A stretch of DNA of 64,000 nucleotides from an uncultured Oscillospiraceae bacterium (GTDB taxonomy: Bacteria > Bacillota > Clostridia > Oscillospirales > Oscillospiraceae). The position numbers and the translations under genes are program-made. The stretch spans positions 7,804 through 71,803 of the forward strand of contig CAJTVO010000002.1 in assembly GCA_910579485.1 (NCBI GenBank), given 5' to 3'. The notes beneath the pieces are model-generated. The model was not told where the DNA came from. It did not search any database and worked only from the letters and a program-made list of their open reading frames with translations. Below, piece by piece: positions 1 to 64,000 of this stretch. Each line of letters begins with the position of its first letter. The first letter of the stretch is position 1.

Positions 1-1941
1 AAGTGGTTCCTGCGGGCCGCCGAACAGGAGTACCCCCGGGCGCTTCAGCTGCTGGGCGAGTGCTACGATTTCGGCTATGGCGTGGAGAAGGACGTGGCCA
101 AGGCGGCCCAGCTCTATGCCGCCGCCAATGAGAAGGACCACGCTCCGGCGGCCACGGCCCTTGGGCTGTGCTACGAGCTGGGCCGGGGCGTGGAGCGGGA
201 TCTGCGCCGGGCGGTGGAGCTCTACCGGAAGGCCGCGGAGGCGGGAGACGTTCGGGGACAGTGCAACCTGGGCTACTGCTGCTATCAGGGCATCGGGACG
301 GAGGTGGACGATGCCGAGGCCGTCAAATGGTTCGCCGCCGCCGCGGAGCGGGAGTATCCCCGGGCGCAGTTCCTGCTGGGACAGTGCCGGGAGTTCGGGT
401 ATGGGGTGGAACAGGATGTGGATTCCGCCATTGAGCTCTACCGCTCCGCCTGGGAGAAGGGACACGCGCCCGCCGCCGCCGCCCTTGGGCTGTGCTATGA
501 GCAGGGCAAGGGCGTGGAACTGGACAAGGCCAAGGCGGTGGAGTATTACACCTTGGGCGCCGAGGCGGGAGACGCGCGGGCTCAGTGCAACTTGGGGTTC
601 TGCTGCTACCAGGGCATCGGGACGGAAATGAACGACGACGAGGCCGTCAAGTGGTTTGAGAAGGCCGCTCAGCAGGACTACCCCAGAGCCCAGCAGCTGT
701 TGGGCGAGTGTTACGAAAACGGCTACGGCGTGGAGAAGGACCCGCAAAGGGCGTTCCAGCTCTATCAGAAGTCCCATGAGAACGGGCACGCTCCCGGCAC
801 CTGCTCCCTGGGGCTGTGCTATGAGGCGGGAATCGGCGTGGAGGCCGACCCGCCCCGGGCGGTGGAGCTCTATCAGAAAGCCGCAGAAAGCGGCTATCCC
901 AGGGCTCAGTGCAACTTGGGGTTCTGCTACTACCGGGGCATCGGGACGGAGGAGGACAACGATCAGGCCTTCCAATGGTTCACCAAGGCGGCGGAGACCG
1001 GGCTCCCTCGGGCCCAGCAGCTTCTGGGGGAATGCTACGAGAACGGGTATGGCACGGAGATCGACCTGGCGCGGGCGTTCCAGCTCTACCAGGCCGCCCA
1101 CGAGCAGGGCTATGCCCCCGCCACCTGCGCGCTGGGGGTGTGCTACGAGTTCGGAGACGGCGTCAGGGAAGACAAGGCCAAGGCCGCGGCCCTCTATTTG
1201 CAGGCCGCCAACGCGGGCCACGTCCGGGCCCAGTGCAACTATGGGTACTGCTGCTACCGGGGCATCGGCATGGAGGAAGACGACCAGGAAGCCGTCCGTT
1301 GGTTCAGCAAGGCCGCCCAGGCGGGCAGTGCCCGGGCCCAGATGCTGCTGGGCGAGTGCTATGAGAACGGGTACGGCGTAGAGGCGGATCCCGAGAAGGC
1401 GTTTCAGTTCTACTTGCAGGCCCATGAGGGGGGCAGCTCCGCCGGAACCTGTTCCCTGGGGCTGTGCTACGAGCTGGGTACCGGCGTGGAGCAGGATAAG
1501 GAGAGGGCGGCGCAGCTCTACCTCCAGGCCGCCCAGGCGGGGAACGCGCGGGCCCAATGCAACCTGGGATTCTTCTACTACCACGGCATCGGTGTGGAGG
1601 AGGACAACGATCAGGCCTTCCAATGGTTCTCCCAGTCGGCGGAGAAGGAGTACCACCGGGCGGAGTTCTTCCTGGGCGAGTGCTACGAGAACGGCTACGG
1701 CGTGGAGAAGGATCTGAGCCGCGCCGTGGAATATTACATCAAGGCCCACGAGGGCGGACGCTCGGACGGGACCTTCGCGCTGGCCGCCTGCTTTGAGAAG
1801 GGGCTGGGCGTGAAGGCGGACCCGGCCAAGGCCCTGGCCCTCTATCAGGAGGCCGCCGGGCAGGGGCACAAGGAGGCTCAGGAGGCGGTACAGCGCCTCA
1901 CCGGAAAGAAGAAGCGCCGGTTTCCCTGGCAGAAGAAATGA
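1..1941 (+). CDS. Sel1-like repeat (SLR/TPR-family) protein, 5'-partial (runs off window start)
   Basis: Frame 1 is open from nt 1 (KWFLRAAEQEYPRALQLLGECYDFGYGVEKD...) to the TGA at 1939-1941. About 17 consecutive 36-aa Sel1 motifs (LGxCYExGxGVExDxxxAxxLYxxAA). The first ATG of the track ORF (82) lies inside a repeat, so the real start is upstream of the window. Confidence 0.85.
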   Translation, partial: KWFLRAAEQEYPRALQLLGECYDFGYGVEKDVAKAAQLYAAANEKDHAPAATALGLCYELGRGVERDLRRAVELYRKAAEAGDVRGQCNLGYCCYQGIGTEVDDAEAVKWFAAAAEREYPRAQFLLGQCREFGYGVEQDVDSAIELYRSAWEKGHAPAAAALGLCYEQGKGVELDKAKAVEYYTLGAEAGDARAQCNLGFCCYQGIGTEMNDDEAVKWFEKAAQQDYPRAQQLLGECYENGYGVEKDPQRAFQLYQKSHENGHAPGTCSLGLCYEAGIGVEADPPRAVELYQKAAESGYPRAQCNLGFCYYRGIGTEEDNDQAFQWFTKAAETGLPRAQQLLGECYENGYGTEIDLARAFQLYQAAHEQGYAPATCALGVCYEFGDGVREDKAKAAALYLQAANAGHVRAQCNYGYCCYRGIGMEEDDQEAVRWFSKAAQAGSARAQMLLGECYENGYGVEADPEKAFQFYLQAHEGGSSAGTCSLGLCYELGTGVEQDKERAAQLYLQAAQAGNARAQCNLGFFYYHGIGVEEDNDQAFQWFSQSAEKEYHRAEFFLGECYENGYGVEKDLSRAVEYYIKAHEGGRSDGTFALAACFEKGLGVKADPAKALALYQEAAGQGHKEAQEAVQRLTGKKKRRFPWQKK

Positions 1942-1946
1942 AAGAA

Positions 1947-1989
1947 CGACCCTGACGGCTCGCCATGAGGCCGTCAGGGTCGTTTTTTT
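1947..1989. terminator. Rho-independent terminator between convergent genes
   Basis: Hairpin ACGACCCTGACGGC / GCCGTCAGGGTCGT followed by a T7 run, immediately after the Sel1 gene stop. Confidence 0.75.
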
Positions 1990-2770
1990 ACGGGCGGGGC
2001 TGCCGCCGCGGGGGCAGGAGTTCCGGCAGGATGTCCTCCACCTCCGGGTACATGAGAAATCCGGCGGTAAATCCCAGGTCATGGCCCATGCGGAGCTTCC
2101 GGCGGAGGGTGTCGGCGTCGTCGAAGAGCACAAACCGGCTATCCTCAGTGTCTGTAAAGGTGAAATACTTTGCACAGAGATCGTGGGAGTAAAACACGGA
2201 CTGCTGCTTTCTTCCCATCATTTCCGCCAGTTTTTCCCTGTCAAGTGGTTCCCCTTCCCCAGTGGGACAGGGCAGCGGGAAGCTCATACGCAGGCGCTGG
2301 AGATCCAGGGCCACCCTTCCCCTGCCGAATTGCCGTGCGCCCTCCTCCAAGCGTTGCTGGAGGTTCCCGCCGGACAGGGCGGTGCAGATCAGCACGGAGG
2401 CTTCGGGCACCCGGGCGCCGTAGGACTCCGGCACGAAGAGTCCCCTCCCGTTCCGGGTCAGGATACGGCCCAGGTTCTCCAGGAAGGCCGTCCGGTCCGC
2501 CGACACCGGCTGTTCGAGATCCGCAAAGACGCCGCCGTATCCCCGGTTGCCGCACTCCCGCCACACGTCCCGGCACAGGGCGGCGGGGTCCAGGATGGGG
2601 CCGCAGTCCCGGTCTCCCAGGACCATGAGGCCGCCCCGGGTCCTGGCCAGCAGGTCCCGGCGGGCCAGACGGCCGTCCCGCCCGATCCGGTAGGCCACGT
2701 GGGCCAGACGGTCGGTGTAGCGGGCGGCCTCCCGGAGCTTGTCGGGCGTAACGGCCAAATAGAGCTGCAC
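1988..2770 (-). CDS. hypothetical protein
   Basis: 260-aa ORF with a GTG start preceded by a G-rich RBS. It fills the gap between convergent/divergent neighbours. I cannot name a family with confidence. Confidence 0.55.
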   Translation of the reverse strand: MQLYLAVTPDKLREAARYTDRLAHVAYRIGRDGRLARRDLLARTRGGLMVLGDRDCGPILDPAALCRDVWRECGNRGYGGVFADLEQPVSADRTAFLENLGRILTRNGRGLFVPESYGARVPEASVLICTALSGGNLQQRLEEGARQFGRGRVALDLQRLRMSFPLPCPTGEGEPLDREKLAEMMGRKQQSVFYSHDLCAKYFTFTDTEDSRFVLFDDADTLRRKLRMGHDLGFTAGFLMYPEVEDILPELLPPRRQPRP

Positions 2771-2846
2771 AGGCGCTTCCCCCCTCTTGTGAAATCTGAA
2801 AAATGGTGCTATACTCTTCCCATACTATGCGATCAAGGAGGGCGCT

Positions 2847-3350
2847 ATGCCACTTTCCCTTATCCCGGACCGGCTGTACAGCCGGTACACCGAACTTACC
2901 CCCCAGGTGCTGAACGGCCTGGGCGTCCGGTTGCTGCTGTGCGACCTGGACTACACCCTGGCCCCCCGGCAGGTGAAGCGGCCGGACGACGCCCTCCGCG
3001 CCTGGATCGGCGAGTGCCGGAAGGCGGGGATCACGGTGATGATCCTCTCCAACAACCGGTCCTCCCGGCGGGTGGAGACCTTCTGCGGAGATCTGGGCAT
3101 CCGGTACGTGGGCCACGCCGGGAAGCCGGGGACCAAGGGATACCGGCAGGCCATGGAACAGGCGGGCGAGACGCCGGGGCACACCGCCATGGTGGGCGAC
3201 AAGCTCCTTACCGACGTGCTGGGCGCCAAGCGCTCCGGGATGCTGGCGCTGATGGTGGAGCCCCTGGGAGGCCCCGTGGGGGCCTGGAACCATGTGCTCC
3301 ACGGACTGCAGAGGCCCTTCAAATGGATCGCGAAAAGGAGAACACTATGA
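2847..3350 (+). CDS. yqeG: YqeG-family HAD-IIIA phosphatase
   Basis: AAGGAGG RBS before the ATG. Motifs LLCDLDYTL (DxD nucleophile), ILSNN, GKP and MVGDKLLTDV are typical of YqeG/HAD-IIIA. 167 aa. Confidence 0.85.
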   Translation: MPLSLIPDRLYSRYTELTPQVLNGLGVRLLLCDLDYTLAPRQVKRPDDALRAWIGECRKAGITVMILSNNRSSRRVETFCGDLGIRYVGHAGKPGTKGYRQAMEQAGETPGHTAMVGDKLLTDVLGAKRSGMLALMVEPLGGPVGAWNHVLHGLQRPFKWIAKRRTL

Positions 3351-4417
3351 GCCGTTTTCAGAAGATCGCCGAGAAGCTGGCGTCCTATGGGCTGGATGCC
3401 ATGATGATCACCAGTGAGCCCAACCGGCTGTACGCCGCGCAGTTCCACTCCACGGCAGGGGTGGCGCTGGTGACGCGGGAGAAGAGCTGGTTTTTTACCG
3501 ACAGCCGGTATATGGAGGCCGCCAGGAAGCAGATCGACGGCGCAGAGCTCCGGCTGAACACCACGGACGTTACGCTCAACGATCTGACCAACCAGGTCAT
3601 CCGGGCCCAAGGCATCCAGAAGCTGGGCTTCGAGGACCAGTACGCCACCGTGGCGGAGTACAACGTCTGGAAGGAAAAGCTGGCGTGCAGGGAGCTGGTC
3701 CCCGCCTCCGGACTGCTGTCGGAGCTGCGGATGGTCAAGGATGAGGAGGAGATCAAGAGCCTGGTGTGCGCCCAGCGGATCGCGGAGAAGGCCCTCCAGG
3801 ATGTGCTGGCATTCATCAAGCCCGGTGTGACGGAGCGGGAGATCTCTGCCTACCTCCAGTACCGGATGCTCTGCCACGGGGCGGAGAAGATGAGCTTCGA
3901 GCCCATCGTGGTCAGCGGCGCCAACGGCAGTATGCCCCATGGGGTCCCCTCCGGCAAGAAGGTGGAGGACGGGGACTTCATCACCATGGACTTCGGCTGC
4001 GTCTGGGGCGGCTACTGCTCCGACATGACCCGGACCGTGGCGGTGGGCCATGTGACGGAGGAGATGGAGAAGGTCTATTACACCGTATTGGAGGCCCAGA
4101 AGGCCGGCATCGCCGCCGCCAGGGCCGGGGTCACCGGCAGGGCCGTCCACGAGGCGGCGGCCAAGGTCATCGAGGACGCGGGGTACGGGGAGTACTTCGG
4201 CCACGGTTTCGGTCACGGCGTGGGCGTGGAGATCCACGAGAGTCCCCGGGCCGCCATGACCAACGACAAGCCCCTGCCCGCAGGGGCGGTCATCTCCGCC
4301 GAGCCGGGGATCTATCTGCCGGGACGGTTCGGCGTGCGCATCGAGGACGTAATCGTGGTCAAGGAGGACGGGTGCGTGGACATCACGGAAGCCCCCCACG
4401 AGCTGATCGTTTTATGA
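3347..4417 (+). CDS. M24-family Xaa-Pro aminopeptidase
   Basis: MSRFQKIAEKLASYGLDAMMITSEPNRLY..., with metal ligands in DFGCVWGGYCSDMTRT, HGFGHGVG, EPGIY and IEDVIVV. The ATG at 3347 overlaps the yqeG stop. The track ORF 2081..4417 is over-extended upstream. Confidence 0.9.
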   Translation: MSRFQKIAEKLASYGLDAMMITSEPNRLYAAQFHSTAGVALVTREKSWFFTDSRYMEAARKQIDGAELRLNTTDVTLNDLTNQVIRAQGIQKLGFEDQYATVAEYNVWKEKLACRELVPASGLLSELRMVKDEEEIKSLVCAQRIAEKALQDVLAFIKPGVTEREISAYLQYRMLCHGAEKMSFEPIVVSGANGSMPHGVPSGKKVEDGDFITMDFGCVWGGYCSDMTRTVAVGHVTEEMEKVYYTVLEAQKAGIAAARAGVTGRAVHEAAAKVIEDAGYGEYFGHGFGHGVGVEIHESPRAAMTNDKPLPAGAVISAEPGIYLPGRFGVRIEDVIVVKEDGCVDITEAPHELIVL

Positions 4418-4953
4418 ATGCGCTGGTCATCAACTGCAGTCCCGTCCGGAACGGGGCAACGGCGGAGATCGTCCGGATCGTCTCAAGGCAGTTGGGCGGG
4501 AAATACACGGTGGAGCCCGTCTGTATTGACGACTACGACATCCATTTCTGCCGGGGATGCAGGAGCTGCCATACGACAGCGGCCTGCGTCCAGCATGACG
4601 GCGTGGACCGTCTGATGGAGCGGTTCGAGTGGGCGGACGTTGTCGTTTCGGTTGCTCCCTCCTACTGGGCGGATATTCCCGGGCAGTTCAAGGCGTTCAT
4701 CGACCGGTGTACGCCGTGGTGCAATACCCACGAGCCCCACGCGAAGCTGAGCGGCGGCAAAAGAGGCTATGCAATCGCCCTGCGGACTGGGCCCAGTATG
4801 CGGGAATGCGAGAGGATCATCGAAAGCATCCAGCATTTTTACGGCCACCTGGAGATCGAGAGCTGCGGCAGTCTTGGGCTGTGCTCCATCGAGTACAAGG
4901 AGGACGTCGCGCCGAGGGAGCGGGAGATCGTGCGCTTTTGCGATTCGATTTGA
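4414..4953 (+). CDS. flavodoxin-like / iron-sulfur flavoprotein family NAD(P)H-dependent oxidoreductase
   Basis: MNALVINCSPVRNG... with FCRGCRSCHTTAAC and SVAPSYWADIPGQFKAFIDR. ATGA overlap with the upstream aminopeptidase stop. 179 aa. Confidence 0.75.
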   Translation: MNALVINCSPVRNGATAEIVRIVSRQLGGKYTVEPVCIDDYDIHFCRGCRSCHTTAACVQHDGVDRLMERFEWADVVVSVAPSYWADIPGQFKAFIDRCTPWCNTHEPHAKLSGGKRGYAIALRTGPSMRECERIIESIQHFYGHLEIESCGSLGLCSIEYKEDVAPREREIVRFCDSI

Positions 4954-4957
4954 TGTG

Positions 4958-4995
4958 AAAAGGACTGGAGACGCAAAATCTCCAGTCCTTTTTCT
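4958..4995. terminator. Bidirectional rho-independent terminator
   Basis: AGGACTGGAGA-cgcaaaa-TCTCCAGTCCT flanked by an A-run and a T5 run, between convergent genes (flavoprotein on +, metH on -). Confidence 0.75.
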
Positions 4996-4999
4996 CTCG

Positions 5000-7354
5000 T
5001 TATTGATCCTTTCCGAACACCTGCGCCGCCACCCTGGCAGACTGGGCGGCGTCCTTGGTGTAGAAGTCCGCGCCGATGCGGTCCGCGAACTCCTGGGTTA
5101 CCACCGCGCCGCCTACCATCACCTTGCAGGGCGCGCCCGCCTCCCGGAGGGCTTGGATGGTAGTGGCGATGTTCTGGGCTGTGGTGGTCATCAGGGAGCT
5201 GAGGCCCACCAGCGGGGCCTTCGTCTCCAGAGCCACCTGGACGACGGTTTCCGGCGATACGTCCCGGCCCAGGTCGATGACGCGGTAGCCGTAGTTCTCC
5301 AGGAGCATCTTCACGATGTTCTTGCCGATGTCGTGGACGTCGTTCTTCACGGTGGCCAGGAGGATGGTCCCCTTGTCCCCCGCCCCTTGGGGCAGACGCT
5401 TGCGGAGCACGTCAAAGGCCGCCTTTACCGCGCCGGCGGAGGCCATGAGCTGGGGCAGGAACAGGCTCCCCTCCTCGTAGCGCTCCCCTACCCGGTCCAG
5501 GGCGGGAATGATGCGGCGGTCGATGATCTCCAGAGGCGTCTCCGCCTCCAGCAGGGCCTCCACGGCGGCGGGAACGCCGGACTTCATCCCACTGGCGATC
5601 AGCAGCTCCAGACTTTCCTGGGGCAGATGGACCGGGTGGTCCGGCCCGCCAACGATCTGATGCCGCGCAATATAGCTCATGCAGCCGGGGTCCTGCCCGG
5701 TCAGGACCTTCATGGCGGACAGGGTATCCCGGACGCGGCTGGACTCTGTATTGACGATCGCCACGTTCAGCCCCGCCGCCAGACAGGCCGAGAGGTAGGC
5801 GCAGTTCAGCTCGTCCCGGCCAGGCAGGCCGTAGCTGACGTTGGATACACCCAGGACCGTCTTGTATCCCGCCTGCCGGACCAGGCGGATGGCCTCCGGC
5901 GTGACCAGGGCGTCCTTCTGGCTCACGGAGGCCGCCAGGGCCAGGCAGTCGATCCAGATGTCCTCCCGGCGGACGCCCGCCTGCTCCGCCGCCTCGGCGA
6001 CCCGCAGGGCGGTATCCCGGCGGGCCTCCGGCTGGGAGGAGATGCCTCCGGCGTCCAGGGCCAAGACGATGAGGCCCGTGCCGTACTTCGCCGCCAGGGG
6101 GAGCATGGAGGCCATGCTCTCCTTCCCGCCGTTCACGGAGTTCAGCACCGGACGCCCCCGGCACACGCGGAGGGCTTTTTCCAGGGCCGCCGGGTCGGAA
6201 CAGTCGATGACCAGAGGCAAGGGGGACACCTTCTGGATGGCCAGCACCAGGGCGGGCAGGGCCTCCCCCTCGTCGATGTCCGGCAGTCCCGCGTTCACCA
6301 CCAGAAAGTCCGCGCCCTCCCGCTCCTGCCAGACCGCTGCCTCGGCGGCGGCCTCCCAGTCTTTCGCGTAGAGGGCCTTCTTCATCGCAGGGCGGCCGGT
6401 GGGGTTCATGCGCTCCCCTACCGCGGCGATGGTATCCAGGTCCAGCGTTACCGCCCCCTGCCAGCCGCACAGGCGGCTCAGGCCATCCCTGGGACGGGGC
6501 GGGACGCTCCCGGTCCCCCGCCGGTCCAGAAGGGCCCGCAGGGCCCGGATATGGTCTGGCGTGGTGCCGCAGCAGCCGCCCAAGATGGACGCGCCGTCCT
6601 CCAGGAAGAGAGCCGCCCAGCGGGCGAACTCCTCCGGGGCCACGTCGTAGACGGTCTCGCCGTCCTCCAGGCGGGGCAGGCCCGCGTTGGGCTGGATCAT
6701 GACGGGCAGATGGGTGTGGCAGAGGACCTCCTCCAATACGGGGCGCAGTTCGCGGGGACCGGCGGAGCAGTTGACGCCGACGGCGTCCGCCCCCAGGCTG
6801 GTCAAGGTCACCGCTGCCGCCGCAGGGTCCACGCCCAGGAAGGTGCGTCCGTCCGCTCCGAAGGTCATGGTGACGAAGACGGGGAGATTTGTCCGCTCCT
6901 TGGCCGCCAGCAGGGCGGCTTTGGCCTCCAGGAGGTCGCTGATGGTCTCGATGAGGATCAGGTCCGCCTCGGCGGCAACCCCGGCGTCCATGATCTCGGC
7001 GAACATGGCGTAGGCCTCGTCGAAGGTCAGTTCACCGAAGGGCTCCAGCAGGGCGCCCAGGGGGCCTACGTCCAGGGCGACGTATCTATCCGGGCCGGCG
7101 GCCCGGCGGGCGATGGCGACGGCGGCGGCGATATAGGGGGCGGGGTCCTCCCCCAGCTTCCGGCGGCTGGCGCCGAAGGTGTTGGCAGTGAGGATGTCCG
7201 CGCCTGCCAAGGCATAGGCGGTGTGGACGGCCTCCACTGCCTGCGGGGCGGTGAGGTTCATCGTCTCCGGCGGCGCGCCCGCCGGGAGGCCCGCCTGCTG
7301 CAGCATGGTGCCCATGGCGCCGTCAAAGAGGCGGGGGATGGTCAGGTCCAGCAT
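5000..7354 (-). CDS. metH: cobalamin-dependent methionine synthase (Hcy S-methyltransferase + pterin-binding + B12-binding; no AdoMet-activation domain)
   Basis: MLDLTIPRLFDGAMGTMLQ (Hcy-binding), GGCCGTTPDHI, a pterin-binding middle region, and the C-terminal B12 motif DVHDIGKN...MVGG. The start was taken at the internal ATG (7354) after the GAAAGGA RBS. The track ORF extends to 7453, into a terminator. Confidence 0.9.
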   Translation of the reverse strand: MLDLTIPRLFDGAMGTMLQQAGLPAGAPPETMNLTAPQAVEAVHTAYALAGADILTANTFGASRRKLGEDPAPYIAAAVAIARRAAGPDRYVALDVGPLGALLEPFGELTFDEAYAMFAEIMDAGVAAEADLILIETISDLLEAKAALLAAKERTNLPVFVTMTFGADGRTFLGVDPAAAAVTLTSLGADAVGVNCSAGPRELRPVLEEVLCHTHLPVMIQPNAGLPRLEDGETVYDVAPEEFARWAALFLEDGASILGGCCGTTPDHIRALRALLDRRGTGSVPPRPRDGLSRLCGWQGAVTLDLDTIAAVGERMNPTGRPAMKKALYAKDWEAAAEAAVWQEREGADFLVVNAGLPDIDEGEALPALVLAIQKVSPLPLVIDCSDPAALEKALRVCRGRPVLNSVNGGKESMASMLPLAAKYGTGLIVLALDAGGISSQPEARRDTALRVAEAAEQAGVRREDIWIDCLALAASVSQKDALVTPEAIRLVRQAGYKTVLGVSNVSYGLPGRDELNCAYLSACLAAGLNVAIVNTESSRVRDTLSAMKVLTGQDPGCMSYIARHQIVGGPDHPVHLPQESLELLIASGMKSGVPAAVEALLEAETPLEIIDRRIIPALDRVGERYEEGSLFLPQLMASAGAVKAAFDVLRKRLPQGAGDKGTILLATVKNDVHDIGKNIVKMLLENYGYRVIDLGRDVSPETVVQVALETKAPLVGLSSLMTTTAQNIATTIQALREAGAPCKVMVGGAVVTQEFADRIGADFYTKDAAQSARVAAQVFGKDQ

Positions 7355-7392
7355 GGTCGTGGGTCCTTTCTTTCGTTGTGCGGACGGTAATG

Positions 7393-7422
7393 AAAAAAGC
7401 GTGCCTTCCGGCACGCTTTTTT
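7393..7422 (-). terminator. Rho-independent terminator after xerD
   Basis: AAAAAAGCGTGCC-ttcc-GGCACGCTTTTTT. It overlaps the xerD stop codon by 1 nt and lies 38 nt upstream of the metH ATG. Confidence 0.8.
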
Positions 7423-8309
7423 CATGCCCTTGGGTGGGCCTTATGATACACATCCTGCAATTTCTGCTTGATCATATGGGAATAAATTTGGGTCGAAGAA
7501 ATATCCGCGTGCCCCAGCATCTCCTGGATGGAGCGGAGGTCCGCCCCGTTCTCCAGCAGGTGGGCCGCGAAGGAGTGGCGCAGCGTATGGGGCGTGATGT
7601 CCTTGTCGATCTGGGCCTTCTCTTGGTAATATTTGATGATCTTCCAAAAGCCCTGGCGGCTCATCCGCTCGCCGCTCATGTTCACGAACAGCGCCTTCTC
7701 CCGGGGATCTAAAACGAGCTGGCCGCGAATGTCCCGCATATAGTCGCTCAGCGCCTTTACCGCCCCGGAGTACAGCGGGATGATCCGCTCCTTCCCCCGG
7801 CTGGTACAGCGGATGAAGGACCCCGTTAGGTTTACGTCTCCTATGTTCAGGCCGATCAGCTCGCTGACCCGGATGCCCGTAGCGTACAGAAGCTCCAGCA
7901 TGGCGTGGTCGCGGTAGCCCTTGGGATCGACGCACTGGGGCTGCTCAAGGAAGAGCTCCACTTCCTTGCCGGTGAGGATCTGGGGGAGCTTGCGCTCCGT
8001 CTTTACCGGCGCGGCGTCCTTGGCGGGGTTGTAGCGGATGACGCCCCGGTTCTTCAGATAGCCATAATAGGACTTCAGCGAGGCCACGCTGCGGGCGATG
8101 CTGGAGGCGGACTTCCCTTTCCCGGACATGGCGGCTATGTAGCGCTCGATATGCTCCGTCTCCGCCTGGGGCAGTTCTACGTCCTCCGACTCCAGGAGGT
8201 ATCGGGAAAACTGCGTGACATCCCGCACATAGGAGGTGATGGTATTCGCAGACGCGCTGCGCTCCATCTCCAGATAGCCCGCAAAGCCCTCGATATAATA
8301 CTCCGTCAC
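7422..8309 (-). CDS. xerD: site-specific tyrosine recombinase XerD/XerC
   Basis: GTG start after a GGGAGGGG RBS. It has an N-terminal SAM-like domain (TITSYVRDVTQFSRYL). The catalytic residues lie in ATGIRVSEL, HTLRHSFAAHLLENGADLRSIQEMLGHADISSTQIYSH (R..HxxR..Y). Confidence 0.9.
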   Translation of the reverse strand: MTEYYIEGFAGYLEMERSASANTITSYVRDVTQFSRYLLESEDVELPQAETEHIERYIAAMSGKGKSASSIARSVASLKSYYGYLKNRGVIRYNPAKDAAPVKTERKLPQILTGKEVELFLEQPQCVDPKGYRDHAMLELLYATGIRVSELIGLNIGDVNLTGSFIRCTSRGKERIIPLYSGAVKALSDYMRDIRGQLVLDPREKALFVNMSGERMSRQGFWKIIKYYQEKAQIDKDITPHTLRHSFAAHLLENGADLRSIQEMLGHADISSTQIYSHMIKQKLQDVYHKAHPRA

Positions 8310-8332
8310 GGCATCCCCTCCCTTCTTTCGAT

Positions 8333-8965
8333 CTATATCGCACCCAGCGCCAGCCGGAACAGCAGCGGCGTCAGCATCCGCTCGCAGAATACGCCCAGCG
8401 CCAGGACCACACCGCACAACACGAACCACAAAAAATAACGGCTTCCATACAGCACGGGGGACGAGCGCTTCCCTCGTCCGAAGGACAGGGAGAACAGCTC
8501 CGTGGACAGCGGCCACGCCGCCCCCGCCAACAGGAAAAAGCAGGGCAGGGTGAACACCAGCCGCACCACCATGGCCCCCAAGGCCAGGGCCGCTCCCGCC
8601 CGCCCGTAGCACCGGACGAAGCAGGACACCGTATACATGGTGAAAAAACCAAACATCCCGGACAAGGCCGGGATCAGCACTACGCCCGCCGCAGAGAATC
8701 CCAGCAGGAACAGCAGCACCGCGTATCCAAAATACATGACCACGCAGCTGAGCAGCGATATCTCGATGCCGCCGCCGTCGTACAGACGGCAATAGTCCCC
8801 CAGATATTGCCCCAGGGCCTCCCAGGCCTCCTGGCCGCAGGACCCGGCGTACAAGTGCCCCGCCAGCGCCCCGCCCAGAAAGGCCAGGGCCAGCAGGAGC
8901 AGCCGCACCAGGCCGGGGTCCCAGCCTCCCAGCCGGATCGTTCGCAGTACCATACGTCCACGCAT
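8333..8965 (-). CDS. spoIIM: stage II sporulation protein M
   Basis: 210-aa polytopic membrane protein with SpoIIM-like layout. It lies next to xerD, as I recall for the B. subtilis spoIIM-fur-ripX region. Confidence 0.7.
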   Translation of the reverse strand: MRGRMVLRTIRLGGWDPGLVRLLLLALAFLGGALAGHLYAGSCGQEAWEALGQYLGDYCRLYDGGGIEISLLSCVVMYFGYAVLLFLLGFSAAGVVLIPALSGMFGFFTMYTVSCFVRCYGRAGAALALGAMVVRLVFTLPCFFLLAGAAWPLSTELFSLSFGRGKRSSPVLYGSRYFLWFVLCGVVLALGVFCERMLTPLLFRLALGAI

Positions 8966-9360
8966 CTTCCATCACCTCGCACAAGCCTATGCGGCTGGGA
9001 CAAGTTTTAGAAGCGCGCCTTCTTATGTGGACCGCCGCGGCGGGTCCGGCAAGGTGTCTGCCTATAAATATAGTGCAGATTCCCGGTTTTCGCAAGAGAA
9101 AATCTGGGAGCGGCCGGTTTTTTGTCAATTACGACAAAATATTATGTAAACAATATTATGTTAACCTCTTTGCCGGGGTCGGTGTTTGCAGGCAGTTCGG
9201 GTGGTTTCCGGACTATTTTGTGGGAAAGACGGTGGCAATACCCCTACATGTTGGACGGGCAGGCGATTACCATTTGTAATCACCTGCCCGCGCCGCCAAG
9301 AACGGTCATGAAGCAATTTTTCTTATTTTTGGTTATTTTCACCCCTTGACAAGCTTCGGG

Positions 9361-9792
9361 TCACTTCCGGCGGCGGCGGCTCCCGGTCCGGGCGCGCTTC
9401 CCCTTGGGGAGGTTATACCCCACCAGGGCCGCCAGCAGGCCTCCCGCCGCCATGGACAGGCCCAGGCCCGTGAGGCCGTTTTCGATGCGTATCGTGTCTG
9501 TGGTGAGCAGGGCGGCGGCCAGGGTCAGACTCAGAAAGACCACGACCACCACCGGCACGGACAGCATGGACGCCCCCTTCCCTTTCAGCACGCTGTAGCC
9601 GCAGCCAAGGAAGGACGCCAGGGCGGCCGTGACGCACACCAGGGGATACAGCTGATCCAGCCCCAGAACGCCCCGGTCCACCAGCAGTGCGCACAGCATC
9701 TGCAGCAGGACGTAGGACAGCAGCGAGATACCCCCTCCGATCAGGCAGTTTTTGACCATCCCCTCCGGCAGGGACATGACGACCTTTGACAT
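9361..9792 (-). CDS. small polytopic membrane protein (TIGR04086/YrzE-like)
   Basis: 143 aa with 4 predicted TM segments and a basic C-terminal tail (KGKRARTGSRRRRK). It sits directly downstream of yajC, as is common in Clostridia. Confidence 0.6.
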   Translation of the reverse strand: MSKVVMSLPEGMVKNCLIGGGISLLSYVLLQMLCALLVDRGVLGLDQLYPLVCVTAALASFLGCGYSVLKGKGASMLSVPVVVVVFLSLTLAAALLTTDTIRIENGLTGLGLSMAAGGLLAALVGYNLPKGKRARTGSRRRRK

Positions 9793-9842
9793 AAAAAAAC
9801 CTCCCGGCCAATCACTGATATGGAATCAGTATATTGGCCGGG
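9793..9842 (-). terminator. Rho-independent terminator after yajC
   Basis: Minus strand reads CCCGGCCAATATACTGAT-tccat-ATCAGTGATTGGCCGGG followed by AGG and a T7 run. The T-run ends 1 nt before the start codon of the next gene. Confidence 0.75.
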
Positions 9843-9861
9843 ATGGCGAAATATGCGGTCC

Positions 9862-10245
9862 TTATTTGGTCTCGGTGTCGGAACCCTCTTCCAGCTTGGC
9901 GGGCTCCTCCTTCTCGGTCTTCTTCCCCTTCTTGGCATCGGCGGGAGGATTGCTGTTGTTGGTGGACACGGCCCACTTGGTCAGCTCCATGCGCACCCGG
10001 TCGTCGCTGGTCTCGATGATGATGGTCTCATCCGTCACCTGGACGATCTTGCCGATGATACCGCCGATGGTGGTGATCTGGTCACCCTTTTTCAGGCTGT
10101 TGCGCATCTCCTCCGCCTGCTTTTTCCGCTTGTTCTCCGGGCGGATCATCAAAAAGTACATCAGCGCGATCATGAGGACCAGCGGGAGCATCAGTGACAT
10201 CATGCTGGCGGAACCGGCGCCGGCGGCTGTGTAGAACAGTGGCAT
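9862..10245 (-). CDS. yajC: preprotein translocase subunit YajC
   Basis: LMIALMYFLMIRPENKRKKQAEEMRNSLKKGDQITTIGGIIGKIV is the canonical YajC core. It is followed by a Lys/Glu-rich tail. Confidence 0.9.
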   Translation of the reverse strand: MPLFYTAAGAGSASMMSLMLPLVLMIALMYFLMIRPENKRKKQAEEMRNSLKKGDQITTIGGIIGKIVQVTDETIIIETSDDRVRMELTKWAVSTNNSNPPADAKKGKKTEKEEPAKLEEGSDTETK

Positions 10246-10299
10246 TTCTTTGTCTCCTTATCATCCGATTATTTCCGTTTGCCAAAAGCAGCTTCTGCC

Positions 10300-10328
10300 A
10301 TTATATCTGATTTGGACGGGTTTGGCAA
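10300..10328 (-). promoter_or_regulatory. sigma-A-type promoter for yajC
   Basis: Minus strand reads TTGCCA - 17 nt - TATAAT, about 55 nt upstream of the yajC ATG. Confidence 0.6.
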
Positions 10329-10331
10329 GTC

Positions 10332-10889
10332 CTAAATTTTTTGAGGCTGTTCCACAATAATTTCCTCCCGTCCCCGGTATTCGCTTTTTACAATTTCAAA
10401 CATTTCTTCGGGAGTTTCCTTGCAGCCGTTTTGCAGCCACAGCTTGATGATCTTTGTCAGCCCACTTTTGAAAAACTCCATGTGATACATAACAAAGCGG
10501 TTGTTAAAATGCTTCTCTGCAAGCCGGGTATCATACCGCCAGATACCATATCGCTGTTCATCATAGCCCAGTTTGAAGTACGTTTGGTAGAAAAGCTGAT
10601 TTTGCGCTATGTGCTGAAATAGTATCAAGTAATTATTAGAGTTAAATCCTTGTTCAACTTCCTCCTTGTATAATTCCGCAACCTGGGCCTCCAGCTTCTC
10701 CCGTATTGCGTCAGCCAGCCCGTATATATCCACATAGTTTGCGTAAAAGGTACTGCGGTTCAAACCAGCTCTTTTGCATATATCAGACACGCTGATTTGA
10801 TTTAGTTCTTTCGTTTGCAGAAGCTCCACTAAGACCTGTTCAATTTTCTGCATGGAGGCTCGTTTACGCCGGTTGTTTTTTGTATTCAT
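10332..10889 (-). CDS. TetR/AcrR-family transcriptional regulator
   Basis: N-terminal HTH ISVSDICKRAGLNRSTFYANY. 185 aa. Lies in a low-GC region and is divergent from a membrane-protein operon. Confidence 0.9.
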   Translation of the reverse strand: MNTKNNRRKRASMQKIEQVLVELLQTKELNQISVSDICKRAGLNRSTFYANYVDIYGLADAIREKLEAQVAELYKEEVEQGFNSNNYLILFQHIAQNQLFYQTYFKLGYDEQRYGIWRYDTRLAEKHFNNRFVMYHMEFFKSGLTKIIKLWLQNGCKETPEEMFEIVKSEYRGREEIIVEQPQKI

Positions 10890-10925
10890 GGAAATCTCCT
10901 TTAATCCAACATCTGTGCAAACATT

Positions 10926-10981
10926 GTTGATTGTTTTTGATTTTCGGTTCCATTATACTATTCTTGCAATAAACAATCAAC
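10926..10981. promoter_or_regulatory. Divergent overlapping promoters with an 11-bp inverted repeat (candidate TetR operator)
   Basis: GTTGATTGTTT (10926-10936) and AAACAATCAAC (10971-10981) are perfect reverse complements. Plus promoter: TTGTTT-17-TATACT. Minus promoter: TTGATT-17-TATAAT. Each -35 lies inside one repeat arm. Confidence 0.6.
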
Positions 10982-11005
10982 TGTTGCCTTAAAGGAGGTA
11001 CTCAA

Positions 11006-11377
11006 ATGAAGAAAAGTAGTTTTGTTGCGATGCTTATGGGAACGGTGAGCGGAGTGCTGTTTGCGCTGGGAATGTGCATGGCGCTCATCCCGGAGTGGGG
11101 CGCGTTCCAGCCGGGGATCGTGTTCGGCTGTGTGGGGCTTCTGCTCGGGTTGGTCACGGTGATGATCTGGCGGAAGATGGAGCACAAGGCCCCCATTCAC
11201 TTCTCTGCAAAGACCATTCTTGCAGCAGCAGTCGGCGTGGTCGGCGCGTTGGCGCTGGGGATTGGTATGTGCTTCTGCATGGTCTGGGGCAAAATGGCGG
11301 CCGGCATCATCATTGGGCTGGCTGGTATTGTTGTCCTGCTCTGCCTGGTTCCTTTGACTAAGGGCTTGAAGGGGTGA
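11006..11377 (+). CDS. hypothetical membrane protein
   Basis: AAAGGAGG RBS. 123 aa with 4 hydrophobic segments. First gene of the TetR-divergent operon. Confidence 0.7.
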   Translation: MKKSSFVAMLMGTVSGVLFALGMCMALIPEWGAFQPGIVFGCVGLLLGLVTVMIWRKMEHKAPIHFSAKTILAAAVGVVGALALGIGMCFCMVWGKMAAGIIIGLAGIVVLLCLVPLTKGLKG

Positions 11378-12066
11378 ACGAAAAACAGGCTGCCATCCAA
11401 AAAATCAAGAGGACCAAATTAGGAAGGCGGTTTATTCAAGAACAACGGTTCCGGGCAGTTTTCTCTGCTGCTGTGGGCCTGCTGGTCAACATCATGTATG
11501 CCATTTACCATGGGGCGCTGGGCGTGGTCAATCACTCCCTGTGGTTCGTAACAATGTTTGCATATTATATGATTTTAAGCTCCATGCGTTTTTCTGCTGT
11601 CCTATGTGAATGGAAACGCAAGTCTTTGGCCTCTGAGGATACAGAATATTTTGTGGCGAAACTATGCGGTGGTTTACTGGTTCTTTTGAGTTTCATTTTG
11701 GGTGGCATTGTCTATATCAGCCTCTCCCAAAACGTTGCAGTCAAACATCACGAAATCGTTATGATCACGATTGCAACATACACGTTTTACAAAATCACAG
11801 CCGCCGTCATACGGGCCATAAAACAGCGCAAAAATACAGTTCCGTTACTCGTTGTTATCCGTACAATCGGATATGCGGAAGCAGCTGCGTCACTTCTGAC
11901 GCTGCAACGCTCTATGCTCATATCATTTGGTTCAGCGGACAATGAAGATATTGCCCTTATGAACAGCCTGACAGGAATATCAGTATGCTTGTTTATATTG
12001 CTGCTGGGGATTTTTACAATTTTGACAAGCGGCAAAGAAAGGAAGAACACACATGGCACAGTCTAA
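11374..12066 (+). CDS. hypothetical polytopic membrane protein
   Basis: GTG start overlapping the upstream stop (GTGA). 230 aa with about 6 TM segments. Confidence 0.65.
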   Translation: MNEKQAAIQKIKRTKLGRRFIQEQRFRAVFSAAVGLLVNIMYAIYHGALGVVNHSLWFVTMFAYYMILSSMRFSAVLCEWKRKSLASEDTEYFVAKLCGGLLVLLSFILGGIVYISLSQNVAVKHHEIVMITIATYTFYKITAAVIRAIKQRKNTVPLLVVIRTIGYAEAAASLLTLQRSMLISFGSADNEDIALMNSLTGISVCLFILLLGIFTILTSGKERKNTHGTV

Positions 12067-12259
12067 ATTTGTAAAAGCAAACGAGGAGATCGCCAAGAAG
12101 GTGGCAGGCACATTTGAGAAAATCGAAAAAGCTGTCGTTGGAGGATATACCAAAGTGGAGGACGCTTTTGTTGACCGCTATCTCACTAGAGACGGCGAAA
12201 CCGTGGAGGATGCAAAAGCCCGGTTGAAACAGGAGACAGGAGCAGCGGAAAAGCAGTGA
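12053..12259 (+). CDS. small hypothetical charged/coiled-coil protein
   Basis: 68 aa. Its start overlaps the end of the upstream gene. Lys/Glu-rich. Confidence 0.5.
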   Translation: MAQSKFVKANEEIAKKVAGTFEKIEKAVVGGYTKVEDAFVDRYLTRDGETVEDAKARLKQETGAAEKQ

Positions 12260-12381
12260 AAGCCCTCAGTAATATTTTTGAATTGAGAGGAAAATCTGAA
12301 AACTTTTACTCTCTTCGTTTTGCGTAACGACCCACGCGTTCTTGCTGAGCGTTGTTGCAGCGGCTGGGTGCAAATGTCGAA

Positions 12382-12412
12382 GGGCCGGAGCTTCTTGCGG
12401 AAGCTCCGGCCC
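12382..12412. terminator. GC-rich hairpin between convergent genes (possible terminator)
   Basis: GGGCCGGAGCTTC-ttgc-GGAAGCTCCGGCCC. There is no immediately adjacent U-run on either strand. Confidence 0.4.
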
Positions 12413-12441
12413 CTGATGGATGAAATTCTTTTTTCTTCCGC

Positions 12442-13350
12442 TTACATGTCGAACACGCCCATGATCACGATACCGGCCACGATGAGACCGATCATGGCGT
12501 AGTGCTTCCAGGACAGCTTTTCCTTGAGGAAAATACGGCTCCAGAGCACGGAGGCGGCGCAGTAGGCGGAGATGATGGGGGCGGACATGGCCAGGTGCTC
12601 CGTGTCCGCGATGGCGTAGATGTAGGCGAACTGTCCGGCGGTCTCGCAGACCGCGCCGATGTACTTGGGAGCCTCCATCTTGGGAATGAGGCGGTCCTTC
12701 TTGATGACGACCGTGTAGACGAAGCAGACCACCGCCGCGAAGAGGAAGGTCAGCTCGTAGGCCACGTTGGCGCTGTCCTCGTTGAGGGTCTCCAGCACCC
12801 GGTTATCGGCGAAGGTGCCCGCCGCGTCCAGGACGCAGTAGGCCACCGGCAGGGCCAGGGCAAGCCAGCTTTTGGCGTACTTGTAGTTGCCCTCCTGCTG
12901 ACGGGCGGCGCGGAGTTCCGCGTCCTCGGTGGAGTCCACCACGCCCAGACCGATGGCGCCCACGCACACCAGCGCCACGGCAAACAGGGCCAGAGGGGAA
13001 TAATCGTCCAAACCGACAAAGATGAAGGTCAGCACCGCCACCAGCGCGCCGGAGGAGTTGCAGATGGGAGAGGAAACGCTCAGCTCGATGTACCGCAGGC
13101 CCAGGTAGCCCAGGGCCATGGACAGGATATAGAGCAGGGAGACAGGCAGGTAGGTGAGGATGATGCCGAAATTAATCTCCACGCCGTTCACGAAGACCTC
13201 GAAGCCGGCGTGGAGGCCCATGACGACGCCCACCGCCATGACCATTTTCAGATGGCTGTACTTATCGGAAGCATCCCGGCAGCCAATTTTTGAGAAGAGA
13301 TCGGAACCGCTCCAGCAAAACAGAGCGATCAGCGCAAGCCAAAACCACAT
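12442..13350 (-). CDS. DMT-superfamily (EamA-like) transporter
   Basis: 302 aa, 10 TM-like segments, with duplicated EamA-type halves (LFCWSGSDLFSKIG...). Confidence 0.8.
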   Translation of the reverse strand: MWFWLALIALFCWSGSDLFSKIGCRDASDKYSHLKMVMAVGVVMGLHAGFEVFVNGVEINFGIILTYLPVSLLYILSMALGYLGLRYIELSVSSPICNSSGALVAVLTFIFVGLDDYSPLALFAVALVCVGAIGLGVVDSTEDAELRAARQQEGNYKYAKSWLALALPVAYCVLDAAGTFADNRVLETLNEDSANVAYELTFLFAAVVCFVYTVVIKKDRLIPKMEAPKYIGAVCETAGQFAYIYAIADTEHLAMSAPIISAYCAASVLWSRIFLKEKLSWKHYAMIGLIVAGIVIMGVFDM

Positions 13351-13448
13351 AATTTTATTTCTCCTTCACACATTTCAGTTTTTGAATCAAAAGTGAAATG
13401 CGTGCGGAGGCGGTCTCCGGCGGTAGTAGTGGTTCGCCGCTATATTCA

Positions 13449-14729
13449 TCATAGGGCGGCCAGCCCTCCGTCTGCCATTTTTTGCAGGGAGAGCAGGATG
13501 CCCAGCTTGGCGTGGTGCCAGGTGAGTCCGCCCTGGAAGTACACGGCATAGGGCGGACGGATGGGACCGTCGGCGCTGAGTTCGATGCTGCTGCCCTGGA
13601 CGAAGGCTCCGGCGGCCATGATGACCTGGCTGTCATAACCGGGCATATCTCCGGGAACGGGGGCGGCAAAGCTGTCCACCGGGGCCGCACCCTGGATGCC
13701 CGCGCAGAAGGCGCACATAGCCGCCTCGCTGCCCAGCTCCACCGCCTGGATGATGTCCTGACGGGGCTCCGTCGCGTTGGGGATGCAGCGGAAGCCCAGG
13801 CTCTCGTAAAGGTTGGCGGCGAAGATCGCGCCCTTCAGGGCTCCGGCAACCACTGTGGGTGCAAGGAAGAAGCCCTGGTAGAAGGCGGGCAGGATGCCCA
13901 GGTTGGCCCCTACCTCCTGCCCCAGGCCGGGGGCGGAGAGACGGTAGGCGCACCGGTCCACGCACTCCTGAGTGCCGCAGATGTATCCGCCGATGGGGGC
14001 CAGGCCGCCGCCGGGGTTCTTGATGAGGCTGCCCACCACCATGTCGGCCCCCGCGTCGGAGGGCTCGACAACGTCCACAAATTCGCCGTAGCAGTTGTCC
14101 ACCATGACCTTTACGTCCGGCTTGACGGACTTGCAGAAGGCGATCAGCTCCCCGATCTGCTGAACGGAGAAGGACGGGCGGGTGGCGTAGCCCTTGCTGC
14201 GCTGGATGGTGACGAGCCTGGTCTTCGGCGTGATGGCGGCGCGGATGGCGTCATAGTCGAAGCCGCCGTCCGGCTTCAGGTCCGCCTGCCGGTAGGTCAC
14301 GCCATACTCCGCGAGGGAGCAGGGACTGGGTCGGATGCCGATGACCTCCTGGAGGGTGTCGTAGGGCAGGCCCACCGGACTGAGCAGCTCGTCCCCCGGC
14401 AGGAGGTTGGCGCTGAGAGCCACCGTCAGGGCGTGGGTGCCGCAGGTGATCTGGGGGCGGACCAGCGCCGCCTCGGTGTGGAAGACGTCCGCATAGACCT
14501 TCTCCAGGCGTTCCCGGCCGTCGTCGTCGTAGCCGTAGCCGGTGGTGGCGGCGAAGTGCTGGGCGCCGATGCGGTTTTTCTGCATGCCCAGGAGGACCTT
14601 GGCCTGGTTGATCTCCGCCCGCTGGTCGATGGCCCGGAAGCGGTCCGTCAGACGGGACAGGACCTCCTCCCCCCTGTCGCAGACCGCTTTGCTGAGCCCC
14701 ATCTGGGCATATATCGTCAGTAAGTCCAT
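13449..14729 (-). CDS. methionine gamma-lyase-family PLP protein (aluminium-resistance/YnbB-like, PF06838)
   Basis: GYGYDDDGRERLEKVYADVFHTEAALVRPQITCGTHAL ... GSLIKNPGGGLAPIGGYI are family signatures. The start was chosen at the second ATG (14729), which has an AAGAGG RBS. The ORF-track start 14759 has no RBS. Confidence 0.8.
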   Translation of the reverse strand: MDLLTIYAQMGLSKAVCDRGEEVLSRLTDRFRAIDQRAEINQAKVLLGMQKNRIGAQHFAATTGYGYDDDGRERLEKVYADVFHTEAALVRPQITCGTHALTVALSANLLPGDELLSPVGLPYDTLQEVIGIRPSPCSLAEYGVTYRQADLKPDGGFDYDAIRAAITPKTRLVTIQRSKGYATRPSFSVQQIGELIAFCKSVKPDVKVMVDNCYGEFVDVVEPSDAGADMVVGSLIKNPGGGLAPIGGYICGTQECVDRCAYRLSAPGLGQEVGANLGILPAFYQGFFLAPTVVAGALKGAIFAANLYESLGFRCIPNATEPRQDIIQAVELGSEAAMCAFCAGIQGAAPVDSFAAPVPGDMPGYDSQVIMAAGAFVQGSSIELSADGPIRPPYAVYFQGGLTWHHAKLGILLSLQKMADGGLAAL

Positions 14730-14771
14730 ATAGAACCTCTTTTCCTTCCGATCATTCAAAATACCGGGAAA

Positions 14772-14800
14772 AGTTTACCATGGATGTCCACAGATTGCAA
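14772..14800 (-). promoter_or_regulatory. candidate sigma-A promoter for the PF06838 gene
   Basis: Minus strand reads TTGCAA - 17 nt - TAAACT. Confidence 0.4.
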
Positions 14801-14819
14801 GTATAATTTTCCGGACAGA

Positions 14820-14854
14820 GAGACCGCCGCAGGCGGGGTGCCTGCGGCGGTCTC
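14820..14854 (-). terminator. hairpin after the histidine kinase gene (possible terminator)
   Basis: 14-bp stem GAGACCGCCGCAGG / CCTGCGGCGGTCTC starting 4 nt after the kinase stop. The downstream U-tract is weak. Confidence 0.45.
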
Positions 14855-14857
14855 GGG

Positions 14858-15751
14858 TCATTTCTTCGGAAAGTAGAGGCGGACGGTGAGGATGCCCGCC
14901 TGCCATCCGGCGGCGGCGGTCCCGCCCATCTGCTCCGTCAGACGCCGGGCGATGGACAGGCCCAGGCCGGTGCCCTGCCCGCCGGATTCCACGGTAAAGT
15001 ACCGGTCGAACAGCCGCTCCGCCAGCACCGGCGTCAGGGACGGAGCGGCGTTGGAAAAGGTCAGGGTACCGTCCTTCTCCAGAACAATGCGGAGGTCCCC
15101 CGGGCTGTATTTGGCTGCGTTGGACAGGACGTTGCTCAGGATGCGGCTCACCGCCTCCCGGTTCAGGGGGCGGACCACCGGAGTTTCCGGCAGCTCCACC
15201 TCCGGCGCGATGCCGCGGGCGGAGAAGACGCCGTACCAGGCGGCAAGGCTCTCCTCCACCGCCTGGTTGAGGCTGACGGGTTCCGCAGGCTCCGGCTCTT
15301 CGGCGGCCAGGACCGCCGAGGTGCGGAAAAATTCCTCCGTCAGGGATCGCAAATGGTCCGTCCGGCCCCGGATGAGAGACAGGTAGCGCTCCGCCGCCTC
15401 GCTCTTCTCCTCCCCCTCCAGCAGGTCCAGATAGCCGCAGATGGCGGTGAGGGGGGTGCGGAGATCGTGGGAGACGTTGGTTACCGCCTCTTTCAGGTCC
15501 CGGTCGCCGTTCTGATACTGCTGACGCTCCTGGCGGAGCTGGCGCAGCTGGACGTTGAGTCCGGCAGCCAGACGGCACATGGCGCCGTCCCGGCTGGGGA
15601 TGGACAGGAGGGTGTTGGTGTCCGTTTCCAGACGCTCCTGAACGCCGCGGCGAAGCTCCTCAGCCGAGCGGCGGAGGAGCCAGAGCTTCCAGAGCAGAAG
15701 CAGTACGGCGATCGCCAGCAGGGCGCACAGCACCGCAAGAACGTACACCAT
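14858..15751 (-). CDS. sensor histidine kinase (single N-terminal TM, no extracytoplasmic sensor domain)
   Basis: H-box VSHDLRTPLTAI, N-box LSNAAKY, G-boxes GTGLGLSIAR. One TM helix only (VLAVLCALLAIAVLLLLWKLWLL). GGGAGGGAG RBS. Confidence 0.9.
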   Translation of the reverse strand: MVYVLAVLCALLAIAVLLLLWKLWLLRRSAEELRRGVQERLETDTNTLLSIPSRDGAMCRLAAGLNVQLRQLRQERQQYQNGDRDLKEAVTNVSHDLRTPLTAICGYLDLLEGEEKSEAAERYLSLIRGRTDHLRSLTEEFFRTSAVLAAEEPEPAEPVSLNQAVEESLAAWYGVFSARGIAPEVELPETPVVRPLNREAVSRILSNVLSNAAKYSPGDLRIVLEKDGTLTFSNAAPSLTPVLAERLFDRYFTVESGGQGTGLGLSIARRLTEQMGGTAAAGWQAGILTVRLYFPKK

Positions 15752-15765
15752 CCGCGCTCCCTCCC

Positions 15766-16014
15766 TTACTTTACAGCAATATATACATCCATATAGTCTG
15801 TGCTGTCCCGGTTATATTCCCGTTCAAAGCACGCGATAACGTCCTTGTCCTCCAAATGCTCCAGCCGGTTGAGGCGCATATAGGCCATCAGCGTTTTATA
15901 GGCGTTGGGGATCGTTCGGAACGGCTCGATAAAGGGGTCAACAATGGTTACGACCGCGTATTTCTGCCAAGCCGGACGGGCGGTTTCGGGCGTCCACGCA
16001 ACCAGAGGGCGCAC
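15766..16014 (-). pseudogene. remnant of a GyrI-like/effector-binding-domain protein (C-terminal half only)
   Basis: 82 codons ending ...IACFEREYNRDSTDYMDVYIAVK, like the C-terminal end of GyrI-like (MerR/AraC effector) domains of about 155 aa. GTG start with no RBS. It abuts the stop of the upstream permease. Confidence 0.4.
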
Positions 16015-16027
16015 GGTTGGAAGGGAG

Positions 16028-16797
16028 TCATTTCAATTCCGCTTTTTGGAATATCCGGCAGGTCAGAAAGGCGAAAGCCGCGATCCAGACCATGCTGATG
16101 CCGAAGGCCTTCCCTACCATGGCGGGCGCGTAGGCGGCGGCATCCATGGCGCGGAGAAGCCCCAGCGGCGTATTGGCCAGCAGTCTGCCGAACCAGGGTG
16201 TAGAAACGCCGAAGGACACCAGCGCGTTGCCGCCCAGCAGCACCAGACAGAAGCCCGCCGCCACCACAAGGACCGTTTTCTGCAGAAGGAACGCCAGAAT
16301 GAAGGTGATCCCGTTGATGGCGATGCCGGTCAGCACAGCCGCGAAGAAAGCCGCCGCCATATTGGCCGCCGCTTCTACTGTGAACGGATGCCCAAATCCC
16401 AGTAGGACGCTTTGCAGCACTGTCCGGCCCAGGACGTAAGGCAGTAGGAGAATGACATCCGCCGCCGCAGCAGCGATCAGCTTGCTGAAAAAATGGGAGC
16501 GCGGTGATAGCCTACTACGATCTTCAGCTGGGTCGTGCGGTTCTCAAAGTCGCCGCAGACGACGATGGATATGGCCAGCGCCGCCAGAACGGAGATGGTA
16601 GGGGTATCCTTCAGGGAGGAGAAAAAGGCGTCATAGCCATAGAATACGATCTCCAATTCCTCTGCCTGCGGAGAATTGACGTAGCTCAGACAGGACAGCG
16701 ACGTCACCACGGACAGCACCAGCATCAGCAGCGCGATCAGATGCAGAGGACGGGCTCTGGTCAGCTTCGTCATTTCGCTTTTCAGAAGACGGTTCAT
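16028..16797 (-). pseudogene. ABC-2-type permease disrupted by a frameshift in a T6 (A6 on + strand) run
   Basis: The N-terminal ORF (16477-16797, MNRLLKSEMTKL...GYHRAPIF) and the C-terminal ORF (16028-16420) are in different frames. Adding one T at 16488-16493 restores ...RAPIFFSKLIAAAAADVILLLPYVLGRTVLQSVLLGFGHPF..., a contiguous permease of about 257 aa. Confidence 0.7.
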
Positions 16798-16807
16798 TTG
16801 CTCCCTC

Positions 16808-17650
16808 CTATTTCAAATCTTTCCGCCGGAACAGCGCCAGACCTGCGGCGGTGCTGGCGGCGGCGGCGCCAAGGCTCACCAGCGGCAGGCGGATGGGGCG
16901 CGCCTCCGCCGCGGCGATCAGCTGCACCGCCTGACAGCCAGGGAGGTCGTACAGGGCTTCAAAAATCGTGCGCTTGAGCCCCTGGACGTAGGCCGGGTTG
17001 GGCATGGCCTCCCGCACGAGTATCTGGCCGTTTTCGATGTACTCCCGGGCGGGGATGACGGCCTGCTCCGTCAGGCGGGAATTGAGGTATATCCCCAGAA
17101 ACAGGAGAAAATAGGCCAGAAAAATGCAGACGATCGCCACCACCGCCTTGTTCTGGTTCAGCAGGGCCGCCATGGTGAAGACGGCGCACAGGGAGGCGGT
17201 CATGAGAAAGGCGCAGAGGGTGAACCACAGGACGGAGGCCAGAGGCAGCGTGAAGCCGCCCATCAGCGGGATGCCCGCCGCCGTCATGGGCAGGATGTAG
17301 CCCAGGCAGATCAGGACGCCCGCCGCCGAGCAGGTGATAAGATTCGCCAGATACAGGTTGGCGCGGGAGTGGCCCACGGCGATCTTGTTGCGGATGGCTC
17401 CGTCGCTGTACTCCGCGCCGACGAAGAGGCTGCAAAAGGCGGAGAGGACCACGCCGGACATGAGGACGAAGAGCATGTAGCGGTTGTCCAGAGGGACGGG
17501 GGTCCCCTGCTGCCGGGCGTGAACGCCCACCGCCAGTTCGAATATGCCGATGCCGAACATCACCGACACCGCCGTCCAGAAGGACGCGCTGCGCCACAGG
17601 CGGAAGAAATTGGCCCGCAGGAGGAGGTTTATGCTTAATTTTGCGCTCAT
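16808..17650 (-). CDS. ABC-2-type transporter permease (paralogue 3)
   Basis: MSAKLSINLLLRANFFRL..., EYSDGAIRNKIAVGHSR motif, ends ALFRRKDLK. The start overlaps the upstream stop (TAATG). The track ORF is over-extended to 17875. Confidence 0.85.
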   Translation of the reverse strand: MSAKLSINLLLRANFFRLWRSASFWTAVSVMFGIGIFELAVGVHARQQGTPVPLDNRYMLFVLMSGVVLSAFCSLFVGAEYSDGAIRNKIAVGHSRANLYLANLITCSAAGVLICLGYILPMTAAGIPLMGGFTLPLASVLWFTLCAFLMTASLCAVFTMAALLNQNKAVVAIVCIFLAYFLLFLGIYLNSRLTEQAVIPAREYIENGQILVREAMPNPAYVQGLKRTIFEALYDLPGCQAVQLIAAAEARPIRLPLVSLGAAAASTAAGLALFRRKDLK

Positions 17651-18492
17651 TATTTCAGGTCCTTTCTGCGGAACAGGAGCAGTCCCGCGGCGGTGCTGGC
17701 TGCAATGACGGACAGGCTCAGCAGGGGCATCCGCCAGAACTGTTCCACAGAACGCGCCGATATCTGGAGGCACTGGCCTGTGGGCAGCAGGTCGATGAGA
17801 AAGCGGCACACCGCCCGGGGGACGGGCTGCAGGTAGTTGGGGTTGGGGAGCATTCCGGCGGCATCCCTGCCCCACTCGTCATAGACCGCCGTAAACTCCG
17901 GTTCCCCGAGGCGGGCGGTGAGGAAGCCGATCAGAAACATGGCGAAGAGCGCGGCGGACAGGGTGATGATAACGGTCTTCGTCTCGTTCCGGATCAGCAT
18001 CGCCGCCATGGTCACCAGCGCCGTGCAGGCCGCAAGGGCCAGCAGGCCATAACATGCCAGCAGCAGGAGCTGTCCGGCGGGCATTTTCAGCGGCAGACCG
18101 GTGGGCGCTGCCGCTATGCCCACCAGCGCAAGATAGAGGACCGCCAGCAGAACGGAGGCCGTCATACAGGCGAGCAGATTCGACAGATAGACCGCCGCCT
18201 TGCTCCGGCCCGTCACCAGCTTGTTGCGGATGGTCCCCTCGCTGAACTCCGTGCCCAGATAGACGCTCAAAAACGGGGCCTGGATGAGCATGGGGACCGG
18301 TATCATCCCTGCTATACCGAAGGCGAACAGCAGCGGTTCCTCCAGACCGAACTGCCCGCCCTCTTTGATATAGATCGAGTAGAACGTCACGCCTATGATA
18401 AAAAGCGCATAGGCAAACTCCGCCGCCAGGGCGGCGCGGAACGCTCCGCTGTGAAACAGACGGGAGAAATTGGCGTGCAGCAGATTTCTCAT
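17650..18492 (-). CDS. ABC-2-type transporter permease (paralogue 2)
   Basis: MRNLLHANFSRL..., EFSEGTIRNKLVTGRSK motif, ends LLFRRKDLK. GGGGAGGGGG RBS. Confidence 0.85.
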   Translation of the reverse strand: MRNLLHANFSRLFHSGAFRAALAAEFAYALFIIGVTFYSIYIKEGGQFGLEEPLLFAFGIAGMIPVPMLIQAPFLSVYLGTEFSEGTIRNKLVTGRSKAAVYLSNLLACMTASVLLAVLYLALVGIAAAPTGLPLKMPAGQLLLLACYGLLALAACTALVTMAAMLIRNETKTVIITLSAALFAMFLIGFLTARLGEPEFTAVYDEWGRDAAGMLPNPNYLQPVPRAVCRFLIDLLPTGQCLQISARSVEQFWRMPLLSLSVIAASTAAGLLLFRRKDLK

Positions 18493-18504
18493 ACGCCCCC
18501 TCCC

Positions 18505-19326
18505 CTATTTCAGGTCCTTGCGCTCAAAGAGCGCCAGCCCGCCCAGGGTGAAGACCGCCGTCACGCCCAGATCGCACAGCAGCGCCCGCAGAGGGCTGAG
18601 TACCGCCAGGTTCTGCACCTGTATCGCCTGCCCGGCGGGGATGATATCCCGGACGACCTCGTAAAACGTCCGAAGCGCCCCGGAGACGTAGCGGGGATTG
18701 GGCTCCGGGTTTATCGCCTGCATCCCGTCCACGGTCATGAGGAGGCCGCCGACAAACTCCGGCTCGGAGAGGGTGTTTTCGACCGTGGAGGCTGCCAGCA
18801 GCAGGGCAAACCAGGACAGCACCACGGTAACTGTGGCGGTTCGCCTGCTGAGGAGCATCCCCAGGAAGGTGAAGATGGCGGCAAAGGCCACGGTGGAGCC
18901 CACGACGATGAGAACATGGAACGCCAGCCCTCCAAGGCCGAATCCCCAGGGCCCGACCATCGGGATGCCAACGCACCCGCCGATGAGCCATGCGGCGGTA
19001 AAGAACAGGGACGCGGTCAGGACCGTGAGAAAGTTGGCCAGATAGACCTCCCGGCGGATGCAGCCTACGGTCAGCTTATTGCGGATCGTGCCATCGCTGT
19101 ACTCCGCGTTCAGAAACATAGCGGCAAACATGGCGATAAAGAACCCCAGCGACATCGCTATATTGAAATAATGCTGCTCCAGCTTTACCTGAAAGCCGCG
19201 CTGGACGTCCTCCCGGCACCAGAAGAACACGAAGACGACGGAACAGGCCAGCACCGTGCCGAAGCACGTCCAGAACACATGGTCCCGGCGCATCCGGAAG
19301 AAATTGGCCCGCAGGAGGTTAGTCAT
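18505..19326 (-). CDS. ABC-2-type transporter permease (paralogue 1)
   Basis: MTNLLRANFFRM..., EYSDGTIRNKLTVGCIR motif, ends ALFERKDLK. The ATG overlaps the ATPase stop, with GGGAGG 8 nt upstream. Confidence 0.85.
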   Translation of the reverse strand: MTNLLRANFFRMRRDHVFWTCFGTVLACSVVFVFFWCREDVQRGFQVKLEQHYFNIAMSLGFFIAMFAAMFLNAEYSDGTIRNKLTVGCIRREVYLANFLTVLTASLFFTAAWLIGGCVGIPMVGPWGFGLGGLAFHVLIVVGSTVAFAAIFTFLGMLLSRRTATVTVVLSWFALLLAASTVENTLSEPEFVGGLLMTVDGMQAINPEPNPRYVSGALRTFYEVVRDIIPAGQAIQVQNLAVLSPLRALLCDLGVTAVFTLGGLALFERKDLK

Positions 19327-20233
19327 CGACGGCACCTCCCACCAGGTTCATGTAATAGCTCTCCAGGCTCTCGTCGTGCTCGTGGATGTTCTTCACCTCA
19401 CAGCCCGCGTTATGAAGGGCAAGAGTCAATTCGGTGACGGAGGGGGCGTCGTAGACGTCGGCCTCCGTGTCGCTGTGGATGGAGTACTCCAGGCCCATTT
19501 TGTCCAGGGCGGCGGTCAGCGGCCGCGCGTCGCTGACGGTGAGGCGCAGGCACTTCCGGCAGTTGGCTTCCAGCTCGGGGGCGCTGATCTCCTTGACCAT
19601 GCGGCCGTTGTCGATAAAGCCGTAATGGGTGGCGAGGCGGCTCAGTTCGTCCAGAATGTGACTGGAGATCAGAACGGTGATCTGCCGCTCCCGGTTCAGA
19701 CGGAGGATCAGCTCCCGGATCTCCACGATGCCCTGGGGGTCCAGGCCGTTGGCGGGCTCGTCCAGGATGAGGAAGTCCGGGTCCCCGGCCAGAGCCACGG
19801 CGATGCCCAGGCGCTGGCGCATTCCCAGGGAGAAGTCCCTCGCCTTTTTCTTTCCGGTGTTCCCCAGGCGGACCAGCTCCAGCAGGTCGCGGAGGCCGTC
19901 GTAGGACGGCAGGCCCAGAATCTGATACTGCTGCTTCAGGTTTTCCTCCGCCGTCATGGAGAGGTAGATGGAGGGAGTCTCCACCACCGCTCCCATGCGG
20001 CGGCGGGAGCGGGTGATCTCCCTGCTGTCGTTGGGACAGCCGTAGAGGGTGAAGGTACCCTCCGTGGGCTCCTGGAGGCCACAGATCAGGCGGATGAGGG
20101 TGGTCTTGCCCGCGCCGTTGCGGCCTACGAAGCCGTAGATGGCTCCCTTTTCCACGTGCATGGTCAGGCCGTTGAGGGCCTTTCCGTTCTTATAATGCTT
20201 GATTAAGTTGTTTGTTTGAAGGATGTAGTCCAT
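19319..20233 (-). CDS. ABC transporter ATP-binding protein (LanF/BcrA-like, ABC-2 subfamily)
   Basis: Walker A GRNGAGKTT, signature FSLGMRQRL, Walker B FLILDEP, H-loop SSHIL. The start is at MDYILQT after an AAGGAGGT RBS. The track start 20260 has no RBS. Confidence 0.92.
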   Translation of the reverse strand: MDYILQTNNLIKHYKNGKALNGLTMHVEKGAIYGFVGRNGAGKTTLIRLICGLQEPTEGTFTLYGCPNDSREITRSRRRMGAVVETPSIYLSMTAEENLKQQYQILGLPSYDGLRDLLELVRLGNTGKKKARDFSLGMRQRLGIAVALAGDPDFLILDEPANGLDPQGIVEIRELILRLNRERQITVLISSHILDELSRLATHYGFIDNGRMVKEISAPELEANCRKCLRLTVSDARPLTAALDKMGLEYSIHSDTEADVYDAPSVTELTLALHNAGCEVKNIHEHDESLESYYMNLVGGAVDD

Positions 20234-20262
20234 TTTCTTACCTCCTTGATTGGAATACACGT

Positions 20263-20330
20263 ATTTTAGCAGGGGGTGGTTAAGAAAACGGTTAAGGAAA
20301 TGGTTAAGATTTGGTAAAGAAGCTTAAGAA
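20263..20330 (-). promoter_or_regulatory. Promoter region of the ABC operon with 11-12-bp-periodic direct repeats (candidate OmpR-type response-regulator boxes)
   Basis: On the + strand: GGTTAAGA (20278), GGTTAAGG (20290), GGTTAAGA (20302), then degenerate GGTAAAGA (20313) and GCTTAAGA (20322). On the minus strand a -10 TAAAAT (20263-20268) lies 9 nt downstream of the last repeat. There is no consensus -35. Confidence 0.5.
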
Positions 20331-20351
20331 CTTCAAAAGAAGTGGTTCCCA

Positions 20352-21326
20352 TTAAAATTCAATCCTTCTTTGATAGTTCTCCCACCCTGTCCGCAGGGTA
20401 TCACTAATCTCTTTCCGCAGCCAGTCCGGCTCCAAGATCTGACAGAGCGATACATATTGCAGCGCCCAAAATTTCAGCCCGGCGGCTCCGGTAAACACTG
20501 CCGCGTCAAATGTCCCGTCTCCATTGTCCCGAAGCCGGGTTTCCATGCCGAAGCGGTCCAGCACATCGCTGAGCAAATCACTCTCACAGCGTAACACCGC
20601 ATGGACGGCCTCGCCAGGAAAGGGGTACACCCGCTCCCGGACATACCGCGCCAGGTCCAGCCCGGCTGGCAGCGGTTCGGCAGGCTGCTCCTCCAGCAGG
20701 ACCGGGGACTGAATCCGATCCACCCGGTAGTGGCTGATGTCCTCCGCTCCCTGATACCGGCAAATCAGGTAGTAGTTCCCGTTGGCGAAGCACAGGCCGT
20801 AGGGCGATACCCGGTAAGGCCGCTCCCGGCGGGGATGGAGGCGCTTGTCCATACCGTACTCCATGTACTGAAACTCCACCTGACAGCGGCGCGAAACAGC
20901 CTCCTCCAGCACCTCCACGGACAGGAAGGCTTCATGATTCATGCCACGCCAGGGCACTCCGGCGATGAGAGGACGGCACTGCGCCCGCTGCCAGCGGCTC
21001 AGGCCCCGCTGAAGCCTGTCCAACAGCTGTTCACACTGGCGCTGTGAGATGCCCGGAAAGGCGGACACCGCGTCCGACAGCAACTGGACCTCGGATGGCT
21101 CCAGAGAACGGGACAGCAGCCGGTAGCCCTCGCCATCGTCCTGGTACTCCGGAATGTGACAGCCGACAGCCCGCAGCTTATCCAGGGCGGTATACACAGC
21201 CCGACGGTCGTATCGCAGACCATACTCCGTCCGCAGCAGGCGCAGCAGCTCCCCCATGGCCAGGGCGTGGTCTCCGTCGGTGTGTTCAGAAAGAATCTGA
21301 TAGACGCGGAAGGGCAAAAGATTCAC
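20352..21326 (-). CDS. WYL-domain transcriptional regulator (wHTH + WYL + C-terminal extension; CapW/BrxR/DriD-like architecture)
   Basis: N-terminal wHTH (LAMGELLRLLRTEYGLRYDRRAVYTALDKLRAVG). Central WYL-type core (RPYRVSPYGLCFANGNYYLICRY...ISHYRVDRI). 324 aa. GTG start overlapping the upstream stop (GTGA). Confidence 0.8.
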   Translation of the reverse strand: MNLLPFRVYQILSEHTDGDHALAMGELLRLLRTEYGLRYDRRAVYTALDKLRAVGCHIPEYQDDGEGYRLLSRSLEPSEVQLLSDAVSAFPGISQRQCEQLLDRLQRGLSRWQRAQCRPLIAGVPWRGMNHEAFLSVEVLEEAVSRRCQVEFQYMEYGMDKRLHPRRERPYRVSPYGLCFANGNYYLICRYQGAEDISHYRVDRIQSPVLLEEQPAEPLPAGLDLARYVRERVYPFPGEAVHAVLRCESDLLSDVLDRFGMETRLRDNGDGTFDAAVFTGAAGLKFWALQYVSLCQILEPDWLRKEISDTLRTGWENYQRRIEF

Positions 21327-21925
21327 AGCAAAATCCTTTCGTCCAGCCGCACAGAGATATTGTCCGCATAGGTCAGGGAAAGCCGGTGGGCTACATCATT
21401 CAAACCTCCTCCCCGGTTGCTTCCGGTTCGGCCGATCCAGCTGGGGTCAAGGTTGAGACGCAGGACCATGTTGTCCTGCAGCTGCCGTTCTACCTGTTCC
21501 ACCGTGCGGCGGGCCGCTTCTGAGGACTGTTCCACCGGGTAGCCATCCTTCAGCAGAGTGACCTTGCCAAACAGAATAGTCATATGGTCAAAGAGCCGCT
21601 CCACGGCTTGACCCCACTCCCTGCACGCCGCATCTCTTCCGGGTACGTAAAAGTCATAGGTGGAGTAGAAATCATCAGCCACGAAACAACGCAGGTCGGT
21701 CAGCCGGTGGGGATTCTTGACCATCCAGTATTTCCTTTCCCGGTAATTTTCCAGGTGATTCCGGTTCCTGCCTGCCATATCGTCGGAAATACCGATATAA
21801 AAGGGCCGGTCCGCATCCTGATAGACGTGGAAATATACGCCCAGGCCACTGGCCTCAGATGGAATATTGTTTCCTGCCAGTAACTCCCGTGCGGAGATGC
21901 TGTGAAAGACGTGAAGATCGACCAT
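21323..21925 (-). CDS. GIY-YIG nuclease-domain-like protein
   Basis: GVYFHVYQDADRPFYIGIS matches GIY-x11-YIG and is followed by R-x-R-x-H (AGRNRNH). A later E (VEQVERQL) and N (RLNLD) are candidates for the conserved Glu/Asn. The start was chosen at the second ATG (21925) after a GGAGGG RBS (track start 21940). Confidence 0.6.
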   Translation of the reverse strand: MVDLHVFHSISARELLAGNNIPSEASGLGVYFHVYQDADRPFYIGISDDMAGRNRNHLENYRERKYWMVKNPHRLTDLRCFVADDFYSTYDFYVPGRDAACREWGQAVERLFDHMTILFGKVTLLKDGYPVEQSSEAARRTVEQVERQLQDNMVLRLNLDPSWIGRTGSNRGGGLNDVAHRLSLTYADNISVRLDERILL

Positions 21926-21954
21926 GAAAGTGCCCTCCATTTTCTTGATAGCCT

Positions 21955-21983
21955 ATTCTACCATTTCCCAGCACAAATAGCAA
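21955..21983 (-). promoter_or_regulatory. sigma-A-type promoter for the GIY-YIG/WYL operon
   Basis: Minus strand reads TTGCTA - 17 nt - TAGAAT, about 30 nt upstream of the chosen start. Confidence 0.55.
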
Positions 21984-21984
21984 T

Positions 21985-22018
21985 CACCCCCCTGTACTTG
22001 TTTTGGTACAGGGGAGTG
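21985..22018. promoter_or_regulatory. Palindrome in the divergent intergenic region (candidate WYL-regulator operator)
   Basis: CACCCCCCTGTAC - 8 nt - GTACAGGGGAGTG, with 12 of 13 arm positions complementary. It abuts the -35 of the minus-strand promoter. It also overlaps the likely promoter spacer of the plus-strand operon. Confidence 0.5.
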
Positions 22019-22075
22019 TGATATGCTTGGAACAGACCAGCGGAAAACCAGATCAGAAATGTGGAGGAGTTTTTT

Positions 22076-22984
22076 ATGCGGCGTATTATGATTGACAACC
22101 TGACCCTGCTGGTGGGCGGCACCCGGCTGGAACGGGAACAGCAAATGGACAAATTCCAAAACGCCAGTGATTTTATGACAGCGATCATACAGAATATCCG
22201 GGAAGATGACAACGGCGGGTTCCTGACACGTCTGCGCACGGTTCCGTGTTTCGCGCTGTCGGAAGTTCAGAGCATCGGCGGAAAACCGGCAACGGAACAG
22301 CTGCTGTCCGACCTGCTGATGGACCGCCAGCGGCGGGGACTTCTCACCGTATTGGGAATGGAGTATATTCCCCCGTTTATCAAACAGCTGTATCCCATTC
22401 CCTGCGGCCCGATTCCGGCAAAGATCTGCCTGCTGGAACGTGATTTGCGAAAATGCAAATTTCTGGAGTTGTATTTTGATTCCGCTCCGGAGGTGGAAAT
22501 CATCTGTGATGATTTCCGGCACTTCATGGAGACCCACCAGGTGCAGTGTGTGGTATCTCCTGCCAATGCCTTCGGACTGATGGACGGCGGGTATGATCTG
22601 GCGATCACCGAGTGGTTTGGGGACCAGCTGCAAAAGCGGGTACAGCAGTATATCATCCATCATTTTTACGGTGAACAGCCGGTGGGGACCAGCTTTTTGA
22701 TCGACGCGGGAAAGGACGGCCAGTCTCTGATCCATACGCCCTCCATGCGCACACCCCAGCGGATTTTAGACCCGCAGGTCATCTATCAATGTATGCGAAC
22801 AACCCTGATGTGTGCGGCGGAGTACAGTATCGAAAGCATCGTTATCCCAATGTTTGGAGGTTTGACGGGCGGAGTGCGCCCCCAACTGGTTGCGGATATG
22901 ATGTGGAGGGCTTACCGGCAGCTGAAAAATCCACCGGAAAGGATCGATTGGAATGATGTGGAAGAAATTAAAATCATTCTTTAG
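22076..22984 (+). CDS. macro-domain protein with an unassigned ~125-aa N-terminal region
   Basis: GGAGGAG RBS 6 nt before the ATG at 22076. The C-terminal ~175 aa carry macro-domain motifs VVSPANAFGLMDGGYDLAI, GEQPVGTSFLI, LIHTPSMRTP and PMFGGLTGG. Confidence 0.8.
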   Translation: MRRIMIDNLTLLVGGTRLEREQQMDKFQNASDFMTAIIQNIREDDNGGFLTRLRTVPCFALSEVQSIGGKPATEQLLSDLLMDRQRRGLLTVLGMEYIPPFIKQLYPIPCGPIPAKICLLERDLRKCKFLELYFDSAPEVEIICDDFRHFMETHQVQCVVSPANAFGLMDGGYDLAITEWFGDQLQKRVQQYIIHHFYGEQPVGTSFLIDAGKDGQSLIHTPSMRTPQRILDPQVIYQCMRTTLMCAAEYSIESIVIPMFGGLTGGVRPQLVADMMWRAYRQLKNPPERIDWNDVEEIKIIL

Positions 22985-23444
22985 AAAACCAGCGCGCAAA
23001 CGGGTCCTCAACAAAGAGGGCTTTGAGCGGTTAGAGCAAAAGTTCATCGAGAATACGGGCCTTATTAACGTAGACTATGCTGATGTGCAGATCCTTCGAA
23101 AAGACGAGGCAGCTTTTCTCTGGGAAAGCCCCCCTTGCACATCAATGGATGAAATGATAAGCCTGTCCCCGCTGGCAGCGGCGGAAATGGCTCCAGAGCG
23201 GGGACGGAAGATCGTGTCCGTATTGCTATATTGCAATTTGCCCTGGGAGGCGGATATTGAAAGCCTGGATGCAATATGCAGCGCAATTCAGAGAACGATT
23301 CAAGAAGATGCGGATATTGTATTCGGCTGTGAATTTGGCGAGGAATGCAGTTTCCTGCTGGCCACTTCTGAGGGAAAATGTGGTTCAAAACCTTTTGATG
23401 CCGCACATGATCGATCTGTCATGGATGAACGCTATGAAGACTGA
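22953..23444 (+). CDS. FtsZ C-terminal-domain-only protein (no GTPase domain)
   Basis: [22 protein letters not shown] and [48 protein letters not shown] align by eye to the FtsZ T7-loop/H8 and C-terminal domain ([14 protein letters not shown]..., GVLMNITGG..L.L.EV.EAA.I......DVNMIFG). 163 aa. It overlaps the macro gene by 32 nt. Confidence 0.65.
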   Translation: [163 protein letters not shown]

Positions 23445-23634
23445 AAGCATTTTTGAGAAAACTCCCGGTTTGAACATGCCAAGCCTGATCCTGCTGGCCG
23501 CTCGGCTTGGGATGGGCATCCGGCAGGAACAAAGTTAAAATAAGAAAAGAGCCCCCGCCGCCCCGCAGGAGCGGTACGGAACATTCTTTGACGAAGGAAG
23601 AAGAAAAAAGCGGTGCGGTCCGCAGGGCGTCAAA

Positions 23635-24297
23635 TCATTCCGCCAGCTTGAAGCCGATCCCCCACACTGCCTCGATGACCTCCCCCGCCCCGGCCTCCCG
23701 GAGCTTCCGGCGGAGATTGCTGACATGTACCTTTAACGAACTCTCCACGCAGTCCGGCGTATCCATACTCAGCTGCTCCAAAAGCTGAGATTTCGTAATC
23801 ACTTGCCGGGGATTCTGCATCAGCAGCTTCAAAATGCCATACTCCGTGCGGGTCAGGCGGACAGCCCCGCCGTCCACCGTTGCCTCACGGGTCTCCGGGG
23901 CAAGAGCGATCCCCCTGTACCGCAGAATCCCGTCCTGCCGGGACTGCTGGCGCAGCTGGACCGCAATGCGGGCCAGAAGCTCCCGGGTGTCAAAGGGCTT
24001 GGTCAGATAGTCGGCGGCTCCGCCCTGGAGCAGGTCCACCTTGTCCTCCACCGCCGCCCGGGCGGAGAGGACGATCACCGGTATCCCGGTCAGATTGGGC
24101 AGTACCTCCTCCCCGTTCAAGCCGGGCAGCATCAGGTCAAGCAGGATCAGGTCGGGACGCCTGTCCTCCAAAAGCATGAGGGCTTCCGTGCCGGAGTAGG
24201 CCCGCAGAACGCCATACCCCTCCCGGCGCAGAAGCTCCTCCAGCATGTCCCCGATATAGACGTCGTCATCCACAATGGCAATCACAGAACCTGTCAT
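23635..24297 (-). CDS. OmpR/PhoB-family response regulator
   Basis: Receiver domain (IVDDD...LILLDLMLPGLNG...LSA...KP) plus winged-helix output (LTRTEYGILKLLMQNPRQVITKSQLL...VHVSNLRRKL...IEAVWGIGFKL). The ATG overlaps the upstream stop (ATGA). Confidence 0.92.
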   Translation of the reverse strand: MTGSVIAIVDDDVYIGDMLEELLRREGYGVLRAYSGTEALMLLEDRRPDLILLDLMLPGLNGEEVLPNLTGIPVIVLSARAAVEDKVDLLQGGAADYLTKPFDTRELLARIAVQLRQQSRQDGILRYRGIALAPETREATVDGGAVRLTRTEYGILKLLMQNPRQVITKSQLLEQLSMDTPDCVESSLKVHVSNLRRKLREAGAGEVIEAVWGIGFKLAE

Positions 24298-24752
24298 AGA
24301 GCAAGCTCCACCTTTTTAAAGGAATATCCCCCCTCTTCGTCTGTGTCCAGCAGGACCATGGTAGGCGCAGACCGGGGAGGCCGGGGATAGGAGCAGCTCC
24401 CCGGATTCAGCCACAGGCGGCCCATGATCCGCTCCTGGGCGTACTGGTGGGTATGGCCGCAGATCACTACGTCCACCCCCGTCAGGTTCCACGGGACGTC
24501 GGAACGGCGGTGAGTCACACAGAAGGAAACGCCGCCCAGGTCGATGCGCATCAGCCGTGGCAGCTCCTGGGCCCAGCTGCCCCAGTCGTTATTGCCCCGC
24601 ACGCCGTACAGGGGCGCCAGGCTGTCCAGCTCCTGGGCCACCGAAGGGTCGTCAAAATCCCCCGCGTGGAGGATGCAGTCCACGCCGCGCAGGCGCTCCT
24701 TCACCTCCGGACGCAGGCGTCCGTGAGTATCTGAGATCACGCCGATCCGCAT
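24294..24752 (-). CDS. YfcE/MJ0936-family metallophosphoesterase
   Basis: MRIGVISDTHG, HAGD, GNND and CGHTH motifs. 152 aa. Confidence 0.88.
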   Translation of the reverse strand: MRIGVISDTHGRLRPEVKERLRGVDCILHAGDFDDPSVAQELDSLAPLYGVRGNNDWGSWAQELPRLMRIDLGGVSFCVTHRRSDVPWNLTGVDVVICGHTHQYAQERIMGRLWLNPGSCSYPRPPRSAPTMVLLDTDEEGGYSFKKVELAL

Positions 24753-24767
24753 GTACGGTCCCTCCTT

Positions 24768-27471
<2,704 letters not shown>

Positions 27472-27530
27472 GGATCATCACCTCACGTCCAGCCTATGAG
27501 AGAACAGCTTTTCCCTATTCCTCTGTGTGT

Positions 27531-27748
27531 CAAAAAAGATGCTTTGCATCTTTTTTGAGAAGGGCTTCGCTTCGCTCTGCGCCTCGGTTGTGCGCCTTTG
27601 GCGCACAATTCGACGCTCGCTCCGCGCAAAGTGTTTTTCCCACGTACACGCCGCGGGAAAAACGATTTCATTTTATTTCGCGCCTGCGGGCGCGAAACTC
27701 CCGTGGGCCGCCCATGGGGCGGCCTAACGCCTGCGGAGGGCTTTTTTT
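27531..27748. repeat. Cluster of five consecutive GC-rich stem-loops (REP/MITE-like intergenic element candidate)
   Basis: Hairpins at 27532-27556 (A6GATGC-ttt-GCATCT6), 27588-27608, 27634-27662, 27677-27697 and 27706-24, then a T7 run at 27742-27748. No credible ORF. Confidence 0.5.
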
Positions 27749-27765
27749 GACAGGTTGTATTCCGT

Positions 27766-29145
27766 TTATTCCGGCAGGGCCGTCACTAGGTCCTTAAAGA
27801 CCCGGCCCCGCTCCTCGAAATTCCGGAAGCGGTCGAAGGAGGTGCTGGCGGGAGAGAGGATCACCACGTCCCCTTCCCCAGAACGCCCGTCCGCAAGGCG
27901 GACCGCCGACCGGTAGTCTGCCGCGGTCAATATTTCCAGGTCACGATAGTTGTCCGCCGTCTGGACGGCCTCCCGGATGACCTGCTCCGTAGCACCGCAG
28001 AGGATCAGAAGCTTCACGTGGTCGTTGACTTCTGGACCCAGGGGGGCGTAGCTGATCCCCTTGTCCTTGCCTCCGGCGATGAGGATCACCTTCTCCGGGA
28101 AGGAACGCAGGCCCGCGATGGTACGGCTGGGGCTGGAGGCGATGGAGTCGTTGTACCACCGGACGCCCCGGCGCTCCCGCACCAGCTCGATCCGGTGCTC
28201 CACCCCGCCGAAGGTCCGGGCAAAGGCGCGGATGGTCTCGTCCGGCACCAAGCCCTGGACGGCGCAGATGGCCGCCATGTAGTTCTCGACATTATGGACT
28301 CCCGGCAGGAGTATGTCCGCCAGCGGCAGCACCGGGCGCTGGCCGGAGGCGTCCCGGTACCAGATGGCGTCCTCCTGGATATAGCAGCCACTTTCGGGCT
28401 GCTGGTCTGAGGTCCGGGTGAAATACAGCACCTTTGCCGGTGTCCGGGCGGAAAGGTCACGGGCGATCTCGTTGTCCCAGTTGCACACCGCGCGGTCACC
28501 GGTGGTCTGATGGGCCAGTAGGTTGGCCTTGGCGGCGACGTATTCCTCCATGTCTGTATGGACGTCCAGGTGGTTGGGGGCCAGGTTGGTCACAACGGCG
28601 ATATGGGGGCTCCGGTCCATGGTCAGCAGCTGGAAGGAGCTCAGCTCCACCACCGCCCAGTCCGTGGGGCGGATGTCGTCCGCCTCGCTGAGCAGCGGAC
28701 GGCCGATGTTGCCACCCAGGTGGACCGTATGCCCCGCCGCCTCCAGGAGGCGGGCAATGATGGTGGTGGTAGTTGTCTTTCCATCGCTGCCGGTGACGCC
28801 CAGAATGGGACAGGGGCAGACCTGGAAGAAAACCTCCATCTCCGAGGTGAGGACGCCGCCCCGGGCCCTGGCCTCCTCCAGGTAGCGGGGATGCAGGCCG
28901 GGGGTGCGGAAGATCACGTCGTGGTCCAATCCCTCCAGGTAGTCCGGACCCAGGCGCAGCTTGCAGCCCGCGGCCTCCAGCTCATCCCCCAGAGGGCCCA
29001 GGACCTCCCGGTCCTTTTTATCGCAGGCGGTCACATTGATCCCCGCGTCCAGCAGGAGCTTTAAAAGAGGGCGGTTGCTGATGCCGATGCCGGTCACAGC
29101 AACACGCTTGCCTCTCAGCGTGTTCAGATAGTCGCGCAAAGTCAT
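27766..29145 (-). CDS. murD: UDP-N-acetylmuramoyl-L-alanine--D-glutamate ligase
   Basis: GKRVAVTGIGISN Rossmann N-terminus, P-loop GVTGSDGKTTTT, Mur ligase middle and C-terminal domains. 459 aa. Confidence 0.93.
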   Translation of the reverse strand: MTLRDYLNTLRGKRVAVTGIGISNRPLLKLLLDAGINVTACDKKDREVLGPLGDELEAAGCKLRLGPDYLEGLDHDVIFRTPGLHPRYLEEARARGGVLTSEMEVFFQVCPCPILGVTGSDGKTTTTTIIARLLEAAGHTVHLGGNIGRPLLSEADDIRPTDWAVVELSSFQLLTMDRSPHIAVVTNLAPNHLDVHTDMEEYVAAKANLLAHQTTGDRAVCNWDNEIARDLSARTPAKVLYFTRTSDQQPESGCYIQEDAIWYRDASGQRPVLPLADILLPGVHNVENYMAAICAVQGLVPDETIRAFARTFGGVEHRIELVRERRGVRWYNDSIASSPSRTIAGLRSFPEKVILIAGGKDKGISYAPLGPEVNDHVKLLILCGATEQVIREAVQTADNYRDLEILTAADYRSAVRLADGRSGEGDVVILSPASTSFDRFRNFEERGRVFKDLVTALPE

Positions 29146-29235
29146 GGTCGTTCCTCCTTGCCTTCTCTTTGGTCTATTATACCACCCGTTCAGGGAGAAA
29201 ACAACAAATTTATCCAGCTTCGCCGGTTTCTTTCG

Positions 29236-29264
29236 TTGACAAGCCGCGTCTTCTCCTGTAGAAT
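29236..29264 (+). promoter_or_regulatory. sigma-A promoter of rnpB
   Basis: TTGACA - 17 nt - TAGAAT, ending 6 nt before the predicted 5' end of the RNase P RNA. Confidence 0.75.
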
Positions 29265-29270
29265 AAGGGG

Positions 29271-29653
29271 TGAGTAAGACAGACAGTCGCGTGACGGCGC
29301 GAAAGCTCCGTCATGAGGAAAGTCCGGGCTCCATAGGGCAAGGATAACGGGTAACGCCCGCCGAAGGCGACTTCAGGAAAAGTGCAACAGAAATAAACCG
29401 CCCGGCATTGGATGCCAAGGCACCCAGCGCCTGGTAAGGATGGAAAGGCGAGGTAAGAGCTCACCCATCGGCTGGAGACTGTCCGATGCTGTAAACTCTA
29501 TCCGGAGCAACACCGTGGAGAGAACTTGGATCATGTATCTGCGATCCTCGACCGGCCCGGTCGTTCTCGAGGAGGTGGCTGGAGCGGTCTGGCAACAGGC
29601 CGCCTAGATAGATGACTGTCAAATACAGAACCCGGCTTACAGTCTTACTCGAC
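29271..29653 (+). ncRNA. rnpB: RNase P RNA (bacterial type A)
   Basis: Universal P4 strands GAGGAAAGTCCGGGCTCC (5') and ACAGAACCCGGCTTAC (3'). P1 pairing GAGTAAGAC / GTCTTACTC. Also GGGTAACGCCCG and GGTAAG elements. About 383 nt. Confidence 0.9.
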
Positions 29654-29655
29654 AT

Positions 29656-29693
29656 AAGGGAAAGTACCTCGGAGGTGCTTTCCCTTTCTTCTT
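29656..29693 (+). terminator. Rho-independent terminator of rnpB
   Basis: AAGGGAAAGTACC-tcgga-GGTGCTTTCCCTT (one G-U pair) followed by TCTTCTTG. Confidence 0.65.
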
Positions 29694-29720
29694 GAAAAAC
29701 GTTTTGGTCCGGAGGAGCTT

Positions 29721-31052
29721 ATGAAAACACAAGACGATCTTCAATTTGACGCGCGGTCCGTTCTCGTCGTCCCGTCCCAGCGGCAGCTGGCGTGGCAGAG
29801 GATGGAGTTTTACGCCTTTATCCATTTTTCGGTGAACACCTTCACCGGCCGGGAGTGGGGGGACGGCACGGAGCCTCCCTCCTGCTTCGCTCCCGCGCGG
29901 CTGGATACGGACCAGTGGGCCCGGTGCATCCGGGACGCCGGGATGGGCGGGGCCATCCTCACCTGCAAGCACCACGACGGCTTCTGCCTCTGGCCCAGCC
30001 GGTACACGGACCACACCGTCGCCAACAGCCCCTGCCCCAGGGACGTGGTGGGGGAATTTTCCGATTCCTGCCGCCGGTATGGGCTGAAATTCGGGGTCTA
30101 CCTCTCCCCCTGGGACCGGAACAGCGCGCTGTACGGGACGGGCAAGCCCTACGACGACTATTTTGTAGATCAGCTGCGGGAGCTTCTGACCCAATATGGC
30201 CCCGTCTTCTCCGTCTGGCTGGACGGGGCCTGCGGCGAGGGGCCCTGCGGGAAGCGGCAGGTCTATGACTGGGCGCGATATTACGCCGTGGTCCGGGAAC
30301 TCCAGCCGGACGCCTGTATCAGCGTCTGCGGCCCGGACGTCCGTTGGTGCGGCAATGAGGCGGGGCACACCAGGAGATCCGAATGGAGCGTAGTCCCCCG
30401 GCGCGCTCGGGATACGGAGAAAATCCAGGAGAAGTCCCAGAGCGAGGACAGCGATGCGTTCCGGCAGCGGAAGATATCCGCCGGTGACGAGGACCTGGGC
30501 AGCCGGGAGGTTGTCCGGGAGGAGCCGGACCTGGTGTGGTATCCGGCGGAGGTCAACACCTCCATCAGGCCCGGGTGGTTCTATCATCCGGAGGAGGACG
30601 GTCAGGTGAAGTCTTTGGCGGAGCTGGTCAGTATCTACGAGTCCTCCGTGGGCGGGAACGCCGCCTTTCTGCTGAACGTCCCGCCCACACCGGAAGGGCT
30701 TGTCCATGAAAACGACGCCGCGCGGCTGAGAGAGCTTGGCGCGTATCTCAGGGAGACCTACCGCCGAGACCTGGCAAAGGACGCGCGGATCGTTCGGACG
30801 GAGGACGAGGTCCAGCTCCTGTGGCCGGAACCGGTGGCCGTCTCCAGAGTCGTCCTGATGGAGGACATTACTAAGAGCCAGCGGGTGGAGGCCTTCGCCG
30901 TCTATGACGGCAGCGGGGCGAAGGTCTACGAGGGCACCGTGATCGGCTATAAGAAGATCGTCCCGCTGGAGGGGGTCGTGACGGACCGTCTGACCATCCG
31001 GGTCCTGGAAAGCAGGCAGGAACCCATCCTGATCTTTACCGGCGTGTACTGA
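29721..31052 (+). CDS. alpha-L-fucosidase (GH29)
   Basis: FIHFSVNTF, KHHDGFCLWPS, YLSPWD and VWLDGA are GH29 hallmarks. GGAGGAG RBS. 443 aa. Confidence 0.88.
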   Translation: MKTQDDLQFDARSVLVVPSQRQLAWQRMEFYAFIHFSVNTFTGREWGDGTEPPSCFAPARLDTDQWARCIRDAGMGGAILTCKHHDGFCLWPSRYTDHTVANSPCPRDVVGEFSDSCRRYGLKFGVYLSPWDRNSALYGTGKPYDDYFVDQLRELLTQYGPVFSVWLDGACGEGPCGKRQVYDWARYYAVVRELQPDACISVCGPDVRWCGNEAGHTRRSEWSVVPRRARDTEKIQEKSQSEDSDAFRQRKISAGDEDLGSREVVREEPDLVWYPAEVNTSIRPGWFYHPEEDGQVKSLAELVSIYESSVGGNAAFLLNVPPTPEGLVHENDAARLRELGAYLRETYRRDLAKDARIVRTEDEVQLLWPEPVAVSRVVLMEDITKSQRVEAFAVYDGSGAKVYEGTVIGYKKIVPLEGVVTDRLTIRVLESRQEPILIFTGVY

Positions 31053-31173
31053 GCTCCCGTCCGGCTTCCAGGAAGTGGACAGGTTTTGCATACTTTTTCG
31101 CACAAATATCTATTATACTGCATAAGCTGTTCCTATAGAATAACAGCAAGAACAGATCGTCAGGAGGCAGCTT

Positions 31174-32058
31174 ATGAAACAGCCTGTTTTTTCCGGCTCC
31201 GGCGTGGCCATCATCACGCCCTTTACCAATGACGGTATCGACTACCCCGCCCTGGCCCGCCTGCTGGACTTCCAGCTGGAGAACGGCACGGATGCCATCA
31301 TCGTCTGCGGCACTACCGGCGAGGCCGCAGCCATGAGCTATGAGGAGCGCGTGCGCGCCATCGAGGCCGTGGTGCGCCATGTGGACGGCAGGGTCCCGGT
31401 CATCGCCGGGACCGGCTCCAACAATACGGAAAACGCCATCACCCTGTCCAGAGACGCCTCCAGCGCCGGTGTGGACGCTTTGCTGGTGGTAACGCCCTTC
31501 TACAACAAGGCTACCCCAAAGGGACTCATCCGCCACTACACGGCGGTCGCCGACACGGTGGAGAAGCCCGTGATCCTCTACCACGTGCCCTCCCGGACCG
31601 GGGTGAAATGTACGGCGGAGATCTACGCCGCCCTGGCGGAACATCCCAACATCGTGGGCGTAAAAGAGGCGGGCGGCGACCTGGCGCTGGTGCAGAAGAC
31701 CCGGGAGCTGTGCCCGGAGGATTTCTACATATGGTCCGGCAACGACGACGAGACCGCCCCCATCATGCTCTTCGGCGGCAAGGGGGTCATCTCCGTGGCG
31801 GCCAACGTGATGCCCGGGGAGATGCACCGGCTGACGGAGGCCTGCCTGAAGGAGGACTTCGTTACCGCTGGGAGGATGCAGCTGGAGCTGCGGAAGCTCT
31901 GCGAAGCGCTGTTCTGGGAGGTGAACCCCATCCCCGTCAAGACGGCTTTGGCTATGATGGGGTACTGTCAGGAGCGTTTCCGCTCCCCCATGTGCGAGAT
32001 GGAGCCGGAGAACCGGGAACGGCTTGCGGGCGTGCTGGCGGAGTACGGATTGATTTAA
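31174..32058 (+). CDS. dapA: 4-hydroxy-tetrahydrodipicolinate synthase
   Basis: GSGVAIITPF, VCGTTGEAAAMS, VIAGTGSNNT, TPFYNK and GVKEA (active-site Lys). AGGAGG RBS. Confidence 0.95.
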   Translation: MKQPVFSGSGVAIITPFTNDGIDYPALARLLDFQLENGTDAIIVCGTTGEAAAMSYEERVRAIEAVVRHVDGRVPVIAGTGSNNTENAITLSRDASSAGVDALLVVTPFYNKATPKGLIRHYTAVADTVEKPVILYHVPSRTGVKCTAEIYAALAEHPNIVGVKEAGGDLALVQKTRELCPEDFYIWSGNDDETAPIMLFGGKGVISVAANVMPGEMHRLTEACLKEDFVTAGRMQLELRKLCEALFWEVNPIPVKTALAMMGYCQERFRSPMCEMEPENRERLAGVLAEYGLI

Positions 32059-32076
32059 CGGATTGACTTCTCTCCT

Positions 32077-32116
32077 CCCCTGCGTTAGAATAGGAAAAAC
32101 GCAGGGGGGATTTTTT
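32077..32116 (+). terminator. Rho-independent terminator after dapA
   Basis: CCCCTGCGT-13 nt-ACGCAGGGG then GGA and a T6 run. The T-run directly abuts the next ATG. Confidence 0.6.
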
Positions 32117-33214
32117 ATGGCGGAAACCATTTATATTGATGCCGGCCCGTCGGATGGCCCGTCCGGCATTATCTTTGAGCGGGAAACAAAGGTCATCTAT
32201 ACCGGTCTGGAGGTCCTGACAGAGGAAGAAGGACCTTTTCTTGCGGAAGTCTCCCGGCTGTGCGGCGTTCATTTCTTCCCACGGGGGCAGGCCCCGGAGA
32301 TCCCACTGTACGCCGTGCCCTATCTGGAGGTGTTTGCTTCGGACGGCAGGGGCGGATGGTTCGCCGCAACGTCAAAAGGAGGAGACGGACCTCTGTACCA
32401 CATTGACCGGGACCGGTCCGTGTGTCTTTTGTCAGACTGCTATCGGGCATTTTTCAGCGAGATGATCTCCGACCCGGACTGGCGGCAAAAGAGCCTCCCC
32501 GGCGGGCCATGGCCCCGGCTGCCGGAGGACCCCGTGGGTCGGAAAGAGCTGGCAGCGAAACTGAGCGCCTCCGGTCCTTCCTTGAAGAAGACGGTTGATC
32601 CCGGTCCCCTGCCCCGGGTATTTGCCTCCCGGGAGGAGGCGGAGCGGGAATTTCCTGTTCTGGACATGTGGACCGTCCTGCGGCAGGAGCGGGAGCCGAG
32701 ATTCCAGATCCATCCCATGATGTCCCCCAAGGACCGGGAAGGCCGGGCCTTCGTCCATTACACCGCCTGGCGGGAGGCGTATACCGGACTGATGCCGGAG
32801 GCCGTCCTGGAGGCGCACACGCTGGAGCGCTGCCGGGAGTCTGCCCAACGGGGCAGCTCCGGCGATACCTTCGTGGCGCTGGACCGGGAGGACGGCGACC
32901 GGGTGGTGGGATTTGCCGCGCTGTGCCGCTCTGCCCGGGATTTCGCCTCCGTGCCAGAGGCCGGGGAGATCGGTGCGTTGTACGTCCTGCAGGAATACCA
33001 GGGGCTTGGACTGGGGCGGCAGCTGCTGGAACACTGTCTGGCATGGATCCCACGGCCCAGGGTGGCGCTGTTCGTGCTGGAGGGCAATGAGAAGGCCATC
33101 GGGTTCTATGAGCACATGGGCTTCCGGCCCACCGGGCACAGGATCATGGATGAGCGGGACGGCGGCACGCTGGTCGAGATCGAGATGTGTCTGGAGAGGG
33201 ACACCCATCAATAG
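32117..33214 (+). CDS. two-domain protein: SMI1/KNR4 (SUKH)-like N-terminal region + GNAT N-acetyltransferase
   Basis: C-terminal GNAT core VVGFAAL...GEIGALYVLQEYQGLGLGRQLL...NEKAIGFYEHMGF. The N-terminal segment VFASDGRGGWFAATSKGGDGPLYHIDRDRSVCLLSDCYRAFFSEMI resembles SUKH/SMI1 motifs. Start at 32117; the track ORF begins in the terminator. Confidence 0.7.
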   Translation: MAETIYIDAGPSDGPSGIIFERETKVIYTGLEVLTEEEGPFLAEVSRLCGVHFFPRGQAPEIPLYAVPYLEVFASDGRGGWFAATSKGGDGPLYHIDRDRSVCLLSDCYRAFFSEMISDPDWRQKSLPGGPWPRLPEDPVGRKELAAKLSASGPSLKKTVDPGPLPRVFASREEAEREFPVLDMWTVLRQEREPRFQIHPMMSPKDREGRAFVHYTAWREAYTGLMPEAVLEAHTLERCRESAQRGSSGDTFVALDREDGDRVVGFAALCRSARDFASVPEAGEIGALYVLQEYQGLGLGRQLLEHCLAWIPRPRVALFVLEGNEKAIGFYEHMGFRPTGHRIMDERDGGTLVEIEMCLERDTHQ

Positions 33215-33252
33215 AGGACACCCCCGGGACTTTAGGCCTCCGGGGGTGTCCT
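33215..33252. terminator. Bidirectional hairpin terminator between convergent genes
   Basis: AGGACACCCCCGG-12 nt-CCGGGGGTGTCCT followed by TTATCTT. Confidence 0.6.
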
Positions 33253-33263
33253 TTATCTTCCGG

Positions 33264-34796
33264 CTATCTTGCGCGCGGGATCAGCAGCAGGCGGTCCGGG
33301 GTGATCTGGCTCTCGTCCGCCAGCTCGTTCACCGACAGGATGCCCTCCCGGGTGGCCCGGTACTGCTTGGCGACGGCCCACAGGGTTTCGCCCTCCCCCA
33401 TCTTCCGCAGGATCAGGGACGGCGCAGGATCCTGATTGGGGCTCTCCTCCTCCGTCTCCCCGCCGCTGACGCAGAGATAACGCCGCCGCCGGGTGGAGGA
33501 GACCTCGCACTCCACCGGGAAGCGCAGCTCAATGCCCTCCGGGGTGATGTTGGCGATGATGTCCCCGCGGCAGGAAGCCTCGCCCTGGCAGTCCAGCTCT
33601 CCGCCCTCCAGTTCGTCGGGGATGGACACGATGAACTCCTTCCGGACGCTGCCCATGGCCTCGTTCTCGTCCAGATACAGGCAGCGGGCCCAGGCGGGGA
33701 TCTTCCACTCGCCGCCCTCCCGCTGGGCGCCGCCGCAGCCGATCTCCGTGTCGATCACCGAGCGGACGGCGGAGCCGGTCTCCAAAAGCTCCCGGACGTT
33801 CTGACGCCGGACGCTCTGCTGGCTGTCCTCCCCCAGCTCCAGCTCATCCATCTGACAGGTGACGGAGGCGGCGGTGCTGTAGAGGTCGGCGATAAAGTCG
33901 ATATCCAGCCGCTTCCACACCGTCACCCGGGCGCAGAGGGACACGGACAGGGTCATGACGCAGGCGTCGTCCGGGGCGCTCTCGCTGCCCACCCGGCAGT
34001 CCAGGCTCAGCAGACGGTAGGCCGCCTCGCTCTCGTCCTCCTCGTCGAAGCCGCCGCCCTCCAGTATCTGGGAGAAGGGCAGCTCCTGCTGCAAAAAACC
34101 CAGCCTTCCGCCGGTCTCACGGTACAGCACCGACACGGACAGGAAGCCCTTTATCACCAGCTTGCTGCCAATGAGCTTGCTGTCGGTCCCCCGGACGTCC
34201 ACCCGGGTCGACAGGATCTCCTCCGCGCCGCCCCGGCCCGGGGACAGGGGGAGCTCCTCGGAGAAGGAGAACTCCTTCTCCCGTACGCCAGCCGCCACAC
34301 GGGTCTGCTTCTGCTCCCGCAGCATCTGGACGCCCTCTCCCCCGTCTCCGGCCACGCCGGTAGCTACGGACAGGGACACGTGGCGGCTCATGGCGGGATA
34401 CAGCACCAGGTTCGCCCGGGTCAGCACCTTCCGGGGATTCAGGACCCGGGTGTCGATGCTTCGCAGCTCCCCCCGGATGTCCAGGTCCTCACAGGCCCCG
34501 TCCCCCTGTCCCTCGCCGTAGCATTGGAAGGGGATCTGGAAGTGCAGGGAGCGCAGGCCATCCTCCTTCTCCGGTATGTACAGCACCGATGCCTCCACGC
34601 TGCCGCTGGCGCAGAAGCGCCCGTCCCCGGTCAGCTCCCGGCCGGTGAGGCACACCGTGCCGGTGGTGTCCACGATCCGGGCGATGTCTCCGCAGCTGTC
34701 CGGCACGATGTTTTCCCGCATGGTCTCGCAGGGAAAGGGGGCAAAGCGGAGGGTCTCATAATATTCGTGGTCCGCTTTTTGTAATTTCAATTCCAT
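33264..34796 (-). CDS. DUF3794 (SPOCS)-domain protein with C-terminal LysM (SafA/ExsA-like spore-coat assembly candidate)
   Basis: Start MELKLQK after an AAGGAGGA RBS. Long beta-rich DUF3794-like body. C-terminal LysM (LILRKMGEGETLWAVAKQYRATREGILSVNELADESQITPDRLLLIP). Confidence 0.7.
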   Translation of the reverse strand: MELKLQKADHEYYETLRFAPFPCETMRENIVPDSCGDIARIVDTTGTVCLTGRELTGDGRFCASGSVEASVLYIPEKEDGLRSLHFQIPFQCYGEGQGDGACEDLDIRGELRSIDTRVLNPRKVLTRANLVLYPAMSRHVSLSVATGVAGDGGEGVQMLREQKQTRVAAGVREKEFSFSEELPLSPGRGGAEEILSTRVDVRGTDSKLIGSKLVIKGFLSVSVLYRETGGRLGFLQQELPFSQILEGGGFDEEDESEAAYRLLSLDCRVGSESAPDDACVMTLSVSLCARVTVWKRLDIDFIADLYSTAASVTCQMDELELGEDSQQSVRRQNVRELLETGSAVRSVIDTEIGCGGAQREGGEWKIPAWARCLYLDENEAMGSVRKEFIVSIPDELEGGELDCQGEASCRGDIIANITPEGIELRFPVECEVSSTRRRRYLCVSGGETEEESPNQDPAPSLILRKMGEGETLWAVAKQYRATREGILSVNELADESQITPDRLLLIPRAR

Positions 34797-34863
34797 ATTG
34801 GGCGTCCTCCTTTTGCATATGGCGGCCTTTACTGGTCCCATTCTATGCGGAGGGCGGCCCATA

Positions 34864-34938
34864 TCATTCCTTCATTTTGAAGATCCTTTTCAAAATGCCG
34901 TTCAAAAACTTCGGGGACTTGACGACGACGATCTTCAT
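34864..34938 (-). CDS. spoVM: stage V sporulation protein M (24 aa)
   Basis: Not in the ORF track because it is under 60 aa. AGGAAGGAGG RBS 5 nt upstream of the ATG. Product MKIVVVKSPKFLNGILKRIFKMKE closely resembles B. subtilis SpoVM (MKFYTIKLPKFLGGIVRAML...). Confidence 0.8.
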   Translation of the reverse strand: MKIVVVKSPKFLNGILKRIFKMKE

Positions 34939-34953
34939 AGCAGCCTCCTTCCT

Positions 34954-35097
34954 CTACCTTCGCATACAGCCCCAGCCGCATCCGATCAGCAGTATCGCTA
35001 CAAGGAACAGGAGGCATCCCGTGGGAAAGATCGCCGCGATCAGGATCCCCAGCCCCAGGGCCAGGGCGCAGACCCCCAGCCAGCGGCAGTATCGCAT
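34954..35097 (-). CDS. small Cys-rich membrane peptide (47 aa), hypothetical
   Basis: Product MRYCRWLGVCALALGLGILIAAIFPTGCLLFLVAILLIGCGWGCMRR. G-rich RBS. Its stop lies 15 nt before the spoVM ATG. An alternative start lies 6 nt upstream (35103). Confidence 0.45.
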   Translation of the reverse strand: MRYCRWLGVCALALGLGILIAAIFPTGCLLFLVAILLIGCGWGCMRR

Positions 35098-35169
35098 TTC
35101 CATCCCCCCTGTCTCTTGGTCTACTGTCATTATATACGGGACCGGCGGACGGGTGACAGGGGACGGGGC

Positions 35170-36054
35170 CTATTCCCCGCCGGAGCGGGCCGCCTTGCGG
35201 TAGGCCAGGGGCGTTGTATGGTACTTTTTCTGGAAGGCCCGGGTGAAATAGGAGTGGTTGTGGAACCCGCAGTTCTCCGCCACGTCGATCACCCGGTAGT
35301 CCGTCTCCGACAGCTGCTTGGCCGCCAGCTCCAGACGGTAGTCCACTAGGTAGGCGTTGAAGCTCATGCCCGTGAACTCCTTGAAGAGCTTCATGAAGTA
35401 GCTCTCCGAGAAGCCACAGCGCTTCGCCGCCTCCTGGATGGAGACCTCCCTGTCGTAGCAGTTCTGGACGTAGTAGAGCGCGTCCTTCAGTCTGCCATAG
35501 GACAGGCGCAGTCCGCCGTCGCTGGCGGCGGCGGGGACGCTGTACTGGGTCATGTGGTAGAGGAGCTGGAAGAGGTTCGATTTCACCATCAGCTCATAGG
35601 TGGAGTGGCTCTCCCGCCGGTGGGCTATCAAGGGCAGGACGCAGGGGGCCGCATCGAGGTTGAACGCGGAGCCTGCGGGCTGGAAGCAGTCCATGGTCCG
35701 CTCCCCGTTCACGAAGGGGAGGACGTATTTGTCGTAGCAGGGGTCTCCCCCGGCGCCTTTGAAGAGGGACGGGTGGAAGATGATATTGTAGTACTCCCCC
35801 TCCGCCGGTCCGGCACGCTCGATGGAGTGGACCGCGTGGGGCAGGACCACCAGCAGGTCCCCGGCCCGGAGGGTATAGGCCTGCCCCCAAAGGGCCGCCT
35901 GGATGCTCCCCGTCTCGCAGTAGATCAGCTCAAAGCCCTCGTGCCAGTGCAGGGGGAAGGAGTGTATCCACTCCGGGATGCGTCCGCGGTAGACGCTATA
36001 GGGAAAGGCGATGCTTCCATGTATTTTTGTTTCGTGCAGCTCTGCGCAGTCCAT
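35170..36054 (-). CDS. AraC-family transcriptional regulator (cupin + HTH)
   Basis: N-terminal cupin (HWHEGFELIY). C-terminal double HTH (SIQEAAKRCGFSESYFMKLFKEFTGMSFNAYL...VAENCGFHNHSYFTRAFQKKY). Start after a GGAGGAA RBS. The track ORF is over-extended by 300 codons. Confidence 0.9.
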   Translation of the reverse strand: MDCAELHETKIHGSIAFPYSVYRGRIPEWIHSFPLHWHEGFELIYCETGSIQAALWGQAYTLRAGDLLVVLPHAVHSIERAGPAEGEYYNIIFHPSLFKGAGGDPCYDKYVLPFVNGERTMDCFQPAGSAFNLDAAPCVLPLIAHRRESHSTYELMVKSNLFQLLYHMTQYSVPAAASDGGLRLSYGRLKDALYYVQNCYDREVSIQEAAKRCGFSESYFMKLFKEFTGMSFNAYLVDYRLELAAKQLSETDYRVIDVAENCGFHNHSYFTRAFQKKYHTTPLAYRKAARSGGE

Positions 36055-36222
36055 AGGCGTTCCTCCGGCGGCAGGTCGTTTTAAAAATAGGATCGTGTTA
36101 AAAAGGCAGGGGTATATTGCAAGAATCATACCACGGAAAAGTGTACAATGCAAGCAGATCGCGCGCCCCTCTTTCAGCAGAGCGGGACGCGGCGGAACAC
36201 AGAGAAGCAAAGGAGCATCGGC

Positions 36223-37962
36223 ATGGAGCTTGCAGCCATCAGACACTTCGCAGACAACAACTACTGCTACGCCGTGGAGGAGGGCCGCTTCCTCATCCGG
36301 CTGGAGACCAAACGGGGGGATATGGCAAAAGTCCGCCTCCACGCGCAGGAAAAATACCTCCCCGTCTCCTATCTGGACACCCGGCAGATATACGACATGA
36401 CCCTGGCCTGCTCGGACCGGTACAGGGATTATTACGAAGCCGTCATTTCCATCGACGTGGTCTGCCTCCGGTATTTCTTCGAGCTGGAGGATACCTCCGG
36501 TCAGGTGACATACTTCGGGAACCACGAATTTCATGACACGTGCGTCACGGACATCGAGCTGATGTTTGACTGTCCCCAGACCCTCCGGGAGGAGGAACGC
36601 TTCCTCCTCCCCAGCTGGGCGAAAAACAAGGTGATCTACCAGATATTCCCCTCCCGGTTCGCCACGGACAAGCAGGTGCCCGACGAGGTATGGTATCAGG
36701 CTCCCATTGATCTGGACGCGGACCTCCAGGGGTCCCTCCGGGGCATCATCGACCGGCTGGATCACCTCCAGGAGCTGGGAGTGGACATCCTTTACATGAC
36801 CCCCGTGTTCCGCTCCGGGTCCAGCCACAAATACAACACCGACGACTACTACGCCATCGATCCCTCCTTCGGCACCAAGGAGGATCTGCGGGAGCTGGTC
36901 CAGAAGGCCCACAGCCGGGGGATGTACGTCATTCTGGACGGCGTGTTCAACCATACCTCCATGAACTTCTTCGCCTTCCAGGATCTGAAGGAGAAGGAGG
37001 AACAGTCCAAATATCTGGACTGGTACTACCCCAGGTCCTTCCCCCTCACCGCCAAACAGGGAGAGCGTCCCAGCTACAAGACCTTCAGCTTCGTGGGCGG
37101 GATGCCGAAGCTGAACCTACGGAACAAGGAGGCGGCAGACTTCGCCATCGACGTGGCCTCCTACTGGATCAAAGAGTGTGATATCGACGGCTGGCGTCTG
37201 GATGTGGCGGACGAGATCCATCACGGCTTCTGGAAGCGGTTCCGCCGGGAGATCAAGGCGGTGAAGCCGGACGCGCTGATCGTGGGCGAGGTCTGGCATT
37301 ACGCCGGTGACTTCCTGGGGGGCGACGAGTGGGACAGCGTGATGAACTACCCCTTCTGCCACGCGGTCCGGGATCTGGTTGCGCGGGGGACCCTGCGCCC
37401 GTCTGAGCTGCTCAGCGATCTGGGCTTCCTCCGGGGAAATCTGCACCGGGACGTGGAGGGGTATCTCTGGAACTTCATCGACACCCACGACACGGCCAGG
37501 TTCCTCTACTCCGCCGGGAACGATCCCCGGAAGCAGCGCCTGGCGGCGGCGTTTCAGCTCCTGCTCCCCGGGATGCCCATGATCTACTACGGCGACGAGG
37601 TGGGCATGACCGGATGCTCCGACAGGGACTGCCGCCGGGGAATGCTGTGGGACGAGGCGCGGCAGGATAAAGATACGCTGGCCTGGTACCAGCGGCTGGT
37701 CCGGCTCCGGCGCCAGGCCCCGGTGCTGACGGAGGGAACCGTCGTCAGGCAGTGGGCGGAGGACGGCGAGGGACTGCTGTTTATCGAGCGTCAGCTGGGT
37801 GACCAGCGTGTCACTCTGGTCTTCCACACGGAGGAGGGGACCGCTTCCCTGCCGGAGCTGCGGGGCCAATACGACCTGATCTCCGGGCAGGAATTTTCCG
37901 GTACGCTGGGCGGTTATGAGGCGGCGGTGCTGGCGGAAGCAGGCGGTGGACGGGAAGTATGA
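36223..37962 (+). CDS. GH13 alpha-glycosidase (neopullulanase/cyclomaltodextrinase/maltogenic amylase type)
   Basis: N-terminal domain (CYAVEEGRFLIRLETK). GH13 regions DGVFNH, GWRLDVADE, VGEVWH and FIDTHD. AAAGGAG RBS. Confidence 0.9.
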   Translation: MELAAIRHFADNNYCYAVEEGRFLIRLETKRGDMAKVRLHAQEKYLPVSYLDTRQIYDMTLACSDRYRDYYEAVISIDVVCLRYFFELEDTSGQVTYFGNHEFHDTCVTDIELMFDCPQTLREEERFLLPSWAKNKVIYQIFPSRFATDKQVPDEVWYQAPIDLDADLQGSLRGIIDRLDHLQELGVDILYMTPVFRSGSSHKYNTDDYYAIDPSFGTKEDLRELVQKAHSRGMYVILDGVFNHTSMNFFAFQDLKEKEEQSKYLDWYYPRSFPLTAKQGERPSYKTFSFVGGMPKLNLRNKEAADFAIDVASYWIKECDIDGWRLDVADEIHHGFWKRFRREIKAVKPDALIVGEVWHYAGDFLGGDEWDSVMNYPFCHAVRDLVARGTLRPSELLSDLGFLRGNLHRDVEGYLWNFIDTHDTARFLYSAGNDPRKQRLAAAFQLLLPGMPMIYYGDEVGMTGCSDRDCRRGMLWDEARQDKDTLAWYQRLVRLRRQAPVLTEGTVVRQWAEDGEGLLFIERQLGDQRVTLVFHTEEGTASLPELRGQYDLISGQEFSGTLGGYEAAVLAEAGGGREV

Positions 37963-39299
37963 GCACCCAGGTATCCGCGCGGTCCTTCACAAAGCTGTAT
38001 ATCCCCATTCTGCTGGAGACCCTCTGCTCCATGCTGGCGGGCATGGTGGACACCGTCATGCTCTCCACCGTGGGTGACGCCGCCGTGGGGGCCGTCGGCA
38101 CGGCCAACACCTACACCTCCCTCTTTATCATCATGTTCAACATCGTGTCCTCCGGCATGACCGCCGTCATGACGCAGTACATCGGCGCAAAAAAGGCGGG
38201 GATAGCCTACCAGGCCAGACAGCTGGGACTGGTTTTCAGCCTCGCGGCGGGGACGCTGCTCTCCCTGTTTCTCTTCGCCTTCTCCGGGAGCGTCCTGGAG
38301 GTCGTGGGCGCGGCGCCGCTGCTCATGGACCATGCCAAGACCTATCTGCGGATCGTGGGGAGCTTCCTCTTCCTTAACGCCCTGATCCCCGTCTTCTCCA
38401 ACTACCTGCGGGCCTTCGGGCACACCAGGCCGCCGTTGGCGGCGGCCCTGCTGTCCAACGGGATGAACCTGATCCTCAACGCCCTGTTCCTGTTCGTCTT
38501 CCACAGCGGCGTGGCGGGCGTGGCCGCCGCTACGGTCATCTCCAGGGCGCTGAATCTGGTCATCGTGATGACCGCCTCCCGGCTCCTGGTCCATGCCAAG
38601 GAGGACCCGGAACGGATGCGCAGCCGGGATGTCTTCGCCCAGATCATCCGGGTGGGCCTGCCCTCGGCCCTGGAGACCGCCGCCTACCATGTGGCCATGA
38701 CGCTGACTATCCGGTTTTTGAATCAGATGGACAGCGAGGGGCTCAATGTGACCGCCCGGGCGTATGCCGTGCAGATCACCAACTTCTCCTTCTGCGCCGC
38801 GGCGGCGCTGGCAAGCACCAACGCCATTCTCACCGGCTGGCGGATCGGCGAGGGGGACTATGAGAGCTGCGACCGGGGCACCAAGCGGGCCGCCTGCATC
38901 GGGATCGCCATCGCGGCGGGGCTGGAGCTCCTGTTCGCCCTCGGTTCCGGCTTCCTGCTCCGGATGTTCACGGATGATCCGGAGATGATTGCCCTGGCCA
39001 GCCGCCTCCTGGTCATCGATATCGCCCTGGAGGTGGGGCGGGCCGCGAATCTGGTATTCGGCCAGGCGCTGAAGACCAGCGGGGATGCCCTGTTCACCAC
39101 CGTTATCGCGGTGATCTTTATGTACCTGTGCATGGTGGGCGGCACCTGGTTCTTCGGGATCCATCTGGGATGGATGGCCGTGGGCGCGTATGTCGGGCTG
39201 GCCAGCGACGAGTGCATCCGGGCGGTGTGCATGGCCCTGCGTTGGCGGTCCGGCAAGTGGCGGACCAAGGGATTCATCCAGAGGGAAAGCACTCAGTAG
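37959..39299 (+). CDS. MATE-family efflux transporter
   Basis: 446 aa, 12 TM-like segments. N-terminus FTKLYIPILLETLCSMLAGMVDTVMLS. ATGA overlap with the GH13 stop. Confidence 0.88.
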   Translation: MSTQVSARSFTKLYIPILLETLCSMLAGMVDTVMLSTVGDAAVGAVGTANTYTSLFIIMFNIVSSGMTAVMTQYIGAKKAGIAYQARQLGLVFSLAAGTLLSLFLFAFSGSVLEVVGAAPLLMDHAKTYLRIVGSFLFLNALIPVFSNYLRAFGHTRPPLAAALLSNGMNLILNALFLFVFHSGVAGVAAATVISRALNLVIVMTASRLLVHAKEDPERMRSRDVFAQIIRVGLPSALETAAYHVAMTLTIRFLNQMDSEGLNVTARAYAVQITNFSFCAAAALASTNAILTGWRIGEGDYESCDRGTKRAACIGIAIAAGLELLFALGSGFLLRMFTDDPEMIALASRLLVIDIALEVGRAANLVFGQALKTSGDALFTTVIAVIFMYLCMVGGTWFFGIHLGWMAVGAYVGLASDECIRAVCMALRWRSGKWRTKGFIQRESTQ

Positions 39300-39318
39300 A
39301 GCAAAGAAAACAAAAGGA

Positions 39319-39350
39319 CCCCCGCAGGAAGGCGTTTCCTCCTGCGGGGG
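39319..39350. terminator. Bidirectional hairpin terminator between convergent genes
   Basis: CCCCCGCAGGAAGG-cgtt-TCCTCCTGCGGGGG with A-rich 5' and T-rich 3' flanks. Confidence 0.6.
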
Positions 39351-39379
39351 CCGCTCTTATTTTCAAATTCTCCCAAGCG

Positions 39380-40267
39380 TCACCGCCGGGGCATGGACCA
39401 GGCCCGGACATCCTTCAGCTCATTATAAAGCCGGACGTAGCTCTCGTGGCGGCTGCGGGGGATCTTTCCCTCCTTTACCGCCCGCAGGACGGCGCAGCCC
39501 TTTTCCTTCGTATGACTGCACCCCACAAAGCGGCACTGGTCCAGATAGGGCCGAAACTCCAGAAAGGACTCCGGAAGATGCTCCTTCAGCTCCAGATCCA
39601 GGTCCTGGGCGTCAAAGGAGCCGAAGCCAGGGGTGTCGATCACCTCGCCGCCGCAGTCTAAACGGTAGAGCTCCACATGGCGGGTGGTGTGCTTCCCGCG
39701 GCCCAGCCGCTGGCTGACCTCCGCTACCTGGAGGGAGAAACCAGGCTGGATGGCGTTGAGCAGGCTGGACTTCCCCACGCCGGAGTTGCCCGTGAAGACG
39801 GACAGCTTCCCCCGCAGCAGCTCCATCAGCTCCGGGATGCCCTTCCCTGTCTCCGCGCTGGTGCAGACGGTGGGAAATCCGGCGGCGCGGTATATCTCCG
39901 CCAGGGGCTCCCCCGCCGCCAAGTCGCACTTGTTGACGCAGACCACCACGCCGCAGTCCTTCAGAGCGGCGATGGCGGACACCCGGTCAATGAGGAACGG
40001 GTCCGTCACCGGCACGGCCAGGGAGGCTACCGCCACCAGCTGGTCCACGTTGGCCGCCGCCGGACGGTCGAAGGCGCTGCGCCTGGGCTCGATCTCCCAG
40101 ACCATGCCCTCGCCCTCGCCGGTCTCCTTTACCTCCACCCAGTCGCCCACCAGGGGGCTGCGGCCCTCCTGGCGGAATTTCCCCCGGGCGCGGCAGGTGA
40201 CGGTCCGACCGTCCACGTCCACGTAGTAGAAGCCGCTGAGGGCCTTTCGTATCCTCCCCCTGCTCAC
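39380..40267 (-). CDS. rsgA: ribosome small-subunit-dependent GTPase A
   Basis: OB-fold N-terminus (GFYYV...VGDWV). Circularly permuted GTPase motifs NKCDL, GNSGVGKSSLLN and DTPG. C-terminal Zn knuckle CRFVGCSHTKEKGC. Confidence 0.93.
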   Translation of the reverse strand: MSRGRIRKALSGFYYVDVDGRTVTCRARGKFRQEGRSPLVGDWVEVKETGEGEGMVWEIEPRRSAFDRPAAANVDQLVAVASLAVPVTDPFLIDRVSAIAALKDCGVVVCVNKCDLAAGEPLAEIYRAAGFPTVCTSAETGKGIPELMELLRGKLSVFTGNSGVGKSSLLNAIQPGFSLQVAEVSQRLGRGKHTTRHVELYRLDCGGEVIDTPGFGSFDAQDLDLELKEHLPESFLEFRPYLDQCRFVGCSHTKEKGCAVLRAVKEGKIPRSRHESYVRLYNELKDVRAWSMPRR

Positions 40268-42237
40268 TGGAACTGGATCTCCTCGTCCCAGAACAGCTTG
40301 TTGGCGGCGTAGATCTCCAGCTTGTGATCGCCCGCCTCGGCCTGCAGCGTCAGGGAGAGGGTCCCGTAGTTGCCGGGGACCTCCTGGTCGAAGACGATCT
40401 CCCGGTCCAGGAAGATCTGCACCAGGACGGGGTCCTCGCTGTAGGGCACGTCGAAGGTGATCGGGTAGGAGATCAACTTCGGCCCCTCGCTGTAGGTGAA
40501 GGTGACGGTGGTGCCTTCCGGCACGCTCTCCCCAGTATCGATGCTCTGGGTCAGAACGGTACCCTCCGGCTCGGAGCTTTCCACTTTGGTGAACTCAGCT
40601 ACCAGATTGAGTGTATTCATCTTATCCTGCACCGACTCCACGGTCTCTCCCAAGCAGGACACCATGGTAGAGTAGATGATCTCCGGGCCCTTGCTGACGT
40701 ACAGCGTCACCATATCCCCCTCTTTGAGGACGGTGCCCGCCGCCGGTTCGCTGCGGATGACGCACCCGGCCTCGATCTCCTCATGGAACTCCTGCTCCGG
40801 GGCCTCCTCAATGGTCAGGTGAAGCTCACTGAGCCCCTTGGTCTGCTGGATGCGCAGACGGGCGGAGCGGGCCTCGTCCCCCACCACATCCGGCATCTCT
40901 CCGGAACGGGACCCCAGGCTGATGGTGACATTAATGGGGATCAGGTCGCCCTTGGCGTTCTTACGGATGCGCTCGGCCTCGGGGTCCTGGCGGATGATCT
41001 GGCCCTCGGCGTACTCTGCGTTGTGCTCATGGCCCGCTTCCACCAGCTCGAAGATGCCCTTGACGGTCTCCAGCTCCTCCGCCTCCTCGATGGTCATGCC
41101 GACAATGTTGGGGACGGAGTACTCGGGGATCTCCTCGTGCTGGAAGCTCTCCATGATGCCGTTATACATCTTCAAGCCGCCGAAGTAGCCCACGCCCAAC
41201 ACCAGCAGGATCATGATCAGTATCTTCCACCAGTTGCTCCTGGGCTTGTCGTAGTACTCATCGTCGTCATCGTCCTCAATGGGAGGCGGCGCATAATGAT
41301 TCTGTTTCGTTCTGGTCACCCCCGTATTCGGGATATATTGGGTGGGTTCGTCTCCCCCGCTCCCTGTCTCACGCCGAAGCTCCTCGGCGGAATATTCGAA
41401 GTTGATGTTGGGGTCCTTGCGGAAGGCCTCCAGGTCCGCCAGCATCTCGTCGGCGGTGGAGTAGCGCTTGTTCCGGTCCGGCGCCATGGCCTTCATACAT
41501 ATCTGCTCCAGGGCCTCCGGGATCTCCGGGTCGATCTCCCGGGGACTGAGGGGCACGGCGCTGAAATGCTGGATGGCCACGCTCACCGGGTCCGAACCCT
41601 CGAAGGGCAGGCGGCTGGTGAGCATCTCGTAGAGCACCACGCCGGCGGAGTAGATATCGCTGCGGTTGTCGGTATAGTCCCCCTTGGCCTGCTCGGGAGA
41701 GATATAGTGGACGGAGCCGATGGCCTCGTTGGAAGGGTTGGACCCGTTGGACAGGAAGGCGATGCCGAAGTCCGTCACCTTCACCGTGCCGTCCCGGAGG
41801 ACCATGATGTTCTGGGGCTTGATGTCCCGGTGGACGATGCCCCGGCTGTGGGCGTGGCTGAGCCCCTTCATGATCTGGGTGATAAAGTGGAGGGACTCCG
41901 GCCAGTTCAGCTTTCCCCGCCGCTCCATGTACTGCTTGAGGGTGATGCCGTCAATAAGCTCCATGACGATATAGTCCATGTCCCCCCGGCGGCTCACGTC
42001 GTACACCGCCATGATGTTGGGGTGGCTGAGCATGGCGACGGCCTGGGACTCGTCGTGGAACCGGCGGCGGAACTCCGCGTCCTCGCTCAGGTCCTTCTTC
42101 AGCATCTTGATGGCCACCATCCGGTTGAGCCGGTGGCATTTCGCTTTGAAGACCACCGCCATGCCCCCGGTCCCGATGACCTCCAGGATCTCATAGCGGT
42201 TATCCAGCATCTTTCCTATGTATCGTTCCATAGTCAA
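40264..42237 (-). CDS. prkC: PASTA-domain Ser/Thr protein kinase
   Basis: Kinase subdomains GTGGMAVVFKA, HRDIKPQN, DFGIA, SPEQA. TM segment WWKILIMILLVLGVGYF. Three PASTA-like repeats. 657 aa. Confidence 0.93.
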   Translation of the reverse strand: MTMERYIGKMLDNRYEILEVIGTGGMAVVFKAKCHRLNRMVAIKMLKKDLSEDAEFRRRFHDESQAVAMLSHPNIMAVYDVSRRGDMDYIVMELIDGITLKQYMERRGKLNWPESLHFITQIMKGLSHAHSRGIVHRDIKPQNIMVLRDGTVKVTDFGIAFLSNGSNPSNEAIGSVHYISPEQAKGDYTDNRSDIYSAGVVLYEMLTSRLPFEGSDPVSVAIQHFSAVPLSPREIDPEIPEALEQICMKAMAPDRNKRYSTADEMLADLEAFRKDPNINFEYSAEELRRETGSGGDEPTQYIPNTGVTRTKQNHYAPPPIEDDDDDEYYDKPRSNWWKILIMILLVLGVGYFGGLKMYNGIMESFQHEEIPEYSVPNIVGMTIEEAEELETVKGIFELVEAGHEHNAEYAEGQIIRQDPEAERIRKNAKGDLIPINVTISLGSRSGEMPDVVGDEARSARLRIQQTKGLSELHLTIEEAPEQEFHEEIEAGCVIRSEPAAGTVLKEGDMVTLYVSKGPEIIYSTMVSCLGETVESVQDKMNTLNLVAEFTKVESSEPEGTVLTQSIDTGESVPEGTTVTFTYSEGPKLISYPITFDVPYSEDPVLVQIFLDREIVFDQEVPGNYGTLSLTLQAEAGDHKLEIYAANKLFWDEEIQFQ

Positions 42238-42256
42238 GTATTCCTTTCTTTCCCGG

Positions 42257-43000
42257 TCACTGCCGGCACAGCAGCACGGCGGTCACGTTGTCCGGCGCGC
42301 CCTGCTCCTTCGCCAGCTCCAGCAGCCGGTCGAGACACCGGTTGTCCTTTGTGCCCCGCAATATCTCCCGGGCCAGCTCCTGATCCGTCACCGTGCCGGT
42401 GAGTCCGTCGGTACACAGCAGCAGGCAGTCCCCTGGCTCCAGGGAGACGGTATAGCTGTCGCTGAACGCCTCCCGGTCCGGGCCCAGGGCCCTGGTGATG
42501 ATATTCCGGTTGGGGTGGCTGCGGGCTTCCTCCTCGGTGATGTTCCCCTGCTCCACCAGCCGCTCCACTACGGAGTGGTCCCTGGTGATCCGGGTGATGT
42601 CCCCCCCGCCGCGGACGACGTAGGCCCGGCTGTCGCCCACGTTGTCCACCAGGGCCTCCCCGTCCCGCAGGATGGCGGAGACCAGGGTGGTCCCCATGCC
42701 CCGCAGTCCGTCCCCGGCGCAGGATCGCTCATAGACGGCGGTGTTGGCGGAGGCCACGGCAAAGGCCGTCACCTCCCGGACCTGCTCCCAGGTCATATCC
42801 TTCCGGAGGTTGCCCATGCAGGTGGTCTGGAAGGTGTCCACCGCCAGACGGCTGGCCAGCTTCCCGCCTCCAGGCCCTCCCATGCCGTCGCAGACCACGC
42901 ACACGGTGAAGCCGGTGTCCTCGCTGACCTGGACGGCGTAGGCGTCCTGATTCTCCCGGCGCACCAGTCCGATGTCGGTCATGCCCCAGATGTTCATCAT
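42257..43000 (-). CDS. prpC: PP2C-family Ser/Thr phosphatase
   Basis: MTDIGLVRRENQDAY, VCDGMGG, LLCTDGL and DNVTAV motifs. 247 aa. Confidence 0.92.
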   Translation of the reverse strand: MMNIWGMTDIGLVRRENQDAYAVQVSEDTGFTVCVVCDGMGGPGGGKLASRLAVDTFQTTCMGNLRKDMTWEQVREVTAFAVASANTAVYERSCAGDGLRGMGTTLVSAILRDGEALVDNVGDSRAYVVRGGGDITRITRDHSVVERLVEQGNITEEEARSHPNRNIITRALGPDREAFSDSYTVSLEPGDCLLLCTDGLTGTVTDQELAREILRGTKDNRCLDRLLELAKEQGAPDNVTAVLLCRQ

Positions 43001-44040
43001 TTCTCCCTCTCCTCTCTTTCCTGCTCCATGGCCTTCCGCCGCAGCTGGCCGCAGCTGGCGTCGATATCGCCGCCCAGACTGCGCCGCACAGTGGCGGTCA
43101 CGCCCTGCTCCTCAAGACGCCGCTGGAACTGCCGCACCCGGCGGCTGGGTTTCAGCGGGCTCTCCGCTACGTCGTTGAGGGGGATCAGGTTCACATGCCC
43201 CGGCATTCCCCGGAGCTTTTTCACGATCAGGTCCGCCTGCCAGCCGGCATCGTTGACGCCGTCGATCATGGCGTACTCGAAGCTGATGCGGCGGCCCGTC
43301 TTTTTGAAGTAGTCGTGGCAGGCCTCGAACAGCTCGTCCACGCCGTAGGCCCGGTCCACCGGCATGATCCGGCTCCGGGTCTCCCCGTCCGGCGCGTGGA
43401 GGGACACCGAAAGGGTCAGCTGCAGCTCCATGTCCGCCAAACGGCGGATGCCCGGGAGCACGCCGCAGGTGGACAGGCTGATGTGCCGCATCCCAATGTT
43501 CAGCCCCAGGGGGTGGTTCACCAGCTCCAGGAACCGCAGCACGTTGTCCAGGTTATCCATGGGCTCCCCGATGCCCATCAGCACGATGTTGGATACGCTC
43601 AGGCCGCTGTCCAGCTGGGTAAACAGCACCTGCTCCAGCATCTCCCCCGGCGTCAGGTCCCGGACCTTCCCCCCAAGGGTGGAGGCGCAGAAGGCGCACC
43701 CCATCCGGCACCCCACCTGGCTGGAGATGCACACAGTGTTGCCGTGACGGTATTGCATGAGCACCGTCTCGATACAGTTGCCATCGTGGAGCTCCCAGAG
43801 GTACTTGACGGTGCCGTCGGCTTGGGACATCTGCTTCCGGGCCACGGACAGGCCGTCTGCCCGGTACGCCTCCGCCAGCTTCTCCCGGAGGGGCTTCGAT
43901 ATGTCGCTCATCTCATCGAAGGAGCGCACGCCCCGGTGGAGCCAGGTGAAGACCTGTTTCCCTCGGAAGGCCGGTTCGCCCAGGGCCTTCAAGGCCGCCG
44001 TCAGCTCCTCCAGGGTCATGGATCGTATGTCTGTTTTCAT
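42997..44040 (-). CDS. rlmN: 23S rRNA/tRNA (adenine2503-C2)-methyltransferase, radical SAM
   Basis: FRGKQVFTWLH N-terminus, radical-SAM CRMGCAFCAS, GMGEP-like GIGEP. The ATG overlaps the rsmB stop (ATGA). The track ORF is over-extended to 44418. Confidence 0.93.
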   Translation of the reverse strand: MKTDIRSMTLEELTAALKALGEPAFRGKQVFTWLHRGVRSFDEMSDISKPLREKLAEAYRADGLSVARKQMSQADGTVKYLWELHDGNCIETVLMQYRHGNTVCISSQVGCRMGCAFCASTLGGKVRDLTPGEMLEQVLFTQLDSGLSVSNIVLMGIGEPMDNLDNVLRFLELVNHPLGLNIGMRHISLSTCGVLPGIRRLADMELQLTLSVSLHAPDGETRSRIMPVDRAYGVDELFEACHDYFKKTGRRISFEYAMIDGVNDAGWQADLIVKKLRGMPGHVNLIPLNDVAESPLKPSRRVRQFQRRLEEQGVTATVRRSLGGDIDASCGQLRRKAMEQEREEREK

Positions 44041-45353
44041 GATCGCCTCATCCTGCAGATGTAAAATCCGTCCGTTCCGTGGCGCTGGGGCCACAGGGTC
44101 AGACTGCCGTCGTTCTCCCCCTCCAGTCCCGGCAGGCGGAAGGGCTCCAAGTGAAACTCCGGCCGGTTGGACAGGAAGTCCGCCGTGACCGCCCCGTTTT
44201 CCTCCGGCAGGACGGTACAGGTGGCATACAGCAGTATGCCGCCGGGCTTCACATACCGGCCTGCGTTCTCCAGGATGGCGCGCTGCACCCGGGGCAGGCC
44301 CGCCAATTGGGCGGGGTCTTTGTAGCGGATATCCGGCTTCTTCCGGATAATGCCCAGGCCGGAGCAGGGCACGTCGCACAGCACGGCGTCGAAAGCCTCC
44401 AGCCACTCCTCCCGGCACTGCCGTCCATCGGCCAGCCCGGCGTGGATGCAGGTCAGGCCCAGGCGCTCCGCGCCCTTTTCTATGAGGGCCAGCTTATGCC
44501 GGTGGATATCGCAGGCCGCGATCTCGCCCCGGTCCTCCATGACCATGGCGGCGGCAAAGGACTTGCCGCCCGGGGCGGCGCACACGTCCAGCACCCGGGC
44601 TCCCGGCTCCACGCCGGAGGCCAGCACCGCCGCCCGCGCGGCGGCGTCCTGGACCTGGAACCATCCCTGCTGAAAGGCGGGCATGGCCTCCAGACTGCCT
44701 CCGCCGGTGAGCAGCCAGCACTCCGGCATCCAGGGGTGGGGCTTGACCTCCGCCCCGGCATCCCGCAGGCTCTCCTCCAGCTCCGCCGCCGTACACCGCA
44801 GAGGGTTGCGCTGGATGGTGGTGGGGACGGCCTCGTTGTCCAGGCGGAGATATTCTTCCGCTTCCTCCTCCCCCAGCAGCTCCACGAGCCGCCGGACCAG
44901 CCACTCCGGGTGGCTGTAGCGCAGAGACAGATATTGGACACGGTCTCCCGCCGGTATCTCCGGCAGGGCGTCCTTCTCCCGGCTCAGCCGCCGGAGGACG
45001 GCGTTCACCATGCCCGAGGCCCGCTGGTGCTTCTTTCGCTTTACCAGCTCCACGCTCTCGTCCACGGCAGCGCTGTCCGGCACCCGGTCCATGAACAGGA
45101 TCTGATACGCGCCCAGCCGCAGCACGTCCCGAATGAAGGGCTCCAGGGACTCGAAGCGCTGGGTGCAGCAGGCGTCCAGATAATGATCCAGCAGCGCCCG
45201 GTTCTGAAGGACGCCGTAGGTCAGCCGGGCGGCCAAGGCCGCCTCCCGGCGGTCCAGTTCACGGCAGGCCGCCTTCAGGCTGCCATCGGACCAGGCGTCC
45301 AGACGGCGGCAGGCCGTCAGGGCGGTCAGAGCCGCCTCCCTTCCCATGCCCAT
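44037..45353 (-). CDS. rsmB: 16S rRNA (cytosine967-C5)-methyltransferase
   Basis: NusB-like N-terminus. SAM motif DVCAAPGGKS, DVPCSG and TCT (catalytic Cys). 438 aa. Confidence 0.9.
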   Translation of the reverse strand: MGMGREAALTALTACRRLDAWSDGSLKAACRELDRREAALAARLTYGVLQNRALLDHYLDACCTQRFESLEPFIRDVLRLGAYQILFMDRVPDSAAVDESVELVKRKKHQRASGMVNAVLRRLSREKDALPEIPAGDRVQYLSLRYSHPEWLVRRLVELLGEEEAEEYLRLDNEAVPTTIQRNPLRCTAAELEESLRDAGAEVKPHPWMPECWLLTGGGSLEAMPAFQQGWFQVQDAAARAAVLASGVEPGARVLDVCAAPGGKSFAAAMVMEDRGEIAACDIHRHKLALIEKGAERLGLTCIHAGLADGRQCREEWLEAFDAVLCDVPCSGLGIIRKKPDIRYKDPAQLAGLPRVQRAILENAGRYVKPGGILLYATCTVLPEENGAVTADFLSNRPEFHLEPFRLPGLEGENDGSLTLWPQRHGTDGFYICRMRRS

Positions 45354-46054
45354 CAGCGCCTCCTGTCGCTGCCGCGTCCCGCGAAGATCAGGAGATACCG
45401 CAGCAGCTGAAGCAGGCTCATGAGCAGGGCCGCCACATAGGTCAGGGCGGCGGCGGTGAGAACTTTTCTGGCCCCCTTCCGCTCGTCCTCGTCCAGAAGG
45501 GCCGTGCCGTCGATGGTCCCCAGGGCCCGTGCGGAGGCGTCAAACTCCACCGGCAGGGTCACCAGCTGGAACAGGGTGGTCAGACTGAACAGCACGATCC
45601 CCACCAGGAACAGAGGCTGGGAATACAGGAAAAGCCCCAGCATCAGGGCGATAAACGCAAATTGGGACCCGAATTGGGTCACGGGAATGATGGCGGAGCG
45701 CACCCGCACCGGGCCGTAGCCCATGGCGTACTGCACGGCATGGCCCGCCTCATGGGCGGCAACCCCCACCGCCGCCACCGTGGCGGCGTTATATACCGGC
45801 TGAGAGAGATAGATGGTATTGTCCCGGGGGTCGTAGTGATCCGTCAGCTTCCCGGAGCAGGGGCGAATGGCCACATCGTGGACCCCGTGTGCCCGCAGTA
45901 CCGCGTAGGCCGCCTGAGCGCCTGTGACGCCCCGGCGATTGCGCACCCCGCTGTATTTGTTGAAGCTGGAGCTGACCTTTATCTGGGCATACACGGAGAG
46001 GATCAGCACCGGTATCAGCAATATCCAGTAAATATAATCTTTGTAAAAGGGCAT
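45353..46054 (-). CDS. zinc metallopeptidase (YugP/Zn_peptidase_2 family)
   Basis: HEXXH in VAAHEAGHAVQ, flanking TM segments. ATG at 46054 is 6 nt after GGAGG (the track uses an upstream GTG at 46060). Confidence 0.8.
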   Translation of the reverse strand: MPFYKDYIYWILLIPVLILSVYAQIKVSSSFNKYSGVRNRRGVTGAQAAYAVLRAHGVHDVAIRPCSGKLTDHYDPRDNTIYLSQPVYNAATVAAVGVAAHEAGHAVQYAMGYGPVRVRSAIIPVTQFGSQFAFIALMLGLFLYSQPLFLVGIVLFSLTTLFQLVTLPVEFDASARALGTIDGTALLDEDERKGARKVLTAAALTYVAALLMSLLQLLRYLLIFAGRGSDRRR

Positions 46055-46068
46055 ATGCACCCTCCTTT

Positions 46069-46986
46069 TTACACGTTGACCGGGTGTCCCCGCAGATAGT
46101 CCGCAGCGGCCATGCGCCGCCCGCCATCGGCCTGGAGCTCGGTGATCACCAGCGCCCTGCCGTCCCCGCAGGCCACGGCAACGCCGTCCCTATCTGCGGT
46201 GAGGATGGTCCCCGGCGCTTTACCGGCGGCGTCTCCTACATGGGCGCGAAATACCTTCCACCGCACTCCGGCCACGTCCGTAGAGGCGCAGGGCCAGGGG
46301 ATCAGTCCCCGCACCTGGTTTACCAGGACCTGGGCGGGCTTCGTCCAGTCCAGAGGGGACATTTCCCGGGAAAGCATGGAGGCATATTGGTACTGGGGGC
46401 CGTAGACCTGAGGGATCCGGGGAGCCTCCCCCCGCTCCAGCAGGGCCAGGGCCTCGCTGGCGGCCTCGCCGCCCAACTCCGCCAGACGGGCGTAAAGCTG
46501 AGAGGCGTCCTCCTGGGGACCGATGGCCGTCTTTCTGGTCAGGAGGATATCTCCGGCGTCCAGCTCCGCCGCCATGTACTGGATGGTGACGCCGGTCTCA
46601 TCGTCCCCGTTGAGCACCGCCCAGTTGATGGGCGCGGCCCCACGGTACTGAGGCAGGAGCGAGGAGTGGACGTTGATGATCGCCTGCTTCGGGATGTCCA
46701 GCAGGGCCTGTGGCAGCAGCTTCCCGTAGGCCGCCACCACGATCACATCGGGCTCCAGAGCCCGCAGCTCCTCCAGGACCGCCTCGTCCCGACAGGATTC
46801 CGGCTGGTAAACGGGGATACTGCATGTAACGGCATATTCCTTTATAGGCGTTGGGACCAGCTTCATTCCACGGTTCTTGGGCTTGTCCGGTTGGGTATAG
46901 ACCGCCGCGACCTGCCATTTGTCCTCCACCAGGCGGCGCAGGACAGAAACGGCGAAATCCGGGGTCCCCATAAATACGACGCGCAT
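46069..46986 (-). CDS. fmt: methionyl-tRNA formyltransferase
   Basis: MRVVFMGTPDFAV, HSSLLPQYRGAAPINWAV. 305 aa. The track ORF is over-extended. Confidence 0.95.
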   Translation of the reverse strand: MRVVFMGTPDFAVSVLRRLVEDKWQVAAVYTQPDKPKNRGMKLVPTPIKEYAVTCSIPVYQPESCRDEAVLEELRALEPDVIVVAAYGKLLPQALLDIPKQAIINVHSSLLPQYRGAAPINWAVLNGDDETGVTIQYMAAELDAGDILLTRKTAIGPQEDASQLYARLAELGGEAASEALALLERGEAPRIPQVYGPQYQYASMLSREMSPLDWTKPAQVLVNQVRGLIPWPCASTDVAGVRWKVFRAHVGDAAGKAPGTILTADRDGVAVACGDGRALVITELQADGGRRMAAADYLRGHPVNV

Positions 46987-46988
46987 AC

Positions 46989-47495
46989 TCACTGCTCCCC
47001 TCTCCGGGCTTCCTCCTCCTCGTAGAAGGCCTCGACCTCCTCCTCGGTGAGGAAGTGGTCGATATGCTCCACATAGAGGTGCCCGTTCAGATGCTCGATC
47101 TCGTGGCAGAAGCACCGGGCCATCAGGCCCTCACCCTCCGCCTCGAACCAGTTGCCATACCGGTCCTGGGCCTTGATGCGCACGCGGTTGGGCCGGGTCA
47201 CCATGCCCCACTTGCCGGGGACGCTGAGGCATCCCTCGGGGCCTCTCTGCTCCCCGGACTCCTCCAGGATCTCCGGGTTCACCAGCTCCATCATTTTGTC
47301 GTCGTCGTCCAGGATCACCACCGCCCGGCGGAGGATGCCCACCTGCGGGGCGGCCAGCCCCGCCCCCTGGGCCTCCGACAGGGTCTCCTGCATGTCATCC
47401 AGCAGGATGTGCAGGCGCTTATTGAAATCCGTTACCGTGCGGCACTGCTTTGCCAGGCGGTCGTCACCTTGGGTGACGATTCTTCTGATTGCCAT
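46989..47495 (-). CDS. def: peptide deformylase
   Basis: GAGLAAPQVG, EGCLS and HEIEHLNG motifs. GGAGG RBS. Confidence 0.95.
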   Translation of the reverse strand: MAIRRIVTQGDDRLAKQCRTVTDFNKRLHILLDDMQETLSEAQGAGLAAPQVGILRRAVVILDDDDKMMELVNPEILEESGEQRGPEGCLSVPGKWGMVTRPNRVRIKAQDRYGNWFEAEGEGLMARCFCHEIEHLNGHLYVEHIDHFLTEEEVEAFYEEEEARRGEQ

Positions 47496-47595
47496 TGTTA
47501 TTTTATCCTCCTACTGGCGGTAATAAACGAAAATTATGCACGCTTCCCTCACGCAGGGGAATAGCCGTTTCTCGGGCTTCCTGATAAGCTGAAAA

Positions 47596-47976
47596 CTATC
47601 GTTCACAAAACAGCTCGATCTCTTCTCCCAAAGGGCCGGTGCAGAACGCCATCCGGATGGGATATGGCGGTGCAGAGCCGATCACCACATCCGTTGGTTC
47701 CACAAAGACTTCATACCCGGCCATTTTGATCTGATCGGAGAGCTCGTCCACATGATCTGTAAGCAATGCTACATGGCGGATGGCGCCTTTTGCGCGCTCA
47801 CCTTCACCGTTACAGAATATTTCTATGAATCCATTACCGGTATCGATCATGATGCCATCCGGCCATTCCCGGCATATGGACAAGCCCAAAGTGCCGGTAT
47901 AAAAATCCTTGGCGCGGTCAAAATCTTCTTTCGCCGCACATTTCATGGAAATGTGATGGATACCCTTTATCAACAT
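47596..47976 (-). CDS. VOC-family (glyoxalase/bleomycin-resistance fold) protein
   Basis: IHHISMKC...FYTGTLGL...HVALLTD...EPTD. The ATG at 47976 is 5 nt after GGAGG (the track uses TTG at 47988). Visibly lower GC than neighbours. Confidence 0.75.
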   Translation of the reverse strand: MLIKGIHHISMKCAAKEDFDRAKDFYTGTLGLSICREWPDGIMIDTGNGFIEIFCNGEGERAKGAIRHVALLTDHVDELSDQIKMAGYEVFVEPTDVVIGSAPPYPIRMAFCTGPLGEEIELFCER

Positions 47977-48068
47977 CCATTCCTCCAAATCCCCCGGCCT
48001 GCCAGCCGCCTCCAGTCGAAACGCAAGCTATCCGGGCAGTTGACGCCTGCCCCTTCCCAGGTAACAGC

Positions 48069-50522
48069 TCAATCCTCCGCGTTGCAGTCCACGAACAGGT
48101 TCATCCCCCGGTTCTCCTTCTGCTGATGGAAGGCGCGCAGATAATACGAGAGCAGCTCCCGGGTGGTGTGGTCGTTCTTCCCCACCCAGAAGACCCGGTA
48201 GCGGTAGCGGTTGTTCACCTTCACCACCGGAGCGGGGGCGGGACCCAATATCTCCACCGCCATATTGGCCGCCGTGGGATAGCGGACCCCGGCGCGCATG
48301 GACTCCCGCAGCTGGGCGGCGGCCCGGAGCACCCCGCCCTCCTCCGGCCCGGAGACCGTCAGCGTGAAAATGTCCGCGAAGGGCGGATACCGCCGGGCCC
48401 GGCGGATGCGGATCTCCCCGGCGTAAAAGCTGTTGTAGTCCTGGGCGGCGGCGCTGGTGATGACCTCGTTGTCCGGAGTGAAGGTCTGGATCACCGCCCG
48501 GCCGTCCTTGCTCCCCCGGCCCGCCCGGCCCACCACCTGGGTCAGCAGGCTGAAGGTCCGCTCGGCGGCGTGGTAGTTGTCCACGTACAGGCTCAGGTCC
48601 GCCGACACCACGCCCACCAGGGTCACGTCTTCAAAATCCAATCCCTTGGCCACCATCTGGGTGCCAAGAAGGATGGGTATCTTTTCCTTCTCAAATTTGT
48701 CCAGCAGCGCCTCGTGGTTGCCGGACACCGTGTCCGCGTCCATCCGCAGGACGTTCGTGCCGGGGAACAGGGCGTTCAGCTCCTCCTCCACCTTCTGGGT
48801 GCCCGCGCCGATCTGCTTGATGATGCCGCCGCACTCCGGGCAGCGGTCCGGGGCGCGTTCCGAGTGGCCGCAGTAGTGGCACATCAGCCGCCCGTTGGCG
48901 CTGTGATAAGTCAGGGGCACGCTGCACCGGGGGCACTGGGGCGCTTCGCCGCACTCGCCGCACAGCAGCATCCGGCTGGCGCCGCGACGGTTGAGGAACA
49001 AGATGCTCTGCTCCCCCCGCCGCAGGTTCTCCTCCAGCTCCCGGCGCAGGGGCCCGCCGATCATGCCGCTGTTTCCGGCGCGGACCTCCTCCCGCATGTC
49101 GGCGATGACCACCCTGGGCAGGGGCTGCCGGTTGAACCGGGAGCGGAGGATCATTTTTTGGTACACCCCCCGCTGGGCCTGATAGGTGGTCTCCACCGAC
49201 GGCGTGGCGGAGCCCAGCACCAGCACCGCGTTCTGCTGGGTACACAGGAACTTGGCCACGTCCCGGGCGTGATACCGGGGCGGGTTCTCGGACTGGTAGC
49301 TGCTCTCGTGCTCCTCGTCCAGAATGATCATCCCCAAATTTTCCAAAGGGGCGAAGACCGCGCTCCGGGTCCCCAGAACGACGTCCACCTCTCCCCGGCG
49401 GATGCGCTTCCACTGGTCGTAGCGCTCCGTCATCCGCAGGCCGCTGTGGAGCATCACCACCCGACCCCCGAAGTAGGCGGTAAATTTTGCCATCATCTGG
49501 GGGGTCAGAGCGATCTCCGGCACCAGGATCATGCCCCGCCTGCCCCGGCGGACCACCTCCTGGAGGAGCCGGATGTATACCAGCGTCTTGCCGCTGCCGG
49601 TGACGCCGTAGAGCAGGGCGCAGGAGGCGCTCTCCCCGTCCAGCCGCTGCATGACGCCGTCATAGGCCGCCTGCTGCTCCTCGCTGAGGACGATGGGCGC
49701 GCCGTCCGCCGCCTCCGGCTTGGGCACCCGCAGGACCTCCGCCGGGGCGAGGGTGATGAGGCCGCTCTTTTCCAGGCTTTTCAGGGTCCGGGCGGTAGCG
49801 CCGGTGAAATAGCAGACATCCGTGGACAGCGCGCTCCCCATGGTACACAGCAGTTTTATCACCTCATACCGCATGGGGGCGCTGCGCTTTTTCAGCTCCA
49901 CGGCGGCCATGGCCTCCTCGGCGCCGACTGCCAGAGACACCTGGCTGGCCCGCTTGTCGGAGACCTTCCGGTCGGCGGAGGACTCAATGGTCAAGAGCCC
50001 CCGCCGCTGCAGCTCCCTGGCCACGCCGGCGGCGCCGCTGCCGCAGGCCAGTCGCAGGGTCTCCAGCTCCGTGCTGCCGCCATGGGCGCACAGGGCCTCC
50101 AGAACCCGGCTCTCCCGGTCGTTGGCCCCGGAGACCAGGGCCGTCTCCCGATCCACGGACAGGGTGCATATCTCCCGCAGCCGGTACCAGAGCCCGGCGG
50201 GCAACAGCACCTTCACCGCCGTATACAGGGTGCAGAAATACCGTTCCCGGAGCCAGAGGGCCAGCTTGATCTGCTGGGGGCCGAGGACGCTCTCATCGTC
50301 CAGGACCTCGGTGACGGCCTTCAGTCCCTCCCGCTTGCCGTCCTGCCCCACGGTGAGAATAAAGCCCTCGCTGGTCCGGTTCCCTTTGCCGAAGGGAACG
50401 GCGACCCGCACCCCGGGCCGTACCTTTCCGGCCAGCTTCTCCGGGATCAGGTAGTCATATGGCTTGTCGATGGCATAGGTTGCGGCGCTGACGGCTACCC
50501 GCGCTACGCTGGCCAGCTCCAC
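48069..50522 (-). CDS. priA: primosomal replication-restart helicase PriA
   Basis: Walker A GVTGSGKT, DEEH, Cys-rich Zn region CGECGEAPQCPRCSVPLTYH...CHYCG...CPECGG. The start is uncertain: GTG at 50522 (GGGGAGAG RBS) is preferred over the track start 50549, which lies in the rpoZ terminator T-run. Confidence 0.9.
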   Translation of the reverse strand: MELASVARVAVSAATYAIDKPYDYLIPEKLAGKVRPGVRVAVPFGKGNRTSEGFILTVGQDGKREGLKAVTEVLDDESVLGPQQIKLALWLRERYFCTLYTAVKVLLPAGLWYRLREICTLSVDRETALVSGANDRESRVLEALCAHGGSTELETLRLACGSGAAGVARELQRRGLLTIESSADRKVSDKRASQVSLAVGAEEAMAAVELKKRSAPMRYEVIKLLCTMGSALSTDVCYFTGATARTLKSLEKSGLITLAPAEVLRVPKPEAADGAPIVLSEEQQAAYDGVMQRLDGESASCALLYGVTGSGKTLVYIRLLQEVVRRGRRGMILVPEIALTPQMMAKFTAYFGGRVVMLHSGLRMTERYDQWKRIRRGEVDVVLGTRSAVFAPLENLGMIILDEEHESSYQSENPPRYHARDVAKFLCTQQNAVLVLGSATPSVETTYQAQRGVYQKMILRSRFNRQPLPRVVIADMREEVRAGNSGMIGGPLRRELEENLRRGEQSILFLNRRGASRMLLCGECGEAPQCPRCSVPLTYHSANGRLMCHYCGHSERAPDRCPECGGIIKQIGAGTQKVEEELNALFPGTNVLRMDADTVSGNHEALLDKFEKEKIPILLGTQMVAKGLDFEDVTLVGVVSADLSLYVDNYHAAERTFSLLTQVVGRAGRGSKDGRAVIQTFTPDNEVITSAAAQDYNSFYAGEIRIRRARRYPPFADIFTLTVSGPEEGGVLRAAAQLRESMRAGVRYPTAANMAVEILGPAPAPVVKVNNRYRYRVFWVGKNDHTTRELLSYYLRAFHQQKENRGMNLFVDCNAED

Positions 50523-50550
50523 GAGCTCTCCCCCCTGTCCTTCCTGCACA

Positions 50551-50576
50551 CAAAAAGCGGCCGCGCCGCTCTTTTG
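50551..50576 (-). terminator. Rho-independent terminator after rpoZ
   Basis: Minus strand reads AAAAGAGCGGC-gcg-GCCGCTTTTT. Confidence 0.55.
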
Positions 50577-50581
50577 TGGGG

Positions 50582-50800
50582 TTATTCTACATCCTTGATG
50601 TCGATATCTGACGCGGCGACGGACATCTTCCCGTCGGCCACCTCGTGGATCGCCAGGGTCACGGGCTTCACGTCCATCTTCTCGCCCATGTCCTCCGCCT
50701 CCTGGGCGATCTGGCGGGCCCGGCGAGCCACCACGTTCACCAGCAGGTAACGGTTGGGCACATTGGCGGTCAGCTTGTTCATAGCGGGATAGAGCATCAT
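50582..50800 (-). CDS. rpoZ: DNA-directed RNA polymerase subunit omega
   Basis: NRYLLVNVVARRARQI is the omega signature. 72 aa. Located between gmk and priA, as in Bacillus. Confidence 0.9.
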   Translation of the reverse strand: MMLYPAMNKLTANVPNRYLLVNVVARRARQIAQEAEDMGEKMDVKPVTLAIHEVADGKMSVAASDIDIKDVE

Positions 50801-50835
50801 AATAACATCATTCCTTCTTGATAGATTTGAAATAT

Positions 50836-51186
50836 TTATGGTTTGGGAAAGCTTCTCAGATAAACGACATTGCCGTCCGGGTCGGCGAAGCTCATGTTGA
50901 CCGCGCCCCAGGGACGGACGGCGGGCGGTTCGATGACCGCCGCGCCTAAGGATACTGCTCTTTGGTATTCTTTGTCAATATCATCGACGGTAAACGCGAT
51001 GCACATATTCTGACCGGTACGGTTTCCCTGCTGGCCGTCATTATAGATCGTCAGCATGGTCTCCTCCGCGAGGATCGTCTGATGCACCTCATCATTGCTG
51101 CCGTTGTCGATGTCCAGCAAACTCTTGTAAAAGTCCGCGAGACGCACCACATGATTGGTCAAAATACAGACTTCGCCAAGTATCAT
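50836..51186 (-). CDS. VOC-family (glyoxalase/bleomycin-resistance fold) protein
   Basis: 116 aa. LADFYKSLL...IAFTVDDID...AVIEPPAVRPWG...FADPDGNVVYL. Lower GC than neighbours. Confidence 0.75.
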   Translation of the reverse strand: MILGEVCILTNHVVRLADFYKSLLDIDNGSNDEVHQTILAEETMLTIYNDGQQGNRTGQNMCIAFTVDDIDKEYQRAVSLGAAVIEPPAVRPWGAVNMSFADPDGNVVYLRSFPKP

Positions 51187-51321
51187 CGCCTCTCACCTCG
51201 CATTGTTCTGAAAGCGCGGATAAAGGCATCTCTTCTTGTATCGGTCCCATCCCTTATCCAGATAACCAAATCTCTGCAATTTTTTTCGCATAACGGTGGT
51301 TTTCTCCCACCGCCGGCCTCC

Positions 51322-51915
51322 TCACTGGTCGATCAGCGCGATCCGTTCGTCCGGGCGGCAGTGTTCGGCGCTCATAATAGCCCGTATCTCGTCCACAGCG
51401 TGATCCACGGTATCGTTGATGACAAAGTAGTCAAAATCCTTAGCGGCTGCAAATTCCTCCCTGCCTCGGGCCAGACGGGATCTCACCTTCTCCATATCCT
51501 CGGTGCCCCGGCCGATGAGCCGCCGCTCCAGCTCCGCCCAGCTGGGGGGAGCCACGTAGATGCGCACCGTCTCGGGCCGCTTCCGCTTCACCTGCTCCGC
51601 GCCCTGGATCTCGATGTCCAGCAGCACATCCCGGCCCTGCTCCATGGCCTTGTCCACGTATATCCTGGGCGTTCCATAACGGTTGCCAACGAACTGTGCG
51701 TGTTCCAGGAACTGATCCTCCTCGATCCACTTCTCAAACTGCTCCATGGACAGAAAGTGGTAGTGTACCCCGTCCACCTCCCCGCGCCGGGGGGCGCGGG
51801 TGGTGGCGGACACGGAAAAGTACAGCGACGGATCGCTGGCCAGCAGCCGTGCTACCACGGTGCCCTTCCCCACGCCGGAAGGGCCGCAGATGATAAACGT
51901 CTTTCCTCTTCTCAT
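51322..51915 (-). CDS. gmk: guanylate kinase
   Basis: P-loop GPSGVGKGT. SATTRAPRRGEVDGVHYHF. EIQGA. Confidence 0.95.
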   Translation of the reverse strand: MRRGKTFIICGPSGVGKGTVVARLLASDPSLYFSVSATTRAPRRGEVDGVHYHFLSMEQFEKWIEEDQFLEHAQFVGNRYGTPRIYVDKAMEQGRDVLLDIEIQGAEQVKRKRPETVRIYVAPPSWAELERRLIGRGTEDMEKVRSRLARGREEFAAAKDFDYFVINDTVDHAVDEIRAIMSAEHCRPDERIALIDQ

Positions 51916-52184
51916 TCTACATCCTCCAACACTGTCGGGTCCACCCCGAACCGGGGGGCCAGCTTCTCCAGCGGCAGGCCGGACAGGATCACATGGTCGC
52001 TGTCCATCACCAGCACCGCCGCCGTCTTGCGTCCAAAGGTGGCGTCGATGAGCATACTCCGTTCCCGGGACTCCGCGATCAGCCGCTTCACCGGTGCGGA
52101 GTCCGGCCCTACTACGGCGATGAGGCGTCCGGCGGACACCATAGCCCCGTAGCCGATGCTCACCAGCTCGTTTTCCTTACTCAA
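51912..52184 (-). CDS. remA: RemA/DUF370-family regulator
   Basis: VSIGYGAMVSAGRLIAVVGPDSAPVKRLI...LIDATFGRKTAAVLVMDSDHVILS. 90 aa. Overlaps gmk (ATGA). Confidence 0.88.
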   Translation of the reverse strand: MSKENELVSIGYGAMVSAGRLIAVVGPDSAPVKRLIAESRERSMLIDATFGRKTAAVLVMDSDHVILSGLPLEKLAPRFGVDPTVLEDVE

Positions 52185-53064
52185 TGTTCTGCACCTGCTC
52201 CCGGATCTTCTCGATCTCCGCTTTCAGGTCCACCACGTCCCGGGCGATCTGCACGTCGCTGCACTTGGAGCCGATGGTGTTGGACTCCCGGTTGACCTCC
52301 TGGATGAGGAAGTCCAGCTTCCTCCCCACAGGCTCACCTCCCGCCAGCATCTCCCGGAGCTGGCTCAGGTGGCTGCGCAGGCGCACCGTCTCCTCGTCCA
52401 CCGCCACCTTGTCGGCAAAGATGGCCGCCTCGGTCAATATCCGGCTCTCGTCGATCGTGGCACTCTGGAGGACCTCCTGCATCCGGGAGAGCAGCTTCTC
52501 CCGGTACTCCGCCACCGTCTGGGGGGAGCGCTCCTCCACCCGGCCGGTAATGGCCTCGATGGTGTCCAGGCGGCCCAGAACATCCTCAGCCAGCTTCCGG
52601 CCCTCGGTCTCCCGCATGGCGGCGTGGGCGGCAAGGGCCTCCTCCAGCACCGCGCACAGGTCGGCGGAGAGGGAGTCCAGGTCCTCCTCCGCCTTGGTGA
52701 TGGTCAGCACATCCGGCAGGCGGGCCAGGTCGGTGGCATAGCAGCTGCTCTTCACCCAGCTGCCGCCCCCCAGGTCGTACAGCTTCTTCAGCGCCGCGAT
52801 GTAGCTCTTCGCCAAAGGCTCGTTGACGGCCACCACCGTCTCCTCCGCTCCCAGGGAGTCCACGGTGACGAACACGTCCACCTTGCCCCGGCTGACGTTC
52901 TTCTGCACCAGGGACTTCACCGCGTCCTCGGCGAAAATGTAGGCCCTGGGCATCTTCACGGAGCAGTCCAGGTAGCGGTTGTTGACGCTGCGGACTTCCA
53001 CGGTGATGTCACGCCCGTTCAGGGTCTTCCTCGCCCGGCCATAGCCGGTCATACTCTTGACCAA
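52177..53064 (-). CDS. yloC: YicC/YloC-family stress-induced endoribonuclease
   Basis: MVKSMTGYGRA (TTG start), SVNNRYLD. C-terminal DUF1732 (REVNRESNTIGSK...IVDLKAEIEKIREQVQNIE). Confidence 0.9.
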   Translation of the reverse strand: MVKSMTGYGRARKTLNGRDITVEVRSVNNRYLDCSVKMPRAYIFAEDAVKSLVQKNVSRGKVDVFVTVDSLGAEETVVAVNEPLAKSYIAALKKLYDLGGGSWVKSSCYATDLARLPDVLTITKAEEDLDSLSADLCAVLEEALAAHAAMRETEGRKLAEDVLGRLDTIEAITGRVEERSPQTVAEYREKLLSRMQEVLQSATIDESRILTEAAIFADKVAVDEETVRLRSHLSQLREMLAGGEPVGRKLDFLIQEVNRESNTIGSKCSDVQIARDVVDLKAEIEKIREQVQNIE

Positions 53065-53120
53065 ATCTCTCTCCCCCTATTAATAGATCAGTATCGTCAG
53101 ACGCGCGCCGCGTCTCAGCA

Positions 53121-53744
53121 TCAGAAGAACCGCATCCCGCCGCAGCCGCACAGGTTGCACAGCAGGTAGGTACACGCCAGCCGCCCGCACATATTGTCTC
53201 CGCCGCAGCCGGAGGAAAACACCTCGTAGCCCTCGGGACGGTAGCCCGCCTGGTTGTTCTCCACAAAGTTGAGGGCCTGCCGGAACTCCGGGTCCCCCGG
53301 GTCCATCTGGCAGGCGGTCTGATAGTACCGCCGGGCCTCGTCCACCCAGCCCCGGCGATAGCAAATGGTCCCCTTGAGAAAATTCCACTCGCCGTTGTGG
53401 TCCCCCATCCGGTCCAGGAGCTGCTCCGCCATGCCCAGGTCGTTGCGGTTGATGGCCATGCGCACCTGCTGGAAGGCGGGGTTTCCCGCCGTCCGCTGCT
53501 GGTACTGATAGCCGCCGTAACTCTGCTGGGCGTGCGCCGCTCCGCCGCTCCTGCCCCCCCGCTCCTGCTGGATGGCGTGGTAGGCGGCGTTGATCTCCTT
53601 CATCTTCTCCTGGGCCAGGTCGGCCAGGGGATTGTCGTGGTAGTTGTCCGGATGGTATTTACGGGCCAGGTCGCGGTAGGCCTTTTTGACCTCCTCGTCC
53701 GTGGCGGTGCTGGGGATGTTCAAGACTTCATAGGGGTCGGTCAT
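53121..53744 (-). CDS. J-domain protein with TPR-like middle region and Cys-rich C-terminal tail
   Basis: J domain DPYEVLNI...KKAYRDLARKYHPD. Tail SSGCGGDNMCGRLACTYLLCNLCGCGGMRFF. The ATG overlaps the upstream stop (ATGA). The track ORF is over-extended. Confidence 0.8.
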   Translation of the reverse strand: MTDPYEVLNIPSTATDEEVKKAYRDLARKYHPDNYHDNPLADLAQEKMKEINAAYHAIQQERGGRSGGAAHAQQSYGGYQYQQRTAGNPAFQQVRMAINRNDLGMAEQLLDRMGDHNGEWNFLKGTICYRRGWVDEARRYYQTACQMDPGDPEFRQALNFVENNQAGYRPEGYEVFSSGCGGDNMCGRLACTYLLCNLCGCGGMRFF

Positions 53745-54637
53745 AGCTGCTCCTTGTTTCTGGCCGCCATGCGGAACCCCGCATCGCCGGCTTGAAATGT
53801 TCCCTCTAAAACGGCTCTCCCCACAAGAAAGAGCCCTTCGTAAACCACTGCGCGGATGATGGTGCTCCACACGCCGAAGTCCCAAAGCTCATAGGCCGCC
53901 GCCATCAGGCGGATGGAATGGTCCAGGGAGACGGTGAGCCCCTCCCGTGCCTCCTCCGTCAGCTCCCCGCCGGTGAGGCCGTAGCGGAAGATCAGAGGAT
54001 TGTAACTGCCTGCGGAAAAGTCATCCGCCAGATCGTCGGCGGCGTCCACCAGGTATATCCACCGCCCCAGGTGGTACAGCAGCTGCTCCAGCACCCGCCG
54101 TTTCACCGGGTCTGGCACCTCCGCCGCCGCGGCGGCCAAAATTCCCGCAAAGGCGTCCGCCGGAAGGTCCAGGGAGTCGCACCGCGCCGCCTCCAGCTCC
54201 CCCAGCTGGGCCAGCCGCTCCCGGGTGATCCGGTCGAAGTCCGGCCTCCGCTCCGCCGCACGGCAGTAGGCGCTCTTCAGCGCCAGGGACGCGGCACGGT
54301 ACTTGCCCTTCCCCCTTCCGGGATCGGACAGGGCGTCCTGGATCTGCCACCAGGCGAGGATCACGCTCTCGTCCGCTGCCAGCTCCAGGGCCGGATTTCC
54401 CGGGTAATGGTCCCGCCCGGCAAAGGGGTGGGCGATACAGCGGCGATGGATCGATCCGGCGCCCTCTTCCGGCCATAGCAGGACCGCCAGAAAGGTAAAG
54501 TCGTAGTTGAGGATCATCCGCGCCGCCTGGCCGTACCGCTCCCCCAGGGCGCGGCACAGTCCGCAGTACACCGCGCCGAAGCGGGCCTTGTCCTCCTCCG
54601 AGAGCTTCGCCAGGGAGGGACGCACATAACCGAACAC
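53741..54637 (-). CDS. DUF5685-family protein
   Basis: MFGYVRPS...YCGLCRALGERYG...NYDFTFLAVLL resembles DUF5685 proteins of Clostridia. GTG start. 298 aa. Confidence 0.65.
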   Translation of the reverse strand: MFGYVRPSLAKLSEEDKARFGAVYCGLCRALGERYGQAARMILNYDFTFLAVLLWPEEGAGSIHRRCIAHPFAGRDHYPGNPALELAADESVILAWWQIQDALSDPGRGKGKYRAASLALKSAYCRAAERRPDFDRITRERLAQLGELEAARCDSLDLPADAFAGILAAAAAEVPDPVKRRVLEQLLYHLGRWIYLVDAADDLADDFSAGSYNPLIFRYGLTGGELTEEAREGLTVSLDHSIRLMAAAYELWDFGVWSTIIRAVVYEGLFLVGRAVLEGTFQAGDAGFRMAARNKEQL

Positions 54638-54647
54638 CCGCCCCGCC

Positions 54648-55055
54648 CTACAGCTTTCTGACGATCTGGTAGGTCACGGCGGCCCTGCCCTTGGCCCAGC
54701 GGTCGCAGAGGACCGCAGCGGCCAGCCCCAGCAGAAACCCCACCCCGCCGCAGGCGTACCGCCAGGGCTCCGGCAGAGATCCCGGCAGCAGATATCCCAG
54801 CAGGAACAGCACCACCGGCAGGCCGTACACCAGTGCCGCAAACCCCAGCACCTTGTTGTCGCTGTAGACCTCTACCCGGTCCCCCAGCGCCACGGGCACG
54901 CCGCTCTCCGCCTGGATCACCAGGTCGGGAGTCCTTCCCGCGCACCGGCCGCAGCCGTCGCAGCTGTGGCCGCAGGCGGTCTGCCGGACAACGGTCAGCT
55001 CCACCAGCCCGCCGGGGACGGCGGGGAGGGCGGTAACGGTTGCGGTCTGTGTCAT
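54648..55055 (-). CDS. RseC/MucC-family (SoxR-reducing system) protein
   Basis: Cys cluster CGHSCDGCGRC followed by two TM helices. 135 aa. GGGAGGAG RBS. The track ORF is over-extended. Confidence 0.75.
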   Translation of the reverse strand: MTQTATVTALPAVPGGLVELTVVRQTACGHSCDGCGRCAGRTPDLVIQAESGVPVALGDRVEVYSDNKVLGFAALVYGLPVVLFLLGYLLPGSLPEPWRYACGGVGFLLGLAAAVLCDRWAKGRAAVTYQIVRKL

Positions 55056-55071
55056 AGATACGCTCCTCCCA

Positions 55072-56307
55072 TCAGCGGGATATGATCTTGCCAGTGACGG
55101 TATAGGTGCCCACCGCCCCCACCTCGCTGTAGCCGTCCACCAGAACGGTGGCCGGGGGCTGGATGGTCCCATCGTTGGTGATCTCCCGCAGATCCACGAC
55201 GATGCGGATATCCTCCTCCGTCACCTGCTCCAGGTCCTCCGCAGGACCGCGCAGCACCACGTCCTTCACAGTGGTGATGGGATCAAAGCGCTGGCTCTCG
55301 CTGGTGCCGACGGATTGGATGTTGGTCACAGAAAAGCTCCTGGTGGTCAGTCCGTGGAACTTGATGGAAAGCAAAGTGGTCTTATAGCCGCTGCTGTTCT
55401 CGCATCCGGCAGGGAGCTTGATATCCAGCTCCCGCACGTCGTCCGAGTAGAGGGTGCTGAGGTCCACCTCTCCCAGATCAATCTCGTCGATGGTCTCCAG
55501 GCTCAGGGGGTCGCCGGTGACGGTGATGGTATTCGGCTGCAGGTCCCACTTGACGTTGGCCAGCCGGGAGCCGGGGGACTCTTTGAGATCCACCTTCAGA
55601 TCCAGGGTCTTCACCATATAGATCGGAACAGTGACGGTGATCTTCTGATCGGAGAAACGGACCTGCTGGACCTCCAGCACGTTGCCGTCGGCGTCCAGCA
55701 GCTCGTAGCTGTACTCCTGACTGATGGTGTCGGTAGCATCGGTGATGTCCACCACCACGCGGGCGGAGGCTACCGGGTCCACATTGTCCTGCATACCGCT
55801 GAGGGTCACGCTGGCGGGCTCCTTCACCACCCGGTCAGCCATGTAGACGTAGGGCTCCTGGACATTCCCGGTGACGCTGACGCTGACGGGGATGTCCTTG
55901 GAGTACAGGCTGGTCACCTGGATGGACACGGTGCCCTTGGAGCTGCGCTCCACGTTGATGTCGCTGTTGTTCACGTTATCCGGCGTCTTCAAGGTCCACT
56001 GCAGGCTGTAGGGACCAATGGCATTGATGCCGGTAAGGTTTACCTGGGCGCGGATATCTCCGGGCCGGAGGTTGGAGATGATGGACCGGGGGCCGCTGAG
56101 GGTCAGGTCCAGGGTGGCGTCCCCCCCGCTGGAGAGCATCAGGCCCCGGCTGGGCAGAGTGTCCTCCGCGCCAATGAAGTCGATGGGCACATTGGAGAAG
56201 GTCCTTCGCATGGTGTTCCCGTTGGCGGTATCCACGTACAGCCAGAAGATAACCGCCAGCAAAAGGCTCAGCACCACGTAGAGTATCTTATTGGCTTTCT
56301 CACTCAT
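55072..56307 (-). CDS. cdaR: YbbR-domain protein, CdaA regulator
   Basis: N-terminal TM segment then repeated YbbR-like beta domains. Directly downstream of and overlapping cdaA. Start ATG at 56307 (alternative GTG at 56322). Confidence 0.85.
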   Translation of the reverse strand: MSEKANKILYVVLSLLLAVIFWLYVDTANGNTMRRTFSNVPIDFIGAEDTLPSRGLMLSSGGDATLDLTLSGPRSIISNLRPGDIRAQVNLTGINAIGPYSLQWTLKTPDNVNNSDINVERSSKGTVSIQVTSLYSKDIPVSVSVTGNVQEPYVYMADRVVKEPASVTLSGMQDNVDPVASARVVVDITDATDTISQEYSYELLDADGNVLEVQQVRFSDQKITVTVPIYMVKTLDLKVDLKESPGSRLANVKWDLQPNTITVTGDPLSLETIDEIDLGEVDLSTLYSDDVRELDIKLPAGCENSSGYKTTLLSIKFHGLTTRSFSVTNIQSVGTSESQRFDPITTVKDVVLRGPAEDLEQVTEEDIRIVVDLREITNDGTIQPPATVLVDGYSEVGAVGTYTVTGKIISR

Positions 56308-57205
56308 CCGCTTTTCCACCATCCTTCTTATCCTTGGTCAGGCGGCCCAGCAGGCCCTTGCGCTTTTTCCCGGCCTGGGCCTCGTCCTCGTCAGGCTGGG
56401 GCAGGAGCTCGTTGCGCAGCAGCTGGTCCAGAGTCTCTGTCATGAGGTGCCGCTTGAGCATCCCGCCCACAGCCACGGAGATGGACCCCGTCTCCTCGCT
56501 GACCAGGACCACCACGGCGTCGGAGTTCTCGCTCATGCCGATGCCCGCCCGGTGGCGCATCCCCAGGTCGCGGCTCAGGTTCACGTTCCGGCTCAGGGGG
56601 AGCATACAGCCCGCCCCCAGCACCCGGCCCTCCCGGATGATCACCGCGCCGTCGTGCATGGGCGCCTTGACGAAGAAGATGTTCTTCAGCAGCTCCGAGG
56701 AGACCTCCGCGTCCAGCTTGGTGCCGCTTCGTAGGATCTCGTCCGTCTGGTTCTTCCGCTCGAAGACGATCAGCGCGCCGGTGCGGGACTTGCTCATGTC
56801 GCCGCAGGCGGCCACGATCTGGCCGATGGCGTCCTCGATGGTCTCCCTGTCCACCTGGGGCTTGGAGAATATCTGGAGGAAGGGCAATTGGCTGCTGCCC
56901 ACCTGCTCCAGCACCCGGCGGATCTCCGGCTGGAAGAGGATGATCAGCGCCAGAACGCCCCACTCCACCACGTGGGTCAGGGCGAAGTTCAGGGCGGGCA
57001 GCCGGTCCGTGGACAGCCACAGCGCCGCGATCACCACCAGCACGCCCTTGAGCAGCCGGGAGGAATTGGTCTTCCGCACCAGCAGTAGCAGCCGGTAGAT
57101 GAGATAGGCGACCACCAGGATATCCACCACATCCAGCAGCCGCAGGGAAAAGACGAAGTTATTGAGCTTGTGGACCAGACTTGTCATCACTTCCATGACA
57201 TCCAT
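56300..57205 (-). CDS. cdaA: diadenylate cyclase
   Basis: Three N-terminal TM segments. DAC domain motifs GALIVFE, HDGAVII, RHRAGIGMSE and VVVLVSEETG. The ATG at 57205 is 5 nt after GGAGGG (track start 57229). Confidence 0.93.
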   Translation of the reverse strand: MDVMEVMTSLVHKLNNFVFSLRLLDVVDILVVAYLIYRLLLLVRKTNSSRLLKGVLVVIAALWLSTDRLPALNFALTHVVEWGVLALIILFQPEIRRVLEQVGSSQLPFLQIFSKPQVDRETIEDAIGQIVAACGDMSKSRTGALIVFERKNQTDEILRSGTKLDAEVSSELLKNIFFVKAPMHDGAVIIREGRVLGAGCMLPLSRNVNLSRDLGMRHRAGIGMSENSDAVVVLVSEETGSISVAVGGMLKRHLMTETLDQLLRNELLPQPDEDEAQAGKKRKGLLGRLTKDKKDGGKADE

Positions 57206-57245
57206 GGCTTCCCTCCGCTGAAAAAGCATTCCATAAGTAGCTTAC

Positions 57246-57274
57246 ATTTTACTCTAAACCTGGGAAAAAAGCAA
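57246..57274 (-). promoter_or_regulatory. candidate sigma-A promoter for cdaA-cdaR
   Basis: Minus strand reads TTGCTT - 17 nt - TAAAAT, about 40 nt upstream of the cdaA start. Confidence 0.5.
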
Positions 57275-57437
57275 CAAATTCTCGCCCGTTTTTTTCCCGA
57301 AGATCCTGCCGGTTTCTGTCGAAAATCACTTTTTCATGAAAAACCCACCGAAAATGTTGGCATTACCTTCTGAATCTGCAAACAATTTCGGCGAAATATT
57401 CACAAAAAGTTTATAGTCCCCAGCCGCGGGCGGACAT

Positions 57438-57463
57438 GAAAAAGGGAGGCGCGCGCGCCTCCC
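57438..57463 (-). terminator. Rho-independent terminator after the cysteine desulfurase gene
   Basis: Minus strand reads GGGAGGCGCG/CGCGCCTCCC (20-nt self-complementary) followed by TTTTTC. Confidence 0.75.
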
Positions 57464-57476
57464 GTCTCCGGCTCCC

Positions 57477-58592
57477 TTACCATTTTTCCAGCATCCGGAG
57501 TACCGTCTCCGCCTCCTCCGGCGTATTGAAGACCGAGGCGGAAAAGCGCAGGGTCCCGGTCTCCTCCGTTCCCACGGTACGATGGGCCAGCGGCGCGCAG
57601 TGCAGTCCCGCGCGCACCGCCACTCCCTGCTCCGCCAGAAGGCCCGCCAGGGTCTCCGGCGGCATACGCAGAGGCAGGACGCTCAATACGGAGCTCTCCC
57701 CCGCCGGGTCATCGAACACCCGGAAATCCTCCCGGCTCTTCAAGCCCTCCGCCAGCACCCGGATCACCTCGCTCTCCCTGCGCCGGATCTTCTCCAGGCC
57801 AGTGGTGCGGACGAACCGGATGCCCTCCAGAAGGCCCGCCGCTCCGTGGACGTTCTGGGTGCCCGCCTCCAGCCTATCCGGCAAAAAGTCCGGCATCTCC
57901 TGCTGCCGGGAGAGGCTTCCGGTACCGCCGGTCAGCAGGGATGCAGGAACGAATCCGTCCCCGCACAGCAGCAGGCCCGTGCCCTGAGGGCCGTAAAGCC
58001 CCTTATGTCCCGGCATGGCCGCGCAGGCCGCGCCCCAGCTCTTGACACGCACCGGATGGATCCCCGCGGACTGGGCGGCGTCCACGACGAGGGGGACGCC
58101 CCGTTCCCGGCAGATCCCGGCGATGTCATCCATGGGCAGGGTGTAACCGAAGACGTTGGAAGTATGTGTACAGATCACCGCCCGGACCTTGCCGTCCACG
58201 GCCCGGCGGAAGCCCTCCGCCATCTGGGCGGGGTCGAAGAGCCGGGCGTTGACAATCCGGCAGGACACGCCGCCGATGTCCGCCAAGGTCCGGGTGACGG
58301 CGTTGTGCTCATAGCCGGATATGACCACCGTGTCCCCCGCTCTCACAAGGCTGCGGATGGCGATGTTCAAGCCGTGGGTGGCGCTGGTGGTCAGGACGGC
58401 GTTGTCCGGCTGGGGTACGTCAAAGAGCTCCGCCGCCTCCATACGGCAGCGCAGCATCAGGTCCGCCGCCAGGCGGGCGGCAGGGTGGTCTCCCCGTCCG
58501 GGGGTGGTCATGGTGCTCATCGCGCCGGCCACCGCCGCCGGAACGGCGTCCGGCTTTTGCAGCGTGGTGGCTGCGCTGTCAAAGTAGATCAT
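57477..58592 (-). CDS. class-V aminotransferase / cysteine desulfurase-family protein
   Basis: IYFDSAATT, TSATHGLN, HTSNVFG, VDAAQSAG and PGHKGLYGPQGTG (PLP Lys). AGGAGGAA RBS. The track ORF is over-extended. Confidence 0.88.
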   Translation of the reverse strand: MIYFDSAATTLQKPDAVPAAVAGAMSTMTTPGRGDHPAARLAADLMLRCRMEAAELFDVPQPDNAVLTTSATHGLNIAIRSLVRAGDTVVISGYEHNAVTRTLADIGGVSCRIVNARLFDPAQMAEGFRRAVDGKVRAVICTHTSNVFGYTLPMDDIAGICRERGVPLVVDAAQSAGIHPVRVKSWGAACAAMPGHKGLYGPQGTGLLLCGDGFVPASLLTGGTGSLSRQQEMPDFLPDRLEAGTQNVHGAAGLLEGIRFVRTTGLEKIRRRESEVIRVLAEGLKSREDFRVFDDPAGESSVLSVLPLRMPPETLAGLLAEQGVAVRAGLHCAPLAHRTVGTEETGTLRFSASVFNTPEEAETVLRMLEKW

Positions 58593-58671
58593 CGCGCTTC
58601 CTCCTGACAATAGCGGGAGGACCGGCTCCCGCCGCCGGCGAGGCGGTGCAAGAGGTCCGGCCCTCCCTGTG

Positions 58672-58926
58672 TTATATCGTGATTTCGCTGAAGGTCCCAT
58701 CGCTCTGCGCATAAAAGACGCGCATCGGAGCAAGCCCTTCCTCCCGCAGCCGGCTCAGGGCGGTGGGCAGGCTGCCCTCGCCGACGCGGACCGCGTAGCT
58801 GCACCCTCTGTCGGTCAGCCCCATGGGGGGCCGGAAGAACCGGGCGGTGATGCCCGCCCGTTCAAGGGTGCGGCTCATGCGCTGGGCATGGGTGATGGAA
58901 CGGCTCAGCAGCAGATAGTAAGGCAT
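58672..58926 (-). CDS. DUF3343-domain protein (putative S/Se carrier-like)
   Basis: 84 aa. MPYYLLLSRSITHAQRMSRTLERAGI...GCSYAVRV. GGGAGG RBS. Directly upstream of the cysteine desulfurase gene. Confidence 0.65.
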   Translation of the reverse strand: MPYYLLLSRSITHAQRMSRTLERAGITARFFRPPMGLTDRGCSYAVRVGEGSLPTALSRLREEGLAPMRVFYAQSDGTFSEITI

Positions 58927-58990
58927 ACCACCGCCTCCCGTCATCAATATATGCGGAGAGGTTTTCGGATGTGCCATCCCCGGAAACAGC

Positions 58991-59033
58991 GGCAGGCGTC
59001 CCCCCTCCGCATTCCGGAAAGGGGACGCCTGCC
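58991..59033 (-). terminator. hairpin after ispF (possible terminator)
   Basis: 13-bp stem GGCAGGCGTCCCC / GGGGACGCCTGCC with a 17-nt loop. The downstream U-tract is weak. Confidence 0.4.
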
Positions 59034-59044
59034 AGCGTTACTCT

Positions 59045-59530
59045 TTATTGTTCTTTGAAAACCAGCGCGACCGCCTGGGCGGACATGCCGGAGCCGTCTC
59101 CGGTGAAGCCCAGCCCCTCCTCGGTGGTGGCCTTGACGCTGACCGCGTCCAGGGGAAGCCCCAGGTCGGCGGCGATGTTGGCCCGCATCTGGGGGATGTA
59201 AGGCGCGACCTTCGGCCGCTGGGCGATCAGGGTGGCGTCCACGTTGCCGACCGTATAGCCGTTTTGGGCCAGGACCTTCCCGACCTCCCGCAGGAGGACG
59301 CGGCTGTCGGCCCCCTCGTAACGGGCGTCGCTGTCCGGGAAAAGGCGCCCGATGTCCCCCAGCGCCGCCGCGCCCAAGAGGGCGTCCATCAAGGCGTGGA
59401 GCAGCACGTCCGCGTCGGAGTGGCCCAGCAGGCCCTTCTCCCAGGGGACCGTCACGCCCCCCAGCACTAGAGCGCGGCCTTCCGTCAGGCGGTGGACGTC
59501 GTAGCCCTGACCGATCCTTGGCACACTCAT
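59045..59530 (-). CDS. ispF: 2-C-methyl-D-erythritol 2,4-cyclodiphosphate synthase
   Basis: [29 protein letters not shown] and KATTTE-like KATTEE motifs. Confidence 0.95.
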
Positions 59531-60264
59531 GACTGCACCTCCCGCTGGTGCAGGAGCTCGGCCGCCAGGGCCAGATCCTCAGGCGTCGTGATCTTAATGT
59601 TCTCATAGGAGCCGTCTGTCAAGTAAATTTCCTTGCCAAGGCGTTCCACGGCGGAACAGTCGTCCGTCAGGACCTCGCCGGTGGTCCGGGCGCTCTCCAG
59701 CGCCGCCCGAAGCAGGGCGGCATCGAAGACCTGGGGCGTCTGGATGGCCCGCAGGCTGTCCCGGTCCGGGGTGCCGGTCACCCGCCCGTCCTGGACGATC
59801 TTGATGGTATCCTTCACCGGGACGGCGGGGGCGGCGGCGTTGGTGCGGTGGGCCAGGGCGATGGTGCGGTCGATCAATTCCGGCGTGGCCAGGGGCCGCG
59901 CGCCGTCATGGACCGCCAGAAAGGCCGTATCCTCCCGGCACTCCAGGGAAGCCAGATACACGGACTCCAGCCGGGACGCCCCGCCCCGGACGATCTTCAC
60001 CGGCTTGGAAACGCCGTATATCTTGCAAAGGTCGCCGAAGGCCAGCAGGTCCTCCTCCCGGGCGGCCACCACGATCTCGTCCACCAGCTCCGAGGCGTTC
60101 AAGGCCATCAGGGTGTGGGCCAAAACGGGCACGCCCTCCAGAGGCTGGAGGAGCTTGTTCTCCCCGCCCATGCGGCTGGAGGACCCGGCGGCGGCTACGA
60201 TCACGCTGCACGTTGGATGCTCCGCCTGTCCCCTTCTATGAAACAATCTGGAAAAAAGACCCAT
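59527..60264 (-). CDS. ispD: 2-C-methyl-D-erythritol 4-phosphate cytidylyltransferase
   Basis: [25 protein letters not shown]. Overlaps ispF (ATGA) and the carD stop (TAATG). Confidence 0.93.
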
Positions 60265-60758
60265 TATCCCTTTGCGCCTCCCGCAACCGCTGAATTGACC
60301 TGCTGCTCGATATCGCTGTACTCCCCCCCAGTGGAGAGGGCCATCTCGGAGATCAGGATCTGCTTGGCCGTGCGCAGCATCTTCCGCTCGCCGGTGGACA
60401 GCCCCTTCTCGTTCTCCCGGCTGAGCAGACCCTTCATCACCCGGGCAACCTCATAGAGGTCTCCGCTTTTCAGACGCTGCATGTTCTCCCGATAGCGCTG
60501 GTTCCAGCTTCCGGTAAAGCGCTCCACCTCCAGGCCGGAGAGGTCCTTCAACAGCTGCTGTATCCGCTTCAGGTCCCAGACCCCCCGCAGTCCGAAGGAT
60601 TCTCCGGAGGCGGTGGGGATCTTCAGCGTCAAACCGCCCACAGGCATCCGGAACACATAATAATCCTGTGCAGCGCCCGCTACGGTCTCTGTCACGATCT
60701 CGTCGATCACGCCCGCCCCGTGCATTGGATGGGCAACCTTGTCCCCTACGCGAAACAT
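60264..60758 (-). CDS. carD: CarD/CdnL-family RNAP-binding transcriptional regulator
   Basis: MFRVGDKVAHPMHGAGVIDEI... (Tudor-like RID). 164 aa. Located upstream of ispDF, as in many Firmicutes and Actinobacteria. Confidence 0.9.
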   Translation of the reverse strand: MFRVGDKVAHPMHGAGVIDEIVTETVAGAAQDYYVFRMPVGGLTLKIPTASGESFGLRGVWDLKRIQQLLKDLSGLEVERFTGSWNQRYRENMQRLKSGDLYEVARVMKGLLSRENEKGLSTGERKMLRTAKQILISEMALSTGGEYSDIEQQVNSAVAGGAKG

Positions 60759-60980
60759 ATTCCCGCCGCCTCCCTTTCATGCAGTCTTACAACAAATTCC
60801 CAGGTACGATGTGCATATAAGCCTAGTTTACACCACTATTTGGAAAATTACAAGGGAAAAATTGTTATTTTAGGGAAAGAATTGGGAAAATCCTTCGTTT
60901 ATGGGGCGCTCACGGTCCCGCGGACCGGCTGAAGGCCGGTTTTCCCCGACGGGCGCTTCGTCCTCAGGCTTTCTCCGGCG

Positions 60981-63900
60981 TCAGACCTCCATCGTTTGTC
61001 CCGCGCTGAAAAAGTAGAGCACGCGGCGTTTGACGGGCAGCTCCAGGATCTTCTCCAGGGCGGCGCTGTAGGCCTCCAGCTGGGGGCGGTAATGGGCTGC
61101 TTTCTCCGCGATCGTGTCCTCCGTGACATAGTCAGTCTTGAAATCTACTACGGTGACGGCGCCGCCCTTCTCGGCATACAGGTCTACCACGCCCTGGAGC
61201 ATCACCTCTTCCCCGCCAGCCAGCTCCGGGAAGTACCGCTCCCCCGGCATCAGCAGGCTGAAACGGAACTCCCGCTCCACGTGGTCCGCCTTCCGCAGCT
61301 CCGCCGCCAGCGGCGAGGCCAGGAACCGCCGGATCGCCGTCTGATCTACGGCGTCCGCCTGCTCTCGGGTCAGGAACCGCCGGGACGCCAGGTCCTCCAC
61401 CACGGCGCGCACATCCGTATCCTCCTTCAGGGGCAGATACTGCATCACCAGATGGGTGGCGGTGCCCCGCTCCGCGCCGGTGAGGGGCCGCTGCCCGGAG
61501 AGGAACCGGGGCGCAGAAAACTCCCGGCGGACGTAGGGCTGGATGGTCTCCTGGACGATCTCACGGTCCTTTTCCCGGCCCTTGAGCTGGGTGGCGGTGA
61601 GCTTGGTGGGCGCGGTACAGGCGGCGAGATGGGGATAGACGAAGTCCAGAGCCTCCCGGTCCACCGGCAGCGTTGGCACACTGGGGATCGCTTCCGGACC
61701 GCCCGGTTCCTCCTGGAGGCGGCTTCCAAAGACCGCGTCCTCGTGGAGAAACACCTGCCAGGGGGCGTCCTCCAGGGGGGCGAAATCATCCACCCCCTGT
61801 CCGGCCAGCTCCCGCAGGGGCGCGGCCTCCCAACGCCGCAGCAGGGGCAGCAGGACCCACTCCGCCATGGACCGGGCGCCGTCCACGGTCTCGGGCGGCG
61901 CGGGCAGGGATGAGAGGGCGTCCAGCTCCTTCAAGCGCCGTCCGGCGGAGGGCATGGTTGCCGTGAGGATCAGCTTTTCCTTGGCCCGGGTCATGCCCAC
62001 GTACAGCACCCGCATCTCCTCGGACCGGGCCTCCCGGCTCAGCAGGCCGGACACCGCCTCCCGGGCGATGGTGGGATAGCGGATATGGCGGTCCAGGTCG
62101 ATGTACAGCGGCCCCAACCCCAGGTGGGGATGGACCAGCACCGGGGTCTGCAGGTCCGCCCGGTTGAACCGCTTCCCCAGGTCCGTCAGGAGCACGATGG
62201 GGAACTCCAGCCCCTTGGATTTGTGGATGCTCATGATCTGCACGCCGCCGGAGGGCGCGCCGGAGGCGGTGACGGGCTGCTCCCCGCTCTCCAGCAGGCG
62301 GCGGAGATGGGAGACGAAGGCGAACAGGCCCTTATATCCCGCGCTCTCAAAGCTTCGGGCGTGCTCGTACAGGGCCACCAGGTTCTCCCGCCGTCCCTCG
62401 CCGCCGGACATGGCGCCGAACACCCCCAGCACGTTCCACTGGTTGTAGATCCGCCAGATGAGACGGTGGACGCTCATGTCCCGGGCCAGACTCCGCAGGT
62501 CCGTCAGACGGGACAGGAAGGCTTGGCAGTCCTCCTCCTCTGAAGCGGCCAGGGCCTCGTAGAAGTCCCCCTCCGGGTGGTTCCCCCGGATCATGGCCAG
62601 CCGGTTCGGGGAAAAGCCCGCCAGGGGCGAGCGCAGCACGGCGATCAGGGGCACGTCCTGCCGGGGATTGTCCAGAATCTCCAGCAGGGAGCACATCACC
62701 GCCACCTCCATGGCGGAGAAAAAGTCCTCATTCTCCTGGGTGGCGCAGGGGACGCCCCGCTCCGCCAGAGCCCGGGTGTAGTGGCGCAGCCGGGGGCCCG
62801 GGGAGCGCATGAGGATCACAATGTCCTCCGGACGGCAGGGGCGCAGCGCCTTGGTATCCCCGTCCGTCACGGGGAAGCCCTCCGACAGCAGGGACGCGAT
62901 CCGGTCCGCCGCCAGACGGGCCTCCAACAGCGCGGAGGGGACTTTTTCCGTCTCCCCGTCGTCCTGGGGCGGCAGGAGCAGGTGGAACTCCGTGTGACAG
63001 TCCTCCCGGGGCGGCAGGTAGTCCGCGCCGAAGTACAGACGCTCCGCCGCGCCGTAGTCCACCTCCCCCATCTCCCGGCTCATGAGGTTGGAGAAAATGA
63101 AGTTGGCTCCGTCCAGCACCTCCTTCCGGGAGCGGAAGTTCTGGCTGAGGAGGATCCGTCGGGGCTCCCCCTCCTCCGCCTCCGCCGCGTCGGGGTACTG
63201 GCGGTACTGCTCCAGAAAGATGGTGGGGTCCGCCAGCCGGAAGCGGTAGATGGACTGCTTCACGTCCCCCACGGTGAAGAGGGTCCGGCCCCCGTGGGAG
63301 AGGGCGTCAAAGATGCAGTTCTGTACCTGGTTGGTGTCCTGGTATTCGTCCACCATCACCTCCCGGTAGCGCTCCGCCGTCACCGCCGACAGGGGCGTGG
63401 GACGGCCGTCCTCCCCCAGGAGCAGGCGCACGGCGTAGTGCTCCTGGTCGGAGAAGTCCGTCACGTTCCTGCGCAGCTTCTCCTGCTGGTAGGCCTCGGA
63501 GAAATCCACGCACAGCGCCAGCAGCGCCTCCATAGCGGGAGCGGAGCGGCGCAGGTCCTCCCCCGCCTCCGCCCCGGAGGTCTCCAGAATGGCGGAGAAG
63601 GCCGCCGCGTCCTTCTTGCAGCGGTTCCAGAGGGTCTGCATCCTATCCTTCAGCGCCGGGTCCTCACATTTCCGGACCGGGGAGAGGCGCGGGAACTCCG
63701 GCAGACGCCCGGCGGCTTCATCCCATCCCTTGTCCGCCGCCTCCGCCAGGGCCTCCATCTGGCCGGACACGCCGGAGAAGGCGGGGCCATAGGCCTTCGC
63801 CAACGCGCCGTCGGAGCTCATCTCCTCCAGCGCACGGGCCAGGAGGTCCGCCCAGTGGCGGGCCTTGCGGGCCAGCCGGACCAGCAGGGCCCGGCCAAAC

Positions 63901-64000
63901 TCCGTCTCGCCCCCGTCCTCCGGCAGAGCGGCCCAGCTCCGGCGCTGCTCCTCCAGCCAGCGGTGGGGGTAGGCGTGGCTCTGGACCTTGCGGTGAAGCT
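60981..64000 (-). CDS. addA: ATP-dependent helicase/nuclease subunit A (AddA), 5'-partial (runs off window end)
   Basis: The frame stays open from 63821 to the window edge (…HPHRWLEEQRRSW…). UvrD-like helicase motifs (MVDEYQDTN, VGDVKQSIYRFR, ILLSQNFRS, IMSIHKSKGLEF, LYVGMTRAKE). C-terminal PD-(D/E)XK nuclease (GVVDLY...VVDFKTD). Confidence 0.9.
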   Translation of the reverse strand, partial: LHRKVQSHAYPHRWLEEQRRSWAALPEDGGETEFGRALLVRLARKARHWADLLARALEEMSSDGALAKAYGPAFSGVSGQMEALAEAADKGWDEAAGRLPEFPRLSPVRKCEDPALKDRMQTLWNRCKKDAAAFSAILETSGAEAGEDLRRSAPAMEALLALCVDFSEAYQQEKLRRNVTDFSDQEHYAVRLLLGEDGRPTPLSAVTAERYREVMVDEYQDTNQVQNCIFDALSHGGRTLFTVGDVKQSIYRFRLADPTIFLEQYRQYPDAAEAEEGEPRRILLSQNFRSRKEVLDGANFIFSNLMSREMGEVDYGAAERLYFGADYLPPREDCHTEFHLLLPPQDDGETEKVPSALLEARLAADRIASLLSEGFPVTDGDTKALRPCRPEDIVILMRSPGPRLRHYTRALAERGVPCATQENEDFFSAMEVAVMCSLLEILDNPRQDVPLIAVLRSPLAGFSPNRLAMIRGNHPEGDFYEALAASEEEDCQAFLSRLTDLRSLARDMSVHRLIWRIYNQWNVLGVFGAMSGGEGRRENLVALYEHARSFESAGYKGLFAFVSHLRRLLESGEQPVTASGAPSGGVQIMSIHKSKGLEFPIVLLTDLGKRFNRADLQTPVLVHPHLGLGPLYIDLDRHIRYPTIAREAVSGLLSREARSEEMRVLYVGMTRAKEKLILTATMPSAGRRLKELDALSSLPAPPETVDGARSMAEWVLLPLLRRWEAAPLRELAGQGVDDFAPLEDAPWQVFLHEDAVFGSRLQEEPGGPEAIPSVPTLPVDREALDFVYPHLAACTAPTKLTATQLKGREKDREIVQETIQPYVRREFSAPRFLSGQRPLTGAERGTATHLVMQYLPLKEDTDVRAVVEDLASRRFLTREQADAVDQTAIRRFLASPLAAELRKADHVEREFRFSLLMPGERYFPELAGGEEVMLQGVVDLYAEKGGAVTVVDFKTDYVTEDTIAEKAAHYRPQLEAYSAALEKILELPVKRRVLYFFSAGQTMEV

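What the first reader, a model, noticed from the sequence alone, without database searches (positions are those of the whole stretch)
22953..23444. FtsZ C-terminal domain alone, with an intact T7 synergy loop: possible filament capper or decoy
The 163-aa product aligns by eye to FtsZ from the end of helix H7 through the C-terminal subdomain. [22 protein letters not shown] matches [72 protein letters not shown] matches GAQGVLMNITGGTNLSLYEVQEAADIVASASDQDVNMIFGSVINEN. The B. subtilis FtsZ sequence here is recalled from memory. The protein keeps the N-x-D-x-x-D T7 residues that insert into the GTP pocket of the next subunit. It lacks the whole GTP-binding domain and the C-terminal linker/peptide. 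Such a fragment could bind the exposed nucleotide face of a protofilament end and block elongation. It could also decoy FtsZ-targeting factors or phage tubulins. It has a basic N-terminal extension ([17 protein letters not shown]).
Basis: partly seen in the sequence, partly recalled or inferred. Interest (0 to 1): 0.8.

Follow-up and report, generated by a model that had tools for sequence, protein, structure and literature searches.

The report
Stand-alone FtsZ C-terminal domain protein
A gut Oscillospiraceae bacterium encodes a small protein that is only the C-terminal half of the division protein FtsZ, including its catalytic T7 loop; it sits behind a promoter controlled by a WYL-type regulator, a class that senses single-stranded DNA, so it is a plausible natural "half-subunit" that interferes with cell division, though no function has been tested.

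Summary
Window 22953-23444(+) is an intact 163-aa ORF. Four sequence methods (HMMER versus PDB, Pfam FtsZ_C, TIGR00065, hhalign) and an AlphaFold2/Foldseek comparison all place it on FtsZ, from mid-helix H7 through the T7 loop to strand S10. There is no GTPase domain and no C-terminal peptide, and it is not a remnant of an ftsZ gene.

It belongs to a small, unnamed family of about 50 clusters, found only in Oscillospiraceae chromosomes and gut metagenomes. The family evolves 3-4 times faster at non-synonymous sites than its neighbours but remains under purifying selection.

In every locus type it lies just downstream of an invariant palindrome (CCCCTGTAC-N8-GTACAGGGG, window 21989-22014). This palindrome is in a bidirectional promoter shared with a wHTH-WYL-WCX regulator. 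Partner genes come and go: macro-domain protein, NinI/ApaH-like phosphatase, PolC-like polymerase, SNF2 helicase, DnaB-C-like ATPase. Three family members are fused to an FtsK-gamma domain.

Best reading (about 0.45): an ssDNA/stress-induced FtsZ antagonist that occupies the nucleotide face of FtsZ. Rivals are a decoy for factors that target the FtsZ C-terminal domain, or a partner other than FtsZ. The function is inferred throughout. The window's own operon is a decayed version.

The parts
22953..23444 (+). FtsZC: 163-aa stand-alone FtsZ C-terminal-subdomain protein (half of H7, T7 loop, H8-S10, short tail)
   Evidence: ORF. FtsZ homology. AF2 model and Foldseek. About 50 homologue clusters. 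dN/dS 0.26-0.68.
23058..23087 (+). T7-loop-like motif G36-L-I-N-V-D41-Y-A-D44-V, aligned to BsFtsZ G205..V214, including N208, D210 and D213
   Evidence: Alignments. Family conservation among 37 non-redundant members: G 25, I 28, N 13, D41 29, D44 32.
22956..22991 (+). Cationic amphipathic N-terminal segment ([12 protein letters not shown]), a possible membrane-binding helix, present in only part of the family
   Evidence: Highest helical hydrophobic moment in the protein: 0.78-0.86 against 0.53 +/- 0.125 for shuffles. pLDDT below 50 for residues 1-9. Conservation.
22076..22984 (+). First gene of the operon: 302-aa protein with an unknown N-terminal domain and a macro (ADP-ribose-binding/hydrolase) domain. 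It overlaps the FtsZC start by 32 nt.
   Evidence: Pfam Macro E=6e-13. NCBIfam and PHROG hits. Start codon fixed by alignment with other loci.
21989..22014 (.). Operator-like perfect palindrome CCCCTGTAC-TTGTTTTG-GTACAGGGG between the divergent operons
   Evidence: Invariant block in 8 aligned intergenic regions that otherwise diverge. Only one copy in the 64-kb window; 0.03 expected by chance. One copy per locus in 20 loci.
22019..22027 (+). Extended -10-like element TGaTATGCT, 5 nt downstream of the palindrome. The -35 position falls in the palindrome spacer (TTGTTT).
   Evidence: Read from the sequence. The same register holds TGcTAACAT in other locus types. Inference only.
21955..21983 (-). 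Promoter-like site for the divergent GIY-YIG-like/WYL operon, abutting the palindrome
   Evidence: Consensus scan: TTGCTA-17-TAGAAT with an upstream TG.
21323..21940 (-). 205-aa protein with a weak GIY-YIG-like motif, co-transcribed with the WYL regulator
   Evidence: Pfam GIY-YIG E=0.016, sub-threshold. PADLOC PDC-S14 E=1.8e-3. Conserved in L010-L017, L025 and L123.
20352..21326 (-). wHTH-WYL-WCX transcription regulator (324 aa)
   Evidence: Pfam WYL 3.6e-13 and WCX 9.2e-6. PADLOC WYL 4e-28. 82-92% identical across all FtsZC loci.
23434..23538 (+). Remnant of a DnaB-C-terminal-domain-like gene (MKTESIFEKTPGLNMPSLILLAARLGMG...), cut off just after the start of the Walker A motif
   Evidence: 64% identity over 28 aa to the N-terminus of the L016 DnaB_C protein. 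Shows that the window operon is a decayed L016-type operon that has lost the phosphatase.

Best explanation
**What it is.** FtsZC is a real, expressed protein that descends from the C-terminal subdomain of FtsZ. It keeps the face of FtsZ that carries the T7 'synergy' loop. It has lost the nucleotide-binding domain and the membrane-tether peptide.

**How it is controlled.** It is transcribed from a promoter whose -35 region lies inside a palindrome. That palindrome is most likely bound by the divergently encoded wHTH-WYL-WCX regulator. All studied regulators of this class, activators and repressors alike, respond to single-stranded DNA. Expression is therefore expected after DNA damage, prophage induction or infection.

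**How it most likely acts.**
- Once made, FtsZC docks with its T7/H10 face onto the GTP-bearing face of FtsZ.
- That face is exposed on every free FtsZ monomer and on one filament end.
- FtsZC cannot be extended, so it would sequester monomers or cap filaments, possibly firing their GTPase through D41 and D44.
- The predicted result is a delay in Z-ring assembly and division while the co-induced genes act. Those genes are the macro domain protein and, in fuller loci, the phosphatase, PolC-like polymerase and helicase.

**What is shown and what is inferred.**
- Shown: the fold and homology, the conserved operator, the gene neighbourhood, and purifying selection.
- Inferred: regulator binding, ssDNA induction, FtsZ binding, and the effect on division.
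For: **Homology to the FtsZ C-terminal domain:**
- Sequence searches.
- Structure.
- The T7 D-x-x-D is largely conserved in the family.

**Regulation:**
- The palindrome is invariant in all locus types although the flanks diverge.
- The WYL regulator is always divergent from the operon and is 82-92% identical across loci.
- wHTH-WYL-WCX proteins bind palindromes in bidirectional promoters and sense ssDNA (PMC11662680).

**Precedents:**
- WYL activators switch on division inhibitors after DNA damage: DriD-DidA (PMC9186387, PMC4211646) and DdaA-AciT (PMC13010146).
- Fragments of E. coli FtsZ taken from the longitudinal interfaces inhibit growth in a dominant-negative way (PMC9245647).

**Other support:**
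- FtsK-gamma fusions in P0047, P0053 and P0059 link the domain to another divisome and chromosome-segregation module.
- Co-operonic genes are DNA-related and vary independently. FtsZC occurs without the phosphatase in the window, and the phosphatase occurs without FtsZC in L094. That suggests independent effectors under one stress promoter.
- dN/dS below 1 shows that the protein is functional.
Against: - No binding or phenotype data exist, and no multimer model could be made.
- The T7 Asn is kept in only 13 of 37 members.
- The most conserved positions (L48, G51, W57-E58-S59, M79-P81-G84, F134, E140) are not known FtsZ interface residues.
- FtsZC evolves 3-4 times faster in dN than the flanking WYL and phosphatase genes at equal dS. 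That is odd for a ligand of the very conserved FtsZ nucleotide face.
- A related WYL clade (about 40% identity, same palindrome arms) controls a reverse-transcriptase module. The loci are low-GC islets at varying chromosomal sites with transposase and recombinase debris. Both features look more like defence or mobile cargo than a core damage response.
- The operator was only ever seen next to this module, which suggests a local regulator rather than a global one.
Confidence: 0.45

Rival explanations
1. **Decoy or guard.** FtsZC does not act on FtsZ filaments. Instead it mimics the surface of FtsZ that inhibitors attack, namely the C-terminal subdomain with T7, H10 and the S8-H10 loop. By soaking up phage- or element-encoded FtsZ inhibitors it would protect division. 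Alternatively, it would report their presence to the co-encoded enzymes as part of a WYL-controlled defence island.
For: - The FtsZ inhibitors cited in PMC9897490 (MciZ, MinC, MipZ) target exactly this face.
- A defence protein has recently been shown to sense a phage FtsZ inhibitor in complex with FtsZ (PMC13423816).
- FtsZC has an elevated dN/dS of 0.26-0.68, against 0.09-0.24 for its neighbours.
- The loci are low-GC islets at variable insertion sites.
- Nuclease-like partners sit next to the regulator: PD-(D/E)xK and GIY-YIG-like genes.
- A sister WYL clade with the same operator arms drives a reverse-transcriptase module.
- The CapW/BrxR architecture, a bidirectional promoter with a palindrome, matches (PMC11662680).
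Against: - No PADLOC model matches FtsZC, and its neighbours match only weakly.
- No cognate phage inhibitor is known for these hosts.
- A decoy would not need to conserve the catalytic T7 aspartates, yet D41 and D44 are kept in 29 and 32 of 37 members.
- The modules vary independently, unlike a tightly co-dependent defence system.
Confidence: 0.2
2. **Re-purposed fold.** The FtsZ C-terminal-domain fold has been recruited as an adaptor or regulatory subunit for a non-FtsZ partner encoded nearby. Candidates are the translationally coupled NinI/ApaH-like phosphatase, the macro protein, or the PolC-like/DnaB-C-like replication proteins. Under this reading the T7-like loop serves another nucleotide site, or none.
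For: - Start and stop codons overlap with the phosphatase (4 nt in L001) and with the macro gene (32 nt in the window).
- The strongest family motifs are not FtsZ-like.
- The fold belongs to a broad structural class. ThiL/PurM-type chains also appear among the Foldseek hits, though with rmsd about 9 A.
- Sequence similarity to FtsZ is low, 15-20% identity.
Against: - FtsZC persists intact without the phosphatase in the window lineage, in a cluster of 186 member sequences.
- The phosphatase occurs without FtsZC in L094, so the two are not obligate partners.
- The FtsK-gamma fusions point to division and the chromosome rather than to an enzyme subunit.
Confidence: 0.2
3. **Cap for a foreign tubulin.** FtsZC poisons filaments of a phage or plasmid tubulin homologue (TubZ or PhuZ type) rather than the host FtsZ.
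For: - Such filaments use the same T7-into-nucleotide-pocket contact. This rests on established knowledge of the tubulin/FtsZ superfamily.
- Fast evolution would fit an arms race.
Against: - The best sequence and fold matches are all cellular FtsZ, not TubZ or PhuZ.
- There is no relative in IMG/VR, INPHARED or PLSDB, and no BFVD fold match below 1e-3.
- There is no evidence that tubulin-encoding phages infect these hosts.
Confidence: 0.07
4. **Decaying cargo.** In this window the gene is a leftover of a degraded mobile or defence operon and has no current function.
For: - The window operon has lost the phosphatase, and its DnaB-C-like gene is truncated.
- A near-identical locus (L123) carries a MITE-like insertion inside FtsZC.
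Against: - The ORF is intact and 98% identical in a cluster of 186 member sequences on many contigs.
- The operator, the promoter elements and the regulator are intact.
- Family-wide dN/dS is below 1.
Confidence: 0.08

Closest known systems
FtsZ, C-terminal subdomain (Pfam PF12327 FtsZ_C; BsFtsZ residues about 200-315)
   Same: Same fold and order of secondary-structure elements, the same T7 motif position (GLIN-x-D-x-x-D), and the S9 'D-x-x-[IV]-[IV]-F-G' pattern. Sequence and structure searches recover FtsZ first.
   Different: - Lacks the GTPase domain, the first half of H7, the linker and the C-terminal peptide.
- Only 15-20% identical.
- Below the Pfam gathering threshold.
- Has its own motifs (WESP, EMAPxPGR, FLLATSE).
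- Sits in a WYL-controlled accessory operon, not a dcw division cluster.
Protein inhibitors of FtsZ: SulA, MciZ, MinC, MipZ
   Same: The proposed outcome is the same: block FtsZ polymerisation by occupying a longitudinal interface, through sequestration or capping. The proposed stress or developmental control is also similar (PMC9897490).
   Different: - Those proteins are unrelated folds.
- As described in PMC9897490, they bind the C-terminal/T7/H10 face of FtsZ (the plus end).
- FtsZC is itself that face, so it would have to bind the opposite, nucleotide-bearing face.
- No homology to any of them.
WYL-controlled, DNA-damage-induced division inhibitors: DriD-DidA (Caulobacter) and DdaA-AciT (Acinetobacter)
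   Same: A wHTH-WYL-WCX regulator lies next to, or controls, a small division inhibitor, and ssDNA is the signal (PMC9186387, PMC4211646, PMC13010146).
   Different: - From my own knowledge, DidA is a small membrane protein that acts on late divisome components, not on FtsZ. The mechanism of AciT was not checked here.
- No sequence relation to FtsZC.
- Here the regulator looks local, with one operator seen, and it is unknown whether it activates or represses.
CapW/BrxR defence-associated WYL repressors
   Same: Divergent gene arrangement, a palindromic site in a bidirectional promoter, variable cargo operons, and ssDNA de-repression (PMC11662680).
   Different: - The cargo here (FtsZ C-terminal domain, phosphatase, PolC-like, helicase, macro) is not a recognised defence system.
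- The regulator has no significant match to any solved WYL protein by sequence.
ARC3 of plant chloroplasts
   Same: [quoted passage not shown] This is the clearest precedent for an FtsZ relative that antagonises FtsZ.
   Different: - Eukaryotic and much larger.
- From my own knowledge, it has an FtsZ-like region plus a MORN domain.
- It is part of the Min system.
- The relationship to FtsZC was not tested here.
Synthetic dominant-negative FtsZ fragments
   Same: Fragments of FtsZ covering the longitudinal contact sites inhibit E. coli growth, presumably by competing for monomer-monomer contacts (PMC9245647).
   Different: Those are laboratory peptides cut from the host's own gene. FtsZC is a naturally evolved, diverged, separately regulated whole-subdomain protein.

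Membership tests
FtsZ (TIGR00065 / PF00091 + PF12327) | N-terminal GTP-binding domain with the tubulin signature GGGTG[ST]G | tested here: not met
   No PF00091 hit at E up to 10. The protein starts at the equivalent of BsFtsZ residue 185 or so. tblastn with E. coli FtsZ finds only residues 198-298 in the window. The upstream gene is a macro-domain protein.
FtsZ (TIGR00065 / PF00091 + PF12327) | C-terminal subdomain fold (H8, S7, H9, S8, H10, S9, S10) | tested here: met
   AF2 model with pLDDT 78.6 and matching element order. Foldseek FtsZ hits at E about 2e-5, TM 0.55-0.57, rmsd about 3.1 A. hhalign E=7.6e-5. PF12327 hits in 5 of 28 members, best 9.1e-6.
FtsZ (TIGR00065 / PF00091 + PF12327) | T7 synergy loop N-x-D-x-x-D | tested here: met
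   The window protein has N39, D41 and D44, aligned to BsFtsZ N208, D210 and D213. In the family, N is kept in 13 of 37, D41 in 29 and D44 in 32.
FtsZ (TIGR00065 / PF00091 + PF12327) | Disordered linker plus a conserved C-terminal peptide that binds FtsA, SepF or ZipA | tested here: not met
   The tail after S10 is 22 aa ([23 protein letters not shown]). It has no D-I-P-x-F-L-type motif by inspection, and most homologues end within about 10 aa of S10.
FtsZ (TIGR00065 / PF00091 + PF12327) | Score above the curated family cut-offs | tested here: not met
   TIGR00065 scores 16.2 bits against a cut-off of 295. PF12327 does not report the window protein.
WYL-regulated operon (wHTH-WYL-WCX regulators) | Adjacent regulator with wHTH, WYL and WCX domains | tested here: met
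   Pfam WYL 3.6e-13 and WCX 9.2e-6. The regulator is present in every locus that extends far enough.
WYL-regulated operon (wHTH-WYL-WCX regulators) | Palindromic operator in the shared promoter | tested here: met
   CCCCTGTAC-N8-GTACAGGGG is invariant across locus types. It occurs once in the window, with 0.03 expected by chance.
WYL-regulated operon (wHTH-WYL-WCX regulators) | Regulator binds the operator and responds to ssDNA | not testable with these tools
   Needs EMSA or a reporter assay. Inferred from PMC11662680 and PMC9186387.
Known anti-phage defence systems (PADLOC-DB 2.0) | Match of FtsZC or its operon partners to a defence model | tested here: not met
   FtsZC gives no hit. The macro protein hits DarG at E=0.0098 and the 205-aa protein hits PDC-S14 at E=0.0018, both weak. 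Only the WYL regulator matches strongly.
Phage or plasmid gene | Presence on viral or plasmid records | tested here: not met
   No relative in IMG/VR, INPHARED, PLSDB or PHROGs. BFVD gives no fold match below 1e-3.

The most novel reading that the evidence does not exclude
FtsZC is a naturally evolved 'half-subunit' of FtsZ. When ssDNA signals DNA damage or infection, it is induced and plugs the GTP-bearing face of FtsZ with a working T7 loop. This would be a self-derived antagonist, possibly a GTPase-activating one. It would act on the face opposite to the one targeted by the protein FtsZ inhibitors compared here (SulA, MciZ, MinC, MipZ). In some relatives it would be tethered to the chromosome through an FtsK-gamma domain. 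The operon also carries a DnaB C-terminal-domain-only protein and a truncated PolC-like protein. It may therefore be a cassette of truncated paralogues of essential division and replication proteins, used to pause both processes.
Probability: 0.3. Interest if true: 0.85.

Novelty: new variant of a known kind. Interest (0 to 1): 0.68.

Why it matters
FtsZ antagonists are central to checkpoint control, to phage takeover of the host and to antibiotic design. Every well-studied protein antagonist attacks the C-terminal/T7 face of FtsZ. A natural protein that is that face would show a different way to stop the Z ring. It would also give a ready-made scaffold for probing or drugging the nucleotide face.

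It would add a third, Gram-positive gut example of WYL/ssDNA control of cell division. These organisms (Oscillospiraceae) have essentially unstudied damage and division checkpoints.

If the decoy reading is right instead, it would be a bacterial case of an "integrated decoy" of a cytoskeletal protein. Either way, the family is unannotated ("hypothetical protein", with no Pfam, NCBIfam, PHROG or PADLOC model) and is cheap to test.

Tried and rejected
**Searches that found nothing**
- Direct Pfam, PHROG and PADLOC scans of the window protein gave no hit. Homology only emerged with PDB sequences, family profiles and structure.
It was repeated with A1. That gave 8 genome loci, all Oscillospiraceae or Clostridia, and none in IMG/VR.
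- tblastn of FtsZC against INPHARED phages and PLSDB plasmids found no match.
- Foldseek against BFVD gave nothing below 1e-3 and poor TM scores.
- The WYL regulator has no PDB sequence hit at 1e-3. It could not be assigned to the activator (DriD/PafBC) or repressor (CapW/BrxR) group.
- The PolC-like neighbour has only 23-29% identical relatives in phage-like faecal contigs, which is uninformative.

**Hypotheses rejected**
- Remnant or frameshifted ftsZ: nothing FtsZ-like lies upstream, the neighbour is a macro protein, and the same architecture is conserved in more than 50 clusters.
- The ThiL/PurM-like chains that top the Foldseek E-value list have rmsd about 9 A and TM 0.36-0.41, against 3.1 A and 0.55-0.57 for FtsZ.
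- I first thought the C-terminal tail of the window protein was a deletion-fusion artefact. L123 shows the opposite: it carries an insertion, and the tail is native.

**Structure and multimer attempts**
- I tried to model the macro protein and its unknown N-terminal domain. The single-sequence model has pLDDT 39 and was not used.
- Multimer modelling with FtsZ was not possible with the tools given.

**Regulon check**
- A metagenome scan for the palindrome arms tested whether the regulator has a wider regulon. The FtsZC-type spacer occurred only next to this module.
Full report
**1. The observation**

It overlaps by 32 nt the end of an upstream gene whose product carries a macro domain (Pfam PF01661, E=6e-13). 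On its own the ORF has no Pfam, PHROG or PADLOC hit.

**2. Is it really the FtsZ C-terminal subdomain?**

Sequence evidence:
- A plain phmmer search of all PDB sequences puts an FtsZ (9v7v) first. Query 31-136 aligns to FtsZ 222-328, at E=0.14.
- A profile of 25 close homologues (A1) returns 15 FtsZ chains among 20 hits, all in one register, best E=0.016.
- A profile of 28 diverse homologues (A2) improves this to E=1.3e-3. Of its 44 hits, 40 are FtsZ, or FtsK through the fusion proteins in A2.
- Five of the 28 members hit Pfam FtsZ_C directly, best E=9.1e-6.
- The window protein hits NCBIfam TIGR00065 (ftsZ) at E=5e-3, over positions 205-308 of the model.
- hhalign of A2 against an alignment of Bacillaceae FtsZ gives E=7.6e-5 and probability 62%. 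It aligns window 33-139 to BsFtsZ 202-314. That FtsZ alignment is of low diversity.

Structure evidence:
- An AlphaFold2 model built on A1 has mean pLDDT 78.6 and pTM 0.72.
- Its elements are H21-32, loop, H42-46, E53-58, H65-78, E85-96, H102-113, E121-128 and E132-142.
- That order is the second half of H7, T7, H8, S7, H9, S8, H10, S9 and S10.
- Foldseek against the PDB returns FtsZ from S. aureus, B. subtilis, M. tuberculosis, Klebsiella, M. jannaschii and an Odinarchaeon. These score E about 2e-5 to 1e-4, TM 0.51-0.57 normalised on the whole query, and mostly rmsd about 3 A over about 120 columns.
- ThiL-type chains have similar E-values but rmsd about 9 A and TM below 0.41, so I set them aside.

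The B. subtilis sequence recalled from memory is correct (100% identity to P0077).

The window protein carries G36-L-I-N39-V-D41-Y-A-D44-V opposite BsFtsZ G205-L-I-N208-L-D210-F-A-D213-V.

Nothing resembling the GTPase domain exists in the protein or upstream of it, and the tail has no C-terminal-peptide motif.

**3. The family**

- Searches of 5.8 billion and 1.8 billion protein sets find only about 50 clusters.
- Named sources are Pseudoflavonifractor, Oscillibacter and unnamed Oscillospiraceae or Clostridia MAGs from gut samples.
- None is on a phage or plasmid record.

Among 37 members less than 80% identical to each other, conservation is as follows:

| Position | Members conserved (of 37) |
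|---|---|
| T7-like motif: G36 | 25 |
| I38 | 28 |
| N39 | 13 |
| L/V40 | 32 |
| D41 | 29 |
| D44 | 32 |
| L48 | 37 |
| G51 | 35 |
| F55 | 34 |
| W57 | 34 |
| E58 | 33 |
| S59 | 35 |
| A75 | 35 |
| M79 | 34 |
| P81 | 36 |
| G84 | 34 |
| F134 | 34 |
| E140 | 34 |

The T7-like motif is kept as G-x-I-x-[LV]-D-x-x-D-[LVI]-x-x-L. The strongest conservation lies in the family-specific positions from L48 onward.

- Three members (P0047, P0053, P0059) carry a C-terminal FtsK-gamma winged helix, at E=4.8e-13, 7e-10 and 2.2e-27.
- The basic N-terminus [12 protein letters not shown] occurs in a subset.
- It is the most amphipathic helical segment of the protein.
- From memory it resembles the N-terminal membrane-targeting helix of SepF. 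That is only a lead.

**4. Genomic context and regulation**

Every locus long enough to judge has a wHTH-WYL-WCX regulator transcribed divergently from the operon that contains FtsZC.

Aligning the intergenic regions of eight loci of different types shows one invariant block. It is the perfect palindrome CCCCTGTAC-TTGTTTTG-GTACAGGGG.
- In the window it lies at 21989-22014. It occurs once in 64 kb, with 0.03 expected by chance.
- It occurs once per locus in 20 other loci.
- An extended -10-like TGnTAnnnT follows 5 nt downstream in all types, and the -35 position falls in the palindrome spacer.
- A promoter-like site for the divergent operon abuts the other arm.

This is the layout described for CapW: a bidirectional promoter with a palindromic site. 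Both activator and repressor members of the class are switched by ssDNA (PMC11662680, PMC9186387). Binding and induction here are inferred, not shown.

**5. What travels with it**

| Locus type | Regulator side | Operon side |
|---|---|---|
| L001 type | PD-(D/E)xK + WYL | FtsZC (142 aa), phosphatase, PolC-like polymerase fragment (776 aa), SNF2/ResIII helicase (about 1200 aa) |
| L016 type | 220-aa protein + WYL + GIY-YIG-like | macro, FtsZC, phosphatase, DnaB_C-only ATPase |
| L021 type | not detailed | FtsZC and phosphatase only |
| L020 type | not detailed | FtsZC-FtsK-gamma fusion and phosphatase |
| L094 | not detailed | The operator sits directly in front of the phosphatase, with no FtsZC |
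| Window type (window, L010-L015, L025) | WYL + GIY-YIG-like | macro and FtsZC only |

- The phosphatase is 237 aa and NinI/lambda-phosphatase or ApaH-like, with intact DxHG and GDxxDRG motifs.
- In the L001 type its gene overlaps the FtsZC gene by 4 nt.
- In the window, the sequence just after the FtsZC stop still encodes the first 28 residues of the DnaB_C-like protein up to its Walker A (window 23434-23517).
- The window operon is therefore a decayed L016-type operon that kept macro and FtsZC.
- The modules vary independently of one another.
- The islets have about 50% GC against about 63% in the flanks.
- They sit at different chromosomal sites, sometimes next to transposase or serine-recombinase fragments.

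**6. Evolutionary rate**

At similar synonymous divergence (dS about 0.5-0.9), the WYL gene has dN/dS 0.10-0.24 and the phosphatase 0.09-0.18. FtsZC has 0.26-0.68. In terms of identity, the neighbours are 80-96% identical between locus types while FtsZC is only 35-58% identical. FtsZC is therefore a constrained, functional protein. It is under clearly weaker or partly diversifying selection.

**7. A sister system**

A metagenome scan for the palindrome arms found many loci with a WYL regulator about 40% identical to ours, again followed by a PD-(D/E)xK gene. There the same arms, with a different spacer (RGACAWWY), precede a 169-aa coiled-coil protein and a reverse transcriptase. This regulator clade therefore carries interchangeable cargo, as defence-associated WYL regulators do. 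The FtsZC-type spacer was seen only next to FtsZC-type modules.

**8. Mechanism**

The one property that distinguishes this fold from any other small alpha/beta domain is that it is the lower longitudinal face of an FtsZ subunit, with the two catalytic aspartates mostly kept.
- The simplest use of such a protein is to bind the complementary, nucleotide-bearing face of FtsZ.
- That face is exposed on all monomers and at one filament end.
- A monomer covered there cannot add to the C-terminal-face (plus) end where growth occurs (PMC9897490; 10.1101/2020.02.25.965095).
- The predicted effect is sequestration or capping, possibly with stimulated GTP hydrolysis.
- Laboratory fragments of FtsZ from these interfaces are indeed dominant-negative (PMC9245647).
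- WYL regulators are known to induce division inhibitors after DNA damage in two other phyla (PMC4211646, PMC9186387, PMC13010146).
- The FtsK-gamma fusions add a second divisome and chromosome link.

I give this reading 0.45.

The main rival (0.2) is that FtsZC is a decoy for factors that attack exactly this face of FtsZ. MciZ, MinC and MipZ do so (PMC9897490), and phage inhibitors exist (PMC13423816). That would explain the fast evolution and the defence-like setting, but not the retention of the catalytic aspartates.

Further rivals are a non-FtsZ partner within the operon (0.2), a foreign-tubulin target (0.07) and functionless decay (0.08).

**9. Comparison and novelty**

FtsZC fails membership of FtsZ proper: it has no GTPase domain, no C-terminal peptide, and scores far below the cut-offs. 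It is a homologue of the FtsZ_C domain. It is unrelated to SulA, MciZ, MinC, MipZ, DidA or AciT, and would act on the opposite face of FtsZ from the first four. The closest concept is ARC3, an FtsZ-derived inhibitor of chloroplast Z-rings, together with the synthetic FtsZ fragments. I found no description of a bacterial stand-alone FtsZ C-terminal-domain family in the searched literature, and no model for it in four profile libraries. I rate it a new variant of a known kind (FtsZ-directed regulator under stress control), with function unproven.

**10. Limits**

- No multimer modelling, no host ftsZ and no whole genome were available.
- Whether the regulator activates or represses is unknown.
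- The hhalign template was of low diversity.
- The macro protein's N-terminal domain could not be modelled.

Noticed in passing
window 23434-23538 (+): Just after, and overlapping, the FtsZC stop codon, another frame encodes MKTESIFEKTPGLNMPSLILLAARLGMG. This is the N-terminus of the DnaB-C-terminal-domain-like ATPase found in locus L016, cut off at its Walker A. The window operon has lost the phosphatase gene and most of this gene.
   Followed up: partly
L123:4880-5045 (equivalent to window 23366/23367): A near-identical locus has a 163-nt insertion inside the FtsZC gene. It has inverted ends (GAGCCTGTTTA...TAAACAGGCTC) and a duplicated TCTGAG, so it looks like a miniature inverted-repeat transposable element. 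It truncates the protein to 150 aa.
   Followed up: partly
L113:2006-6399, L068:2298-5966 and about 15 further metagenome loci: A WYL regulator about 40% identical to the window's, followed by a PD-(D/E)xK gene, uses the same palindrome arms CCCTGTAC/GTACAGGG with a different spacer. The palindrome sits in front of a 169-aa coiled-coil protein and a reverse transcriptase. This may be an unclassified WYL-controlled RT module.
   Followed up: partly
L099:2403-4070 (-): Downstream of the same operator type, one protein combines three parts: the unknown N-terminal domain of the window's macro protein (motif MRRIxIxxLTLLxGGTRLEREEQMG), an FtsK-gamma-like segment, and BspA-type leucine-rich repeats. 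The FtsK-gamma module is therefore shuffled among the first genes of these operons.
   Followed up: no
window 22076-22530 (+), residues 1-150 of the macro protein: This N-terminal domain of about 150 aa has no family match. It recurs without the macro domain in L026 (16763-17114) and in L099. A single-sequence AlphaFold model was unusable, with pLDDT 39.
   Followed up: partly
L001:6426-12429, L016:4790-5536: The fuller operons carry domain-truncated relatives of essential replication proteins next to the truncated FtsZ. These are a 776-aa PolC-like protein that matches only the central part of the PolC models, and a 248-aa DnaB C-terminal-domain-only ATPase with an intact Walker A. It was not determined whether they are active enzymes of a mobile element or interfering paralogues.
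   Followed up: no
window 21400-23600: GC content drops to about 49-55% against about 62-67% in the flanking ABC-transporter and ligA/response-regulator genes, consistent with horizontal acquisition of the islet.
   Followed up: partly
L026:16763-19406: One Oscillibacter MAG has a second, partial module 6 kb downstream of the first. It consists of the macro-protein N-terminal domain, a phosphatase (85% identical) and a PolC-like fragment, without a second operator.
   Followed up: no
window 20352-21940 (-) and L016, L021, L020: The WYL gene is always paired with one or two small accessory genes of unknown function. These are a GIY-YIG-like 193-205-aa protein, a 215-224-aa protein with an N-terminal ILILGESHHG motif, or a PD-(D/E)xK protein. 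None has a curated family.
   Followed up: no
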